Shown here: positions 1 to 64,000 of the stretch, piece after piece | Position numbering within the stretch: position 1 is the first letter of the stretch | Layout: each line of letters starts with the position of its first letter | Source: the human T2T-CHM13v2.0 reference genome, Homo sapiens | Length of the DNA stretch: 64,000 nt | Reading direction: 5' to 3' | NCBI GenBank assembly: GCA_009914755.4 | Contig: CP068257.2 | Span: 41,120,001 to 41,184,000 of the forward strand | Notes under the pieces: generated by a model | What the model was told of the DNA's origin: nothing | The model's database searches: none | What the model saw: only the letters and a program-made list of their open reading frames with translations | Translations under genes and position numbers: made by a program

Positions 1-12850: not shown

Positions 12851-14639
12851 TTAAAGACAGAACAAGAAGAGGAAAAGCATTAGGGGAGGAGCCTCCTGTT
12901 GCCCCCAGGGACCCGGTTCCTTGTGTGATGTTCCCACTGGGTTGCATTCCAGCGAGGGCTTCAGCACTGGGGACACAGAAGTCATTCTCCTGGGAACAGG
13001 CATCCTTCACAGGCGCTGCGGGGGGCCCAGTGAGCTGTGACTCGTGGGGAAAATGCCCCAGTCTCCACGATGCCACCTCCAAAGTCAGTTTTGTGTACAG
13101 CAGGACTCTTTACTGGAGCCAGGGTCAGGACACGTGTGGATGAACCACGACCAAACTGGGGATGGAAATGCCGGTAGTAGCAAAGAGACGGCGGTGATGA
13201 TGAGCAGAGTGCATGCATTGAGGCACTTACTGTGTGCGGGCGCTGTGCTTAGTGAGGGGCACACAGGACCTGCTCACACCTCCGGGCTTTGCCTCCATGC
13301 CCGCTGGTGCCAGCCCAGACACCACAGGCATATGATGTGGCTCATGGTTCCCCAGAGTGCCACTGCCCGGCCTCAGTGGGATTTAATGGGGACTAATGGA
13401 CTGAGAAACAGCCCTGTGCAATTGCACTGAGTTGTCTCAGAGCCACCTGGCATGCTGACGATCATTCCCTGATTTTGAAATTGAGGGCAATCTGCTTATT
13501 GAGGAAGCGTGGCAAGTGAAAGGGTCTCAGAGGCAGAAGGTGAAGGGAAAGCCGACGGGCCTCATCTGGTCCCCTCAAAGCCCCGGGGGCCTGGCCTCGG
13601 GGTGGGCGCAGGGAGGAAGGCCGAGCGGAAGGAAGCAGGCCTTGTCTGAGCCACGTGAGAGCCTGTCCTACAGGGACCGTGCCACGTGTCTGTCCCATGC
13701 ACTCATGGGCTCATTTGGAGTTAGGGATGTCTCAGCCCAATTGACTTAGGGGAAGTCAGGCCATAGTTTGTGGCCATGGAAAGTTGTGAGTGAACAATCC
13801 ATCTTCGTCATCCCTGTGCTGGAGGCTCTTTAAAGGACGGGAGACAGAGTCTCTCATTTGTGAGCCAAGGAAGAGCTCCCAAGTTGCACAGGGACGGCCA
13901 CACAGCTGGGGTCCCAAGGCTGGGACCTGGCAAGGCTGGGACCCGGCTTGGCAGCCTCAGACACACAGCACCTTCACCTGTGGCACCGCCCTTGGCCGTG
14001 GGCTCTACGTGGCTTGGTTCAGCCCTCTGGCTGTCCCTTGCGCCCCAGGTGCCATGGCTGCTTTGGCAGGAGGGTGGTGTTCCAGGGTGGTGCTGCCTGG
14101 CAGGGTTCCCCTCTGCCCAGAGCCAGGCGGAGATGGGTTGCCTCAAGCTGGGGCTGCGGGTGTAGCAGGGCCAGCCTTTCCAGCCCCACCAGCAGCACGA
14201 GGGGAAGAGGACAAAAACTGAGTTCTAGTCTTCAGCCTGAAACCAGACTCCCTGAACAGCGGCCTCTGGGCCCCATATGGGTTGGGGAACTCCACCGCCC
14301 CAAGGGGTGTGTCTGGAGCCAGGCCATGCCTCCCGAAGCTGCCCCCAGCTCCTCACCCACAACTGTGTGTCCCTGAGCACTTTCTGGAGGTGTTTGTAGG
14401 ATGCAGCCTCTTATCCCTTAAACGACTGCATTTACCGCCCACCTACAGCAGCAGGAGTGAGTGGTGAGACAGCCTCCGGCCTCACAGGTCTTGCCTCTGC
14501 CGTGCCTGATGGGCACCCGCTCTGTAGAAAGCAAGGCGAGTGCTCGGATCACACGCCGCTCCTGGCGTGGTTTCTGGTGTGCACTAGTCCTGCAGGTCAG
14601 GTTGAGGTTGCAGGGGGGAAGATTATTTTTATCGAAGTT

Positions 14640-15055
14640 GTAGTCATTTCCTGGGGCTGCGTAACGAATTCTCATAAACTGGGCAGCTTAAAACAATAGA
14701 AATGTATTCCCACATAGTTCTGGAGGCCACAAGTCCAAAATCAAGGTGCCAGCAGGCCCTGCCACCTCTGAAGGCCCCAGGGGAGGGACCTTCCCGGTCT
14801 CTCTTGGCCTCTGGTGGCTGCCGGCGGCATTCTCTGCCTGCTTCTTCCCCTGGTGCTCCCATCCGTTCTGTCCAAATTCCCCCTTTTTGTAAGGACACCC
14901 ATCCTATTGGAGTAGGGGTCACCCTCCTCCAGGATGACATCCCCTTAACTACATCTGCAACAGTCATGTCCCCAAATGAGGTCACCCTCAGAGGCAGCAG
15001 GGTTAGGACTTCAACATACAACTTTTGGGGGGAGATGTACTTCAGCCCATAACAC
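14640..15055 (+). repeat. Old MER-type interspersed repeat (same family as 3790-4250)
   Basis: cataaactgggcagcttaaaacaatagaaatgtattcccacatagttctggaggccacaagtccaaaatcaaggtgccagcagg...tttttgtaaggacacccatcctattggagtaggggtcaccc...ggttaggacttcaacatacaacttttggggggagatgtacttcagcccataaca. Confidence 0.55.
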
Positions 15056-17209
15056 ACCACGTGGGAGGATAACACCGATTTCAGAGCTTGCAGAGGAAGC
15101 CGCCAGGAACTCCAGTGAGACATCAGCCCCCAGGTGCCTGTCAGGCACGCCGGGCTGTGGGGGGCACCTGGGCCCATCTGAGTAACGGAGGCGCATCCGC
15201 ACTTCCCCCAGGAGTACATTTTTAGAACCCACAGCGCCATAAACCAAAGACAAGGAGACTTCCTGGTGCCCCGTCAGCTTCTGGAGGCGACGTTCTCGGC
15301 TGACAGCTCTGGCAGCCTCCCCTGTAGGTGAGAGACAGGTAAATGGGACTCTTGCTTCCAAAACGGAACAGGGTAAAAATTCTCAAGCGTTGTCGACACA
15401 TTGAGAAAAAACAAATCCAGCCTCCTGGGCTCTGGTCTCATCCCCAGCCGCGTCATGTGCCCCAGGCCGGCGTTGCCACACATGAAACCCCTTCCTGTTT
15501 TTCTATGTAGAAAGGAACTCAGAATAGAGACACTGAGATATTCGTGTTGTCCCTTTTGTCTTTGTCAACAGCAGAGTTACATCTTACTCATGAGAGCCCT
15601 GTAGCAATGTGGGGACCCTGGGACCAGTCTCAGTTAAGCTGGAACTTCCCCGGATGACTGGGGAGAGGAGCTGCAAAAGGCAGGGTGGGGGTGGGGGGCC
15701 TTCCCGAGATGGCAGCCCAGCCAGAGGCCAGCGTTCTTGCCTCTGGGAAGAGAATAAAGGCCCCAGACAGGGTGGAGCTAGCTCAGCCCCGTGCCACACA
15801 AATGGCCAGTGTGAGCCTGAAATGTGGAGCTACATTCAGCCCACATAGCACACCCTGGTGGGGCCTCGGAGCCAGGGGTATGGATCCACCAGAAGCTGCC
15901 CCTTGGGAACAGCAGTGGCATCGGGGTCCGGCACACAGCACCCGGGAGCAGGTGGCCGTCCCCTGACACTCACGGGCTAGGTTTCTCCTGCTTTTCCCTC
16001 AAAGAGGACAGAGGTCCAACTGCCAGCTTACATTTAGGGCAGGGGCAGGGGCAGGTCTACCCCAGGGGCCACGGCCACTCTGGCCCCCAGCACTGTGCCA
16101 GGCAGAGAGCAGAGCATGGAATATGGGGTTCACCCAGAGCTGGGGAGTCTGCAGGAGCCTGGGGTGGCAACTGAGGGCTCAGCGTTCATCCCAAACAAAT
16201 GGCCTTGCCCACTGGCCTAAGCCCCAGAGAAGGGGGATGGGGACCCCAGGAAATGAAAGCAAAGATAAGCTCCAAATAGGATGAAAAGAAAGAGCTCCAT
16301 GCCAGCTGCTCTGTTTGCTGAAGACGCTGGTTCCCGTGGCAGCGGAGCGCAGAGAGAGGGGCTGCCTGGCCAGGCAGGGTCAGCGGGCCCCAGCAGACCC
16401 TCCTCTGCTCCCAGCTCTGGTATCTGCAAGGAAACAGCGGGATTCGAACAGTCAAACTGTCTTGCTCGGTGAAGATTTCCATAACCCTCCTGGGGAATGC
16501 AGGAGACTTACAGAGACAGCACATGTGCGAATGTTTACACAAAACAGGTTAAAAGCAGCGAAGAAATCATCATCATGCCATCTATTTTTTTTAACTACGC
16601 AGAAAACGTTCGTTACTTCTCAGAAATGTGTAAATGGAATTTCTCGTTTAATGGATGACAATGGAAATCATTTGATTGGTGCATTTTGTTGGTTGGTTTT
16701 GTTAATACTTTGCTGAATCTGTTAGCGTTCCCCCTTACACATCAAACTGTGGTAGCAACTCTGATGGGTTTTGCAAGCATGAAACAGAGGGAAGGGCTAC
16801 CAAATGGATCTCTGTGGAGCGGTGGTTATCACGGGGAAGAGACGGCAGCATGCCGAGAAAATAACACTGAAGCCTCTTTTTCCAGAAAGGAAATAGATTG
16901 ATTATTCTAGTTTTGAAAATAGCACAGGCTCATTGGAAAACCTCCAAACTACACTGATGGGAGCTGAAGGGTGCACACCGATCATGACAACAGCCGGCAA
17001 TGTCCCCCCAGTTTAAACCTGGACACGAGGCCTTCTAGATGTTTTTCTGTGCATAGATACCTTGTTTTGAAAAACAACTAAAACATGCGTTGTGTAGTCT
17101 TTTTTTTTACTAGTGGCATTGTGAGCAATAAATAGATTAAATTTTAACCAGCGTACAGCTCATAGATTTTCCCAGAAGGCCACAATCAAGCACTCTTTTT
17201 AAACCTACC

Positions 17210-17600
17210 GAATGTGCTCTTTCTTCCTCGTAGCGTGGCATTTTTTGGCACTTGCTTTCAGTACATACTGTGCATAGCATTCTTATTTTCCCTTTTCATG
17301 TCAAGTTTCCTCACTTGGCATAATATCCGTGATGATCCTCCTAATGGCATAATAGTCCATCATGCGGAGGCACTGTGCTGGTTTAAACCGCTTCCCATCT
17401 TGGGACATTCAGGTGGCTTCTAGTCGGTTTTGTGTTTTTGTTACAGCAGATCACACCACGGTGAATATCTGTGTGCATAGAGCTGTTTGTTCCTGTTTAA
17501 TTCTTGGCTTAAGATAAATTCCCCAGGATAGATATGTGGGCTTAAAGGATACGAATTTCTATATGGCTCTTACTGGGCAGTATTAACTTGCTCTCCCAGA
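17210..17600 (-). mobile_element. Old L1 (L1M-like) ORF2-region fragment, antisense
   Basis: Resembles antisense L1 ORF2 C-terminal region: ...ttcccttttcatgtcaagtttcctcacttggcataatatcc...ggcataatagtccatcatg...gggacattcaggtggcttctagtcggttttgtgtttttgttacagcagatcacaccacggtgaatatctgtgtgcatagag...aattccccaggatagatatgtgggcttaaagg. Confidence 0.45.
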
Positions 17601-18149
17601 AGAAGGGGCTTTATTTACAAATCGCAGGAGCTTCTGCTGCATTTAGCTCCCTGAGTGCCCCCATAGCCTGGTGAATGTCACACAAGCCAGGCGTGACCCC
17701 CACCCACCATCGTCCAAGTACACAGGGAGCCTGTTCACTTCCAAGCAAGTTCACACCCATAGGGTGTGAACCCAGATCGGCCCAGCCCCCTGGTGCACTC
17801 TGCTGCAGGGGCCCAAGAGCAGCCAGACCTCCTGGGGCAGCTGCTCCTCATTCAGCCTCTGGGGACCACCCTGAAGCCATCACACTGCCCAACCGGAAGG
17901 TGGCTTTCCTCTGAAACATGCCTGGCTCACTTTGCTCTGCTCCTATGTGGGATACCTCGATACCAAGTGCTAAACAAAAACAGAGTCAGACAGAAAACTC
18001 ATCTGCTAACATTACATGTAACAGGGAAAGTTGGAAACATTCTAAAAGTCCATCACTGGGGACTGGATTGCTAACGTGTGCTATGGCCACACCCTGGAGA
18101 AACTTGGAAAATGAAGCTAAGCTCTGTGGAGCAACTTGGGATGAGTTCA

Positions 18150-18530
<381 letters not shown>

Positions 18531-18550
18531 TTTTAAAAAGTACAAAGGGG

Positions 18551-18690
18551 CGGGGTGCAGTGACTCACACCTGTCATCCCAATACTTTGGGAGGCTGAGG
18601 CAGAAGGATCGTTTGAACCTAGGAGTTCAAGACCAGCCTGGGTAACATAGCAAGACCCTATCTCTACAAAAAATAAAAATTAAAATATTG
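18551..18690 (+). mobile_element. Free left Alu monomer (FLAM/FAM-like) immediately following the TSD of the preceding Alu
   Basis: gcggggtgcagtgactcacacctgtcatcccaatactttgggaggctgaggcagaaggatcgtttgaacctaggagttcaagaccagcctgggtaacatagcaagaccctatctctacaaaaaataaaaatt. There is no right monomer. Confidence 0.8.
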
Positions 18691-18956
18691 TTAAAAGGTA
18701 AAAGCGGCCACCCATGTGTGTCCACACTTCAAAACATTCTGGAAAGATACACCAAACTATTAGAAGTGATTTCCAGAGTATGGGATTTAGGGAAATAAAT
18801 GGGTAAAGTGAGGACTTCGGTTTTCATATTTTGGTGTTTTTTTTTTTACTCTACTCTTGTGTTGTTTAGATTTTTTAGAATGTTTTTCTTTTGAAAACAT
18901 TAGAAAAAGGTTTTTTAGAAGCTTATCTAAAAGAGAAGATAGCCCTCAACATCTGA

Positions 18957-19277
<321 letters not shown>

Positions 19278-19508
19278 CCAACATCTGACTTTCTGTGTGT
19301 TTTCCAAGAGTCTAGTGTGAGGTCAGAGGTCAGACAGGTCATCAGGGATTTTGCTTCGAGTGAGTTGCTGCTGCCCTGACTCCTCTCCCACAGCAAATAA
19401 GACCACACGGGGCTTGGGGGTTGGGTTTGTCGCTTGCTTTTGCTGTGCTGAGGGCTTCACCAGACTGAAACAGCAGGACCACAGCTCATCTCTGCTCCTT
19501 CTCTCTAG

Positions 19509-19590
19509 GACCAACTGCCCCTGTAAGTACAGTTTTTTGGATAACCACAAGAAGTTGACTCCTCGACGCGATGTTCCCACTTACCCCAAG
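19509..19590 (+). CDS. PDE9A: PDE9A coding exon encoding (R)[27 protein letters not shown]
   Basis: Acceptor ttctctctAG|g at 19507-19508. Donor AAG|GTAAGA at 19591. Ends in phase 0. Confidence 0.9.
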
Positions 19591-20051
19591 GTAAGATGAG
19601 ATTCCGGCCCAGAAGAAGCTGCAGCTGTGTCCCCAGCCCCACGCCCAGCCCTGTGGCCCTGCGGCCAGACCCTGCTGTGTGTACGTTCACATCAACCGCC
19701 CCTCCCAGCCCTGGGCCGCTGACGGTGCGGGTTACTTTAAGGCAAAGTATTTTTTCTCTTTGACATTTGTTTAGCAAAAGTGATCCCAGACCATACCTTC
19801 CCCTGCAAGGACATAACAGCTCCGTGCTGCTGTCTGCCCGGCCCCGGGAGCTGACCTGGGTAGACAGTTTTTACACTCAAACGTTACTGGAAAGAACTTT
19901 AACGTTTAACTGAATTTTTAAAAATCCATTCCATTGGCCCTTGTCTCTGAGCAATTCTTAGTTGTCCTGGCAAGTTTTGCTCTTTTGCACAAAAGTGTTC
20001 TTAGTTCTAAGAGAAGCTGTGACGTTGGTGAAGTAGCAATGGCATTTTTGA

Positions 20052-20431
<380 letters not shown>

Positions 20432-20511
20432 CGGCCCACCTGATTTGTAATGTGCTCTCATGCTAAGATTCAGGGGGCACAGCTTCCAGAGACAGCAGAG
20501 GCCTGGGCTAA

Positions 20512-20960
<449 letters not shown>

Positions 20961-21344
20961 CATCTGAGATTTTTGAATGGAGACTAGTGCCTTTTTCCAT
21001 TGGAAAATATGCCCCGCGCTTCTCAGGATCCTGTCCCAGGGAGCCGTGAAGCACAGCCTAGATCCAAAATAAAAGGTGTCAGCCCTCCAGATCCGTCCCC
21101 TTACAAAAAACAGAAAAACAAATATCCAGTAAGACCTAGGAGAAGACAGTGTGCAATACCAAAGCAGTGTTCTTGTCTTCTGTATAGAACCACAGCCTTC
21201 TGTCCTTGTGACAGCTTAACCTAAAGCCTGATGTCCTCAGAAGCAACCCAGGGGCACCGGCCCCATCAGCAGGCCTGCTCTTCTAGCTCTCGGCAGAAGC
21301 CAGGAATGGGTTCCAGACAGGAGCATCTCAGAATAACTTCTTAG

Positions 21345-21775
<431 letters not shown>

Positions 21776-21980
21776 TGAATTTTGACAAACTTGTTTAGTC
21801 CTGTGACCTCCACCACAAGCGAGATATGGAACATTTCTGTCACCCCAAACCCTCCCCTCTGCTCCCTCACCCTGCCTCTGGCATCCACCGATGGGATCTC
21901 CACCCGTAGCATTGGCCCTTTCCAGAAGTATGTGGCCTGTGAGTCTGACGCAGGTGCCTTAGAAAGAGAACGGGAGAAGC

Positions 21981-22300
21981 TGGGTGCGGTGGCTCACACC
22001 TGTAATCCCAACACTTGGGGAGGCCAAGGCGGGTGGATCACCTGAGGTCAGGAGTTCGAGACCAGCCTGGCCAACATCGTGAACTCCCCATCTCTACTAA
22101 AATTACAAAAATTAGCCAGGCATGGTGGCGGGCGCCTGCAGTCCCAGCTACTCAGGAGGCTGAGGCACGAGAATCACTTGAACCCAGGAGGCAGAGGTTG
22201 CCGTGAGCCAAGATCGCACCACTGCACTCCAGCGTGGGCAAGAGTGAGACTCTATCTCAAAAAAAAAAAAAAAAGAAAGAAAGAAAAAGAAAGAGAACGG
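21981..22300 (+). mobile_element. Alu SINE, TSD agaaagagaacgggagaa
   Basis: gctgggtgcggtggctcacacctgtaatcccaacacttggggaggccaaggcgggtggatcacctgaggtcaggagttcgagacc...tctatctcaaaaaaaaaaaaaaag. An 18-bp direct repeat occurs on both flanks (21962-21979 and 22296-22313). Confidence 0.95.
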
Positions 22301-22385
22301 GAGAAAGAGGAGAAATATCTCAGCATGCACATCACTGTCACAGGCCCACGGCGCCTGGTTAACACGGAACTCCTGTCCTTTCTAG

Positions 22386-22460
22386 TACCTGCTCTCTCCA
22401 GAGACCATCGAGGCCCTGCGGAAGCCGACCTTTGACGTCTGGCTTTGGGAGCCCAATGAG
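22386..22460 (+). CDS. PDE9A: PDE9A coding exon encoding [25 protein letters not shown] (75 nt, symmetric)
   Basis: Acceptor ctgtcctttctAG|tac at 22384-22385. Donor GAG|GTAAGT at 22461. Confidence 0.9.
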
Positions 22461-22997
22461 GTAAGTGCGGGGCTTGCAGGCACCACGTCCCAGGGGGAGG
22501 CAGCTCAGGATCTTGGACGCCAGTGGGACCACCCCCATCGCTCTTCCTCCTTCTTGCTTTCTCCTCTTCTTTTTAAAGACTGAAAAAAAAAAAACAAAAC
22601 TTGTTTTGCCAGGTTTTAGTTGAAACTAACTAACACTTTATAGCAGGGCCCAGGAGACTTCACAGCAAGGGGATTCTGTGAGTGGGGGAGACGGCTGTCA
22701 GGGGCAGGGAGGCTCCACCCAGGGCTCCTGACGGCGCTGGGCCCCCCGAGCCATCTGCTCATCCTGCAGACCCTCATGCACGCCGGTGGCAGCCCCGTGC
22801 TGCAGAACACCCCTGCCAGGAGCAAATCTCTCCTCAAGGAAGGGGCTGCGGTCAGAGTGCTCTGCTCTGAGAGCAGTGCCTGCAAAGGCAAGGCACAGGC
22901 AACCGGCTGCCCCAGATAAGTGGACATGTGGGATTCCGGGAACTGTGTCACCTTCTGCAGCAAGGCTTGAGGCCAGGAATTCCACACTAGCCTGAGT

Positions 22998-23335
22998 GAT
23001 ATGATTTGGCTGTGTCCCCACCCAAATCTCACCCTGAATTGTCATAATCCCCACGTGTCAAGGGCAGGGCCAGGTGGAGATCTTGAATCATGGGGGCAGT
23101 TTTCCCCATACTGTTCTCGTGATAGTGAGTAAGTCTCACGAGATCTGATGGTTTTATAAATGGGGGATTGTCTTTTGCCTGCCGCCATTTAAGTGACTTT
23201 CTCCTTCTCTGCCATTCTCCATGATTGTGAGGCCTCCGCAGCCATGTGGAACTGTGAGTCCCTTAAGACTCTTTTTCTTTATAAGTTACCCAGTCTCAGG
23301 TATGTCTTTATTAACAGTGTGAGAACAGACTAATA
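22998..23335 (+). mobile_element. MaLR solo LTR (THE1/MST family), about 540 bp downstream of exon 22386..22460, same orientation as PDE9A
   Basis: Near-consensus THE1/MST LTR: tatgatttggctgtgtccccacccaaatctcaccctgaattgtcataatccccacgtgtcaagggcagggccaggtggagatcttgaatcatgggggcagttttccccatactgttctcgtgatagtgagtaagtctcacgagatctgatggttttataaatggggg...ttgcctgccgccatttaagtgac...ccatgattgtgaggcctccgcagccatgtggaactgtgagtccc...tttataagttacccagtctcaggtatgtctttattaacagtgtgagaacagactaata. Confidence 0.8.
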
Positions 23336-24942
23336 AGCTGGGCAACATAGCAAGACCTCGTCGCTACAAAAAAAAGGTGTTAAAATTCCTATTTGCTGAA
23401 AAATACAAGAATGGGGAATTTTTTGTTTCATCTCATTGGCTAATAGACCCCCTCTTTTCACACCCCAAAAAATGAAAAAGTTCCCTCATTGCAGACCTCG
23501 GCCTCAGCTGTTTTCAACGCACCAAAATCTAAGGACGTTTTCCTGCTTGTCAGCAACACAGAAAATGCACAAGGCTCCTCAGCAAGCTCACCTGTGCTCT
23601 TTGACAAGCTCGGCCGCAGCGATGTCTCTGCAAAGGGCAGAAAGTGGGCTCTTGCCTCTTGGCACCCCTGAGGCCAGGCTGCTGACACCTGGGGCACTGC
23701 CCTCTCCTAAGTGAACCTCTTTTCATGTGCATGGTCTCCCAGCAGGAGAAAAACTGCAGCACCAGCCAGAAAAGCAAAGCTCCAGCCTCCACTCCCCAGC
23801 TCAGTTCACCCAAGAGCAGCAGGCGGCCAGTCCCAGGGGCTGCACTGCTGCAAACCTGCTCAAAACCTCCAGCCGCCACGTGTCAACTTGCTCCCCAGCT
23901 CTGAGAGTGCAGGACCGGGGCGCAGAGACGACAGAAGAGGCTTTAAATATGCAGAATGACTGTCTAGGTCAACGCACAAAAGGAAAGGGCCCCAGGTGTG
24001 GGAGATGCAAGGGGTGAGAGGGAAAGCTCAGAAGAGACGTGTTGGAGCTGCTGGCCTGCAGCAGCTCCCAGGGTCCCTGCACAGCTGCTGAGATTGGGCA
24101 GAGCAAGTACACAGCAAGTAGACACCGCAGACAGTTAGAGCACACTGACTCCTGCTCCCAGCCTGTGGGCAACCGCCGCACCTCAGCATCATGTAGAAAA
24201 ATCACCATCCCCAAAGTCATTTTGACCTCAGCCTGCTGGGAGGAAGAGCCAAGCCAGGGGCCACTGATGGCAAAGCACCTGCGTGGAAACTGGCACTCGC
24301 TGTCTTTTCTGCCACCTTCTACCAGGGAACCCTTTGAGCACGGGCCACTGTGACTGGGGAGGTGGGGCTTGCCCCACGAAGCTGGGGGATCTGTGTCTCC
24401 ATAATAGAAAGGCCACCTCTCTGTCCTCTGATCACAGAGTGGATTCACAGCTGCTCTCGGGGCTGGCAGGTGGGCAAGGCAGACAGCTCCCGGCAGCTGG
24501 ACTCAGCCTCTGGGTGGCATCTCCCACGGCCCGTGGCTCCTGCCCAGCAGATCTCAAGGGCACTCCAGGAGACCGATGAGGGTTCCAGTGCTTCCAAGAA
24601 GTATCTAGCTGCCTGTGTGTGAGAATGCAGAGATGCCCAAGACAGGAGCCTTGGCCTCTGGCAGATCTAGGGATGCCAGGAATTTTGGAGTGTGAGTGGC
24701 AAAGAGGGACAACTAAAGGGACACACATGAAAACAGCCCACTCGGCCCCACAAAACTGCATCTGGCCACGCATGAGGCACCTGGCACTCAGAGAACGTCA
24801 GGGCGCCTAAAAGTGATCACCTCCCTCCCTTCCAGCAGGGGCGCCCCCACTTTTCTCCGAGTGGTTTGGCCCAGTGTCCTGCCCATCACAAACCAGACAG
24901 AGGACATGACTTCAGGCTGCTGTGTCCTCCCATGTGTTAGGG

Positions 24943-25084
24943 CCTCCGAGGGCCCAGGGCTGTGGCCCGTGAGCGTGGCCTGCCTCTATCCTCCGAGGGC
25001 CCAGGGCTGTGGCCCGTGAGCGTGGCCTGCCTCTATCCTCCGAGGGCCCAGGGCTGTGGCCCGTGAGCATGGCCCGCCTCTATC
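24943..25084. repeat. Minisatellite, 3 tandem copies of a 47-bp unit
   Basis: cctccgagggcccagggctgtggcccgtgagcgtggcctgcctctat repeated three times. The third copy carries gcatggcccgcc variants. Confidence 0.9.
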
Positions 25085-25869
25085 AAGTGCAGAGCTGGAA
25101 GGCTGCAGGAGCCTCCCCCGTCATCTCATGAGTCCCCCACTCACGACCATGCAGCCCACTCAGACCACGACCTGCCGCCACATGCGGGAACTGCTGGCTC
25201 CCTCGTGCCCGCCCGGGGCTGAGGACTGCACGTGCAGCCACAGATGCATCCGGCCCTCCTGCCCCACAGCCTCTATGAAGGCCACATAAATGGCACCAAG
25301 TGTCTCTGTCTGCCGATCAGCATCCCCTCTTGGCTTCACAGCAGACGCATCTGCCTTTCAGGACTGCCTTGAACAACATCTGGGCTGGTCAGGTGGAGAG
25401 CGAGGAGTTTCCAGGTTGCAGCCCCTATGGTCCTGAGGGCTGGCGTCCAGGATGGTGGGGGTCCAGCAGCTCTGGGCAGCGAGGCCCCTGGCTGGGTGAT
25501 CCAGGTGGCAGCTGACCAGTGGCCTGGGAGCCAGCCCTCCTGTCCTCACGTGGGGCCCCATCTCCAAAAGCCAGTGCAGTGCCCTGCACATTATCCAACC
25601 TACATCTGTACTGTCTCCCCAAGGAAAACGAGTGTGTGGTTCACGTGCTTTAAGGACGTTTCCCAGGTGACATTCCAAGCTCCCATCTGTGGCCGCAAGT
25701 GGGGGAGTTTCCAGTTTTCCAGATGGATTTTCTGCCATGCCAGAGAACCCTCCGCCTCCTTCAGAGCCATCTCATCAATGCAGTGATCGCAAGCTTCGAT
25801 TTACAAAAACTCGCCTCCCTTGCAGCATTTCCAGGTTTCACACACAGCGTAACAAGTAAAAATGGATTT

Positions 25870-26290
25870 TTGGGCAGCACGCCTGTCCTAGTTTGCTGAG
25901 GCTGCCATAACAAAGTACCAGAGACTGGGGTGGCGTCAGCAGCAAAAGTTGATTCCTCAGTTCTGGAGCTGGAAGTCCAGGATCAAGGTGCTGCCAGGTT
26001 CGGCTTCTCCGGAGGCCTCGGTCCCTGGTCTGGGACCTTCTTGCTGGGGCCTCGGTCCCTGGTGTGGGACCTTCTTGCTGGGACCTCGGTCCCTGGTGTG
26101 GGACCTTCTTCCTGGCCAGCAAGATGGCCGCCTTCTTGCTGGGTCCTCATGTGGCCTGTTCTCTCGGCACATGCATCCCAGGTGCTCTTCCTCCTCTAAT
26201 GAAGACACTAGTCCCATGGGACCAAGGCCTCACCCTGACTAGATGGAAACTTCATTACCTCCGTAAAGGCCCCGTCTCCAAATAGCCCCA
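25870..26290 (+). repeat. Old MER-type interspersed repeat (same family as 3790/14640) containing an internal 34-35-bp x3 tandem triplication (26015-26117)
   Basis: ttgctgaggctgccataacaaagtaccagagactggggtggc...gttctggagctggaagtccaggatcaaggtgctgccagg...cctcggtccctggtgtgggaccttcttgctgggg x3...ccagcaagatggccgccttcttgctgggtcctcatgtggcc...aaggccccgtctccaaatagccccactggggtcggggctt. Confidence 0.55.
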
Positions 26291-27395
26291 CTGGGGTCGG
26301 GGCTTTACCATGTTGACCTGGGGAAGGGGGCAGTTCAGTTCGTAACATGCCCTTTTGGGAGGAGAAAGTCAGGCAATGAGCAGACACAGGCAGGAAGCCA
26401 CGCCGGGCTCCAGCAGGGATGGCCCAGTGCCCTGTACAGGCAGCAGGCAGCTGGGCTGGAGGTGGGCCCTGGGTGGAGGACACCTACCAGGTGTGTCTAA
26501 ACTGCCCCTTTCCTACACATCTTCCTTCGCACTGGGCTCGCCACCCAAGACCTGCTTTTTCCAGAAAGCAAAGCCTACTTTGGTCAAACTCTCATTTTTA
26601 AAAATCACTTCATCTTTTCCTCCCTAACTTAATTAGCTCCAAAGCACTGAGCTGTATTGAAATAGATCACCACAATGACAATCCTCTTTGGGACTGAAAA
26701 CAAAATCTATTTCAACTTGAACAGGGATATTGATAGAAGACAGGGCTCCATGAAAAAGGGTTAGGAGGAGCCGCTTGCTGGGGCAGGGGCCGCATCTGGG
26801 CACTGCAGTTAAGATGTTAAAGTGTCTTCGGTCCCAGGGGGCCGCAGATGAACACAGTTCAGCGTTTCTGGATGTAAATCGTCAAAGCTCCTTCGATCCC
26901 CAGCCTCGGGCAAGGAAAGGGCCTTTCTCTCTGTGATGCCACCTGTGCTCAGGTGTGCACTGGATGGAACTGTGTCCTAGACCCCTCAGCTGTGATATTG
27001 ATCCGCTGAGATTGTTTTTCATCTGTAGAAATCAATAAATTCCTTTTTGGTGCAGTGTTTTGTGAACGGGTGCACTCTCTCACCCGGTCGCTGTCCTAAG
27101 AATTCTCCTTGACTTCGGAACTGGCCCTCCACGCCCCAGGATCCACCTGCCAGGAGACCCCCAGTGTGCTCTCAAACCCCCACCCATCTGAGTGGCCTGG
27201 AAAGGCTGGTCTGAAGACCTCTCTTCCCATGTCTGCCGACCAGGCTTTGCTCTCCAGGGACTTTCTGGGAGGGGGAGAACCCACCTCCTGCCAACGGCCC
27301 TGCTGGCACTCCGAGGACAGCAGAGGGAAGGAAGCCAGGGGCTGGGGAGCCGGCCACACAACTGCCCAGTGCCTATCCTTCTCCTGTGCCCACAG

Positions 27396-27482
27396 ATGCT
27401 GAGCTGCCTGGAGCACATGTACCACGACCTCGGGCTGGTCAGGGACTTCAGCATCAACCCTGTCACCCTCAGGAGGTGGCTG
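27396..27482 (+). CDS. PDE9A: PDE9A coding exon encoding [29 protein letters not shown] (87 nt, symmetric). This is the start of the catalytic region.
   Basis: Acceptor ctcctgtgcccacAG|atg at 27394-27395. Donor CTG|GTGAGT at 27483. Confidence 0.9.
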
Positions 27483-27766
27483 GTGAGTGCCAAACCCGCC
27501 TTCGGTTCTTCCTGGGCACGTGGTTTCATCCAGTTCCACAGGAATGGAGGGAATGGATCACCAGGGCACCTTCCGGATGGCACTGCGCTCCCTGTGAGCA
27601 GAGGTGACATTTCCCCGGGAGTTCTGTGAGGACACTCAGCCTGTCTCTGTTCCTCCTTCCACCAAAACCTTCTTTACGCCCGAGCTACTCCTGCTCTGAT
27701 AAGCAAGGAGTAGCTTATCAGTGAGACTCTGCCATCATCAAGCAAAGCAGCATGTCCTAAAGCAGC

Positions 27767-28285
27767 GGTGTGTGGGAGCGTGTGTGTGTGTGTGGGAGCG
27801 TGTGTGTGTGTGAGAGTGAGTATGGGGGTGTGGATGTGAGTGTGTGTGAGTGTGGGGTGTGGATGTGAGCATGGGGGTGTCTGCATGTGTTTGTGAGTGG
27901 GTGTGTGGATGTAAATGTGTGGGAGCGTGTGTGTGTGTGAGTGTGGGGTGTGGGTGTGAGCATGGGGGTATCTGAGTTTACGGGTGGGTGTGTGTGAATG
28001 TGTGGTGGGAGTGTGTGGGGTGGGAGTAGGAGTGTGGAGGTGTGTCTGTGTGTGTCAGTGTGGATGTGTGCATGTGTATATCTGGATGTGGGGTGTGTCT
28101 GTGTGTGGGTGTGTGTGAGGGTGTGTGTGCATGTGTGTATCTGTGGATGTGAGGTGTGTGTGCATGTGTGTATCTGGATGTGGGGGTGTGTGAGGGTGGA
28201 TGTGTGCATGTGTGTGTGTGGATGTGGGGTGTGTGAGTGTGTGGTGTGTGAGTGGGTGTGTGCATGTGGGTGTCTGCCTGTGTGA
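27767..28285. repeat. About 520-bp imperfect TG-rich repeat ((TG)n interrupted by GGGAGCG / GAGTG / GGAT motifs) in the intron between exons 27396..27482 and 28725..28829
   Basis: ggtgtgtgggagcgtgtgtgtgtgtgtgggagcgtgtgtgtgtgtgagagtgagtatgggggtgtggatgtgagtgtgtgtgag...gtgtgtgcatgtgggtgtctgcctgtgtgaatatg. The antisense ORF through it reads a His/Thr-rich protein (low-complexity artefact). Confidence 0.95.
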
Positions 28286-28724
28286 ATATGTTTGGCAGCA
28301 GGTTTTTTTAATGAAATATTGCTCAGAACCAAATATTAAAAGCCTATTAAAGGTTTCATGGCGACTGGGGACCCAGAGCTCCCTCTTGGAGTCTCCCCTC
28401 CCCCCATCCCCTAACTTTATGCCCCACTGTGGCTCCTCAGACACCTCCGGGGAGACCCCAGTCCTTGACTGCAGGGTGAAACCCCTGGTGGGAGCTCTGT
28501 CCCCACACCTGCCCCGGGTGCCGTGGTGTGGCCCGCTGGACGTTCTCAGGGTCCCTGTGTCACCTCATTGGTACCTGTGGTAAACCTGGAACACTGTTGA
28601 CCTCTGGTTGGGATGAGGGTTTGGCAGAGAATGTTCAAACCAGCGCACAGCCTTCTGGGTGGCTTTGGGAGGAGAGGTGGGCGGGCCCAGGCACAGGGTG
28701 ACTCGGACCCCCTGCCTCCCGCAG

Positions 28725-28829
28725 TTCTGCGTCCACGACAACTACAGAAACAACCCCTTCCACAACTTCCGGCACTGCTTCTGCGTGGCCCAGATGATGT
28801 ACAGCATGGTCTGGCTCTGCAGTCTCCAG
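28725..28829 (+). CDS. PDE9A: PDE9A catalytic-domain exon encoding [35 protein letters not shown] (105 nt)
   Basis: Acceptor cctgcctcccgcAG|ttc at 28723-28724. Donor CAG|GTGGGT at 28830. Contains the PDE metal-binding HNxxH motif (HNFRH). Confidence 0.92.
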
Positions 28830-29221
28830 GTGGGTCCTGCCCGCTGCACACCCAGACCTCTACTCTCGGGGGTCAGACGGAGGCCCCCTTCCAGGGAGCG
28901 GCAGCCCCATCCCACCAAGAGAGCCACAGGCGTGGGGTCCCCAGCCGCTCCGCCCCTCCTAGGGACGCACCCCTGCCCACCGTTGTCAGTCACCCCATGG
29001 GCGAGGCTGCTCCTAGGATTACAAGAGCAGGTGAGTCCCCGACCTGGTCACCCCCCCAACCCCCACAGGCAGGCCGATCCTCTCCCACCATGCCAGGAGA
29101 TGCCAGATGGCTGCAGGGGCCTTTGTCCCCCACTTACCACTCACCCAATTCCACCCCCCCTCACCCCATCCCACCCTCCGAGTGAAGAGAGCAAACACCT
29201 ACACCCTGTTTTCCAATCCAG

Positions 29222-29304
29222 GAGAAGTTCTCACAAACGGATATCCTGATCCTAATGACAGCGGCCATCTGCCACGATCTGGACCATCCCGGCTACAACA
29301 ACAC
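29222..29304 (+). CDS. PDE9A: PDE9A catalytic-domain exon encoding [27 protein letters not shown](T)
   Basis: Acceptor ttttccaatccAG|gag at 29220-29221. Donor AC|GTATGT at 29305. Contains the canonical PDE HDxxH motif (HDLDH). Confidence 0.92.
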
Positions 29305-30479
29305 GTATGTACAGGATTTTCTCTTTTTTTCCTTTTAAAAGGCACCCTGGCTACTGGAGGGAACCTGTCAGCCCAACCCTCAGAGCAGTTCCCAGATGGA
29401 GCTGTCAACGACGGCCTCCCAGCCCCCAACTCTGCCTCCACTGACACAGCTCCTGGCTTCTGGACTTTGCCCAGGGCCTTGGGTCTCCCCGGAGTAGGAA
29501 CTTTCAGGATTATCAAACCCCAGGGGGTCTTTCCCACTCCTGTGCGGGCCTGGCTTCAGGCTCAGGTGCACGGCAGATCCCTGGCCCCGCCGGCGCCTTC
29601 TCCACCCCAGGCAGGGAGCAACACCTGTCCGCATGCAGGGATGGGGGCTCCACACCCCCCTCTCAGGAGCTCGCCTCTCCCTGGGCAGGCTCCCAGCTGG
29701 CTTCCGCAGGGAAAGCACAGGCAGGAGCCAGAAGAGAGCAGAAGAGGGGGAGAAGAGGGACTGCAGAGGGACAGGAGGTGGGAGTGAGGTGTCCCTCGTG
29801 GGGCCAGGGATCAGAAGGACAGACCGTTGCTCCACTCCTGCCTCCACAGGCACAGAGTTCCGCCCCATGTGGCGGACAAGGTCCAGGCCATGGGCTTGGG
29901 TCTGTGTCCTCAGTGGCGCAGCAGCTCTCTCTGTTGAACTGTGTGTTTGTGTGATGTCATCACATGCCTGAGAGCTCTGCTGCCATGTGTCAGCGCCTAG
30001 TGGGTTCCGAGGTGTGGCTGTCAGCGCTCCTCCCGGGGCCATCACCATGCACACCCATCTGTTCCCCTTTTGCTCATTTCACACTCACAGTGGCCGGCAC
30101 AGCACAGGTCAGCAGAGGCCTTGACCACAGCATCCCAGTGAACCTCAGCCTCGTTCTGCCCACCTGCCTCTGGCACCTGGTGACATTTGATAATCTCACA
30201 AGAGGCCGTGATGCCTCAGGGCCTGTCCCAGGGAGCATGCCGCTTCCTCAGAGGTGTCTGTCTGGTGGGACTGCCCGAGCATGGGGACGTGCAGTTGCAG
30301 GGGCAGCTGAGCGGCAGGAGGGACCTCCTGGCCAGGCCAGGGCACAGGCAGCTCCCCCAGCCCCCACGGCACCTTCTCCTGACTCTACTTGCTCCACTTA
30401 CATGGCTGGGTGTTGCTCCCCGGTGCAGGTACCTGGTGAGGGCGCCTGAGTCTCCCCTCACTCTCTCCTTGCCTCCCAG

Positions 30480-30636
30480 GTACCAGATCAATGCCCGCAC
30501 AGAGCTGGCGGTCCGCTACAATGACATCTCACCGCTGGAGAACCACCACTGCGCCGTGGCCTTCCAGATCCTCGCCGAGCCTGAGTGCAACATCTTCTCC
30601 AACATCCCACCTGATGGGTTCAAGCAGATCCGACAG
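30480..30636 (+). CDS. PDE9A: PDE9A catalytic-domain exon encoding (T)[52 protein letters not shown]
   Basis: Acceptor ctctccttgcctcccAG|g at 30478-30479. Donor CAG|GTGTGT at 30637. Confidence 0.92.
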
Positions 30637-30955
30637 GTGTGTGGGGTGAGGGCCCTCCCACCGGAGTGGGGGCACATTCAGGGACAGAGCAGCCCCCACT
30701 CTCCATTGGCTGGAAGCTCCCAGAAGCTCCTGGCCACAGCAGTGCCCTGGGGACCCAAGGGAACCCCTCCCTCCTTCCTCACCTCCTCCAGGGCCCAGAG
30801 TGGCGCCCCAAAAAGAGGGTACCCTCGCCATGCGCACGTGTATCCCACTGACCTGCACTTCCCAGCCTGTATTTAATTCAGCCTTCACTGGCTCCCTTTG
30901 AGATAAATCCTTTGTCCCTCTTCCAGCCCAAGAAACTGAGGCTTAGCAAAGGTAG

Positions 30956-31388
<433 letters not shown>

Positions 31389-33370
31389 CACCCCTTCCAT
31401 TTTAGATAAGGGGGCTTTATGCCTCTCAGGGCGTGATGGGAGGAGAGTGAGAGGATATCTGCGTGAGAGGAAGATGACCTGGTCCACCTGCCCCAGACAA
31501 ACACCTCCAGCTCACCGAAATAACGCCCCATTCCACACGGGAATTCCTCATCAAACCCTCACTCTCTGACATTTGCAGGGGAGGGAAGCTCTCGGAGTAA
31601 ACCCTGGGAGAAATGTGTTGGGTTGAATAGCAGCGTCCTTCAAACAAGGTCCACCTCCCGTGAATGTGATCTTATTTGGAAAAGGGTCTTTGCATTTGTA
31701 CTTGTTAAGATTTCCAGATAAGATCAGTGTGGATTGTCTAAGGGGGCCGTAAATCCAAAGACTAGTGTCCTTGGACGAGGAGACAGAGTAGAAAACAGCC
31801 CAGACACAGAGGAGAAGGCCGCATGAAGACGCAGTGATTGGAGATTTGAGTGATGCAGCCCCAAACTAAGGGACTTCGGGGCCCCCAGGAGCAGGAGGAG
31901 ACAAGGAAGGACCCTCCCCTGGAGTCTTCTTTGAGAGCAGGGCCCTGCCCACACTTTGATCTTGGTTCTGGCTTCCAGAACTGTGAGAGAATGAGTTTGT
32001 TGTTTTAAGCCGCCTAGTTTGTGGTACTTTGTGTGGCGGCCCCAGGACACTCACCCAGGGCACCGTCTTCTGCGGTTCCACAAGGCAGACCTCAGCCATT
32101 CGAAGTCTAAGTGGCTTCCTTCCAGAGGCAGCAAGAAAGACTGCCTGGACTTCAGCACTGGGAAGATACTCACCACCCTCCAGGCGTGCTGCTGAGCCTC
32201 CCTTTATCAGAGAGCAGCAGCCTCTTCTACCATGGCTTTCCAATTTGTCTACGCTTCCAGGAAGTTCAAAGCCCAGTGTAAAAAACTGAAGTCAGTGAAG
32301 CATTTGGGGAAGCTCCGAGGAAGCAGCATGCTCCCTGGGACGGGGCCCTGAGGCATCACGGCCTCTTGCGAAATTGTCAAATGCCACCATGTGCCAGAGG
32401 CAGAGGTGGGCAGAACCAGGCTGTGGTTCATTGGGATGCTGTGGTCAAGGCCTCTGCTGGCCTGTGCTGTGCCAGCCACTGTGAGTGTGAAATGAGCAGG
32501 AGAACAGATGGGTGTGCATGGTGATGGCCCCGGGAGGAGCGCCGACAGCCGCACCTCAGAACCCACTCGGCGCTGACATACGGCGGCAGCGCTCTCGGGC
32601 CTGTGATGACATCATTGCACAAACATACACAATTCAATAGACAATTTACAGTCATTATTGAATCACCGGTTCCCAGTACAGTTATCTCCCCTTTATCTAT
32701 AGGCTCTCTGGCCTCTCCTCCATGTTTGTGCCCCTCCCCACCCTGCAAGCAGGTGCCCTGTGTGGCTACGATAAGCTGTGGCAAATCTTCGTCTGCAGTA
32801 GGTCAAGGAGCAACCGTGAAGAGAGAACGCTGCATCTGCCACTGCTACCCCAGTGGGGAGCTCCTCCAGGGACAGGACCTGGGGAATCAAAGCAAGTGAA
32901 CGCCCCTTAGTGTAGGCCTCGTCCCACTGAGCCATGTCGGAGAGCATCCCGCAAGAGAAGGAGGCGGCACCTGATTGGAGGAGCAGCCGCTCTGCACAGG
33001 GGATCGTTCTCGTGCCCATCCACCGTGGGGACACACCAGCATTGGCCTGCTTCAAATGCTTCACTGACTGCAAAATATGACTCTCCTCTGGGGGTAAAAT
33101 TAGTTGTCCCACTTTTTTAAAAATATATTTTGTCATGGAAGATTTCAGGAATAACTGAATAAATGCTTCACTAATAACACAATTAAATGTTTACAGGAAA
33201 ATTGAATAATTCAAGATACAAGTGATCCCCCCAAAAAAATATATATATATACAGTTGAAATGACCTAGATTGATGGGTTTGGGTTTTGTATCTGATGCTT
33301 GTTGTTTTATTTTCTTGGAAGAGGAAAACATCATACCTGGCACAGAGATGTGTTCTGTAAATGCTTGTGG

Positions 33371-33660
33371 GGTGGGTGGGTGGATGGATGGATGGATGGA
33401 TGGATGGATGGATGGATGGATGAATGGGTGGATGGGTGGATGGACAAATGGATGGAAGGGTGGATGGATGGATGGGTGGATGGGTGGATGAATGGACAGA
33501 TGGATAAATGGGTGGAAGGATGGATGGATAAATGGATGGAAGGGCAGATGGATGGGTGGATGGGTAGATGGATGGAGGATGAATGGGTGGATGGATGGAT
33601 GAATGGATGGGTTTTTGGGTGGGCAGATGGATGTGTGGACAAATGGATGGGTGATGGATG
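33371..33660. repeat. (GGAT)n / GGATGGATGGGTGGAT-type satellite, about 290 bp, ending about 125 nt upstream of exon 33786..33899
   Basis: gtgggtgggtggatggatggatggatggatggatggatggatggatgaatgggtggatgggtggatggacaaatggatggaagggtggatgg...ggatgtgtggacaaatggatgggtgatggatg. Confidence 0.95.
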
Positions 33661-33785
33661 CACATATGAATCGGAATAAGAGATACATGAAATAATGTGT
33701 GCAGGGGGCTCAGTACACAGTAGGCCTCCGCTGAATAATTGTTCAGACTATACCCGTGTTAACACGTTGTTCTCTCGCTATTTAG

Positions 33786-33899
33786 GGAATGATCACATTA
33801 ATCTTGGCCACTGACATGGCAAGACATGCAGAAATTATGGATTCTTTCAAAGAGAAAATGGAGAATTTTGACTACAGCAACGAGGAGCACATGACCCTG
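33786..33899 (+). CDS. PDE9A: PDE9A catalytic-domain exon encoding [38 protein letters not shown] (114 nt)
   Basis: Acceptor tctctcgctatttAG|gga at 33784-33785. Donor CTG|GTGAGT at 33900. Contains the PDE ATDMxxH motif. Confidence 0.92.
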
Positions 33900-34463
33900 G
33901 TGAGTGGCTTATTCTGCCTGGGTGGGCAGCCAGGCGGTGGGCTGGCGAAGCAGGTCATCCATCCAGCTCACACTGGAAGCCAAGAAGCTGAAATTATTAG
34001 TCTTCTTGGAACAAGGTGTCTATAAATCTGGTTTTCAAGGTCATGACTCTTACTAGGAAAGTCCGGGCAGGGCCTCCCTCCTGATGGGGACTCCTTCATG
34101 GTCAGAGGCAGCATTCTCCCATTCCTCCATCTCTTTTGGATTTGAAGGAGATAAGTGGGTGAAGGCCGTGCATCTCGCTCTGCTTTCCAGAGAATAAAAC
34201 CAGCTCTCCCATGAAGGCACAGCCCCAGCATGGCACTCTGAAAGCCCACCTATGTGGGGGCAACTCCAACACAGCTCCCGCTCCCCAGGCCAGCATCCCC
34301 CACCAGGCCCACACCGTAGCCTAGCACCCCTCCATAACCAGGACAAGGTGGCCAGAGAAGGGGTAGGGGGCCTCCCCCATGAGAAGGTGCACTTAGGTTG
34401 CCCAGCATCTGCCTTTTGGAAAGGACAGGCACTGGGCACACCAAGGCACACAAGGACCAGAGC

Positions 34464-34852
<389 letters not shown>

Positions 34853-36591
34853 TTATCTGTTTAAAATCAATAGCATCACTTTCCACCTCCAGAGAGGTTG
34901 AAAGATAGGGAACTCTCGGCTCAGGCTGACCTTCTAACCATCCAGTCCCAGTAGGTAGAGTCATTAGGACTCATCGCTCTCTGGAGCTGAGGTGCAGTTA
35001 ATTCCCAAAGACTGTGCGAGAGGATGGGAGCTCCCGCAGGCAAGGGCTGGACAGCAGGCAAACCTCCCCAGGCCAGGGCCACCAGAAGCCCCTTCCCTAA
35101 GAGGGAAATAGTCACATAGAGCGGCTTCCTGGCAAGCAAGTTTCTTGCTCCTGAAAAACCAAGGGAAGGAGGGAGGCGCCGCCTTGTCCTCTAAGATATG
35201 AGGAAGGCAGAGATGGACCTGCAGTCAGGGGTGACCCAGGCCCCGCCGATGCCTTCCTCCTCTGAGGTGGGAGGAGAGGTCAGGGAAGAGACGGGGAGGG
35301 GCAGGATGCCAGAGGATCGGGTGCCAGGTGGTCAGGACAAGTGAACCCAGCTGAAGGTCCCCACTCCCACCCCACCCCCAGCCTTACACACTGCAGCTGT
35401 GCAGACCAGAGGCAAAGCGAGGCTCAGAGCCCAGGGTTCCGTTTATCCCAACGACCGGCACCGTGGGGTCAGATGACAAGCAGCACGGCCAGGCATCGTC
35501 TCACTGCTACGGAGCCCCAGACGGGGCTTTATGAACACGGGTGGAGGACAGAGGTTGGGGTAAGGTCTCGGGGGAAAGGTTCTGATTCAAAATGGGCCCC
35601 GATAGGGAGGCCTCTGAGGATAGTGCGGGCCGGCGTGGGAGGTGTGAGGTGCAGGGAGTGTGGCCGGCAGGGCCTGGGACCTTGACCTTCCCCAGAGACA
35701 CTGCTGCCCTGGCCCTGCCCTAGGTCTGGTGTCGGGACAGCTCCACTGAGGCCGGCCAGGCACAGGCTAGTCATTGCCTCTGGTCTGGAGCCGGACTCCA
35801 CAGAGGAGTCAAAGAAAGGCCTGAATGGCTTCCTGGGAACTGATAGGGCAGGGAAAGGAAGGGCGACCACAGCAGGATCCCTTCGAGGTCCTGCCGAGGT
35901 TGGAAGGCAGGATCCACCAAGCATCATGCAGACTCCGAGCTGAACTGAGCTGCTCCTCACCTAGTCACGTTCCCCAAACCAGCAGGTGCAGCCCGCAGCC
36001 CGGGGGCATGTGCCTCAGCTGGGCTTTCCTGTCTAATCCGCTTCAGAGCCTGGATGGCAACCAACACTTTGGTCTGGAAACCTGGTGATTCCAGACACTC
36101 ATTTGTGCCCGGTGCAGGCAGGGCCACGGGACGCCAGCCCTCCACCTCTTGTCCTATGGCGACATCCGGGCTAGTTTGGGTGGAAGCTGCTGCATTCCTG
36201 GGCCTGCCCTATCTCCTCCTGAAGCTCCTATGGCATGCCCAACCCTGGCCAAGCTGAGACAGAGCTACCTGTCCCCTGGGAAGATGAGCAATGCACCCAC
36301 CTAGGGAACAGCAGAAAATAGGGGGTGACCAGGCACAGGGCAGTGCTTCAGGGGATATCACCTGGGCTGGGGTGGCCAGAAAGGCTGGAAGGAGGGGACC
36401 CAAACAAGACCTTGAAGGTTCATTCTCCATTGAGAAGGGAGCCTGTCCTCCCTGAAGGCAGCCAAGCTCAGTTGCATGGTCCAGCAGGTCCTCCGTCTCT
36501 TCCTGCCTGTAATGGCAAGTCCAGACCCGAGCAGCAGCAGCAGGCCGTGTTCTACCTCCTGTTACCTCAATTCCAAAATCTCTTCTTTCAG

Positions 36592-36696
36592 CTGAAGATG
36601 ATTTTGATAAAATGCTGTGATATCTCTAACGAGGTCCGTCCAATGGAAGTCGCAGAGCCTTGGGTGGACTGTTTATTAGAGGAATATTTTATGCAG
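36592..36696 (+). CDS. PDE9A: PDE9A catalytic-domain exon encoding [35 protein letters not shown] (105 nt)
   Basis: Acceptor tctcttctttcAG|ctg at 36590-36591. Donor CAG|GTAAGA at 36697. Confidence 0.92.
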
Positions 36697-37430
36697 GTAA
36701 GAGTCTTGCAGAGCAATCAAGCCTCCAGCCACTCTTATTAGCCCCACTTAGTAAGGGTTTGCGTTAAACGAGCACGCCAGGGTGGTCCCGCATATTCACC
36801 GGGCTGCCGACAGTTCAGCCTCCAGAAAGCCTTCAGGGTAAGCGTACATCAGAAACAAAATAGGTTATAATTTGAGACCTGAAAGACAGTAACAATCCAG
36901 AAAAGCTAATACTCTAAAACTGTCACCTGTCACTGCTAATTGAGCCATTATTACAAGCAGCCTTGTCAAACAAATTGCCTGAAAGTCAAGAAGCAAGGAC
37001 TGCAGAAGCAGGAGGGGGCCCAGGAGGGCCGAGACCCAGCAGGTCAGCTCACACAGATGGCCACGGGGAAGGTCGGGGACATAGAAAACCAAGCCAGCTG
37101 AAAACAACCACCAAATATTAATACAACAGCTTGATGAACCCTAGGAGAAGTCGGGAGGCTTTCTGCAGGACGCTGCTGCCGTCCTGGGATACATCCATCC
37201 AACTCACCTCTGCCTATCTCTCAGGTCGGTCTTCCCAGCTAGACCTGCATGCCCAGCTCTGTTTAGCACTGAAGATAGGGTCACCTTCTCCTTGTTCTTA
37301 CTGAGACACATTTGTGGTGTGGTTTGGTTGGTTGGTGGTTAACTGGCGCATCTTGTCTTTCTCTGAGAACAGCGATCTGGTTATGGGGCATTTCTGTCTC
37401 TAATGTCACTGTCTGCTGCATTCCCTGCAG

Positions 37431-37559
37431 AGCGACCGTGAGAAGTCAGAAGGCCTTCCCGTGGCCCCGTTCATGGACCGAGACAAAGTGACCAAGGCCA
37501 CAGCCCAGATTGGGTTCATCAAGTTTGTCCTGATCCCAATGTTTGAAACAGTGACCAAG
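37431..37559 (+). CDS. PDE9A: PDE9A catalytic-domain exon encoding [43 protein letters not shown] (129 nt)
   Basis: Acceptor ctgcattccctgcAG|agc at 37429-37430. Donor AAG|GTGAGT at 37560. The six-frame ORF 37461..38321 reads straight through this donor into a CA-rich repeat. Confidence 0.92.
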
Positions 37560-37589
37560 GTGAGTAACTGTCACCACATGTCACACTTG

Positions 37590-38288
37590 CTTACACTCAG
37601 ATACATGCATGCACACACAGGCACACACACATATACACATATGCACACAGGTACACACAGACACACACTCATGCACACACATACACAGATACACACAGAC
37701 GCACATACAGGCACATACACATATACACACACGCACACAGCTACACACAGGCACACACACAGGCACACACTTGTGCACACAGGTACACAGGCACACAAAT
37801 GCACACACAGGGCACACAGGCACACACTCGTGCACACACATGTACACAGGCACACACAGGCACACAAATGTGCATGCAGGTACACATGCACACAAGGCAC
37901 ACAGGCACACACAGGCACACAAATGCACACACAGGCACACACACACATGCACACAGGTACACACAGGCACACAAATGCACATGCAGGTACACATGCACAC
38001 ACAGGCACACACAGGGACACACAGGCACACATAGGCACACAAATGCACACACAGGCACACACACATGCACACCGGTACACACAGGCACACACTCGTGCAC
38101 ACGTACACAGGCATACAAATGCACACGCAGGCACACACAGGTACGTAGGCACACACAAGCACATACACATATACACACATGCACACAGGTACACGCAGGC
38201 ACACACGTACAGAGGCACACACATGCACACACAGGTATGCACATGCACGCCCACAGGTACACACAGGCACACCTGCACACCTGCACAT
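37590..38288. repeat. About 700-bp imperfect CA-rich minisatellite (units approximating ACACAGGCACAC / CACATGCACAC) beginning about 30 nt downstream of the exon 37431..37559 donor
   Basis: cacacacaggcacacacacatatacacatatgcacacaggtacacacagacacacactcatgcacacacatacacagatacacacagacgcacatacagg...continuing to 38288. Sense and antisense ORFs through it give His/Thr/Ala-rich and Cys/Val-rich artefactual peptides. Confidence 0.95.
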
Positions 38289-39181
38289 CCTGAGCAGCCT
38301 CTTCCCCGGCTGTCGTCGTGACCGCTGTCCCTGTTCCATCCAGAGCCTGCTACCCACAGCCTGGCCCGTGACCCCAGCATCTCCCACTCTGTGCTGCACT
38401 CCCTGCCTTGCCTTGCTGGGCCCTGGGGGGCCCCTCACTGCCCTCGCCCATCGCTGCCGGCCTTCAGGACCCTGGAGGCAGCACTGGCTGTGGACTCTCC
38501 TGTCCCCACTCTGCGTCCCAGTTCCTCACCTGTGGAGGAACCCCTGAGCTCTGTGCCCTCGAGCTGTGAAGCCCCTGTCCAGCTCCCAGTCTCACCGCAC
38601 CCAGCCACCGAGACCTTGCTCCTTGCACACAGCTCGTTCCTGCCCAGCTCCCCCCAGGGCCTCTGAGCTGCCTGTGGCCCCCTGCCAAGGCCCCCACCTC
38701 AAGGCACCCCCAGCATGTCCAAAACAGGCCCATCTCTTGTTCCCCCCGGGGATCTGGGCTCACAGCCTCACACCCTCCGACCTTCCTGGGCTCCTACGCT
38801 GCGCATCCTTCTGCTCTAGGGCATCTCTTGGAGCCACCCCACCCACTTCCCACTCCCAGGACCCTCAGCCGGGAGGCTGTCAGCTCCTTTCCCCTGCCCC
38901 GTGTCTTTGTAAGAACCTCCCAACCTGTCCCCCACCCTCATCTCACGGGCACGGGGGACACAGGAGGCAGGAAGGGGACTTTCTGTAGGACCTCATGGAG
39001 GGTGATGAGGGCCAGAGACAGAGCCGCAGTGGGTGGAGGCAGCAGAGCCGGCACGAGGGTGTCCAGGAGCTGGGACTGGCCCAGAGGTTTCCGCATGGAG
39101 CACCTGACACCTGTTTTTCTCCGACGTTTCCCATTGCCTTAAGAACGAGGGACTCTGAATAAATCCGTGTGTCTCTCCCAG

Positions 39182-39277
39182 CTCTTCCCCATGGTTGAGG
39201 AGATCATGCTGCAGCCACTTTGGGAATCCCGAGATCGCTACGAGGAGCTGAAGCGGATAGATGACGCCATGAAAGAG
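39182..39277 (+). CDS. PDE9A: PDE9A exon encoding [32 protein letters not shown] (96 nt)
   Basis: Acceptor gtgtgtctctcccAG|ctc at 39180-39181. Donor GAG|GTAAAA at 39278. Confidence 0.9.
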
Positions 39278-40119
39278 GTAAAACACACTGAGAAGAGCCT
39301 GCCTTCCTTGCGGCAAGCAGGCACGCTGCCCTCCGCACTCCCGACTCCAGAAGCTTGGACGTGCCAAGCAGGGCACCACTGAAGGCCCCGTGGACAGGCA
39401 CACGTGTACCTTCCATCAGAAAGCCTGGCTCAGTAAAATTAGGGAATGCGATGAGGGAAACCAAAACTGCATTCGCCAAGAACACGTCAGGTCTCAGTAG
39501 CTTCGAGGGAGTTTACTGGCCGTGCCCTTCACAAGAATCACAACTGTCACCCACACCTGTGGACACCCAGGTGTCTTTGGGTGTATCAGCCGCCGTTAGA
39601 GCATCTGGGACCCCTCAGAGTACAGTGCCTGGCCTGGCCCCAGGGCTGACTTGTTCAGAGGAGGCCATGGGGTAGAAAGGGGCCCTCCCCTGGCACGGGA
39701 ACAAAGCGACCACCCACCTGCCAGCTCCCGGGCCCAGAACACACACCGGCACCTCTCAGGGGCCAGGGAGCCTGGGGCTGGCTTTAGGTTGCTGCTGGAC
39801 AGATATCATTTTGGAGGAAGGGGTCCAGGTCACAGCCTCAGGGCCCACGCAGTCTGTCTACGGATTCCCCCCGGCTGTCTGCTGTCCTGCTGCCCATGGT
39901 GTGGCCTCTGCCCCTCCCAGCCTCCTGCCTCCTCCCTCCAGCGCCCCCAGGCAGCTAGAACAGTCTTACTACTCCTGCAGGGTTTGACCCCTCCTGGCCT
40001 TGGCCGGTGTTGCCTCTGCCACCCCCGCTCCCCACAGTGCCACTGAAGCACCCTCCAAGGCCCGTCAGTCAGGGCTCCCCTAGTTACTGTGCCCACCACC
40101 CCGTCTTTTCTGCCTGGGC

Positions 40120-40300
40120 GCTCCTGAAGCCCATGTGGCCCACAATGCCCTTTTGAGCACTGAGCCATTTTCCAGGCGTAGCCTTGGGTTGGTCTCATCT
40201 CCCTCGACTGACGGCCCCGTGCTCCCCATGCCCACACCCGCCTGGAGCGCCATGCCAGGCACATGGTAGGCGCTCAGCAATTGCTTAGGAGTCCACTGAA
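40120..40300 (+). mobile_element. MIR SINE fragment (3' core region)
   Basis: ...gcgccatgccaggcacatggtaggcgctcagcaattgcttagg matches the MIR consensus ...cagtgcctggcacatagtaagcgctcaataaatg. Confidence 0.5.
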
Positions 40301-40917
40301 AATCCAGACCAGCTGCCCTGACTTCTCCAGTTGATGTCTCCTACTGGAAAGTCACAGAAAGGTCTCTAAACCTCTGGAAGGCTGAGAGCACTTATGCAGA
40401 GGGACAGATGTAGCAAGAAGGCTTCCCCCACTCCACAACCCCGCAAGAGAGCTGAAGGGGCTTCTGCCTCTCTCGTGGGCCCTCCGAGAGCCATAGCCCT
40501 GATGGCCTTGAGTCTCTAGTCCTGAGCCCTGCTGCCCAGTAGGGGATAGTAGGGTTCCTTAAGGCCTCTGCCTTCCCCCCTGTCAGCCCCCACAAAAAGG
40601 AGAGACACGCCAAAGAGGTGAAAAGGCCAAGCCCAAGCCGCAGGCTCTGCACACACCACCAGTCCCCGCGGCTGTGGTGGCTGCAGCTGGGTGAGCTCAC
40701 TGTCCAGGCCCCAGATGAGGCACCAAGGGTAGCGGGACAGGGTATGCAGAGCTGCCTCTGAAAAGCCCATGTCAGGAGTGCTTGGGCTCAGAGGGGCTGG
40801 GGACCACAGGCTTTCACGTTGCAGCACCTCCAGGCAACAGAAGCTGCTGGGAGAGAGGCAGACACTCCCCTGCTGTCTCCTGCTCCCTGACTTGGCCTTC
40901 TCTGTACTCTGTTCCAG

Positions 40918-40999
40918 TTACAGAAGAAGACTGACAGCTTGACGTCTGGGGCCACCGAGAAGTCCAGAGAGAGAAGCAGAGATGTGAAAAACAGTGAAG
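40918..40999 (+). CDS. PDE9A: PDE9A exon encoding LQKKTDSLTSGATEKSRERSRDVKNSE(G)
   Basis: Acceptor ctctgtactctgttccAG|tta at 40916-40917. Donor G|GTAATG at 41000. Confidence 0.9.
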
Positions 41000-41120
41000 G
41001 TAATGCTTGCTCTGCTGAAGTGGCATCTCAGCGCATACAATGATTCTGACAAAGGACAGAAGGAAAGAGGAAGGGGAGAAAATCTGAATTTTGGAATACC
41101 TTTAAATGAATGGAACTTTT

Positions 41121-41410
<290 letters not shown>

Positions 41411-41462
41411 AAATGAATGGAAATTTTATTTCTTGCAACTAATCATTAGAATTAGGCTCTTA

Positions 41463-41760
<298 letters not shown>

Positions 41761-42003
41761 GAGGCTCTTAAAGAAGGGGAACATGCTTTAGTTAATAGAA
41801 AAACATCAATAATTAGCATATGTATCACTTATAAGAGTAAGTACTTTTTAAAAGTGCAATTGAAGTACTGAAAACTTTTCACAAATCACGTGTTTGCTTT
41901 ATATGGCTTTGAGCATTTTCCTCTGTACTTGTTGATACTAGTCATTCAGCTCACGGGGAATGCAGAGCAGCCGTTTGTTCACCTCATAATAAGGTCACAC
42001 TAA

Positions 42004-42570
<567 letters not shown>

Positions 42571-43062
42571 ATAAATAAGTAAATAATAAATAAGGTCAGA
42601 CTCCATCTCAAAAAAATATAAATAAATAAATAAACAATAAATAAGGTCACACTCTCCATGTCTAACAGATAATTCAAGAGATAGTGCATCAAGCATGCAA
42701 GGCTCAGGGCAGGACAAACGGGACATGGCTCATAAGAGGAGCTGCAACAGGCTTTGGCATCCAACACACCTGGTTTTGAGTCCAGGCTTGCCAATTACAA
42801 GCCGAGAGATGTGCACAAGTGTCCCAGCCTCTCTGAACCTCAGAGCCCCAGTCTCTAAGCCAGAGGCAATAATACCATTGTTACTGCTGTTTTAGTGATT
42901 AAACAGTCAAAGTGCTTGTCTGGTCCCGATGAAGTGCTCAGTCAATGTTGCCATTTAATTTTTAAGTCAGTTCATATTTTTCAGTGGGTCAGAAAAGAGA
43001 TCAATATTGTTTTACTTTGTCTAAATGTGTTCAGCAATATATCTGATGGCCTCTTTCTTTTA

Positions 43063-43714
<652 letters not shown>

Positions 43715-43758
43715 TAATTCTAACAAAAACAAATCAGTCATCGTTTCCCTTCTTCCAG

Positions 43759-43772
43759 GAGACTGTGCCTGA
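43759..43772 (+). CDS. PDE9A: PDE9A terminal coding segment (G)DCA followed by the TGA stop at 43770-43772
   Basis: Acceptor tcgtttcccttcttccAG|ga at 43757-43758. G+GA gives Gly, then GAC TGT GCC TGA. This is the C-terminus ...NSEGDCA* of PDE9A. Confidence 0.88.
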
Positions 43773-43920
43773 GGAAAGCGGGGGGCGTGGCTGCAGTTCT
43801 GGACGGGCTGGCCGAGCTGCGCGGGATCCTTGTGCAGGGAAGAGCTGCCCTGGGCACCTGGCACCACAAGACCATGTTTTCTAAGAACCATTTTGTTCAC
43901 TGATACAAAAAAAAAAAAAG
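43773..43920 (+). other. PDE9A: PDE9A 3'UTR, at least this far. The true 3' end is uncertain.
   Basis: Sequence immediately after the stop codon in the terminal exon. A genomic A13 tract lies at 43907-43919. There is no AATAAA or ATTAAA within 250 nt of the stop. TATAAA at about 44601 and ATTAAA at about 44946 are the first recognisable hexamers. Confidence 0.4.
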
Positions 43921-45291
43921 GAATTCATGATGCTGTACAGAATTTTATTTTTAAACTGTCTTTTAAATAATATATTCTTATACGGAAATGGGTACTGTAC
44001 TTCTTCTTTGGTAGAGTTGTGTATGCTGCTTCCGGTAAGTTCTCTCATGGAGACGAAGGACACTGTGCTTTTCCCCCAGATGTATCTTAGAGCAATTGAC
44101 CAGTGTGATGCGGTGCGTACGTCCCTGTAAATTCAGCATTAAATGTCAGCACGGTGCCCTGAGTGCAAGGACATGCACGGGTCCTGTGTTTCTGAGCAGA
44201 GGGGGACGTCAGTGCCGTGTGTGGGACATCTGGGGACTGAGGCAGGTTGGCCAGACTGTAGGTCGTGTGTCGGAGCAAACGCACCCATGACCATGGGGAC
44301 AACACACACTGGGTGCTCATGTGGAGGAAGGCTGGTGACTTCACACTTAAATCCTCAGATAAGGAAAAGAGACACATGTATTCAGCACGTCTGAGGGTCT
44401 CTATCTCGGGAGGAGAGACGGCCCTCCCTTCCTGCCTTTGTTTTGGTAACAAGCACAGGGGACATTCTGGGTGGCACTGTGTCCACACAGGGGACCCAGC
44501 CCCCGGCTTGTTCATGGTCAGGCTCTTGTTGCTGGGACAGTCGCACCCCTGAGCTCTCACTGAGACCGCCCGCATGCGGTGGACTCCTGGAGACCCAATT
44601 TATAAAAAGCAAGGAAAAGGCTGCTGGCTGTGTCCCCTGGGCTGTGGGCTCCATCTCCCCTGCGCTCTAGAGACAGAACCACCTCCCGAAGCGCTTCACC
44701 CTACAGAGCTCACCTTTAAAGCCACTGGCGTGGTCTGAGCTTAGTAAACATTTCATTTCTGTGTTGGGTCACTTTCCTTGGGGCATTTGTTTCCTTTTGG
44801 TGAATTCCAGAATATTACTTCCCACCTTCAAATAATTCATTTTTTACCTGTAAAATTTTCCATCTCGAATCCAGCCGAATACAGATAAGGGACCTTGATT
44901 TCTACACCCCTTCTTGTTTCTGCTTTTGTTTTTCATTTGAATCCTATTAAAGCCAATAGATATGGCAACGTTGGCAAAAATAGAAGCAAAACGTAGGCGT
45001 GCGGATATTGATGCCCTCCACCTTCCTGCCAGCCTCTATGGGGGATGATTACCTGCTCTCCTCATCTGTAACAAGGCTCTTTCAACAGCACCTTCATCTG
45101 CTACATTACTTGGAATGCACATCTCACTAAACGGTGCCCCTCATCAAACTCCATACAACACTTCCTTGAATTTTACTATCATAAACAGAAACAATCACAT
45201 GCACACACATGGACATGTATACACTCCTACACATCAGCACACTTCCTCTGGTTCTAGGCTATACTGCATCCTGAAACAATTAAATGACTGA

Positions 45292-45603
<312 letters not shown>

Positions 45604-46977
45604 GACGGCATCTACTGTTAGTCCTGGTTGGTGTGCAGCCAGCCTGGTCTCCATGCACGGGACCCCCAGAAAGCCCACCAACCCACCCTCCTGTCACACA
45701 GAGCAGTCCCTGAGGCCCCACGGTTGGAGGCCACGTCCACCCTGGTCAGCCTGCACACCCAGAGCCTGCCCGCACCAGGAGGCAGCCACACGGATGAGCT
45801 GAATCATGGGCTGCATGTGGCAGTGGAGGCTCAGGACAAGACAGATGTGCCTACGGCCCCGGAGAGCTCTGGGTCCAGCAGCAGAGGCGTTCCCCCAGGC
45901 CTGGGGGCATGCCCAGCATAGGGAGTGAGTGTGCAGACACAGGGTCCCACCCCCATGAGCACAACCCACTGAACAAGACGCCCCTCTGGGGTGAGCGGCA
46001 CCATCTCCACCTAGGATGATGTGTTTCCAAGTGAACTCTCACCCGACAATCAGTATTAAGTCAGCATGAAGGGTAAAGATGTTTACAGCTGAGCCACATG
46101 CACGTCAGGAGACAGGAGCAGCAATGCCTGGGGCTTTCCACGGTGAGCTCCCAGCACACAGCAAGCATGTCGCCAGAAAGAACAGAAAGTTCACAAAGGG
46201 AGGGCCAGCCTGTGCACAGCCTAGCACCGTCCTGGGAGGCCATCATCACCTGTGCTCCTCTGAGAGGACAGGAAGATGCTGTTTTCCACTTTTTTCTCCC
46301 CAAGACCGTTTATTAGCAATTGAAGGAACAACGCATGTATCAAAGACTGGATTTGAGAAATTCCAACAAATCTGCCCCCTCGCAGTTGGGAGCTGGCATC
46401 GTGCAATCTTCGGAATGCAGCCTCTGGCTCTCCCATCAAAAGGCAATGCAGCCCCCTGTGATTTCAGCTTTGACCTTGTGGGTAATAAAAGAAGGAAAGA
46501 GGAATGTCTGCTACTGGAATCCTGGATGGGGTCCCCGCGGCCGAATCCCCCCTCCCGTCCCCTCCTGTGTCACCTGTCATGTCTCAGACTTTGACCGCCT
46601 CCCGCAGCTTCCTTTTATTCGTAATGTCTAAAGCCAACCCAAGCGTCTTTGCCGGCTGACGTCTTAGCCAAATCATGTGGGAAACCCGTGAAGCAGAACT
46701 GACCGCTGTGAGGGCTGGGAGTACACTGGGCATCTGAAATACTTCAGCCCAGGAAAACGTCCATCAGTGGACACCGTCGGTTCCCAGGTGGCCTCTGGAA
46801 CAGGAAAGCAGTCACCCCCTCGTCCGATCCCACAGGAAACCTCATTCCACTCTAGTGGCAGTGGCTGGGGCTAGATCCCCCTGAGCCAGGAGACGACGGG
46901 CAGTGCCCGGACAAGGCTGTACTCTGCCCACAGCTCCTCCACTGTGGCTATGAGGGAGGTTTAAAAATCTCAGTCCA

Positions 46978-47835
46978 GTGGGGGGGGTCAGCCCCCTGCC
47001 CGGCCAGCCGCCCCGTCTGGGAGGGAGGTGGGGGGGTCAGCCCCCGCCCGGCCAGCCGCCCCGTCTGGGAGGGAGGTGGGGGGGTCAGCCCCCCGCCCGG
47101 CCAGCCGCCCCGTCTGGGAGGGAGGTGGGGGGGTCAGCCCCCCGCCCGGCCAGCCACCCCGTCTGGGAGGGAGGTGGGGGGGTCAGCCCCCCGCCCGGCC
47201 AGCCGCCCCATCCAGGAGGTGAGGGGCGCTTCTGCCCGGCCGCCCCTACTGGGAAGTGAGGAGCCCCTCTGCCCGGCCACGACCCCGTCTGGGAGGTGTG
47301 CCCAGCGGCTCATTGGGGATGGGCCATGATGACAATGGCGGTTTTGTGGAATAGAAAGGCGGGAAGGGTGGGGAAAAAATTGAGAAATCGGATGGTTGCC
47401 GGGTCTGTGTGGATAGAAGTAGACATGGGAGACTTTTCATTTTGTTCTGTACTAAGAAAAATTCTTCTGCCTTGGGATCCTGTTGATCTGTGACCTTACC
47501 CCCAACCCTGTGTTCTCTGAAACATGTGCTGTGTCCACTCAGGGTTGAATGGATTAAGGGCGGTGCAAGATGTGCTTTGTTAAACAGACGCTTGAAGGCA
47601 GCATGCGCGTTAAGAGTCATCACCACTCCCTAATCTCAAGTACCCAGGGACACAAACACTGCGGAAGGCCGCAGGGTCCTCTGCCTAGGAAAACCAGAGA
47701 CCTTTGTTCACTTGTTTATCTGCTGACCTTCCCTCCACTATTGTCCTATGACCCTGCCAAATCCCCCTCTGCGAGAAACACCCAAGAATGATCAATAAAA
47801 AAAAAATAAAAAATAAATAAATAAATAAATAAAAT
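46978..47835 (+). mobile_element. SVA retrotransposon, 5'-truncated (GC-rich VNTR of about 57-bp units 46978-47290, SINE-R/HERV-K-derived region about 47290-47795, AATA-rich poly(A) tail). Perfect 14-15-bp TSD aaaatctcagtcca at 46964-46977 and 47837-47850.
   Basis: VNTR: (gggggggtcagccccccgcccggccagccgccccgtctgggagggaggtg)x4-5. SINE-R: ...tgtgctgtgtccactcagggttgaatggattaagggcggtgcaagatgtgctttgttaaacagacgcttgaaggcagcatgcgcgttaagagtcatcaccactccctaatctcaagtacccagggacacaaacactgcggaaggccgcagggtcctctgcctaggaaaaccagagacctttgttcacttgtttatctgctgaccttccctccactattgtcctatgaccctgccaaatccccctctgcgagaaacacccaagaatgatcaataaaaaaaaaa. The flanking direct repeats are identical. Confidence 0.9.
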
Positions 47836-48600
47836 AAAAATCTCAGTCCAAAGGCTTTCACCGTAGTCTGTCTAAGGGACAGATAACATCGTCTCTCTGA
47901 ATTTGGGAGGGGACTGTTCTCTGTTGGTAGCCAAAAGGGGCCCAGCAAGGTGCTAGGGTTCCAGTCTCCCTGAGTCCTCAGGCAGGTCTTCCCAGCCCCC
48001 ACCCTGGGACTCCCTGCCCTGCTGCAGGGGAACGTGAGGGTCAGGGGTCCCCAGATTCCTGGGAGCTGGGGCCGGTGCCCTGGCAGAAACACGGCCTCAG
48101 GCAGGGTCCAGGGCCTGTGGGGGTGAGTCACCTTGTTATGGGCTGAATTCCCTCCCCAAAACTTACGTCCAAGCCCAACCTGGTGCCTCCCAGTACCGTA
48201 TTTGGAGACAGTGCCTTTAAAAGGTGGTTAAGATAACATGAGCTGACTGGGGTGGGCCCTGAGCCACTTTGACTGAGTCTTACAAGAAGAGGAGGTCGGG
48301 GCACAGATGCACATGAAGGGCGCCAGGGAAGGACAGACCCTGACACACAGAGGAGTGGGGACTCAGCAGAAGCCAGCCCTGCCAACACTTGTCTCAGACT
48401 TTGAGAGGTAAGTGTCTGTCGTTTAAGCCCCCCGCCAAGCTCACACACACACACACCTGTGTGCCTCGCTAGGGCTGCCCCAGCAGACTCACACATCACA
48501 CCTCCCTCACCACCGAGTCCCTGGGCAGCAACGTGGGCCCGGCTCACAAGCAGTGCTGGAGACAGCTTGAGCTTGGGTTGACTGCGCCAGCATAGCATGA

Positions 48601-48626
48601 TCTCTCTCTCTCTCTCTCGCTCTCTC
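48601..48626. repeat. (CT)n dinucleotide microsatellite, followed by a CT-rich tract and a short Alu 3' remnant (to about 48750)
   Basis: tctctctctctctctcgctctctct...gcactccagcctgggcaacagagtgagactccatctgaaaaaaaaaa. Confidence 0.85.
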
Positions 48627-48830
48627 TAAGGAAAAAAAGAAGATAAGAACTAGAGAGTCAGAAATGTCATCTCTTTCTTTCTTTTCTTCCTCCTTTCTTT
48701 CTTGCACTCCAGCCTGGGCAACAGAGTGAGACTCCATCTGAAAAAAAAAAAGGAAAGAAAGAAATTGATTTTATTAACCAAAACTAGTAAAGGGGAAGTG
48801 GCCAGATAGCCATCCATGGCAACCACTTCA

Positions 48831-49275
<445 letters not shown>

Positions 49276-49934
49276 TCAACAGTGGCCAGGTGGTGAACTA
49301 GCCACCTTGATGTCATCTGTGGAACTTTGCAGCTTGATCTCCAGGCTTGGTCTGTCTCAAGATTAGCCCCTGGAACGTCTAAGAAGGTGCATAATGAGAT
49401 GCGTGCATAATGAGATGCGCACATACAGTTAGAGAACTGTGAAGCGGGTATAGACAGTGAGAAAGGCGGGGACGTGAAGCCTACTTTAAGGCTAAGGGAA
49501 AAGGCTTCTGCAGTTCGCTTCAAGGTTATATCTTAAAATCCAAGAGAAAGGGGAAAAAAAGTTAAGATGCATTTTGAAGTTAAGCTGCCTGGTTACAAGT
49601 GAAAATACATAAGAGTACTGGTTTTTTTCCGGTTAATCCTAACTTTTCTAATATATTTTGCTAGCAGATATTTAAAATCTGGTGGTTTAGCCAAAGAATT
49701 TGGGACAGCAAGACTATACAATCTTCCATCCGCTGCAAAGAGATGTTCGTTTTTTCTCAGCGTTTCTGAGAAGCTGGAAAACAAGGTGAGCTGCCGCCTT
49801 GGACACCCTCCTCTTAATTCTGGTTCCTTCCTGCTCGACATGGGGACGGGACAGTCCGACGCTCCCTCTCATGGGAATGTATTTGCAGACATCATATCAT
49901 GGAAAATACTAAACACAAGTGTTGCCTCAGAAGC

Positions 49935-50115
49935 TCACGATGAGCCGGGTTCACGCCGGTGTAATTCTGCGGGGGCCGGACCCTGAATCTCATGCACGCG
50001 CGGCTGCGAAGGCGACGCAGCTTCTGCCTCTGAGCCGCCTCCTTCGATACATCCCGTGGGAGCGGGAGCCACACTGAGCGCCAGGTCTGCGGCCAGCCGG
50101 GTGGGAAACAGGCGC
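49935..50115. promoter_or_regulatory. Short CpG-island-like segment (about 20 CpG in about 180 bp) in otherwise CpG-depleted intergenic DNA. Candidate unannotated promoter or regulatory element.
   Basis: acgatgagccgggttcacgccggtgtaattctgcgggggccggaccctgaatctcatgcacgcgcggctgcgaaggcgacgcagcttctgcctctgagccgcctccttcgatacatcccgtgggagcgggagccacactgagcgccaggtctgcggccagccgggtgggaaacaggcgctgc. Confidence 0.3.
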
Positions 50116-50490
50116 TGCTGCCAGCAAGCTCCTCCCACTCTGCTCACCTGCCCCGAGGTTCCCAGAAGTTCTCAATCAGTACCATGTCCTTTCCCCTTCT
50201 CGAAGAAAAACACTGTTGGCAATGGAACAGCGCCTCCCATTATCCTCCTGTCCTCACCAGGAACAGGCTCCCCAGACAGCAGACACTGTTTTCCGCGAGC
50301 CGGAGGCAGCCAGATTTGAGCCCAGATACCGCCATGGCCACTCCTGCGAAACCCTAGAAAGCCAGGGACATATTCAGGGGACTTCTCTTGCTCCAAGAAG
50401 CCGTGCCTGGCAGTCAGCGCCTGCACACAGGCAGCTCCCATGGCAGGAGCATGGGTGGCCAAAGGGGCCAAGGTTCTCTGTTGTCAGTCC

Positions 50491-50716
50491 TGCCTCGCCT
50501 GCCTCCCCTCCCTCCCCTGCCTCTCCTCCCTCCCCTCTTTCCCGTCCCTCCCCTCCCTCCCCTCTCCCCTTCCTCCTCTCCCTCCTCTTACTCCCCTCCC
50601 TCCCCTCCCTCCTCTGCCTCCCTTCCCTCCCCTGCCTCTCCTTTCTCCCCTCCCTCCCCTCACTCCCTTCCCTCTCTTTCCTTCTCTCCCTCTCCTCTCT
50701 CCTCTCCCTTCCCTGC
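50491..50716. repeat. About 225-bp polypyrimidine (CCTC/CCCT)n tract on the + strand. A potential H-DNA-forming sequence.
   Basis: cctgcctcgcctgcctcccctccctcccctgcctctcctccctcccctctttcccgtccctcccctccctcccctctccccttcctcctctccctcctcttactcccctccctcccctccctcctctgcctcccttccctcccctgcctctcctttctcccctccctcccctcactcccttccctctctttccttctctccctctcctctctcctctcccttccc. Confidence 0.95.
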
Positions 50717-51719
50717 CTGCATGACCTTGAGCTTTTCCTCTGTTAGTCCCAGGAGCAGCTGCACTGGGTCAGGAGTTTCTGAGCCTGGCTGGTCCTCAGG
50801 CCGTCTGTGGACACTGAGACACGCCCCAGCCCTGAGATTCTGATTCTGTAGGCCTGTTCTGGTTGCCAGGTCTGTTTTGCCAAGCTGTGTGTTTCTGGTG
50901 CAAGGCGTAGGGTGCGCGCTCGATGGCCTCCTGGGTGCTGCCATCTGCCCATCTGTATCTGCATCTGATGCCCGTGAGGAGACATAATGGAAGCAAGAGT
51001 GTGGGGTGGGAGGCCCTAATTGTTTCAGGGAAGTGTCCCAGCTTGGAAGTGGATTCTTGCAGGGGCTCTGGTCTGGTGGAGAAAGTGGAGAAGGCAGCCT
51101 GGGGACGTGGCTGGGTGGGGAGTGGGCGCAGGCACAGAGCCAGCCTGCATGCTCCTTCTCTCCCTCCATGGACATAAGGACAGTGAAGTACTGTCCATAC
51201 CACCGCGTCCAGGCATCTCACACGCCCTACACCTGAGAAACGGAGCTGAAAAATGAATTTGTGCTGTCCATCCACCACATCAGAAAGACGAGGGACAGTG
51301 ATGCCTAGTGTGGGTCACCAGAGAGGCCCACAGGGGACCCCTAACCTGCTACAGTTGTGCTCTAGTCATTTGTTTCTTGGCATTAGGGGCACTTTAAACC
51401 ATCAAATTAACAACCTCACCATAGTAACAACCTGTTCAATGTCACCAGGGGATCCTAATTGGCTCACAGTTAAGCCCCTTTCAACCTTCGCACTGTCGTG
51501 GTTGTCAGGACTGCCAAGCCGCCCTCCCATGCCTGCTCCTCATGCCTGTCCACTCTACAAGCCAGCTGTAAAACCCCTGCCCCCACCCTCTGTGTCGGTC
51601 CATGGTCACCACCCTGTCACCTCCAGCATCAGTCACGCCTCCGTGGTGGGCGTGGGGGCCCCACCCGAGGCTCCCGGGCATTTCTCTGATGGCTAATGAG
51701 ACTGATCTTTGATTTTTGA

Positions 51720-52163
<444 letters not shown>

Positions 52164-53155
52164 TGATCCCTTGCAGTTAACTCTATGTCCTATTACATCT
52201 TCTCCTGTAATAGGTGATCCAGGAGGCTACAACAGGCTGAAGTCTGTGTGTCCCACACATTCCTATGTTGAAATCCCAACCCCCGAGGTATTAGGAGGTG
52301 GAGGCTTTGGGAGGTGATGAGGTCATGAGGGGAGCGTGAGACTGGTCCCCTTGCAAAAGGGACCCCAGGAAGCTCTGTTCCGCCACGTGAGGATGCACAC
52401 GAAGGCAGCACCGCCTGCAGCCTGGAGCAGCACCCTCCCCAGAACCCGACCATCCCACCCCGATCTGCGATCTGCGGCTTCGGACCTCCAGGGCTGAGAG
52501 AGCCCAGGCTGCAGGGCAGAAGCCCCACTCTCCAGCCCCCGCCTGAGCTGCATAAGGCGGCCGCCCTTCCTCCACCCCCCTCTCTTCCGGGTCTCTGCTT
52601 GCGCTGGTTTCCTGTTGTTGCTGTAACAATTGCCGACGGAGCACCACAGATTCCCTCTCTGACAGCCCTGGGCGTCAGGAGCCCACAGGCCCTGCCACAG
52701 AACTGAAGCCAAGGTGCCAGCTGGACTGCTTCCTTGCCAGGGACCTGCAGGAAAATTCATCCTGGCCTTTTCTGTGGCCTTGCCCATGGCCTCGCCCATG
52801 GCCTCTTCCTCTGGTTCAAAGCCCATCATTCCAACCTCTGCTCCTATCATCCCCTCCCCTCTCCTTCGTTCCCTCTCCACTGCCTCTCCCTGCCCTCCTC
52901 TGCTGCCCTCCCGAAAGGACCCGAGGTGATACAGGCCCACAGGGCAGTCTGGCACAGCCTCCCCCGCTTCAGGTCCGGGGTTTAATCACATCTACAAAGT
53001 TGCTTTGGCTGTGGGAGCCAACGCTCACACGTTCCAGGAATTAGGACCAGGAAATCCTGGTGGGAGGGTGGGGGCAGATTCTGTCCTCCACCTGGCTGGG
53101 GGACCAAGTTGGCAGCGGGGCCTTTCCTGACTGCCCTGTCAGAAACTGCAGCACC

Positions 53156-53526
53156 ACCCTACCCCACTCCACCTCACCCCTACCTCACCCCACCTCACCC
53201 CTACCTCACCCCACCTCACCCCACCTCACCCCTACCTCACCCCACCTCACCCCACTCCACCCTCATCCCACCACACCCCCACTCCACCCACCCCTACTCC
53301 ACCCCACCTTTACCCCACCCCACCCCTGCCTCACCCCACCTCACCCCACTTCCACTCCAACCCACCTTACCCCGCCCCTACTCCACCCCACCCCTACCTC
53401 ACCCTCATCTCACCCGACCCCACCCCACCTCCACTCCAGCCCACCCTACCCCATCCCCACCCCACCCCACCCCCACCCTCATCTCACCTGACCCCACCCC
53501 CAGTCCACCCCACCCCCACTCCCCAC
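53156..53526. repeat. C/A-rich minisatellite (about 12-16-bp units approximating CCTCACCCCACCTCACC / CCACTCCACCC), about 370 bp. The complementary strand is G-rich.
   Basis: ccctaccccactccacctcacccctacctcaccccacctcacccctacctcaccccacctcaccccacctcacccctacctcaccccacctcaccccactccaccc...ccccacccccactcc. The + strand ORF gives a Pro/His/Thr-rich artefactual peptide. Confidence 0.9.
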
Positions 53527-55639
53527 TTTGGGTACAAAAACCAGAAAAGCCCAGGCGAACGGCAGGAGGAGGTAGGTGTCCCGGCCCCATGCGCGCCACA
53601 TGGCTGGCTTGTTCTGTCTGTCATTCCCCTACTCCTTGTTCTGTCCGGGGTTCCTCCAGCCCCACACCTCAGCATGCCTGTGATGCCACCCTCAGACAGC
53701 CGCAGGCCCCGCCCTGTGGTGGTCCCCAAAATTCCAAGTCCGACTCCAATGGCCCGAGACCGGCCAGGCTGGCAGTTTCATCTGGTTAGGGATGCGTGGG
53801 CTCCTCCACATTCCACCTTTTGAGATGTGCTGTAACCTTCTACCTGGACCCCAGACAGACAGGGTCAGCCGAAGCCCCAGGCACTCCTGGACTCAGGCAC
53901 CCGTGACTGGCAGCAGAGCACGTCCCCTAGCCAGGGCCACGTTTGTCATGGGATCGCTGGACATTGGCCACCAGAATGGTGCTGGCATGCTGAATTGGGG
54001 TGGTTCAAAGTGTCTGTATAGATAGGCACCCTGCAGAACCTCCCTTCCTAGGATCCTGAACTCCCCAGGGCGGCCAGGTGGCTGGGACATGCTAAGGGTT
54101 CAGTGACCATTTGTGGGATGAGTGGGTGGATGTGAGTTGTGGTTGCCAACCTAAAGAAGCATGGAGGACAAAACCCACAGGGCAGATTGTGCTGGGGGAC
54201 AAGGGGGTCCCCTGGTAGGCAAGTGTATTCATGTGATGTGTGTGCCTGGGCACGTGTGTACATTATGTGAGGACGTGCACATACCACTCACCTAGCCCTG
54301 CTTCCAGCTAAGAGAAAGGAAGCCAGAAACATGCAAAGATGCCAAGCAAGCACCCTGGGCACGGTTTTCCAGACCTCGCAGGGAACAGAGTAAAAGCTAG
54401 GAATGCTGGGCTTCACGAAGGAGCAGAGGGGGCAGGTGCGGAGGGAGGAGGCCGGCAGAGAGCAGGTCCCTCCTGGAGCAGCGCGATCGGGCGCCGAGGC
54501 CTCATGCAACATCCGACAACTACTCATGGCAAGGAGAATTCTGGACTGACTTTCTATTGTTTTGATTAAAAGTAATTTTATCCAAAAATCCAAAATGTAC
54601 TGGACGTGCCAATCAGAATGGAACAGAAGGAAATGCCGCACTACCTGGCTGCCTCTCCCCTCGGCTGCTGGTGGCTGCCCATAGACCCCTGTGAACAGCT
54701 GATGCATGTCCCACCTGCACCATAGGGCCTGGAGGAAGCGGCTGTAGCAGGACTCGCAGAGTTCCCCGTGCGTGGCCACCGGCCCTGCCTCCATCGCTGT
54801 TGTCTCCCCGCAGGCCAAGGCGAGGCAGGTGGGGCGCACTGCATGGCTCTCAGGGGAAGGATCCACTCAGATGTTCCCTCTGCCCATCGCCTGCCCACCT
54901 TGGACTGCCCACCATCCTGGATGGAGCCACTGGAGGCTCCCGTGGCCCACACTGGCCCCTCCAACACCCCTGCTAACCTCAGGCATGGCCCATCGCTGCA
55001 GCTGTGTTGGGGTGCCTCTGCCATCAGGATGTTGCCCACACAGAAGCCACCTGCTCTGCAGAGAGCAGGAACTGGGGGTTAGGACCTGCATGTGTCGTTT
55101 TGGAGACACGATTCAACTCACGACACTCTTATAGTCTTAGCTTTCCCATCTGTCAACTTCTACCTCTTCAGTTGTTGTGAAGTTTTAATAAAATGAAGTC
55201 ACGCCAGGCAAGTGCTTTGCATGAGGTCTGGTGCTCCTCGGGTACCCCTCGGGGCCTGCCTCATCTCTCCTGTGTGTGGAGGCATCGTTACTCCTATTCC
55301 AAGCAAGCACGGGTGGAGCTGTTAGTTGGGAACGTCTTTTCCTCAAACAAGCCAGGATCTGAGGAAAGCAGAGGGCAGGAACTGTGACCAAAAGAGAACA
55401 ACAGACTCAGAGTACATGTGGAGATCTGGGATCTGCCAGCGGGGTCTCCCTGAGAGGCCTGGGATAGCTCAGGGGCTCTACAAACTGGGTAGTGTGACAT
55501 GGGAGGGGGAAACTGATGGAAATGGGCAAGAAGGAAAAGGTTGACAGGGAGGTAAGAACCCAGGAGAACAAATCATGACCATAACCTACTTGGTCAATTT
55601 CAAACCTAAACTTTTGCGTTTGACTGCCTGGACACAAAA

Positions 55640-56030
55640 GGAGAGTGTGTCAGCTAGCCCTGGCTGTGTAACAAACCTCCCCAACACTTAGTGGCTTGAA
55701 CAACAATGTTTATTATTTCTCACAGTTCTGAGGGTTGACAGGCAGATTTTTTGGTCTGACCAGCCCGGCTGGAGCTGGCTGGTTTACGATGGCCTCAGCC
55801 ACACGTCTGCCACTTCGTTTGCCAGCAGACTGCAGTTTCAAGCACACGTCTCTGTCATTGTGTGGCAGGCTAACAAGGCTCATTCACACGGTGACAGGTG
55901 GTTCCCAGCAGCCAGAGAATGTTAAGTCCTCCTAAGTCTCAAGCACTTTTCAAGTCTCAGTATGCACGGATCCTTACCTCTCATCGGCCACAGCAAATCA
56001 CATGGTCAAGCCCAAGTTTAAAAACTCGCT
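55640..56030 (+). repeat. Old MER-type interspersed repeat (same superfamily as 3790/14640/25870)
   Basis: ggctgtgtaacaaacctccccaacacttagtggcttgaacaacaatgtttattatttctcacagttctgagggttgacaggc...catcggccacagcaaatcacatggtcaagcccaagttt. Confidence 0.5.
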
Positions 56031-56033
56031 TCA

Positions 56034-56424
<391 letters not shown>

Positions 56425-56612
56425 TTTTGCAATCTACCAGAGTGAGGAAGATGGCTAAAAGCAAGATTGGGAGTCATTCTTCAAGCATCTGTCTTTAAAT
56501 GCCCTTTTCAGCTTTCTCTATCACCAAGTCCCTGCTGCTTTTTCTAACACTTTCAAGAGCTACTTGACTCCAGGGTCAGGGCACACCACAACCCTTTATT
56601 ATAAAGAACAGC

Positions 56613-56896
56613 TGAGGCCAGGCACTGTGGCTCACGCCTGTAATCCCAACAGTTTGGGAGGCCGAGGCAGGTGGATCACCTGAGATCAGGAGTTCAAGAT
56701 CAGCCTGGTCAATATGGCAAAACCCCATTTCTACTAAAAATACAAAAAAAAAAAAATTAGCTGGACGTGGTGGCACACACCTGTAATTCCAGCTACTCAG
56801 GAGGCTGAGGCAGGAGAATCGTTTGAACCTGGGACGTGGAGGTTACAGTGAGCCAAGATCGCCTGGGCACCAGAGTGAGACTTCGTCTCAAAAAAA
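56613..56896 (+). mobile_element. Alu SINE with a small deletion near its 3' end
   Basis: ggccaggcactgtggctcacgcctgtaatcccaacagtttgggaggccgaggcaggtggatcacctgagatcaggagttcaagatc...ggttacagtgagccaagatcgcctgggcaccagagtgagacttcgtctcaaaaaaaaaaaaaag. Confidence 0.92.
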
Positions 56897-57491
56897 AAAA
56901 AAAGAGAAAAGAAAGAATAGCTGAAACGTTAACTTGGCATCCGATGCTATTCTCCTCGAACTCACACTGAAGGATTCCACCTTCTAAGACTATTGAAACC
57001 CTCCATGCGGTGCTCCGAGAGACTGCCGGAGACCTGCTGCTGATCCAGTTAATGCTACCCCAGCACTGACGGGGTGTTGGTTACAACCAGCGTGAGTCAA
57101 GGAGGGAGTTAGCACCTAACTTCCAAGACTCAGGAGTGTGTAAAAAATGAGTGCCTTACATCTGGTGTTATTTTACCTCACCAGTTTTTATACATAGGTG
57201 TTTATTTTAGCCAGCCATCAAAGGGACCTTAAAAATGTAAAGAATTCTTACACATTCTCCTTGCAGCACAAATCTGTAATTAAGGGATTCTCAAAAACGA
57301 GTGCAAAGTTTTATTCTGAGACCCCCAGTGCTCACCGAAATTGTCACATTTGGCCTTCCACATGGTGGGAGAGCAGAGTCACTCAGTTTCTGCGAAGTTT
57401 AAAGGAGATTTGAAGCTTTCAGGCAACGCTGAGGAAGGTGGATAACAGTGTTTTACAAGTGGGAGAAACTTCAAATTAAACAAAGCACAGC

Positions 57492-57905
57492 CAGGTGCAG
57501 TGGCTCATACATGTAATCCAGCACTTTGGGAGGCTGAGGCGGGAGAATTGCTTGAACCCAGGAGGCAGACGTTGCACCATTGCACTCCAGCCTGGGCGAC
57601 AGAGACAGACTCTATCAGAAAAGAAAAAGAACAAAAGAAAGAAAAGAAAATTTACAAAATAAATATCCTTACAAAAATTAAAAATAATAATAATAAATAA
57701 ATAAAACAGGCCGGGCAAGACAGCTCACACTGTAATCCCAGCACTTTAGGAGGCCGAGGTGAGTGGATCACTTGAGGTCAGGAGTTCAAGACCAGCCTGG
57801 CCAACATGGCGAAACCCCGTCTGTACAAAAAATACAAAATTAGCCAGGCATGGTGGCGCACGCCTGTAATCCCAGCTACTTGGGAGGCTGAGGCAGGAGG
57901 ATCAC
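57492..57905 (+). mobile_element. Two adjacent degenerate Alu copies. 57492 to about 57710 is internally deleted with a long A/T-rich tail. 57712-57905 is 3'-truncated where it abuts an L1 3' end.
   Basis: ccaggtgcagtggctcatacatgtaatccagcactttgggaggctgaggcgggagaattgcttgaacccaggaggcagacgttgcaccattgcactccagcctgggcgacagagacagactctatc... ; ggccgggcaagacagctcacactgtaatcccagcactttaggaggccgaggtgagtggatcacttgaggtcaggagttcaagacc...ggctgaggcaggaggatcacctg. Confidence 0.85.
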
Positions 57906-58310
57906 CTGCACAGCCATAGAGAAAAAGGAAATCATGTCCTTTGCAGTAACGTGGGTGCAGTTGGAGGCCATTGTCTGAAGCGAATTAACGTAGGAAGGGA
58001 AGCCACATACCGCATTTGCTCACTTCCAAGTGGGAGCTGAACACTGAGTGCACAGGACGTAAAGAGGACAGCAACAGACATTGGAGACTATTAGACATGG
58101 GAGGGAGGAGCCAGGGCTGATAAACACCTACTGGGTACTATGCTCAGTACCTGGGTGACGGGATCAGTTGTACAAACATCAGATAAACACCTACTGGGTA
58201 CTATGCTTAGTACCTGGGTGATGGGATCAGTTGTACAAACATCAGCATCACGCAATGTACCCAGGTAACAAACCTGCACATGTACCCCCGAATCTAAAAT
58301 AAAAATTGAA
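57905..58310 (+). mobile_element. L1 3'-end fragment (L1P/L1M-type 3' UTR) containing an internal tandem duplication of a 63-bp unit (58120-58182 and 58183-58245)
   Basis: ...gaaatcatgtcctttgcagtaacgtgggtgcagttggaggccattgtctgaagcgaattaac...tgagtgcacaggacgtaaagaggacagcaacagacattggagactattagacatgggagggaggagccagggctg[ataaacacctactgggtactatgctcagtacctgggtgacgggatcagttgtacaaacatcag]x2 catcacgcaatgtacccaggtaacaaacctgcacatgtacccccgaatctaaaataaaaattg. Confidence 0.7.
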
Positions 58311-58357
58311 TTTTTTTTAAAAAAAGAACTTCTTATATTCTAGGCATAGTATGTTCA

Positions 58358-58735
<378 letters not shown>

Positions 58736-59179
58736 TTAAATTAAATTAATTACGGCAAGAGTAAGCAGCATTGTTGTTTGTTGACAAATGGCTTTGAGTT
58801 CTAAGACTGATCTTCATGATCATATCTGTGTATTAATGTATGTTATACATGAATATTCAATTCATGTAAGATTTCTGTTCACTACGTGGGTTACACAAGA
58901 CACAATAAAGCAAAATTTCAAAATAAGAAGAAAGCATATAGAGAGATCCCATGTGCCGTTATTCTACATACTCGTCCTCTGTTGGATATAGGGCTTGCAA
59001 ATAGTTCCTCCCAGTCTGTAATAAAAGGCCCCAGGTCTCCTCAATGCTCACATCTTCTCTAACATATCATGATGTCACAGGCAAGAATGGACAGTGACAC
59101 ACACGAGATTCAGAACACTCCCCAGCCACCTCCCAACTCACAGACATCCCTCCAGGGATCCACAGGATCCCTCCAGTGC

Positions 59180-59565
59180 CCCTTGTAAGACCCGTTTGTA
59201 TAACCATTGAGGACATCCAGGCTAGTCCACTGTTTGGCTTTGACAGGTAAATCTGCTATGAACATTGATCCACTGGTTGTTATGAACATGAGTCTTTGCC
59301 TGTCTGGGCGTGCCCAGGAGAGCAATCCTGGGGCTGTATAGTAATTGAACATGGAGTTTTGTAAGAAACTGCCAAACCGTTTTCCAGAACGGCTGCACCT
59401 TTTACATTCCCACCAGCAATGCACAAATCGGTTATCTTTTTGTTACTGACATCTAGTTTGATTCCCCTTTGGTCAAAGTACACATTCTGTATGATCCCAA
59501 CTCTTTTACATTTATTGGGGTTTAATTTATGGCTCATTATGCAATCCATCTTGGTACATGTTCCA
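59180..59565 (-). mobile_element. Old L1 fragment (ORF2 C-terminal region), antisense
   Basis: + strand reads antisense L1: ...aaactgccaaaccgttttccagaacggctgcaccttttacattcccaccagcaatgcacaaatcggttatc...ggtcaaagtacacattctgtatgatcccaactcttttacatttattggggtttaatttatggctcattatgcaatccatcttggtacatgttcc. The minus-strand ORFs are ORF2 remnants. Confidence 0.6.
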
Positions 59566-59592
59566 TGAACGTTTGAAACAAATGTGTACAGC

Positions 59593-59895
59593 CAGTCATG
59601 GTAGCTCACGCCTGTAATCCCAGCACTTTGGGAAGCCAAGGTAGTGGATTGCTTGAGCCCAAGAGTTTCAGACCAGCCTAGGCAAAATGGTGAGACCCCC
59701 ATCTCTACAAAAAATACAAAAATTAGCCAGGCGTGGTGGTGTGTGCCTGTAGTCTCAGTGGGAGGCTAAGGGAGGAGGATTGCTTGAGCCTGGGAAGCAG
59801 AGGTTGCTGTGAACTGAGATCGCACCACAGTGCTCCAGCCTGGGCAACAGAGTGAGACCCTGTCTCAACAAAAAAAGAAAGAAAAATAAAATAAA
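59593..59895 (+). mobile_element. Alu SINE
   Basis: agccagtcatggtagctcacgcctgtaatcccagcactttgggaagccaaggtagtggattgcttgagcccaagagtttcagacc...ccctgtctcaacaaaaaaagaaagaaaaataaaataaaag. Confidence 0.92.
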
Positions 59896-60487
59896 AGAAT
59901 GCGTACAGTGCTGTTGTTGGGTAGAGTTCTGTGAATGTGGAGAAGGTCATGTAGATTGACAGTGTGTTGAGTGCTTCTATGTCCTTGTTTGTTTTATGTC
60001 CAGCAACAATGGCAATGGTCTTTCACTGAGGGCTGCAGCCCCACCAGACAGTCATCTCCATGCAGCCATCTGCTCCACATCCAGGTGAGTCTCCTCTCTG
60101 CCATTTCAGACCTAAGGGAAGGCAGGAAAGGCACAGCTGCCTGCTCTCCCTAGCCCTGGAATACTGAGTTCTCTGCCCCCTGCCCACAGCTTTGTAAATA
60201 GTCCCATTACTAAACTTTCCTCAGTGACCCAGTTTTCCGTGATATCTCTGGCCCGCTGTGGCCTTATGACAGATATCCCAGGGGGCTACTGCCATTACCT
60301 AGGACTCCTATGGAAGAAATTCCCACTGAAAATGAGCTCACAGAGTGAGTCCATTAGGCTGTGGCTGTAATAAGATGCATAACGGAGACTTCCATTTCCT
60401 CTTAGAATGTAGAAAACTGCAAAGAACATTGCTCCCACACTAACAATGAGAACAGTCAGGTAATCCTCAACGCCACTGGAGAGGTGA

Positions 60488-60960
<473 letters not shown>

Positions 60961-61144
60961 AACTGACTTAGCAGGATTCTTTGCTAAAGCTGGACTTTAC
61001 AAGAAGTGCACAGATGGTCCTAAGAGAAGTTTCTGGAGCTTGACTAAATTTTGGTCAAGCAGATAATCTTATTACAGAGTATAGAAGAAACAGTGGCCAC
61101 CATATGGATGGACAAGAAAGATTCAGTAAAATTCTTAAAGGCGG

Positions 61145-61539
<395 letters not shown>

Positions 61540-61559
61540 TTAAGAAAGAGTGGGGACTG

Positions 61560-62002
<443 letters not shown>

Positions 62003-62172
62003 TTAAACCGTCTTGCTCCCAGGGCATAAGCAAAGCTCCATTGATTCTAGGGCAGAAGAAAGGGAAAATCCCATCTGCCCTCAGTTAATTTAGAAAGTTT
62101 ATGTTGTGAAGGTTGAGGACGCGCCTGTGACACAGCCTCAGGAGGTCCTGAGGTAAAGAAAGGCAGATTTGG

Positions 62173-62330
62173 CCAGGTGCGGTGGCTTCATGCCTGTAAT
62201 CCTAGCATTTTGGGAGGCCAAGGAGGGCGGATCACCTGAGGTCAGGAGTTCGAGACCAGCCTGGCCAACACGGTGAAACCCTGTCTCTACTAAAATTACA
62301 AAAATTAGCCAGGCATGGTGGCATGTACCT
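62173..62330 (+). mobile_element. Alu SINE, 3'-truncated (left arm plus start of right arm)
   Basis: ggccaggtgcggtggcttcatgcctgtaatcctagcattttgggaggccaaggagggcggatcacctgaggtcaggagttcgagacc...attagccaggcatggtggcatgtacc. Confidence 0.9.
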
Positions 62331-62689
62331 TACAACACGTGCCCAAGGTGGTCGGGGCACAGCTTGGTTTTATACATTTTAGGGAGACGTGAGACATCAA
62401 TCAATATAGGTAAGAAGTACATTGGTTCGGTCTAGAAAGGCAGGACAACCTGAAGCAAAGGCAGGAAGACTCGAAGCTGGGAGGGGGCTTGCGGGTCACA
62501 GGTGGGTGAGAGAGTTGCATTCTTTTGAGTTTCTGATTAGCCTTTCCAACAGAGGCCATCAGATATGCATCTATCTCAGTGGTGGGGGTGGGGGTGGTGA
62601 CATTGAATAGAATGGGAGGCAGGTTGGCCCTAAGCAGTTCTCAGCTTGACTTTTCCCTTTATTTATTTATTTAGCTAGTTAGTTAGTTA

Positions 62690-62976
62690 TTTTTGCAACG
62701 GAGTCTTGCTCTGTCACCCAGGCTGTAGCACAGTGGCGCGATCTTGGCTCACTGCAACTTCTGCCTCCTGGGTTCAAGCAATTCTCCCTGCCTCAGCCTC
62801 CCAAGTAGCTGGAACTACAGGCACGTGCCACCACGCCAGGCTAATTTTTGTATTTTTGGTAGAGACAGGTTTCACCATGTTGGCCAGGCTGGTCTCGAAC
62901 TCCTGACCTCAGGTGATCAGCCTGCCTCAGCCTCGCAAAGTGCTGAGGTTACAGGCGTGAGCCACCACGCCCAGCA
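62690..62976 (-). mobile_element. Alu SINE (antisense), TSD gacttttcccttta
   Basis: atttatttatttagctagttagttagttatttttgcaacggagtcttgctctgtcacccaggctgtagcacagtggcgcgatcttggctcactgcaac...ggcgtgagccaccacgcccagc. A 14-bp direct repeat flanks it. Confidence 0.95.
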
Positions 62977-63758
62977 GACTTTTCCCTTTAGCGTAGTGAT
63001 TTGGGGGTCCAAGATTTATTTTCCTTTCACACTATCTTGTTTCCAGGGCGTAAGCGAAGATCCACTGATTATAGGGGTGAAGAAAGGGCAAAACCTGTCT
63101 GCCCCAGGGAAGGGATGGAAAATACTCTTCCTCCAGGACCTTGGCAAAAATCCACCCCCCCGAAGGAATGGTCAAGGGTGTGGACATGGGGCCAGATGGG
63201 AAACTGCCACCCAAGACCAACCACAGAGAAAAGGTGCTGCGGGGCGCCATACAGAGAGGAGAGCAGGGATGCTTGGAGACCGCCTCCCTCTGAGCTGCAA
63301 ACCTGCAGGCACAGCTGAAAGCTGGGGGCAGGGGGGTGGGTAGGAGCCTGAGAAGGACCCCCGGCATGAGGTGGCTGCCTCCCACAGCTTGAGGAATTTG
63401 AAGTCTCCAGTGCGGTGCACTGAGATGACCATTACAACAAACCCACACCCAGCCCAACTGCTGACTAGATGGTGGTCTCACCGCCCCCACCAAGAACCTG
63501 GAGAAGATGAGACAGGCCAATTTCCAGGCGCAAGGAGTCTGCCTACTTGTTCTAGTGATCACCGAGAGGGCACTGTAGATGTCTCCAGCTCTAGTTGTGG
63601 ATTTGTTTATTTCAGTGTTTGTTCTTTCCAATTTTTTTGTATATTTTGAAGCTCTGTTGTTAGGTATACACACATGTAGGATTGTGATGTCCTAATGAAG
63701 ACTTCATCGCGGGTGCAACTGGCTGGGGCCAGCGTCATGGTCAGTAAAAGGATTTACC

Positions 63759-63935
63759 GGCCAGGCACGGTGGCTCACACCTGTAATCCCAGCAGTCTGA
63801 GAGGCCGAGGCAGGAGGATGACCTGAGGTCAGGAGTTCGAGACCAGCCTGGCCAACATGGCGAAACCCCATCTCTACTAAAAATACAAAAATTAGCAGAG
63901 CATGGTGGCGGGCACCTGTAATCCCAGCTACTCGT
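63759..63935 (+). mobile_element. Alu SINE, 3'-truncated
   Basis: ggccaggcacggtggctcacacctgtaatcccagcagtctgagaggccgaggcaggaggatgacctgaggtcaggagttcgagacc...agcagagcatggtggcgggcacctgtaatcccagctactcg. Confidence 0.9.
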
Positions 63936-64000
63936 GTGGGATATGATGAGGTTTCTCTTCAAATAATCTGATCAATCTTTTATTCTTTAATTCATAGTGC

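What the first reader, a model, noticed from the sequence alone, without database searches (positions are those of the whole stretch)
27767..38288. Complementary UG-rich and CA-rich intronic tracts bracket exons 28725..37559, whose combined length (693 nt) is in frame
A roughly 520-bp TG-rich repeat (27767-28285) lies in the intron before the FCVHDNY exon. A roughly 700-bp CA-rich repeat (37590-38288) starts 30 nt after the donor of the ...FETVTK exon. In the pre-mRNA these are (UG)n-like and (CA)n-like and are mutually complementary, so they could pair over long stretches and loop out the six intervening exons (105+83+157+114+105+129 = 693 nt = 231 codons, flanking exons both phase 0). That geometry favours either in-frame skipping of most of the catalytic domain or back-splicing to a circular RNA. 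CA-rich intronic tracts are also hnRNP L binding sites that modulate adjacent splice-site use.
Basis: inference. Interest (0 to 1): 0.55.

Follow-up and report, generated by a model that had tools for sequence, protein, structure and literature searches.

The report
Complementary TG and CA repeats bracketing PDE9A exons
Two long, degenerate simple repeats (TG-rich and CA-rich) really do sit in the introns on either side of six catalytic-domain exons of PDE9A. They are ancient and could base-pair on paper, but nothing shows that they cause exon skipping or a circular RNA, so this is an ordinary repeat feature with an untested hypothesis attached.

Summary
A 519-nt TG/G-rich tract (27767-28285) and a 699-nt CA-rich tract (37590-38288) lie in the introns flanking six PDE9A exons that total 693 nt. 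They are the only such tracts in the window.

In silico they pair. Cofolding gives 397 intermolecular pairs and ddG about -424 kcal/mol. When both whole introns are cofolded, ddG is still -285.

New here: both tracts sit at orthologous positions in primates, a carnivore, a whale, a bat and rodents. They are short (70-250 nt) outside catarrhine primates, where pairing potential is weak.

The "in frame" point carries no weight, because 8 of 9 introns here are phase 0.

No PDE9A circRNA or catalytic-exon-skipped isoform turned up in the searchable literature or protein collections. Published work says the 3' half is spliced constitutively. The flanking introns are short, their splice sites are strong, and the tracts carry G-U wobbles and pseudo splice sites, all of which work against circularisation.

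Most likely these are old, self-renewing microsatellites that expanded in catarrhines and are bound separately by repeat-specific hnRNPs. Cross-exon pairing is a possible minor by-product.

Interest is low to moderate. Novelty: new member of a known kind.

The parts
27767..28285 (+). TG/G-rich degenerate repeat (UG-rich in the pre-mRNA). It lies in the 1242-nt intron between exons 27396-27482 and 28725-28829 and makes up 42 % of that intron.
   Evidence: It has four (UG)>=6 runs, 23 G-runs of 3 or more, 7 GTGAGT pseudo-donors, no canonical G4 motif, and three (GN)>=12 stretches. It is orthologous in 7/7 assessable mammals and always starts 170-285 nt after the upstream donor.
37590..38288 (+). 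CA-rich degenerate repeat (consensus unit about GCACACACAG). It starts 31 nt after the donor of exon 37431-37559 and makes up 43 % of the 1622-nt intron.
   Evidence: It has 69 CACACA, 111 CANRCA, 26 CACAGG and 9 CAGGTA motifs. It is present 1-41 nt after the orthologous donor in 7/8 mammals.
27396..27482 (+). Upstream flanking exon (87 nt, ...[10 protein letters not shown]), donor CTG|GTGAGT, followed by a phase-0 intron.
28725..28829 (+). Bracketed exon 1 of 6 (105 nt, FCVHDNY...).
29222..29304 (+). Bracketed exon 2 of 6 (83 nt).
30480..30636 (+). Bracketed exon 3 of 6 (157 nt). It is itself flanked by a separate 330-bp inverted repeat.
33786..33899 (+). Bracketed exon 4 of 6 (114 nt).
36592..36696 (+). 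Bracketed exon 5 of 6 (105 nt).
37431..37559 (+). Bracketed exon 6 of 6 (129 nt, ...PMFETVTK), donor AAG|GTGAGT.
39182..39277 (+). Downstream flanking exon (96 nt, LFPMVEEIM...). Its acceptor lies 894 nt after the end of the CA tract.
5607..5791 (+). Third, weaker CA-rich tract in an upstream intron. It is also complementary to the TG tract, so it is a possible alternative partner.
   Evidence: duplex with the TG tract -192 kcal/mol; counterparts in colobus, Nasalis, panda and Marmota.

Best explanation
The two tracts are old (TG)n- and (CA)n-derived microsatellites. They were already present at these two intronic positions in the boreoeutherian ancestor. Slippage and unequal exchange have kept them alive, and they grew into 0.4-1.7-kb degenerate, minisatellite-like arrays in catarrhine primates.

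In the PDE9A pre-mRNA each tract is a long, weakly self-structured, single-stranded platform. I infer that each acts separately, as a binding site for repeat-specific hnRNPs. The CA tract next to the exon-37559 donor would bind hnRNP L. The UG runs and G-runs of the upstream tract would bind TDP-43 and hnRNP H/F. Bound protein would modulate or insulate splicing of the neighbouring constitutive exons and silence the many pseudo splice sites that the repeats themselves create.

The tracts can pair with each other thermodynamically, and this may give a trace of the 693-nt circle or the six-exon skip. I judge that a minor by-product, not the reason the tracts exist.

Shown: sequence, exon structure, orthology, predicted pairing. 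Inferred: protein binding, cryptic-site repression, low yield of looped products.
For: - Orthology and age. The TG tract is in the same intron in 7/7 assessable species. The CA tract follows the same donor in 7/8 species. The flanks align.
- Position relative to 5' splice sites is kept while length varies more than 10-fold: TG 105-1655 nt, CA 70-830 nt.
- Motif content fits known binding specificities: CACACA x69, (UG)>=6 x4, G-runs x23. hnRNP L binds CA repeats, TDP-43 binds UG repeats, and both repress cryptic exons (PMC5959245).
- The tracts are packed with pseudo sites: GTGAGT at 13.5/kb against 0.5/kb in the window, CACAGG at 37/kb against 1.2/kb, and 9 CAGGTA.
- Self-folding is weak, -0.14 to -0.15 kcal/mol per nt.
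- Higher-order TRF periods and the many other tandem arrays in the window fit a repeat-prone region.
- The catalytic half of PDE9A is reported as constitutively spliced (PMC1647287).
Against: - No CLIP or binding data could be consulted, so protein occupancy is inferred from motif content only.
- The adjacent splice sites are already consensus-strong, so an enhancer role is not obviously needed.
- Fukomys lacks the CA tract in the 155 nt after the donor, before an assembly gap, so the tract may be dispensable.
- Three of about eight TG/CA tract sites in this gene are shared between orders. Persistence may therefore be mutational rather than selected.
- Predicted inter-tract pairing is strong in human and Nasalis and has no within-intron competitor, so a structural role is not excluded.
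Confidence: 0.45

Rival explanations
1. The UG-rich and CA-rich tracts pair across 9.3 kb of pre-mRNA and loop out the six exons. That pairing measurably drives back-splicing (donor 37559 to acceptor 28725, giving a 693-nt circle) and/or the in-frame skip 27482^39182. Output would depend on repeat length.
For: - Cofold ddG is -424 kcal/mol with 397 intermolecular pairs.
- Pairing survives competition from both complete introns: 395 pairs, ddG -285.
- Each tract is the other's unique best 8-mer-complement partner in 64 kb, and there is no within-intron competitor.
- The geometry is favourable: the duplex ends 440 nt before the acceptor and 31 nt after the donor.
- Inverted repeats of 30-40 nt are sufficient for circularisation in minigenes (PMC4201285).
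- Both tracts are conserved and both expanded in catarrhines.
- The circle would carry an endless ORF in frame 0.
Against: - No PDE9A circRNA or catalytic-exon skip appears in the searchable literature or in the protein collections. The latter test was insensitive.
- The helices are short: mean 5.8 bp, maximum 17, 12 % G-U.
- Wobble pairs, low-complexity repeats and intronic cryptic 5' splice sites inhibit circularisation, and the tracts contain many of these.
- The flanking introns are short with strong sites. From general knowledge of co-transcriptional splicing, the upstream intron is therefore likely removed before the CA tract, 9.3 kb downstream, is transcribed.
- Repeat-binding hnRNPs would compete with duplex formation.
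- Pairing potential outside primates is weak.
- In fish, where AC/GT pairing is used, the cross-exon arrangement is avoided (PMC4691745).
Confidence: 0.2
2. The tracts are neutral repeats. They are self-perpetuating microsatellites and minisatellites in a repeat-prone, GC-rich region, with no effect on PDE9A RNA processing. Their complementary orientation would be a coin-flip.
For: - The arrays are degenerate (60-66 % TRF matches) with minisatellite-like higher-order periods.
- Length varies more than 10-fold between species, and one rodent lacks the CA tract.
- There are 45 TRF rows in 64 kb.
- Orientation has probability 1/2 and the in-frame property is the default.
- A third CA tract elsewhere in the gene is also shared between orders. 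Persistence alone is therefore not special here.
Against: - Both tracts kept the same position relative to a 5' splice site in four mammalian orders, while five other TG/CA tracts in the same introns are lineage-specific singletons.
- Transcribed CA and UG repeats are established high-affinity hnRNP L and TDP-43 sites, so complete inertness in the pre-mRNA is unlikely.
Confidence: 0.3

Closest known systems
Exon circularisation driven by reverse-complementary intronic repeats (inverted Alu pairs, mouse Sry repeats; Liang & Wilusz 2014, PMC4201285)
   Same: Complementary sequences lie in the two introns flanking a block of exons. Across-exon pairing is favoured over within-intron pairing. One arm sits within tens of nt of the donor and the other within a few hundred nt of the acceptor.
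   Different: The arms are low-complexity TG/CA arrays rather than Alu or unique inverted repeats. The duplex is slippery and irregular, with G-U pairs. The flanking introns are short with strong sites. No back-splice junction has been demonstrated.
Teleost (AC)m-(GT)n structured introns (Lin et al. 2016, PMC4691745)
   Same: AC/CA repeats lie just downstream of a 5' splice site and are complementary to GT/TG repeats elsewhere in the pre-mRNA. The pairing of these two dinucleotide repeats is experimentally established.
   Different: In fish the two repeats sit at the two ends of one intron and promote its normal removal. Here they are in different introns, across six exons. That paper reports this arrangement as avoided in zebrafish and describes the class as lost in humans.
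[quoted passage not shown] 2003 and 2005, as cited in PMC5959245)
   Same: A length-variable CA-rich tract lies a few tens of nt downstream of a 5' splice site and has a dense supply of CACACA motifs.
   Different: The tract is 700 nt long, degenerate (about a 10-nt GCACACACAG unit) and next to an already consensus donor. Binding and effect were not tested.
TDP-43 UG-repeat sites that repress cryptic exons or modulate nearby exons (Ling et al. 2015, as cited in PMC5959245)
   Same: (UG)>=6 runs lie downstream of a 5' splice site, in a tract containing many GTGAGT pseudo-donors.
   Different: No TDP-43-dependent PDE9A event is reported in the library. The tract is interrupted and very G-rich, so hnRNP H/F-type G-runs may matter as much.

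Membership tests
Inverted-repeat-flanked circRNA locus | Reverse-complementary sequence in both flanking introns | tested here: met
   RNAduplex -571.8 against -290 +/- 53 for random pairs; 397 intermolecular pairs in the cofold.
Inverted-repeat-flanked circRNA locus | Across-exon pairing outcompetes within-intron pairing | tested here: met
   There is no complementary partner inside either intron. Cofolding the whole introns keeps 395 TG:CA pairs with ddG -285.
Inverted-repeat-flanked circRNA locus | Observed back-splice junction joining the bracketed exons | not testable with these tools
   No RNA-seq or circRNA database is available. The literature searches found none.
Inverted-repeat-flanked circRNA locus | Slowly spliced, typically long, flanking introns (typical rather than strictly defining) | tested here: not met
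   The introns are 1242 and 1622 nt with consensus donors and acceptors.
(AC)m-(GT)n structured intron (teleost type) | AC repeat near the 5' splice site and GT repeat near the 3' splice site of the same intron | tested here: not met
   The intron after 37559 has a CA tract but no TG tract. The intron after 27482 has a TG tract but no CA tract.
hnRNP L CA-repeat/CA-rich intronic element | Cluster of CA repeats or CA-rich motifs close to a splice site | tested here: met
   69 CACACA and 111 CANRCA motifs, starting 31 nt after the donor.
hnRNP L CA-repeat/CA-rich intronic element | hnRNP L binding and an hnRNP L-dependent splicing change | not testable with these tools
   No CLIP or knock-down data are available here.
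TDP-43 UG-repeat site | (UG)n with n of at least about 6 | tested here: met
   Runs of 12-15 nt at 27780, 27800, 27927 and 28209.
TDP-43 UG-repeat site | TDP-43 binding or a dependent splicing event | not testable with these tools
   The library has no paper that contains PDE9A together with two of the three terms cryptic exon, TDP-43 and HNRNPL.
Microsatellite-derived tandem repeat | Tandem periodicity detectable by TRF | tested here: met
   Period 2, 262 copies, 60 % matches for the TG tract. Period 10, 66.6 copies, 66 % matches for the CA tract. Both also show higher-order periods.

The most novel reading that the evidence does not exclude
The TG and CA tracts form a conserved long-range clamp that expanded in catarrhine primates and varies in length between individuals. 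The clamp would set how often PDE9A transcripts lose their catalytic core. The products would be a 693-nt circular RNA with an endless reading frame and a catalytically dead in-frame linear isoform. Microsatellite length would then tune cGMP-phosphodiesterase dosage. The third CA tract at 5607-5791 would compete as an alternative partner.
Probability: 0.06. Interest if true: 0.7.

Novelty: new member of a known kind. Interest (0 to 1): 0.3.

Why it matters
PDE9A is a drug target in heart failure and cognition. A repeat-length-dependent route to catalytically dead or circular products would be a new layer of control over its dosage. It would also be a mammalian counterpart, in the opposite cross-exon geometry, to the AC/GT-paired introns of fish.

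As the evidence stands, the value is narrower. The locus is a well-defined, cheaply testable case: two junction sequences to grep, and two tracts to delete. The pair of complementary microsatellites has kept its positions for roughly the age of Boreoeutheria. The work also shows that the in-frame argument and the predicted duplex energy are not evidence of function on their own.

Tried and rejected
- A sliding RNAduplex scan of the whole window against each tract timed out. I replaced it with an 8-mer complementarity scan.
- A fuzzy Alu-head search was crude. It served only to show that the 29930/32313 inverted repeat is not an Alu.
- The second homologous-protein search, which used N-terminal and middle exons to reach the longest isoforms, returned only 8 fragments.
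- The third search used the skip-junction peptide and returned 45 single-exon read-through ORFs. None contained RRWL|LFPMV. It did not return the normal full-length isoforms either, so this negative result is weak.
- The look-up of encoding contigs holds only the longest isoform. Five look-ups found nothing or a gene range that was too long.
- The supplements of the GTEx splicing-tandem-repeat paper (PMC10078293) are not held.
- Rfam gives no family hit in 26500-40000.
- I rejected membership of the teleost (AC)m-(GT)n intron class, because the repeats are not in the same intron.
- I rejected G-quadruplex formation as a major competitor, because the TG tract has no (G3+N1-12)x4 motif. Three (GN)>=12 stretches leave a pUG-fold-like alternative open, and I did not test it.
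- I rejected the in-frame sum as evidence of anything.
Full report
**What is there.** The window carries the 3' half of PDE9A on the + strand. Splicing the mapped exons gives a 292-aa translation that matches the human PDE9A catalytic-domain crystal constructs at E 1e-204. Human PDE9A isoforms fall in the same 90 % clusters as the hits.

| Exon | Coordinates | Length (nt) |
|---|---|---|
| 1 | 28725-28829 | 105 |
| 2 | 29222-29304 | 83 |
| 3 | 30480-30636 | 157 |
| 4 | 33786-33899 | 114 |
| 5 | 36592-36696 | 105 |
| 6 | 37431-37559 | 129 |

The sum is 693 nt. The flanking exons are 27396-27482 and 39182-39277.

The TG tract (27767-28285, 519 nt, G 0.505, T 0.347) and the CA tract (37590-38288, 699 nt, A 0.386, C 0.349) are real. 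They are the only such tracts in 64 kb. Both are degenerate, with 60-66 % TRF matches, and both show higher-order periods of 61-91 and 68 nt. This pattern is typical of microsatellites that have become minisatellite-like. Each tract fills about 42-43 % of a short intron of 1242 or 1622 nt.

**What chance explains.** Two TG/CA-type tracts are complementary with probability 1/2. The in-frame sum is not informative. Eight of the nine introns between 22460 and 39277 are phase 0, so 28 of 36 intron pairs bracket an in-frame block.

**Can the tracts pair?** Yes, on paper.
- RNAduplex gives -571.8 kcal/mol, against -290 +/- 53 for 30 random 519x699 segment pairs from the window.
- Cofolding gives -602.7, against -73.8 and -105.0 for the tracts alone (ddG -424). 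It has 397 intermolecular pairs: 174 G-C, 146 U-A, 17 C-G, 14 A-U and 46 G-U/U-G.
- There are 69 helices, with mean length 5.8 bp and maximum 17. The longest exact Watson-Crick run is 20.
- This is 49 % of the energy of a perfect complement of the TG tract. Per nucleotide it is -1.10 kcal/mol, against -1.93 for a 330-bp inverted repeat elsewhere in the gene.
- Pairing is compositional and independent of register, because reversing the CA tract gives -556.
- When the two complete introns are cofolded, 395 TG:CA pairs remain and ddG is -285 kcal/mol relative to each intron folding alone.
- An 8-mer complement scan shows that each tract is the other's unique strong partner. It scores 72 and 69 hits per 150 nt, and the next best is 32. 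Neither intron holds an internal competitor.

**Conservation (new).** I fetched seven orthologous PDE9A loci: red colobus L001, panda L002, gray whale L003, Miniopterus bat L004, Fukomys L005, Marmota L006 and Nasalis L007.

The TG tract lies in the same intron in all 7 assessable species and starts 170-285 nt after the upstream donor. The flanks align up to the point where the tract starts. The CA tract starts 1-41 nt after the orthologous donor in 7 of 8 species, following a conserved GTGAGTRACYRTCACCAC motif.

| Species | TG tract (nt) | CA tract (nt) |
|---|---|---|
| Human | 519 | 699 |
| Nasalis | 1655 | 830 |
| Red colobus | assembly gap | 365 |
| Panda | at least 1220, in three blocks | 70 |
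| Gray whale | 250 | 85 |
| Bat | 170 | 90 |
| Marmota | 105 | 110 |
| Fukomys | 130 | none in the first 155 nt, then a gap |

Across 13 introns in 8 species, the only other shared tract is a weak CA tract in an upstream intron (window 5607-5791). Five further tracts are lineage-specific singletons.

The pair therefore dates back to roughly the boreoeutherian ancestor and expanded in catarrhines. Outside primates the pairing potential is weak: z is -2.2 to -2.8 against random pairs and the longest Watson-Crick run is 8-12 bp. In human and Nasalis z is -5.7 and -4.6. What is conserved is position relative to a 5' splice site. Strong duplex potential is not conserved.

**Is there any product?** I could not query RNA-seq.
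- No paper in the library names a PDE9A circRNA.
- Rentero et al. [quoted passage not shown]
- A protein search with the skip-junction peptide returned only single-exon fragments. None of the 256 proteins held contains either junction peptide. That search did not return the normal isoforms either, so it is a weak negative.
- One gray-whale gene model (P0169) joins exon 1 directly to the exon after exon 6. It comes from a separate 28-kb contig and is probably an annotation or assembly artefact.

**Features that argue against efficient looping.**
- Liang & Wilusz 2014 (PMC4201285) show that 30-40-nt inverted repeats suffice for circularisation. They also show that G-U wobbles, low-complexity repeats and intronic cryptic 5' splice sites inhibit it, and that the upstream intron must be spliced slowly.
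- Here 12 % of the predicted pairs are wobbles.
- The TG tract holds 7 GTGAGT. The CA tract holds 9 CAGGTA and 26 CACAGG.
- Both flanking introns are short with consensus sites, for example CTG|GTGAGT, AAG|GTGAGT and strong polypyrimidine acceptors.
- The CA tract is transcribed 9.3 kb after the TG tract.
- In zebrafish, where AC/GT pairing is functional within introns, the cross-exon arrangement is avoided (PMC4691745).

**Most likely reading.** These are ancient, self-renewing microsatellites. In the transcript they serve as separate protein-binding platforms. CA repeats are established hnRNP L sites and UG repeats are established TDP-43 sites, and both proteins repress cryptic exons next to such repeats (PMC5959245). 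The motif content fits: 69 CACACA, four (UG)>=6 runs and 23 G-runs. Protein binding is inferred and not shown. Cross-exon pairing remains physically plausible and could yield low-level circular or skipped RNA. I put the tract-dependent, measurable version of that at about 0.2, and a regulatory "rheostat" version at about 0.06.

**Comparison with known systems.** The feature would work like inverted-repeat-driven circularisation, and it meets the sequence criteria for that class. The defining back-splice product is untested. It is not a member of the teleost (AC)m-(GT)n intron class, because the repeats lie in different introns. It meets the sequence criteria for hnRNP L CA-rich elements and for TDP-43 UG sites. 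Rfam has no match in the region.

**Verdict.** I classify it as a new member of a known kind, with interest about 0.3.

Noticed in passing
window 29930-30253 (+) and 32313-32641 (-): A non-Alu inverted repeat flanks the 157-nt exon 30480-30636. The alignment is 332 bp at 88.9 % identity, and the predicted duplex is -624 kcal/mol. That exon is the only one here whose removal would shift the frame. Only two copies occur in the window. Both arms are at orthologous positions in red colobus and Nasalis. blastn finds them in none of the five non-primate loci. This looks like a catarrhine-age local inverted duplication, and it is a stronger candidate for exon circularisation or skipping than the TG/CA pair.
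   Followed up: partly
window 5607-5791: A third, weaker CA-rich tract lies in the intron between exons 1735-1806 and 12148-12231. Counterparts occur in the same intron of red colobus, Nasalis, panda and Marmota. It is also complementary to the TG tract (duplex -192 kcal/mol), so the TG tract has two possible partners.
   Followed up: partly
protein P0169 (gray whale, separate 28-kb contig): A GenBank gene model joins the FCVHDNY exon directly to the LFP(M/A)VE exon. It omits five catalytic exons (588 nt, in frame). It is probably an assembly or annotation artefact or a diverged copy.
   Followed up: no
window 33373-33610: A (TGGA)n array of about 60 copies lies in the intron between exons 30480-30636 and 33786-33899. 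There is a further TGGGTGGACAAATGGA repeat at 33616-33653.
   Followed up: no
window 46981-47224, 50489-50718, 53154-53526, 8847-9168, 24943-25084, 26014-26115: The window is unusually rich in other tandem arrays. They are a GC-rich 49-mer x5 (SVA-like VNTR, identified from memory), a CCTCC-rich array, a CCCCA-rich array, (AGAT)n x80, a 47-mer x3 and a 34-mer x3. This fits a repeat-prone region. The CCCCA-rich tract is the second-best 8-mer complement of the TG tract.
   Followed up: no
L001 57942-67941; L002 53324-54044; L005 63935-64853: Assembly gaps in red colobus, panda and Fukomys fall exactly on or beside the TG or CA tracts. This suggests the repeats break short-read assemblies and that their lengths are under-estimated in draft genomes.
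   Followed up: no

What the first reader, a model, noticed from the sequence alone, without database searches (positions are those of the whole stretch)
46964..47850. 5'-truncated SVA retrotransposon with perfect 14-bp TSD, 3.2 kb downstream of PDE9A
The interval contains a GC-rich VNTR ((...gcccggccagccgccccgtctgggagggaggtggggggg...) x4-5), then a SINE-R (HERV-K env/LTR-derived) segment, then an AATA-rich poly(A) tail. It is flanked by an identical aaaatctcagtcca direct repeat. This is the signature of an SVA insertion by L1-mediated retrotransposition. SVAs are hominid-specific and the youngest active human retroelements. They are CpG-rich, frequently polymorphic, and can act as enhancers, poly(A) donors or methylation nucleation sites. 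An insertion this close to the PDE9A 3' end could influence 3' processing or expression.
Basis: partly seen in the sequence, partly recalled or inferred. Interest (0 to 1): 0.5.

Follow-up and report, generated by a model that had tools for sequence, protein, structure and literature searches.

The report
Truncated SVA retrotransposon downstream of PDE9A
This is an ordinary, dead-on-arrival copy of the hominid SVA retrotransposon, lacking its 5' part, that the L1 machinery pasted in 3.2 kb after the PDE9A stop codon; nothing here shows that it does anything.

Summary
An 858-bp insert (46978-47835, + strand) lies between perfect direct repeats.

The insert contains:
- four 48-49-bp G-rich VNTR units plus three shorter units;
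- a complete SINE-R, 96.85% identical to the consensus of 17 independent SVA copies I retrieved;
- AATAAA and a degenerate A/T tail.

The pre-insertion site GGTTT/AAAAA is an L1 endonuclease site. There is no hexamer or Alu-like domain.

New detail: the SINE-R is of SVA_D type plus 12 clustered changes. Their number, position and overlap with gorilla gg_SVA_DRb fit the published description of human-specific SVA_E. This assignment is probable, but I could not check it against the SVA_E consensus.

PDE9A is confirmed. Four spliced exons reproduce its C-terminus at 100% identity. The "3.2 kb" is the distance from the stop codon, not from the transcript end.

The empty site in apes, polymorphism in humans and any effect on PDE9A could not be tested.

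Verdict: real, correctly interpreted, already-known kind, low interest.

The parts
46963..46977 (+). 5' copy of the target-site duplication AAAAATCTCAGTCCA. The exact repeat also includes T at 46962. The first-strand nick is inferred between 46962 and 46963: top strand GGTTT/AAAAA, bottom strand 5'-TTTTT/AAA-3'.
   Evidence: The motif matches the L1 EN consensus 5'-TTTT/AA-3' listed as an SVA hallmark in PMC3287187.
46978..47300 (+). 3' portion of the SVA VNTR. It starts with a 3-nt remnant (GTG) of a cut unit. Four G-rich units of 49, 48, 49 and 49 bp follow (46981-47175). Then come units of 47, 38 and 40 bp; the last is the terminal unit abutting SINE-R. The VNTR/SINE-R boundary is approximate (+/-10 bp).
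   Evidence: TRF gives period 49, 5.0 copies, 95% matches. The segment aligns to the VNTR 3' ends of L001 and L022. Unit sizes fit the 36-42 and 49-51 bp classes (PMC3287187) and the K-type 49-bp arrays of SVA_D-F (PMC4432496).
47301..47799 (+). Complete SINE-R domain (HERV-K env/LTR5-derived), ending in the poly(A) signal. The internal LTR deletion junction typical of SINE-R lies at about 47695-47697. Twelve subfamily-type changes lie at 47300-47414. Four private changes lie at 47513, 47547, 47589 and 47607.
   Evidence: It is 96.85% identical to the majority consensus of 17 copies and 98.4% identical to L022. A split alignment to L001 skips about 364 bp of LTR-like sequence. The junction 24-mer is found in 42 other contigs.
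47794..47799 (+). AATAAA polyadenylation signal of the SVA.
47800..47835 (+). Poly(A) tail, now degenerate: A runs interrupted by T, in an (AAAT)n-like pattern.
47836..47850 (+). 3' copy of the target-site duplication AAAAATCTCAGTCCA.
43759..43772 (+). Context only: start of the last coding exon of PDE9A (G-D-C-A-stop). The stop codon TGA is at 43770-43772, 3190 bp upstream of the TSD. The 3' UTR continues past an A13 run (43907-43919); the next poly(A) signal, ATTAAA, is at 44138.
   Evidence: Translations of four spliced exons match PDB 4qge_A residues 431-533 at 100% identity. An earlier exon at about 29273 matches PDE9A.

Best explanation
An RNA transcribed from a full-length SVA source element, most likely of the human-specific SVA_E subfamily, was captured in trans by L1 ORF2p. 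The L1 endonuclease nicked the bottom strand at 5'-TTTTT/AAA-3' (window 46962/46963). The exposed T-run primed reverse transcription on the SVA poly(A) tail. Copying stopped, or the cDNA was joined, inside the VNTR, so the (CCCTCT)n hexamer, the Alu-like domain and the 5' VNTR were never integrated. A second nick 15 bp downstream produced the AAAAATCTCAGTCCA duplication. The result is an 858-bp element in the same orientation as PDE9A, 3.19 kb after its stop codon. Shown here: the anatomy, the homology and the target-site features. Inferred: the copy cannot retrotranspose efficiently because it lacks its 5' end, including the 5' domains that promote mobilisation. Also inferred: it is most probably kept as methylated, ZNF91/TRIM28-bound heterochromatin, like other SVAs, with no demonstrated effect on PDE9A.
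For: The direct repeat is exact for 16 bp and unique in the window. The insert is bounded precisely by it and ends in AATAAA plus a 36-nt A-rich tail. The target GGTTT/AAAAA fits the L1 EN consensus, and a 15-bp TSD fits the 4-20 bp range; both are listed as SVA hallmarks in PMC3287187. The 48-49-bp G-rich VNTR units and the shorter terminal units are collinear with the VNTR 3' ends of the full-length SVAs L001 and L022. SINE-R is full length, 96.85% identical to a consensus built from 17 independent copies, and carries the SINE-R-specific LTR deletion junction found in 42 other contigs. There is no CCCTCT array anywhere in the window, and unique sequence lies directly 5' of the TSD. Truncation inside the VNTR is common: 44 of 127 truncated polymorphic SVAs (PMC10681720). 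For the subfamily, identity is 95.9% to the printed SVA_D consensus against 86.8% to the SVA_C 5' half. Twelve lineage changes are clustered at 47300-47414 and are shared with L022. Seven of them are identical to gorilla gg_SVA_DRb. PMC6139936 states that gg_SVA_DRb shares eight diagnostic substitutions with SVA_E, and that E differs from D at 12 residues, 11 of them 5' in SINE-R. For silencing, SVAs of subfamilies A-F are heavily methylated and carry ZNF91/TRIM28-dependent H3K9me3 in neural progenitors (PMC11479940). Deleting the hexamer and Alu-like region lowered SVA mobilisation by 32-46% in a construct driven by a CMV promoter (PMC3287187).
Against: Nothing contradicts the SVA/TPRT reading. 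There are four weak points. (1) No SVA_E consensus was available, so the subfamily call rests on a verbal description and on the gorilla relative. My count in the published SINE-R frame is 10 changes plus 2 just upstream, against the published '11 + 1'. (2) Four private substitutions in 507 bp and a tail broken by T's look rather old for a subfamily I recall as about 3.5 Myr old. Some of these changes may come from the source element. (3) The empty site in other apes was not seen. (4) Methylation, ZNF91 binding and any effect on PDE9A are extrapolated from other SVAs and were not measured at this locus.
Confidence: 0.96

Rival explanations
1. It is an SVA, but of an SVA_D sub-lineage related to the gorilla DRb type rather than SVA_E. 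It would then be an older insertion shared with chimpanzee and/or gorilla.
For: The SINE-R is D-like outside the 12 clustered sites. Seven of those sites are also present in gorilla gg_SVA_DRb, whose founder is placed in the hominine ancestor. The four private substitutions and the degenerate tail suggest some age. My diagnostic count does not match the published one exactly.
Against: At three sites (47320 T, 47378 A, 47414 T) the copy differs from gg_SVA_DRb but agrees with L022, a second contaminant SVA copy, presumably human. It also lacks the two gg_SVA_DRb-specific changes at 47453 and 47637. PMC6139936 lists no human counterpart of gg_SVA_DRb other than SVA_E. Look-ups of the expected hg19/hg38 coordinates found nothing in that paper's list of SVA_D elements. 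That evidence is weak, because the coordinates come from my memory of the PDE9A position.
Confidence: 0.2
2. It is not a retrotransposition event. Instead, a HERV-K LTR5 fragment lies next to an unrelated GC-rich minisatellite, or an SVA piece was copied at the DNA level by segmental duplication or gene conversion, and the flanking repeat is chance.
For: SINE-R is homologous to the HERV-K LTR5 3' region. L001 shows that SVA/LTR5 hybrids or assembly chimeras exist.
Against: VNTR and SINE-R are joined exactly as in the full-length SVAs L001 and L022. The SINE-R-specific 364-bp deletion is present. The element ends in AATAAA plus an A-tail rather than an LTR terminus. The 15-16-bp repeat sits exactly at both ends, with 0.04 expected by chance. 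The site is an L1 EN motif. None of the 43 other loci matches either flank.
Confidence: 0.02
3. The element is a functional cis-regulatory part of the PDE9A locus. It would act as an alternative poly(A) site for read-through transcripts, as an enhancer or silencer, or as a methylation nucleation point.
For: The element has the same orientation as PDE9A, an intact AATAAA at 47794, and four G-quadruplex motifs in the VNTR. SVAs can affect nearby genes when their heterochromatin is lost (PMC11479940).
Against: There is no locus-specific evidence of any kind. The element lies beyond the 3' UTR, whose candidate ends are the A13 run at 43907 and the ATTAAA at 44138. CpG observed/expected is only 0.48. 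The literature search for SVA together with PDE9A found nothing relevant.
Confidence: 0.05

Closest known systems
SVA_E subfamily of SINE-VNTR-Alu retrotransposons (human-specific, still active)
   Same: VNTR 3' array with 49-bp G-rich units. D-type SINE-R carrying 12 extra changes concentrated at its 5' end. AATAAA plus poly(A) tail. L1-type TSD and target site.
   Different: The copy lacks the hexamer, the Alu-like region and the 5' VNTR. It has four private substitutions and a degenerate tail. It was not compared directly with the Wang 2005/Repbase SVA_E consensus.
SVA_D (Repbase consensus, 'SVA_DR' of Damert 2018)
   Same: Identical to the D-type majority consensus over 47415-47796, apart from four private changes. 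Same VNTR terminal units.
   Different: Twelve substitutions at 47300-47414, seven of them A>G.
Gorilla gg_SVA_DRb subfamily (PMC6139936, Additional file 3)
   Same: Shares seven of the clustered substitutions: 47307, 47316, 47318, 47360, 47366, 47402 and 47411.
   Different: Differs at 47320, 47378 and 47414, and lacks the gorilla-specific changes at 47453 and 47637.
HERV-K (HML-2) LTR5 / solo LTR
   Same: SINE-R derives from the env end and LTR of HERV-K. The window aligns to the LTR-like 3' part of L001.
   Different: About 364 bp of LTR is missing. There is no TG...CA LTR terminus. A VNTR lies upstream. It has a poly(A) tail and a 15-bp TSD, rather than the short TSD of retroviral integration (the last point is from my own knowledge).
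5'-truncated L1 and other L1-mobilised insertions (Alu, processed pseudogenes)
   Same: Same integration mechanism and hallmarks: TTTT/AA target, TSD, A-tail and 5' truncation (PMC3287187).
   Different: The cargo is the non-coding composite SVA RNA.

Membership tests
SVA (SINE-VNTR-Alu) non-LTR retrotransposon | SINE-R domain at the 3' end, HERV-K env/LTR-derived, with the characteristic internal LTR deletion | tested here: met
   The 507-bp segment is 96.85% identical to the consensus of 17 copies. The deletion junction is present, and its 24-mer is shared with 42 other contigs.
SVA (SINE-VNTR-Alu) non-LTR retrotransposon | GC-rich VNTR of 36-42-bp and/or 49-51-bp units directly upstream of SINE-R | tested here: met
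   Units of 49, 48, 49, 49, 47, 38 and 40 bp, collinear with the VNTR ends of L001 and L022. Unit classes are as in PMC3287187.
SVA (SINE-VNTR-Alu) non-LTR retrotransposon | [quoted passage not shown] | tested here: not met
   Both are absent. The 5' TSD abuts the VNTR, and there is no hexamer array in the whole window. This is expected for a 5'-truncated copy: 3180 of 5107 reference SVAs are truncated (PMC10681720). It does not argue against membership.
SVA (SINE-VNTR-Alu) non-LTR retrotransposon | AATAAA and a poly(A) tail at the 3' end | tested here: met
   AATAAA at 47794-47799 and a 36-nt A-rich tail.
SVA (SINE-VNTR-Alu) non-LTR retrotransposon | L1-type integration: 4-20-bp TSD and a 5'-TTTT/AA-3' target | tested here: met
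   15-bp TSD (exact for 16 bp), with bottom strand TTTTT/AAA at the nick (criteria).
SVA (SINE-VNTR-Alu) non-LTR retrotransposon | Hominid-restricted: empty site in outgroup primates | not testable with these tools
   No primate genomes are available. None of the 43 contaminant loci covers this locus.
SVA_E subfamily | Carries the SVA_D (DR) background states rather than SVA_C states | tested here: met
   95.9% identity to the printed SVA_DR consensus against 86.8% to the SVA_C 5' half. The printed sequences contain some machine-reading slips.
SVA_E subfamily | Twelve diagnostic residues relative to SVA_D, 11 of them in the 5' part of SINE-R, eight shared with gorilla gg_SVA_DRb (PMC6139936) | tested here: inconclusive
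   Twelve clustered differences at 47300-47414, shared with L022. Seven are identical to gg_SVA_DRb, and an eighth site is substituted in both but to a different base. Number and position fit, but the SVA_E consensus itself was not available.
SVA_E subfamily | Insertion absent from chimpanzee and gorilla (human-specific) | not testable with these tools
   No ape genome access.
HERV-K (HML-2) solo LTR5 | Complete LTR with its own termini, short retroviral TSD, no poly(A) tail | tested here: not met
   Only the SINE-R subset of the LTR is present, with the 364-bp deletion. It is preceded by a VNTR, followed by an A-tail and flanked by a 15-bp TSD.

The most novel reading that the evidence does not exclude
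If the copy really is SVA_E, it is human-specific. It could then still segregate as a presence/absence variant whose ZNF91-dependent heterochromatin, or whose sense-oriented AATAAA, modulates PDE9A 3' end formation or expression in cis. PDE9A is a drug target.
Probability: 0.05. Interest if true: 0.35.

Novelty: already known. Interest (0 to 1): 0.08.

Why it matters
It matters little by itself. It is one of several thousand SVA copies in the human genome, of a well-understood kind, and standard repeat masking would label it. The practical value is for annotation. The region is repeat-derived, non-coding, G-quadruplex-rich and hard to map. If it is SVA_E, it is a human-lineage insertion next to PDE9A. 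In that case a presence/absence polymorphism and cis effects could be checked cheaply in existing population and long-read data.

Tried and rejected
- Two scans of viral contigs, one for a SINE-R pattern and one for the locus flank, found nothing.
- BLAST of both 500-bp flanks against all 43 retrieved loci found no copy of this locus, filled or empty.
- An automated TSD search in the other loci was unproductive, because most contaminant contigs break inside the SVA.
- Coordinate look-ups returned nothing (one search showed only a small PDF). I searched hg19 about chr21:44,198-44,199 kb and hg38 about 42,778-42,779 kb in the supplements of four SVA papers. Two of those papers had no usable supplement. 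The coordinates come from my memory of the PDE9A position.
- A full-text search for four SVA_E-type sequence strings found no paper.
- A search for SVA together with PDE9A found only an unrelated fish paper.
- A search for ADAR editing of SVA subfamilies gave nothing specific.
- Translating a long stretch directly for a PDB search failed on stop codons. I replaced it with motif-guided exon finding.
- Rfam found no RNA family in 44-50 kb.
- The ORFs listed across the element are mechanical read-throughs of the repeats.
- I first suspected SVA_B and rejected it. SVA_C is still HERV-K-like in the 5' SINE-R, whereas this copy has the D background.
Full report
**Observation**

The sequence at 46964-47850 is as described. 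The 14-mer AAAATCTCAGTCCA occurs exactly twice in the 64-kb window, at 46964-46977 and 47837-47850. Allowing one mismatch, 0.04 matches are expected, and none of 100 dinucleotide-preserving shuffles gave two. Extending the two copies shows exact identity over 16 bp, TAAAAATCTCAGTCCA, at 46962-46977 and 47835-47850.

Tandem Repeats Finder reports 5.0 copies of a 49-bp unit at 46981-47224, with 95% matches and score 437. It also reports an AATAAAAA-type array at 47794-47840. GC content peaks at 0.835 over the repeat.

**Anatomy**

Between the repeats lie 858 bp (46978-47835). The parts, in order, are:
- a 3-nt remnant of a cut VNTR unit;
- four G-rich units of 49, 48, 49 and 49 bp;
- units of 47, 38 and 40 bp;
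- a roughly 500-bp unique segment ending in GATCAATAAA (AATAAA at 47794-47799);
- a 36-nt A-rich tail interrupted by T's.

The top strand of the pre-insertion site reads GGTTT/AAAAATCTCAGTCCA/AAGGC. The bottom strand therefore carries 5'-TTTTT/AAA-3' at the inferred first nick. The staggered second nick lies 15 bp away.

These are the hallmarks listed for L1-mediated SVA insertion: a 5'-TTTT/AA-3' target, a 4-20-bp TSD, a poly(A) tail and 5' truncation (PMC3287187). The T at 46962/47835 that lengthens the exact repeat to 16 bp is more simply read as one of the T interruptions of the tail.

No (CCCTCT)n array exists anywhere in the window, and the 5' flank is unique sequence. So the missing 5' part was never there.

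**Related sequences**

No repeat library was available, so I fished for SVA copies among human contamination in public assemblies. A SINE-R 26-mer hit one contig of an Actinomadura assembly (L001). That contig is a human SVA with hexamer, Alu-like region, VNTR and SINE-R. The 24-mer spanning the SINE-R-specific junction (GGAAAACCAGAGACCTTTGTTCAC) hit 42 metagenome contigs (L002-L043).

- The window element aligns to L001 from the VNTR through SINE-R (89% over 696 columns). The alignment then jumps about 364 bp of LTR5-like sequence, which is the deletion that distinguishes SINE-R from the HERV-K LTR.
- Its 507-bp SINE-R segment aligns full length to 17 loci at 89.5-98.4% identity.
- It differs from their majority consensus at 16 positions, giving 96.85% identity.
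- None of the loci matches either flank, so they are independent copies.

This settles family membership by homology as well as by architecture.

**Subfamily**

The majority consensus equals the Repbase SVA_D consensus printed in Damert 2018 (PMC6139936, Additional file 5). The window copy is 95.9% identical to that print, which contains a few machine-reading slips. It is only 86.8% identical to the 5' half of SVA_C.

Twelve of the 16 differences are shared with one other copy, the full-length element L022. All twelve fall in 115 bp at the 5' end of SINE-R (47300-47414). The older, HERV-K-like copies carry the D state at all twelve sites, so these changes are derived.

Damert 2018 makes three relevant statements:
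- SVA_E carries all SVA_D diagnostic states and differs from SVA_D at 12 diagnostic residues;
- 11 of these 12 are missed by copies truncated in SINE-R, which places them at its 5' end;
- the gorilla subfamily gg_SVA_DRb shares eight of them.

The printed gg_SVA_DRb consensus shares seven of the window's changes exactly, and an eighth site is substituted to a different base.

Number, position and overlap therefore point to SVA_E. That paper, citing Wang et al. 2005, describes SVA_E as human-specific. I rate this assignment at about 0.75-0.8. I never saw the SVA_E consensus itself, and my count in the published frame (10 plus 2 just upstream) is not identical to the published 11 + 1.

The VNTR end, with its 49-bp G-rich units and shorter terminal units, fits the K-type arrays described for SVA_D to SVA_F (PMC4432496).

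**Age**

Four substitutions are private to this copy: 47513, 47547, 47589 and 47607. That is 0.8% of 507 bp. The tail has decayed into A/T repeats.

With only four events, and with unknown variation in the source element, this sets a loose bound of the order of one to several million years (inference). It is compatible with an early SVA_E insertion. It does not decide whether the insertion is fixed in humans.

**Context**

An exon at about 29.27 kb encodes the PDE catalytic motif and matches human PDE9A structures; the 30 residues that belong to the exon are identical. Joining the translations of four downstream exons reproduces residues 431-533 of PDB chain 4qge_A, up to the last residue, at 100% identity.

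The last coding exon starts at 43759, and the stop codon is at 43770-43772.

The 3' UTR contains a genomic A13 run (43907-43919), and the next poly(A) signal, ATTAAA, is at 44138. The true distance from the transcript end is therefore probably 2.8-3.0 kb (inference). The SVA has the same orientation as PDE9A.

**How it works**

The shown steps are the structural ones. The mechanism, capture of an SVA RNA by L1 ORF2p in trans and target-primed reverse transcription with premature 5' termination, follows from established knowledge of this family (PMC3287187).

Truncation inside the VNTR is common. In one study, 44 of 127 truncated polymorphic SVAs ended in the VNTR, and 3180 of 5107 reference copies are truncated (PMC10681720).

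The copy lacks its 5' end, and with it the hexamer/Alu-like domain whose deletion lowered mobilisation by 32-46% in a CMV-promoter-driven construct. I therefore infer that it is not a source element.

By analogy with other SVAs of subfamilies A-F, it is expected to be DNA-methylated and covered by ZNF91/TRIM28-dependent H3K9me3 (PMC11479940). This was not measured here.

Its CpG density is high: 35 CpG in 857 bp, 23 of them in the 312-bp VNTR. Observed/expected is only 0.45-0.48. The VNTR holds four of the six + strand G-quadruplex motifs of the whole window.

No Rfam family matches in 44-50 kb, and the ORFs across the element are artefacts of the repeats.

**Rivals**

- A solo LTR5 next to an unrelated minisatellite, or a DNA-level copy, is excluded by the exact SVA-type VNTR/SINE-R junction, the SINE-R deletion, the A-tail and the precisely placed TSD.
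- An SVA_D-type, older, shared insertion remains possible at about 0.2.
- A regulatory role for PDE9A is not supported by any result and cannot be tested here.

**Verdict**

It is a routine, already-catalogued kind of element. The only added value is the refined TSD, the probable SVA_E assignment and the corrected reference point for the distance to PDE9A. Interest is low.

Noticed in passing
window 47300-47414 (and L022 at the homologous positions): All 12 substitutions separating this SVA_E-like SINE-R from the SVA_D consensus lie within 115 bp, and seven are A>G on the sense strand. The binomial P for the A>G excess is about 0.0015-0.014. This looks like the footprint of an ADAR-type hyper-edited RNA that became a source element. 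A gorilla subfamily, gg_SVA_D4d, shows a similar run of G substitutions.
   Followed up: partly
L001 1-2143 (BMRF01000091.1, Actinomadura cremea JCM 3308 assembly): A contig in a bacterial genome assembly is human DNA. It is a full SVA 5' end, VNTR and SINE-R that continues through the ~364 bp normally deleted in SINE-R to the LTR5 terminus. It is either a real SVA/LTR5 hybrid locus or an assembly chimera of contaminant reads.
   Followed up: partly
L002-L043: Forty-two metagenome contigs, including marine and sediment assemblies, carry human-type SVA SINE-R sequence. This indicates human DNA contamination.
   Followed up: no
window 43907-43919 and 44138: The PDE9A 3' UTR contains a genomic A13 run with no upstream AATAAA, which is a likely internal-priming site for oligo-dT cDNAs. 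The next poly(A) signal, ATTAAA, is 220 bp further on.
   Followed up: no
window 47019-47182: Four of the six + strand G-quadruplex motifs of the entire 64-kb window sit in the SVA VNTR.
   Followed up: no
window 27751-28050, 39201-39500, 41951-42350, 49751-50250: These are CpG-island-like stretches (GC >= 0.55, observed/expected >= 0.65). The last lies about 2 kb downstream of the SVA. The one at 41951-42350 overlaps Alu sequence.
   Followed up: no
window 56380-56428, minus strand: An (AAAT)n-like A-rich tract resembles the SVA tail. It is probably the decayed tail of another retroelement.
   Followed up: no
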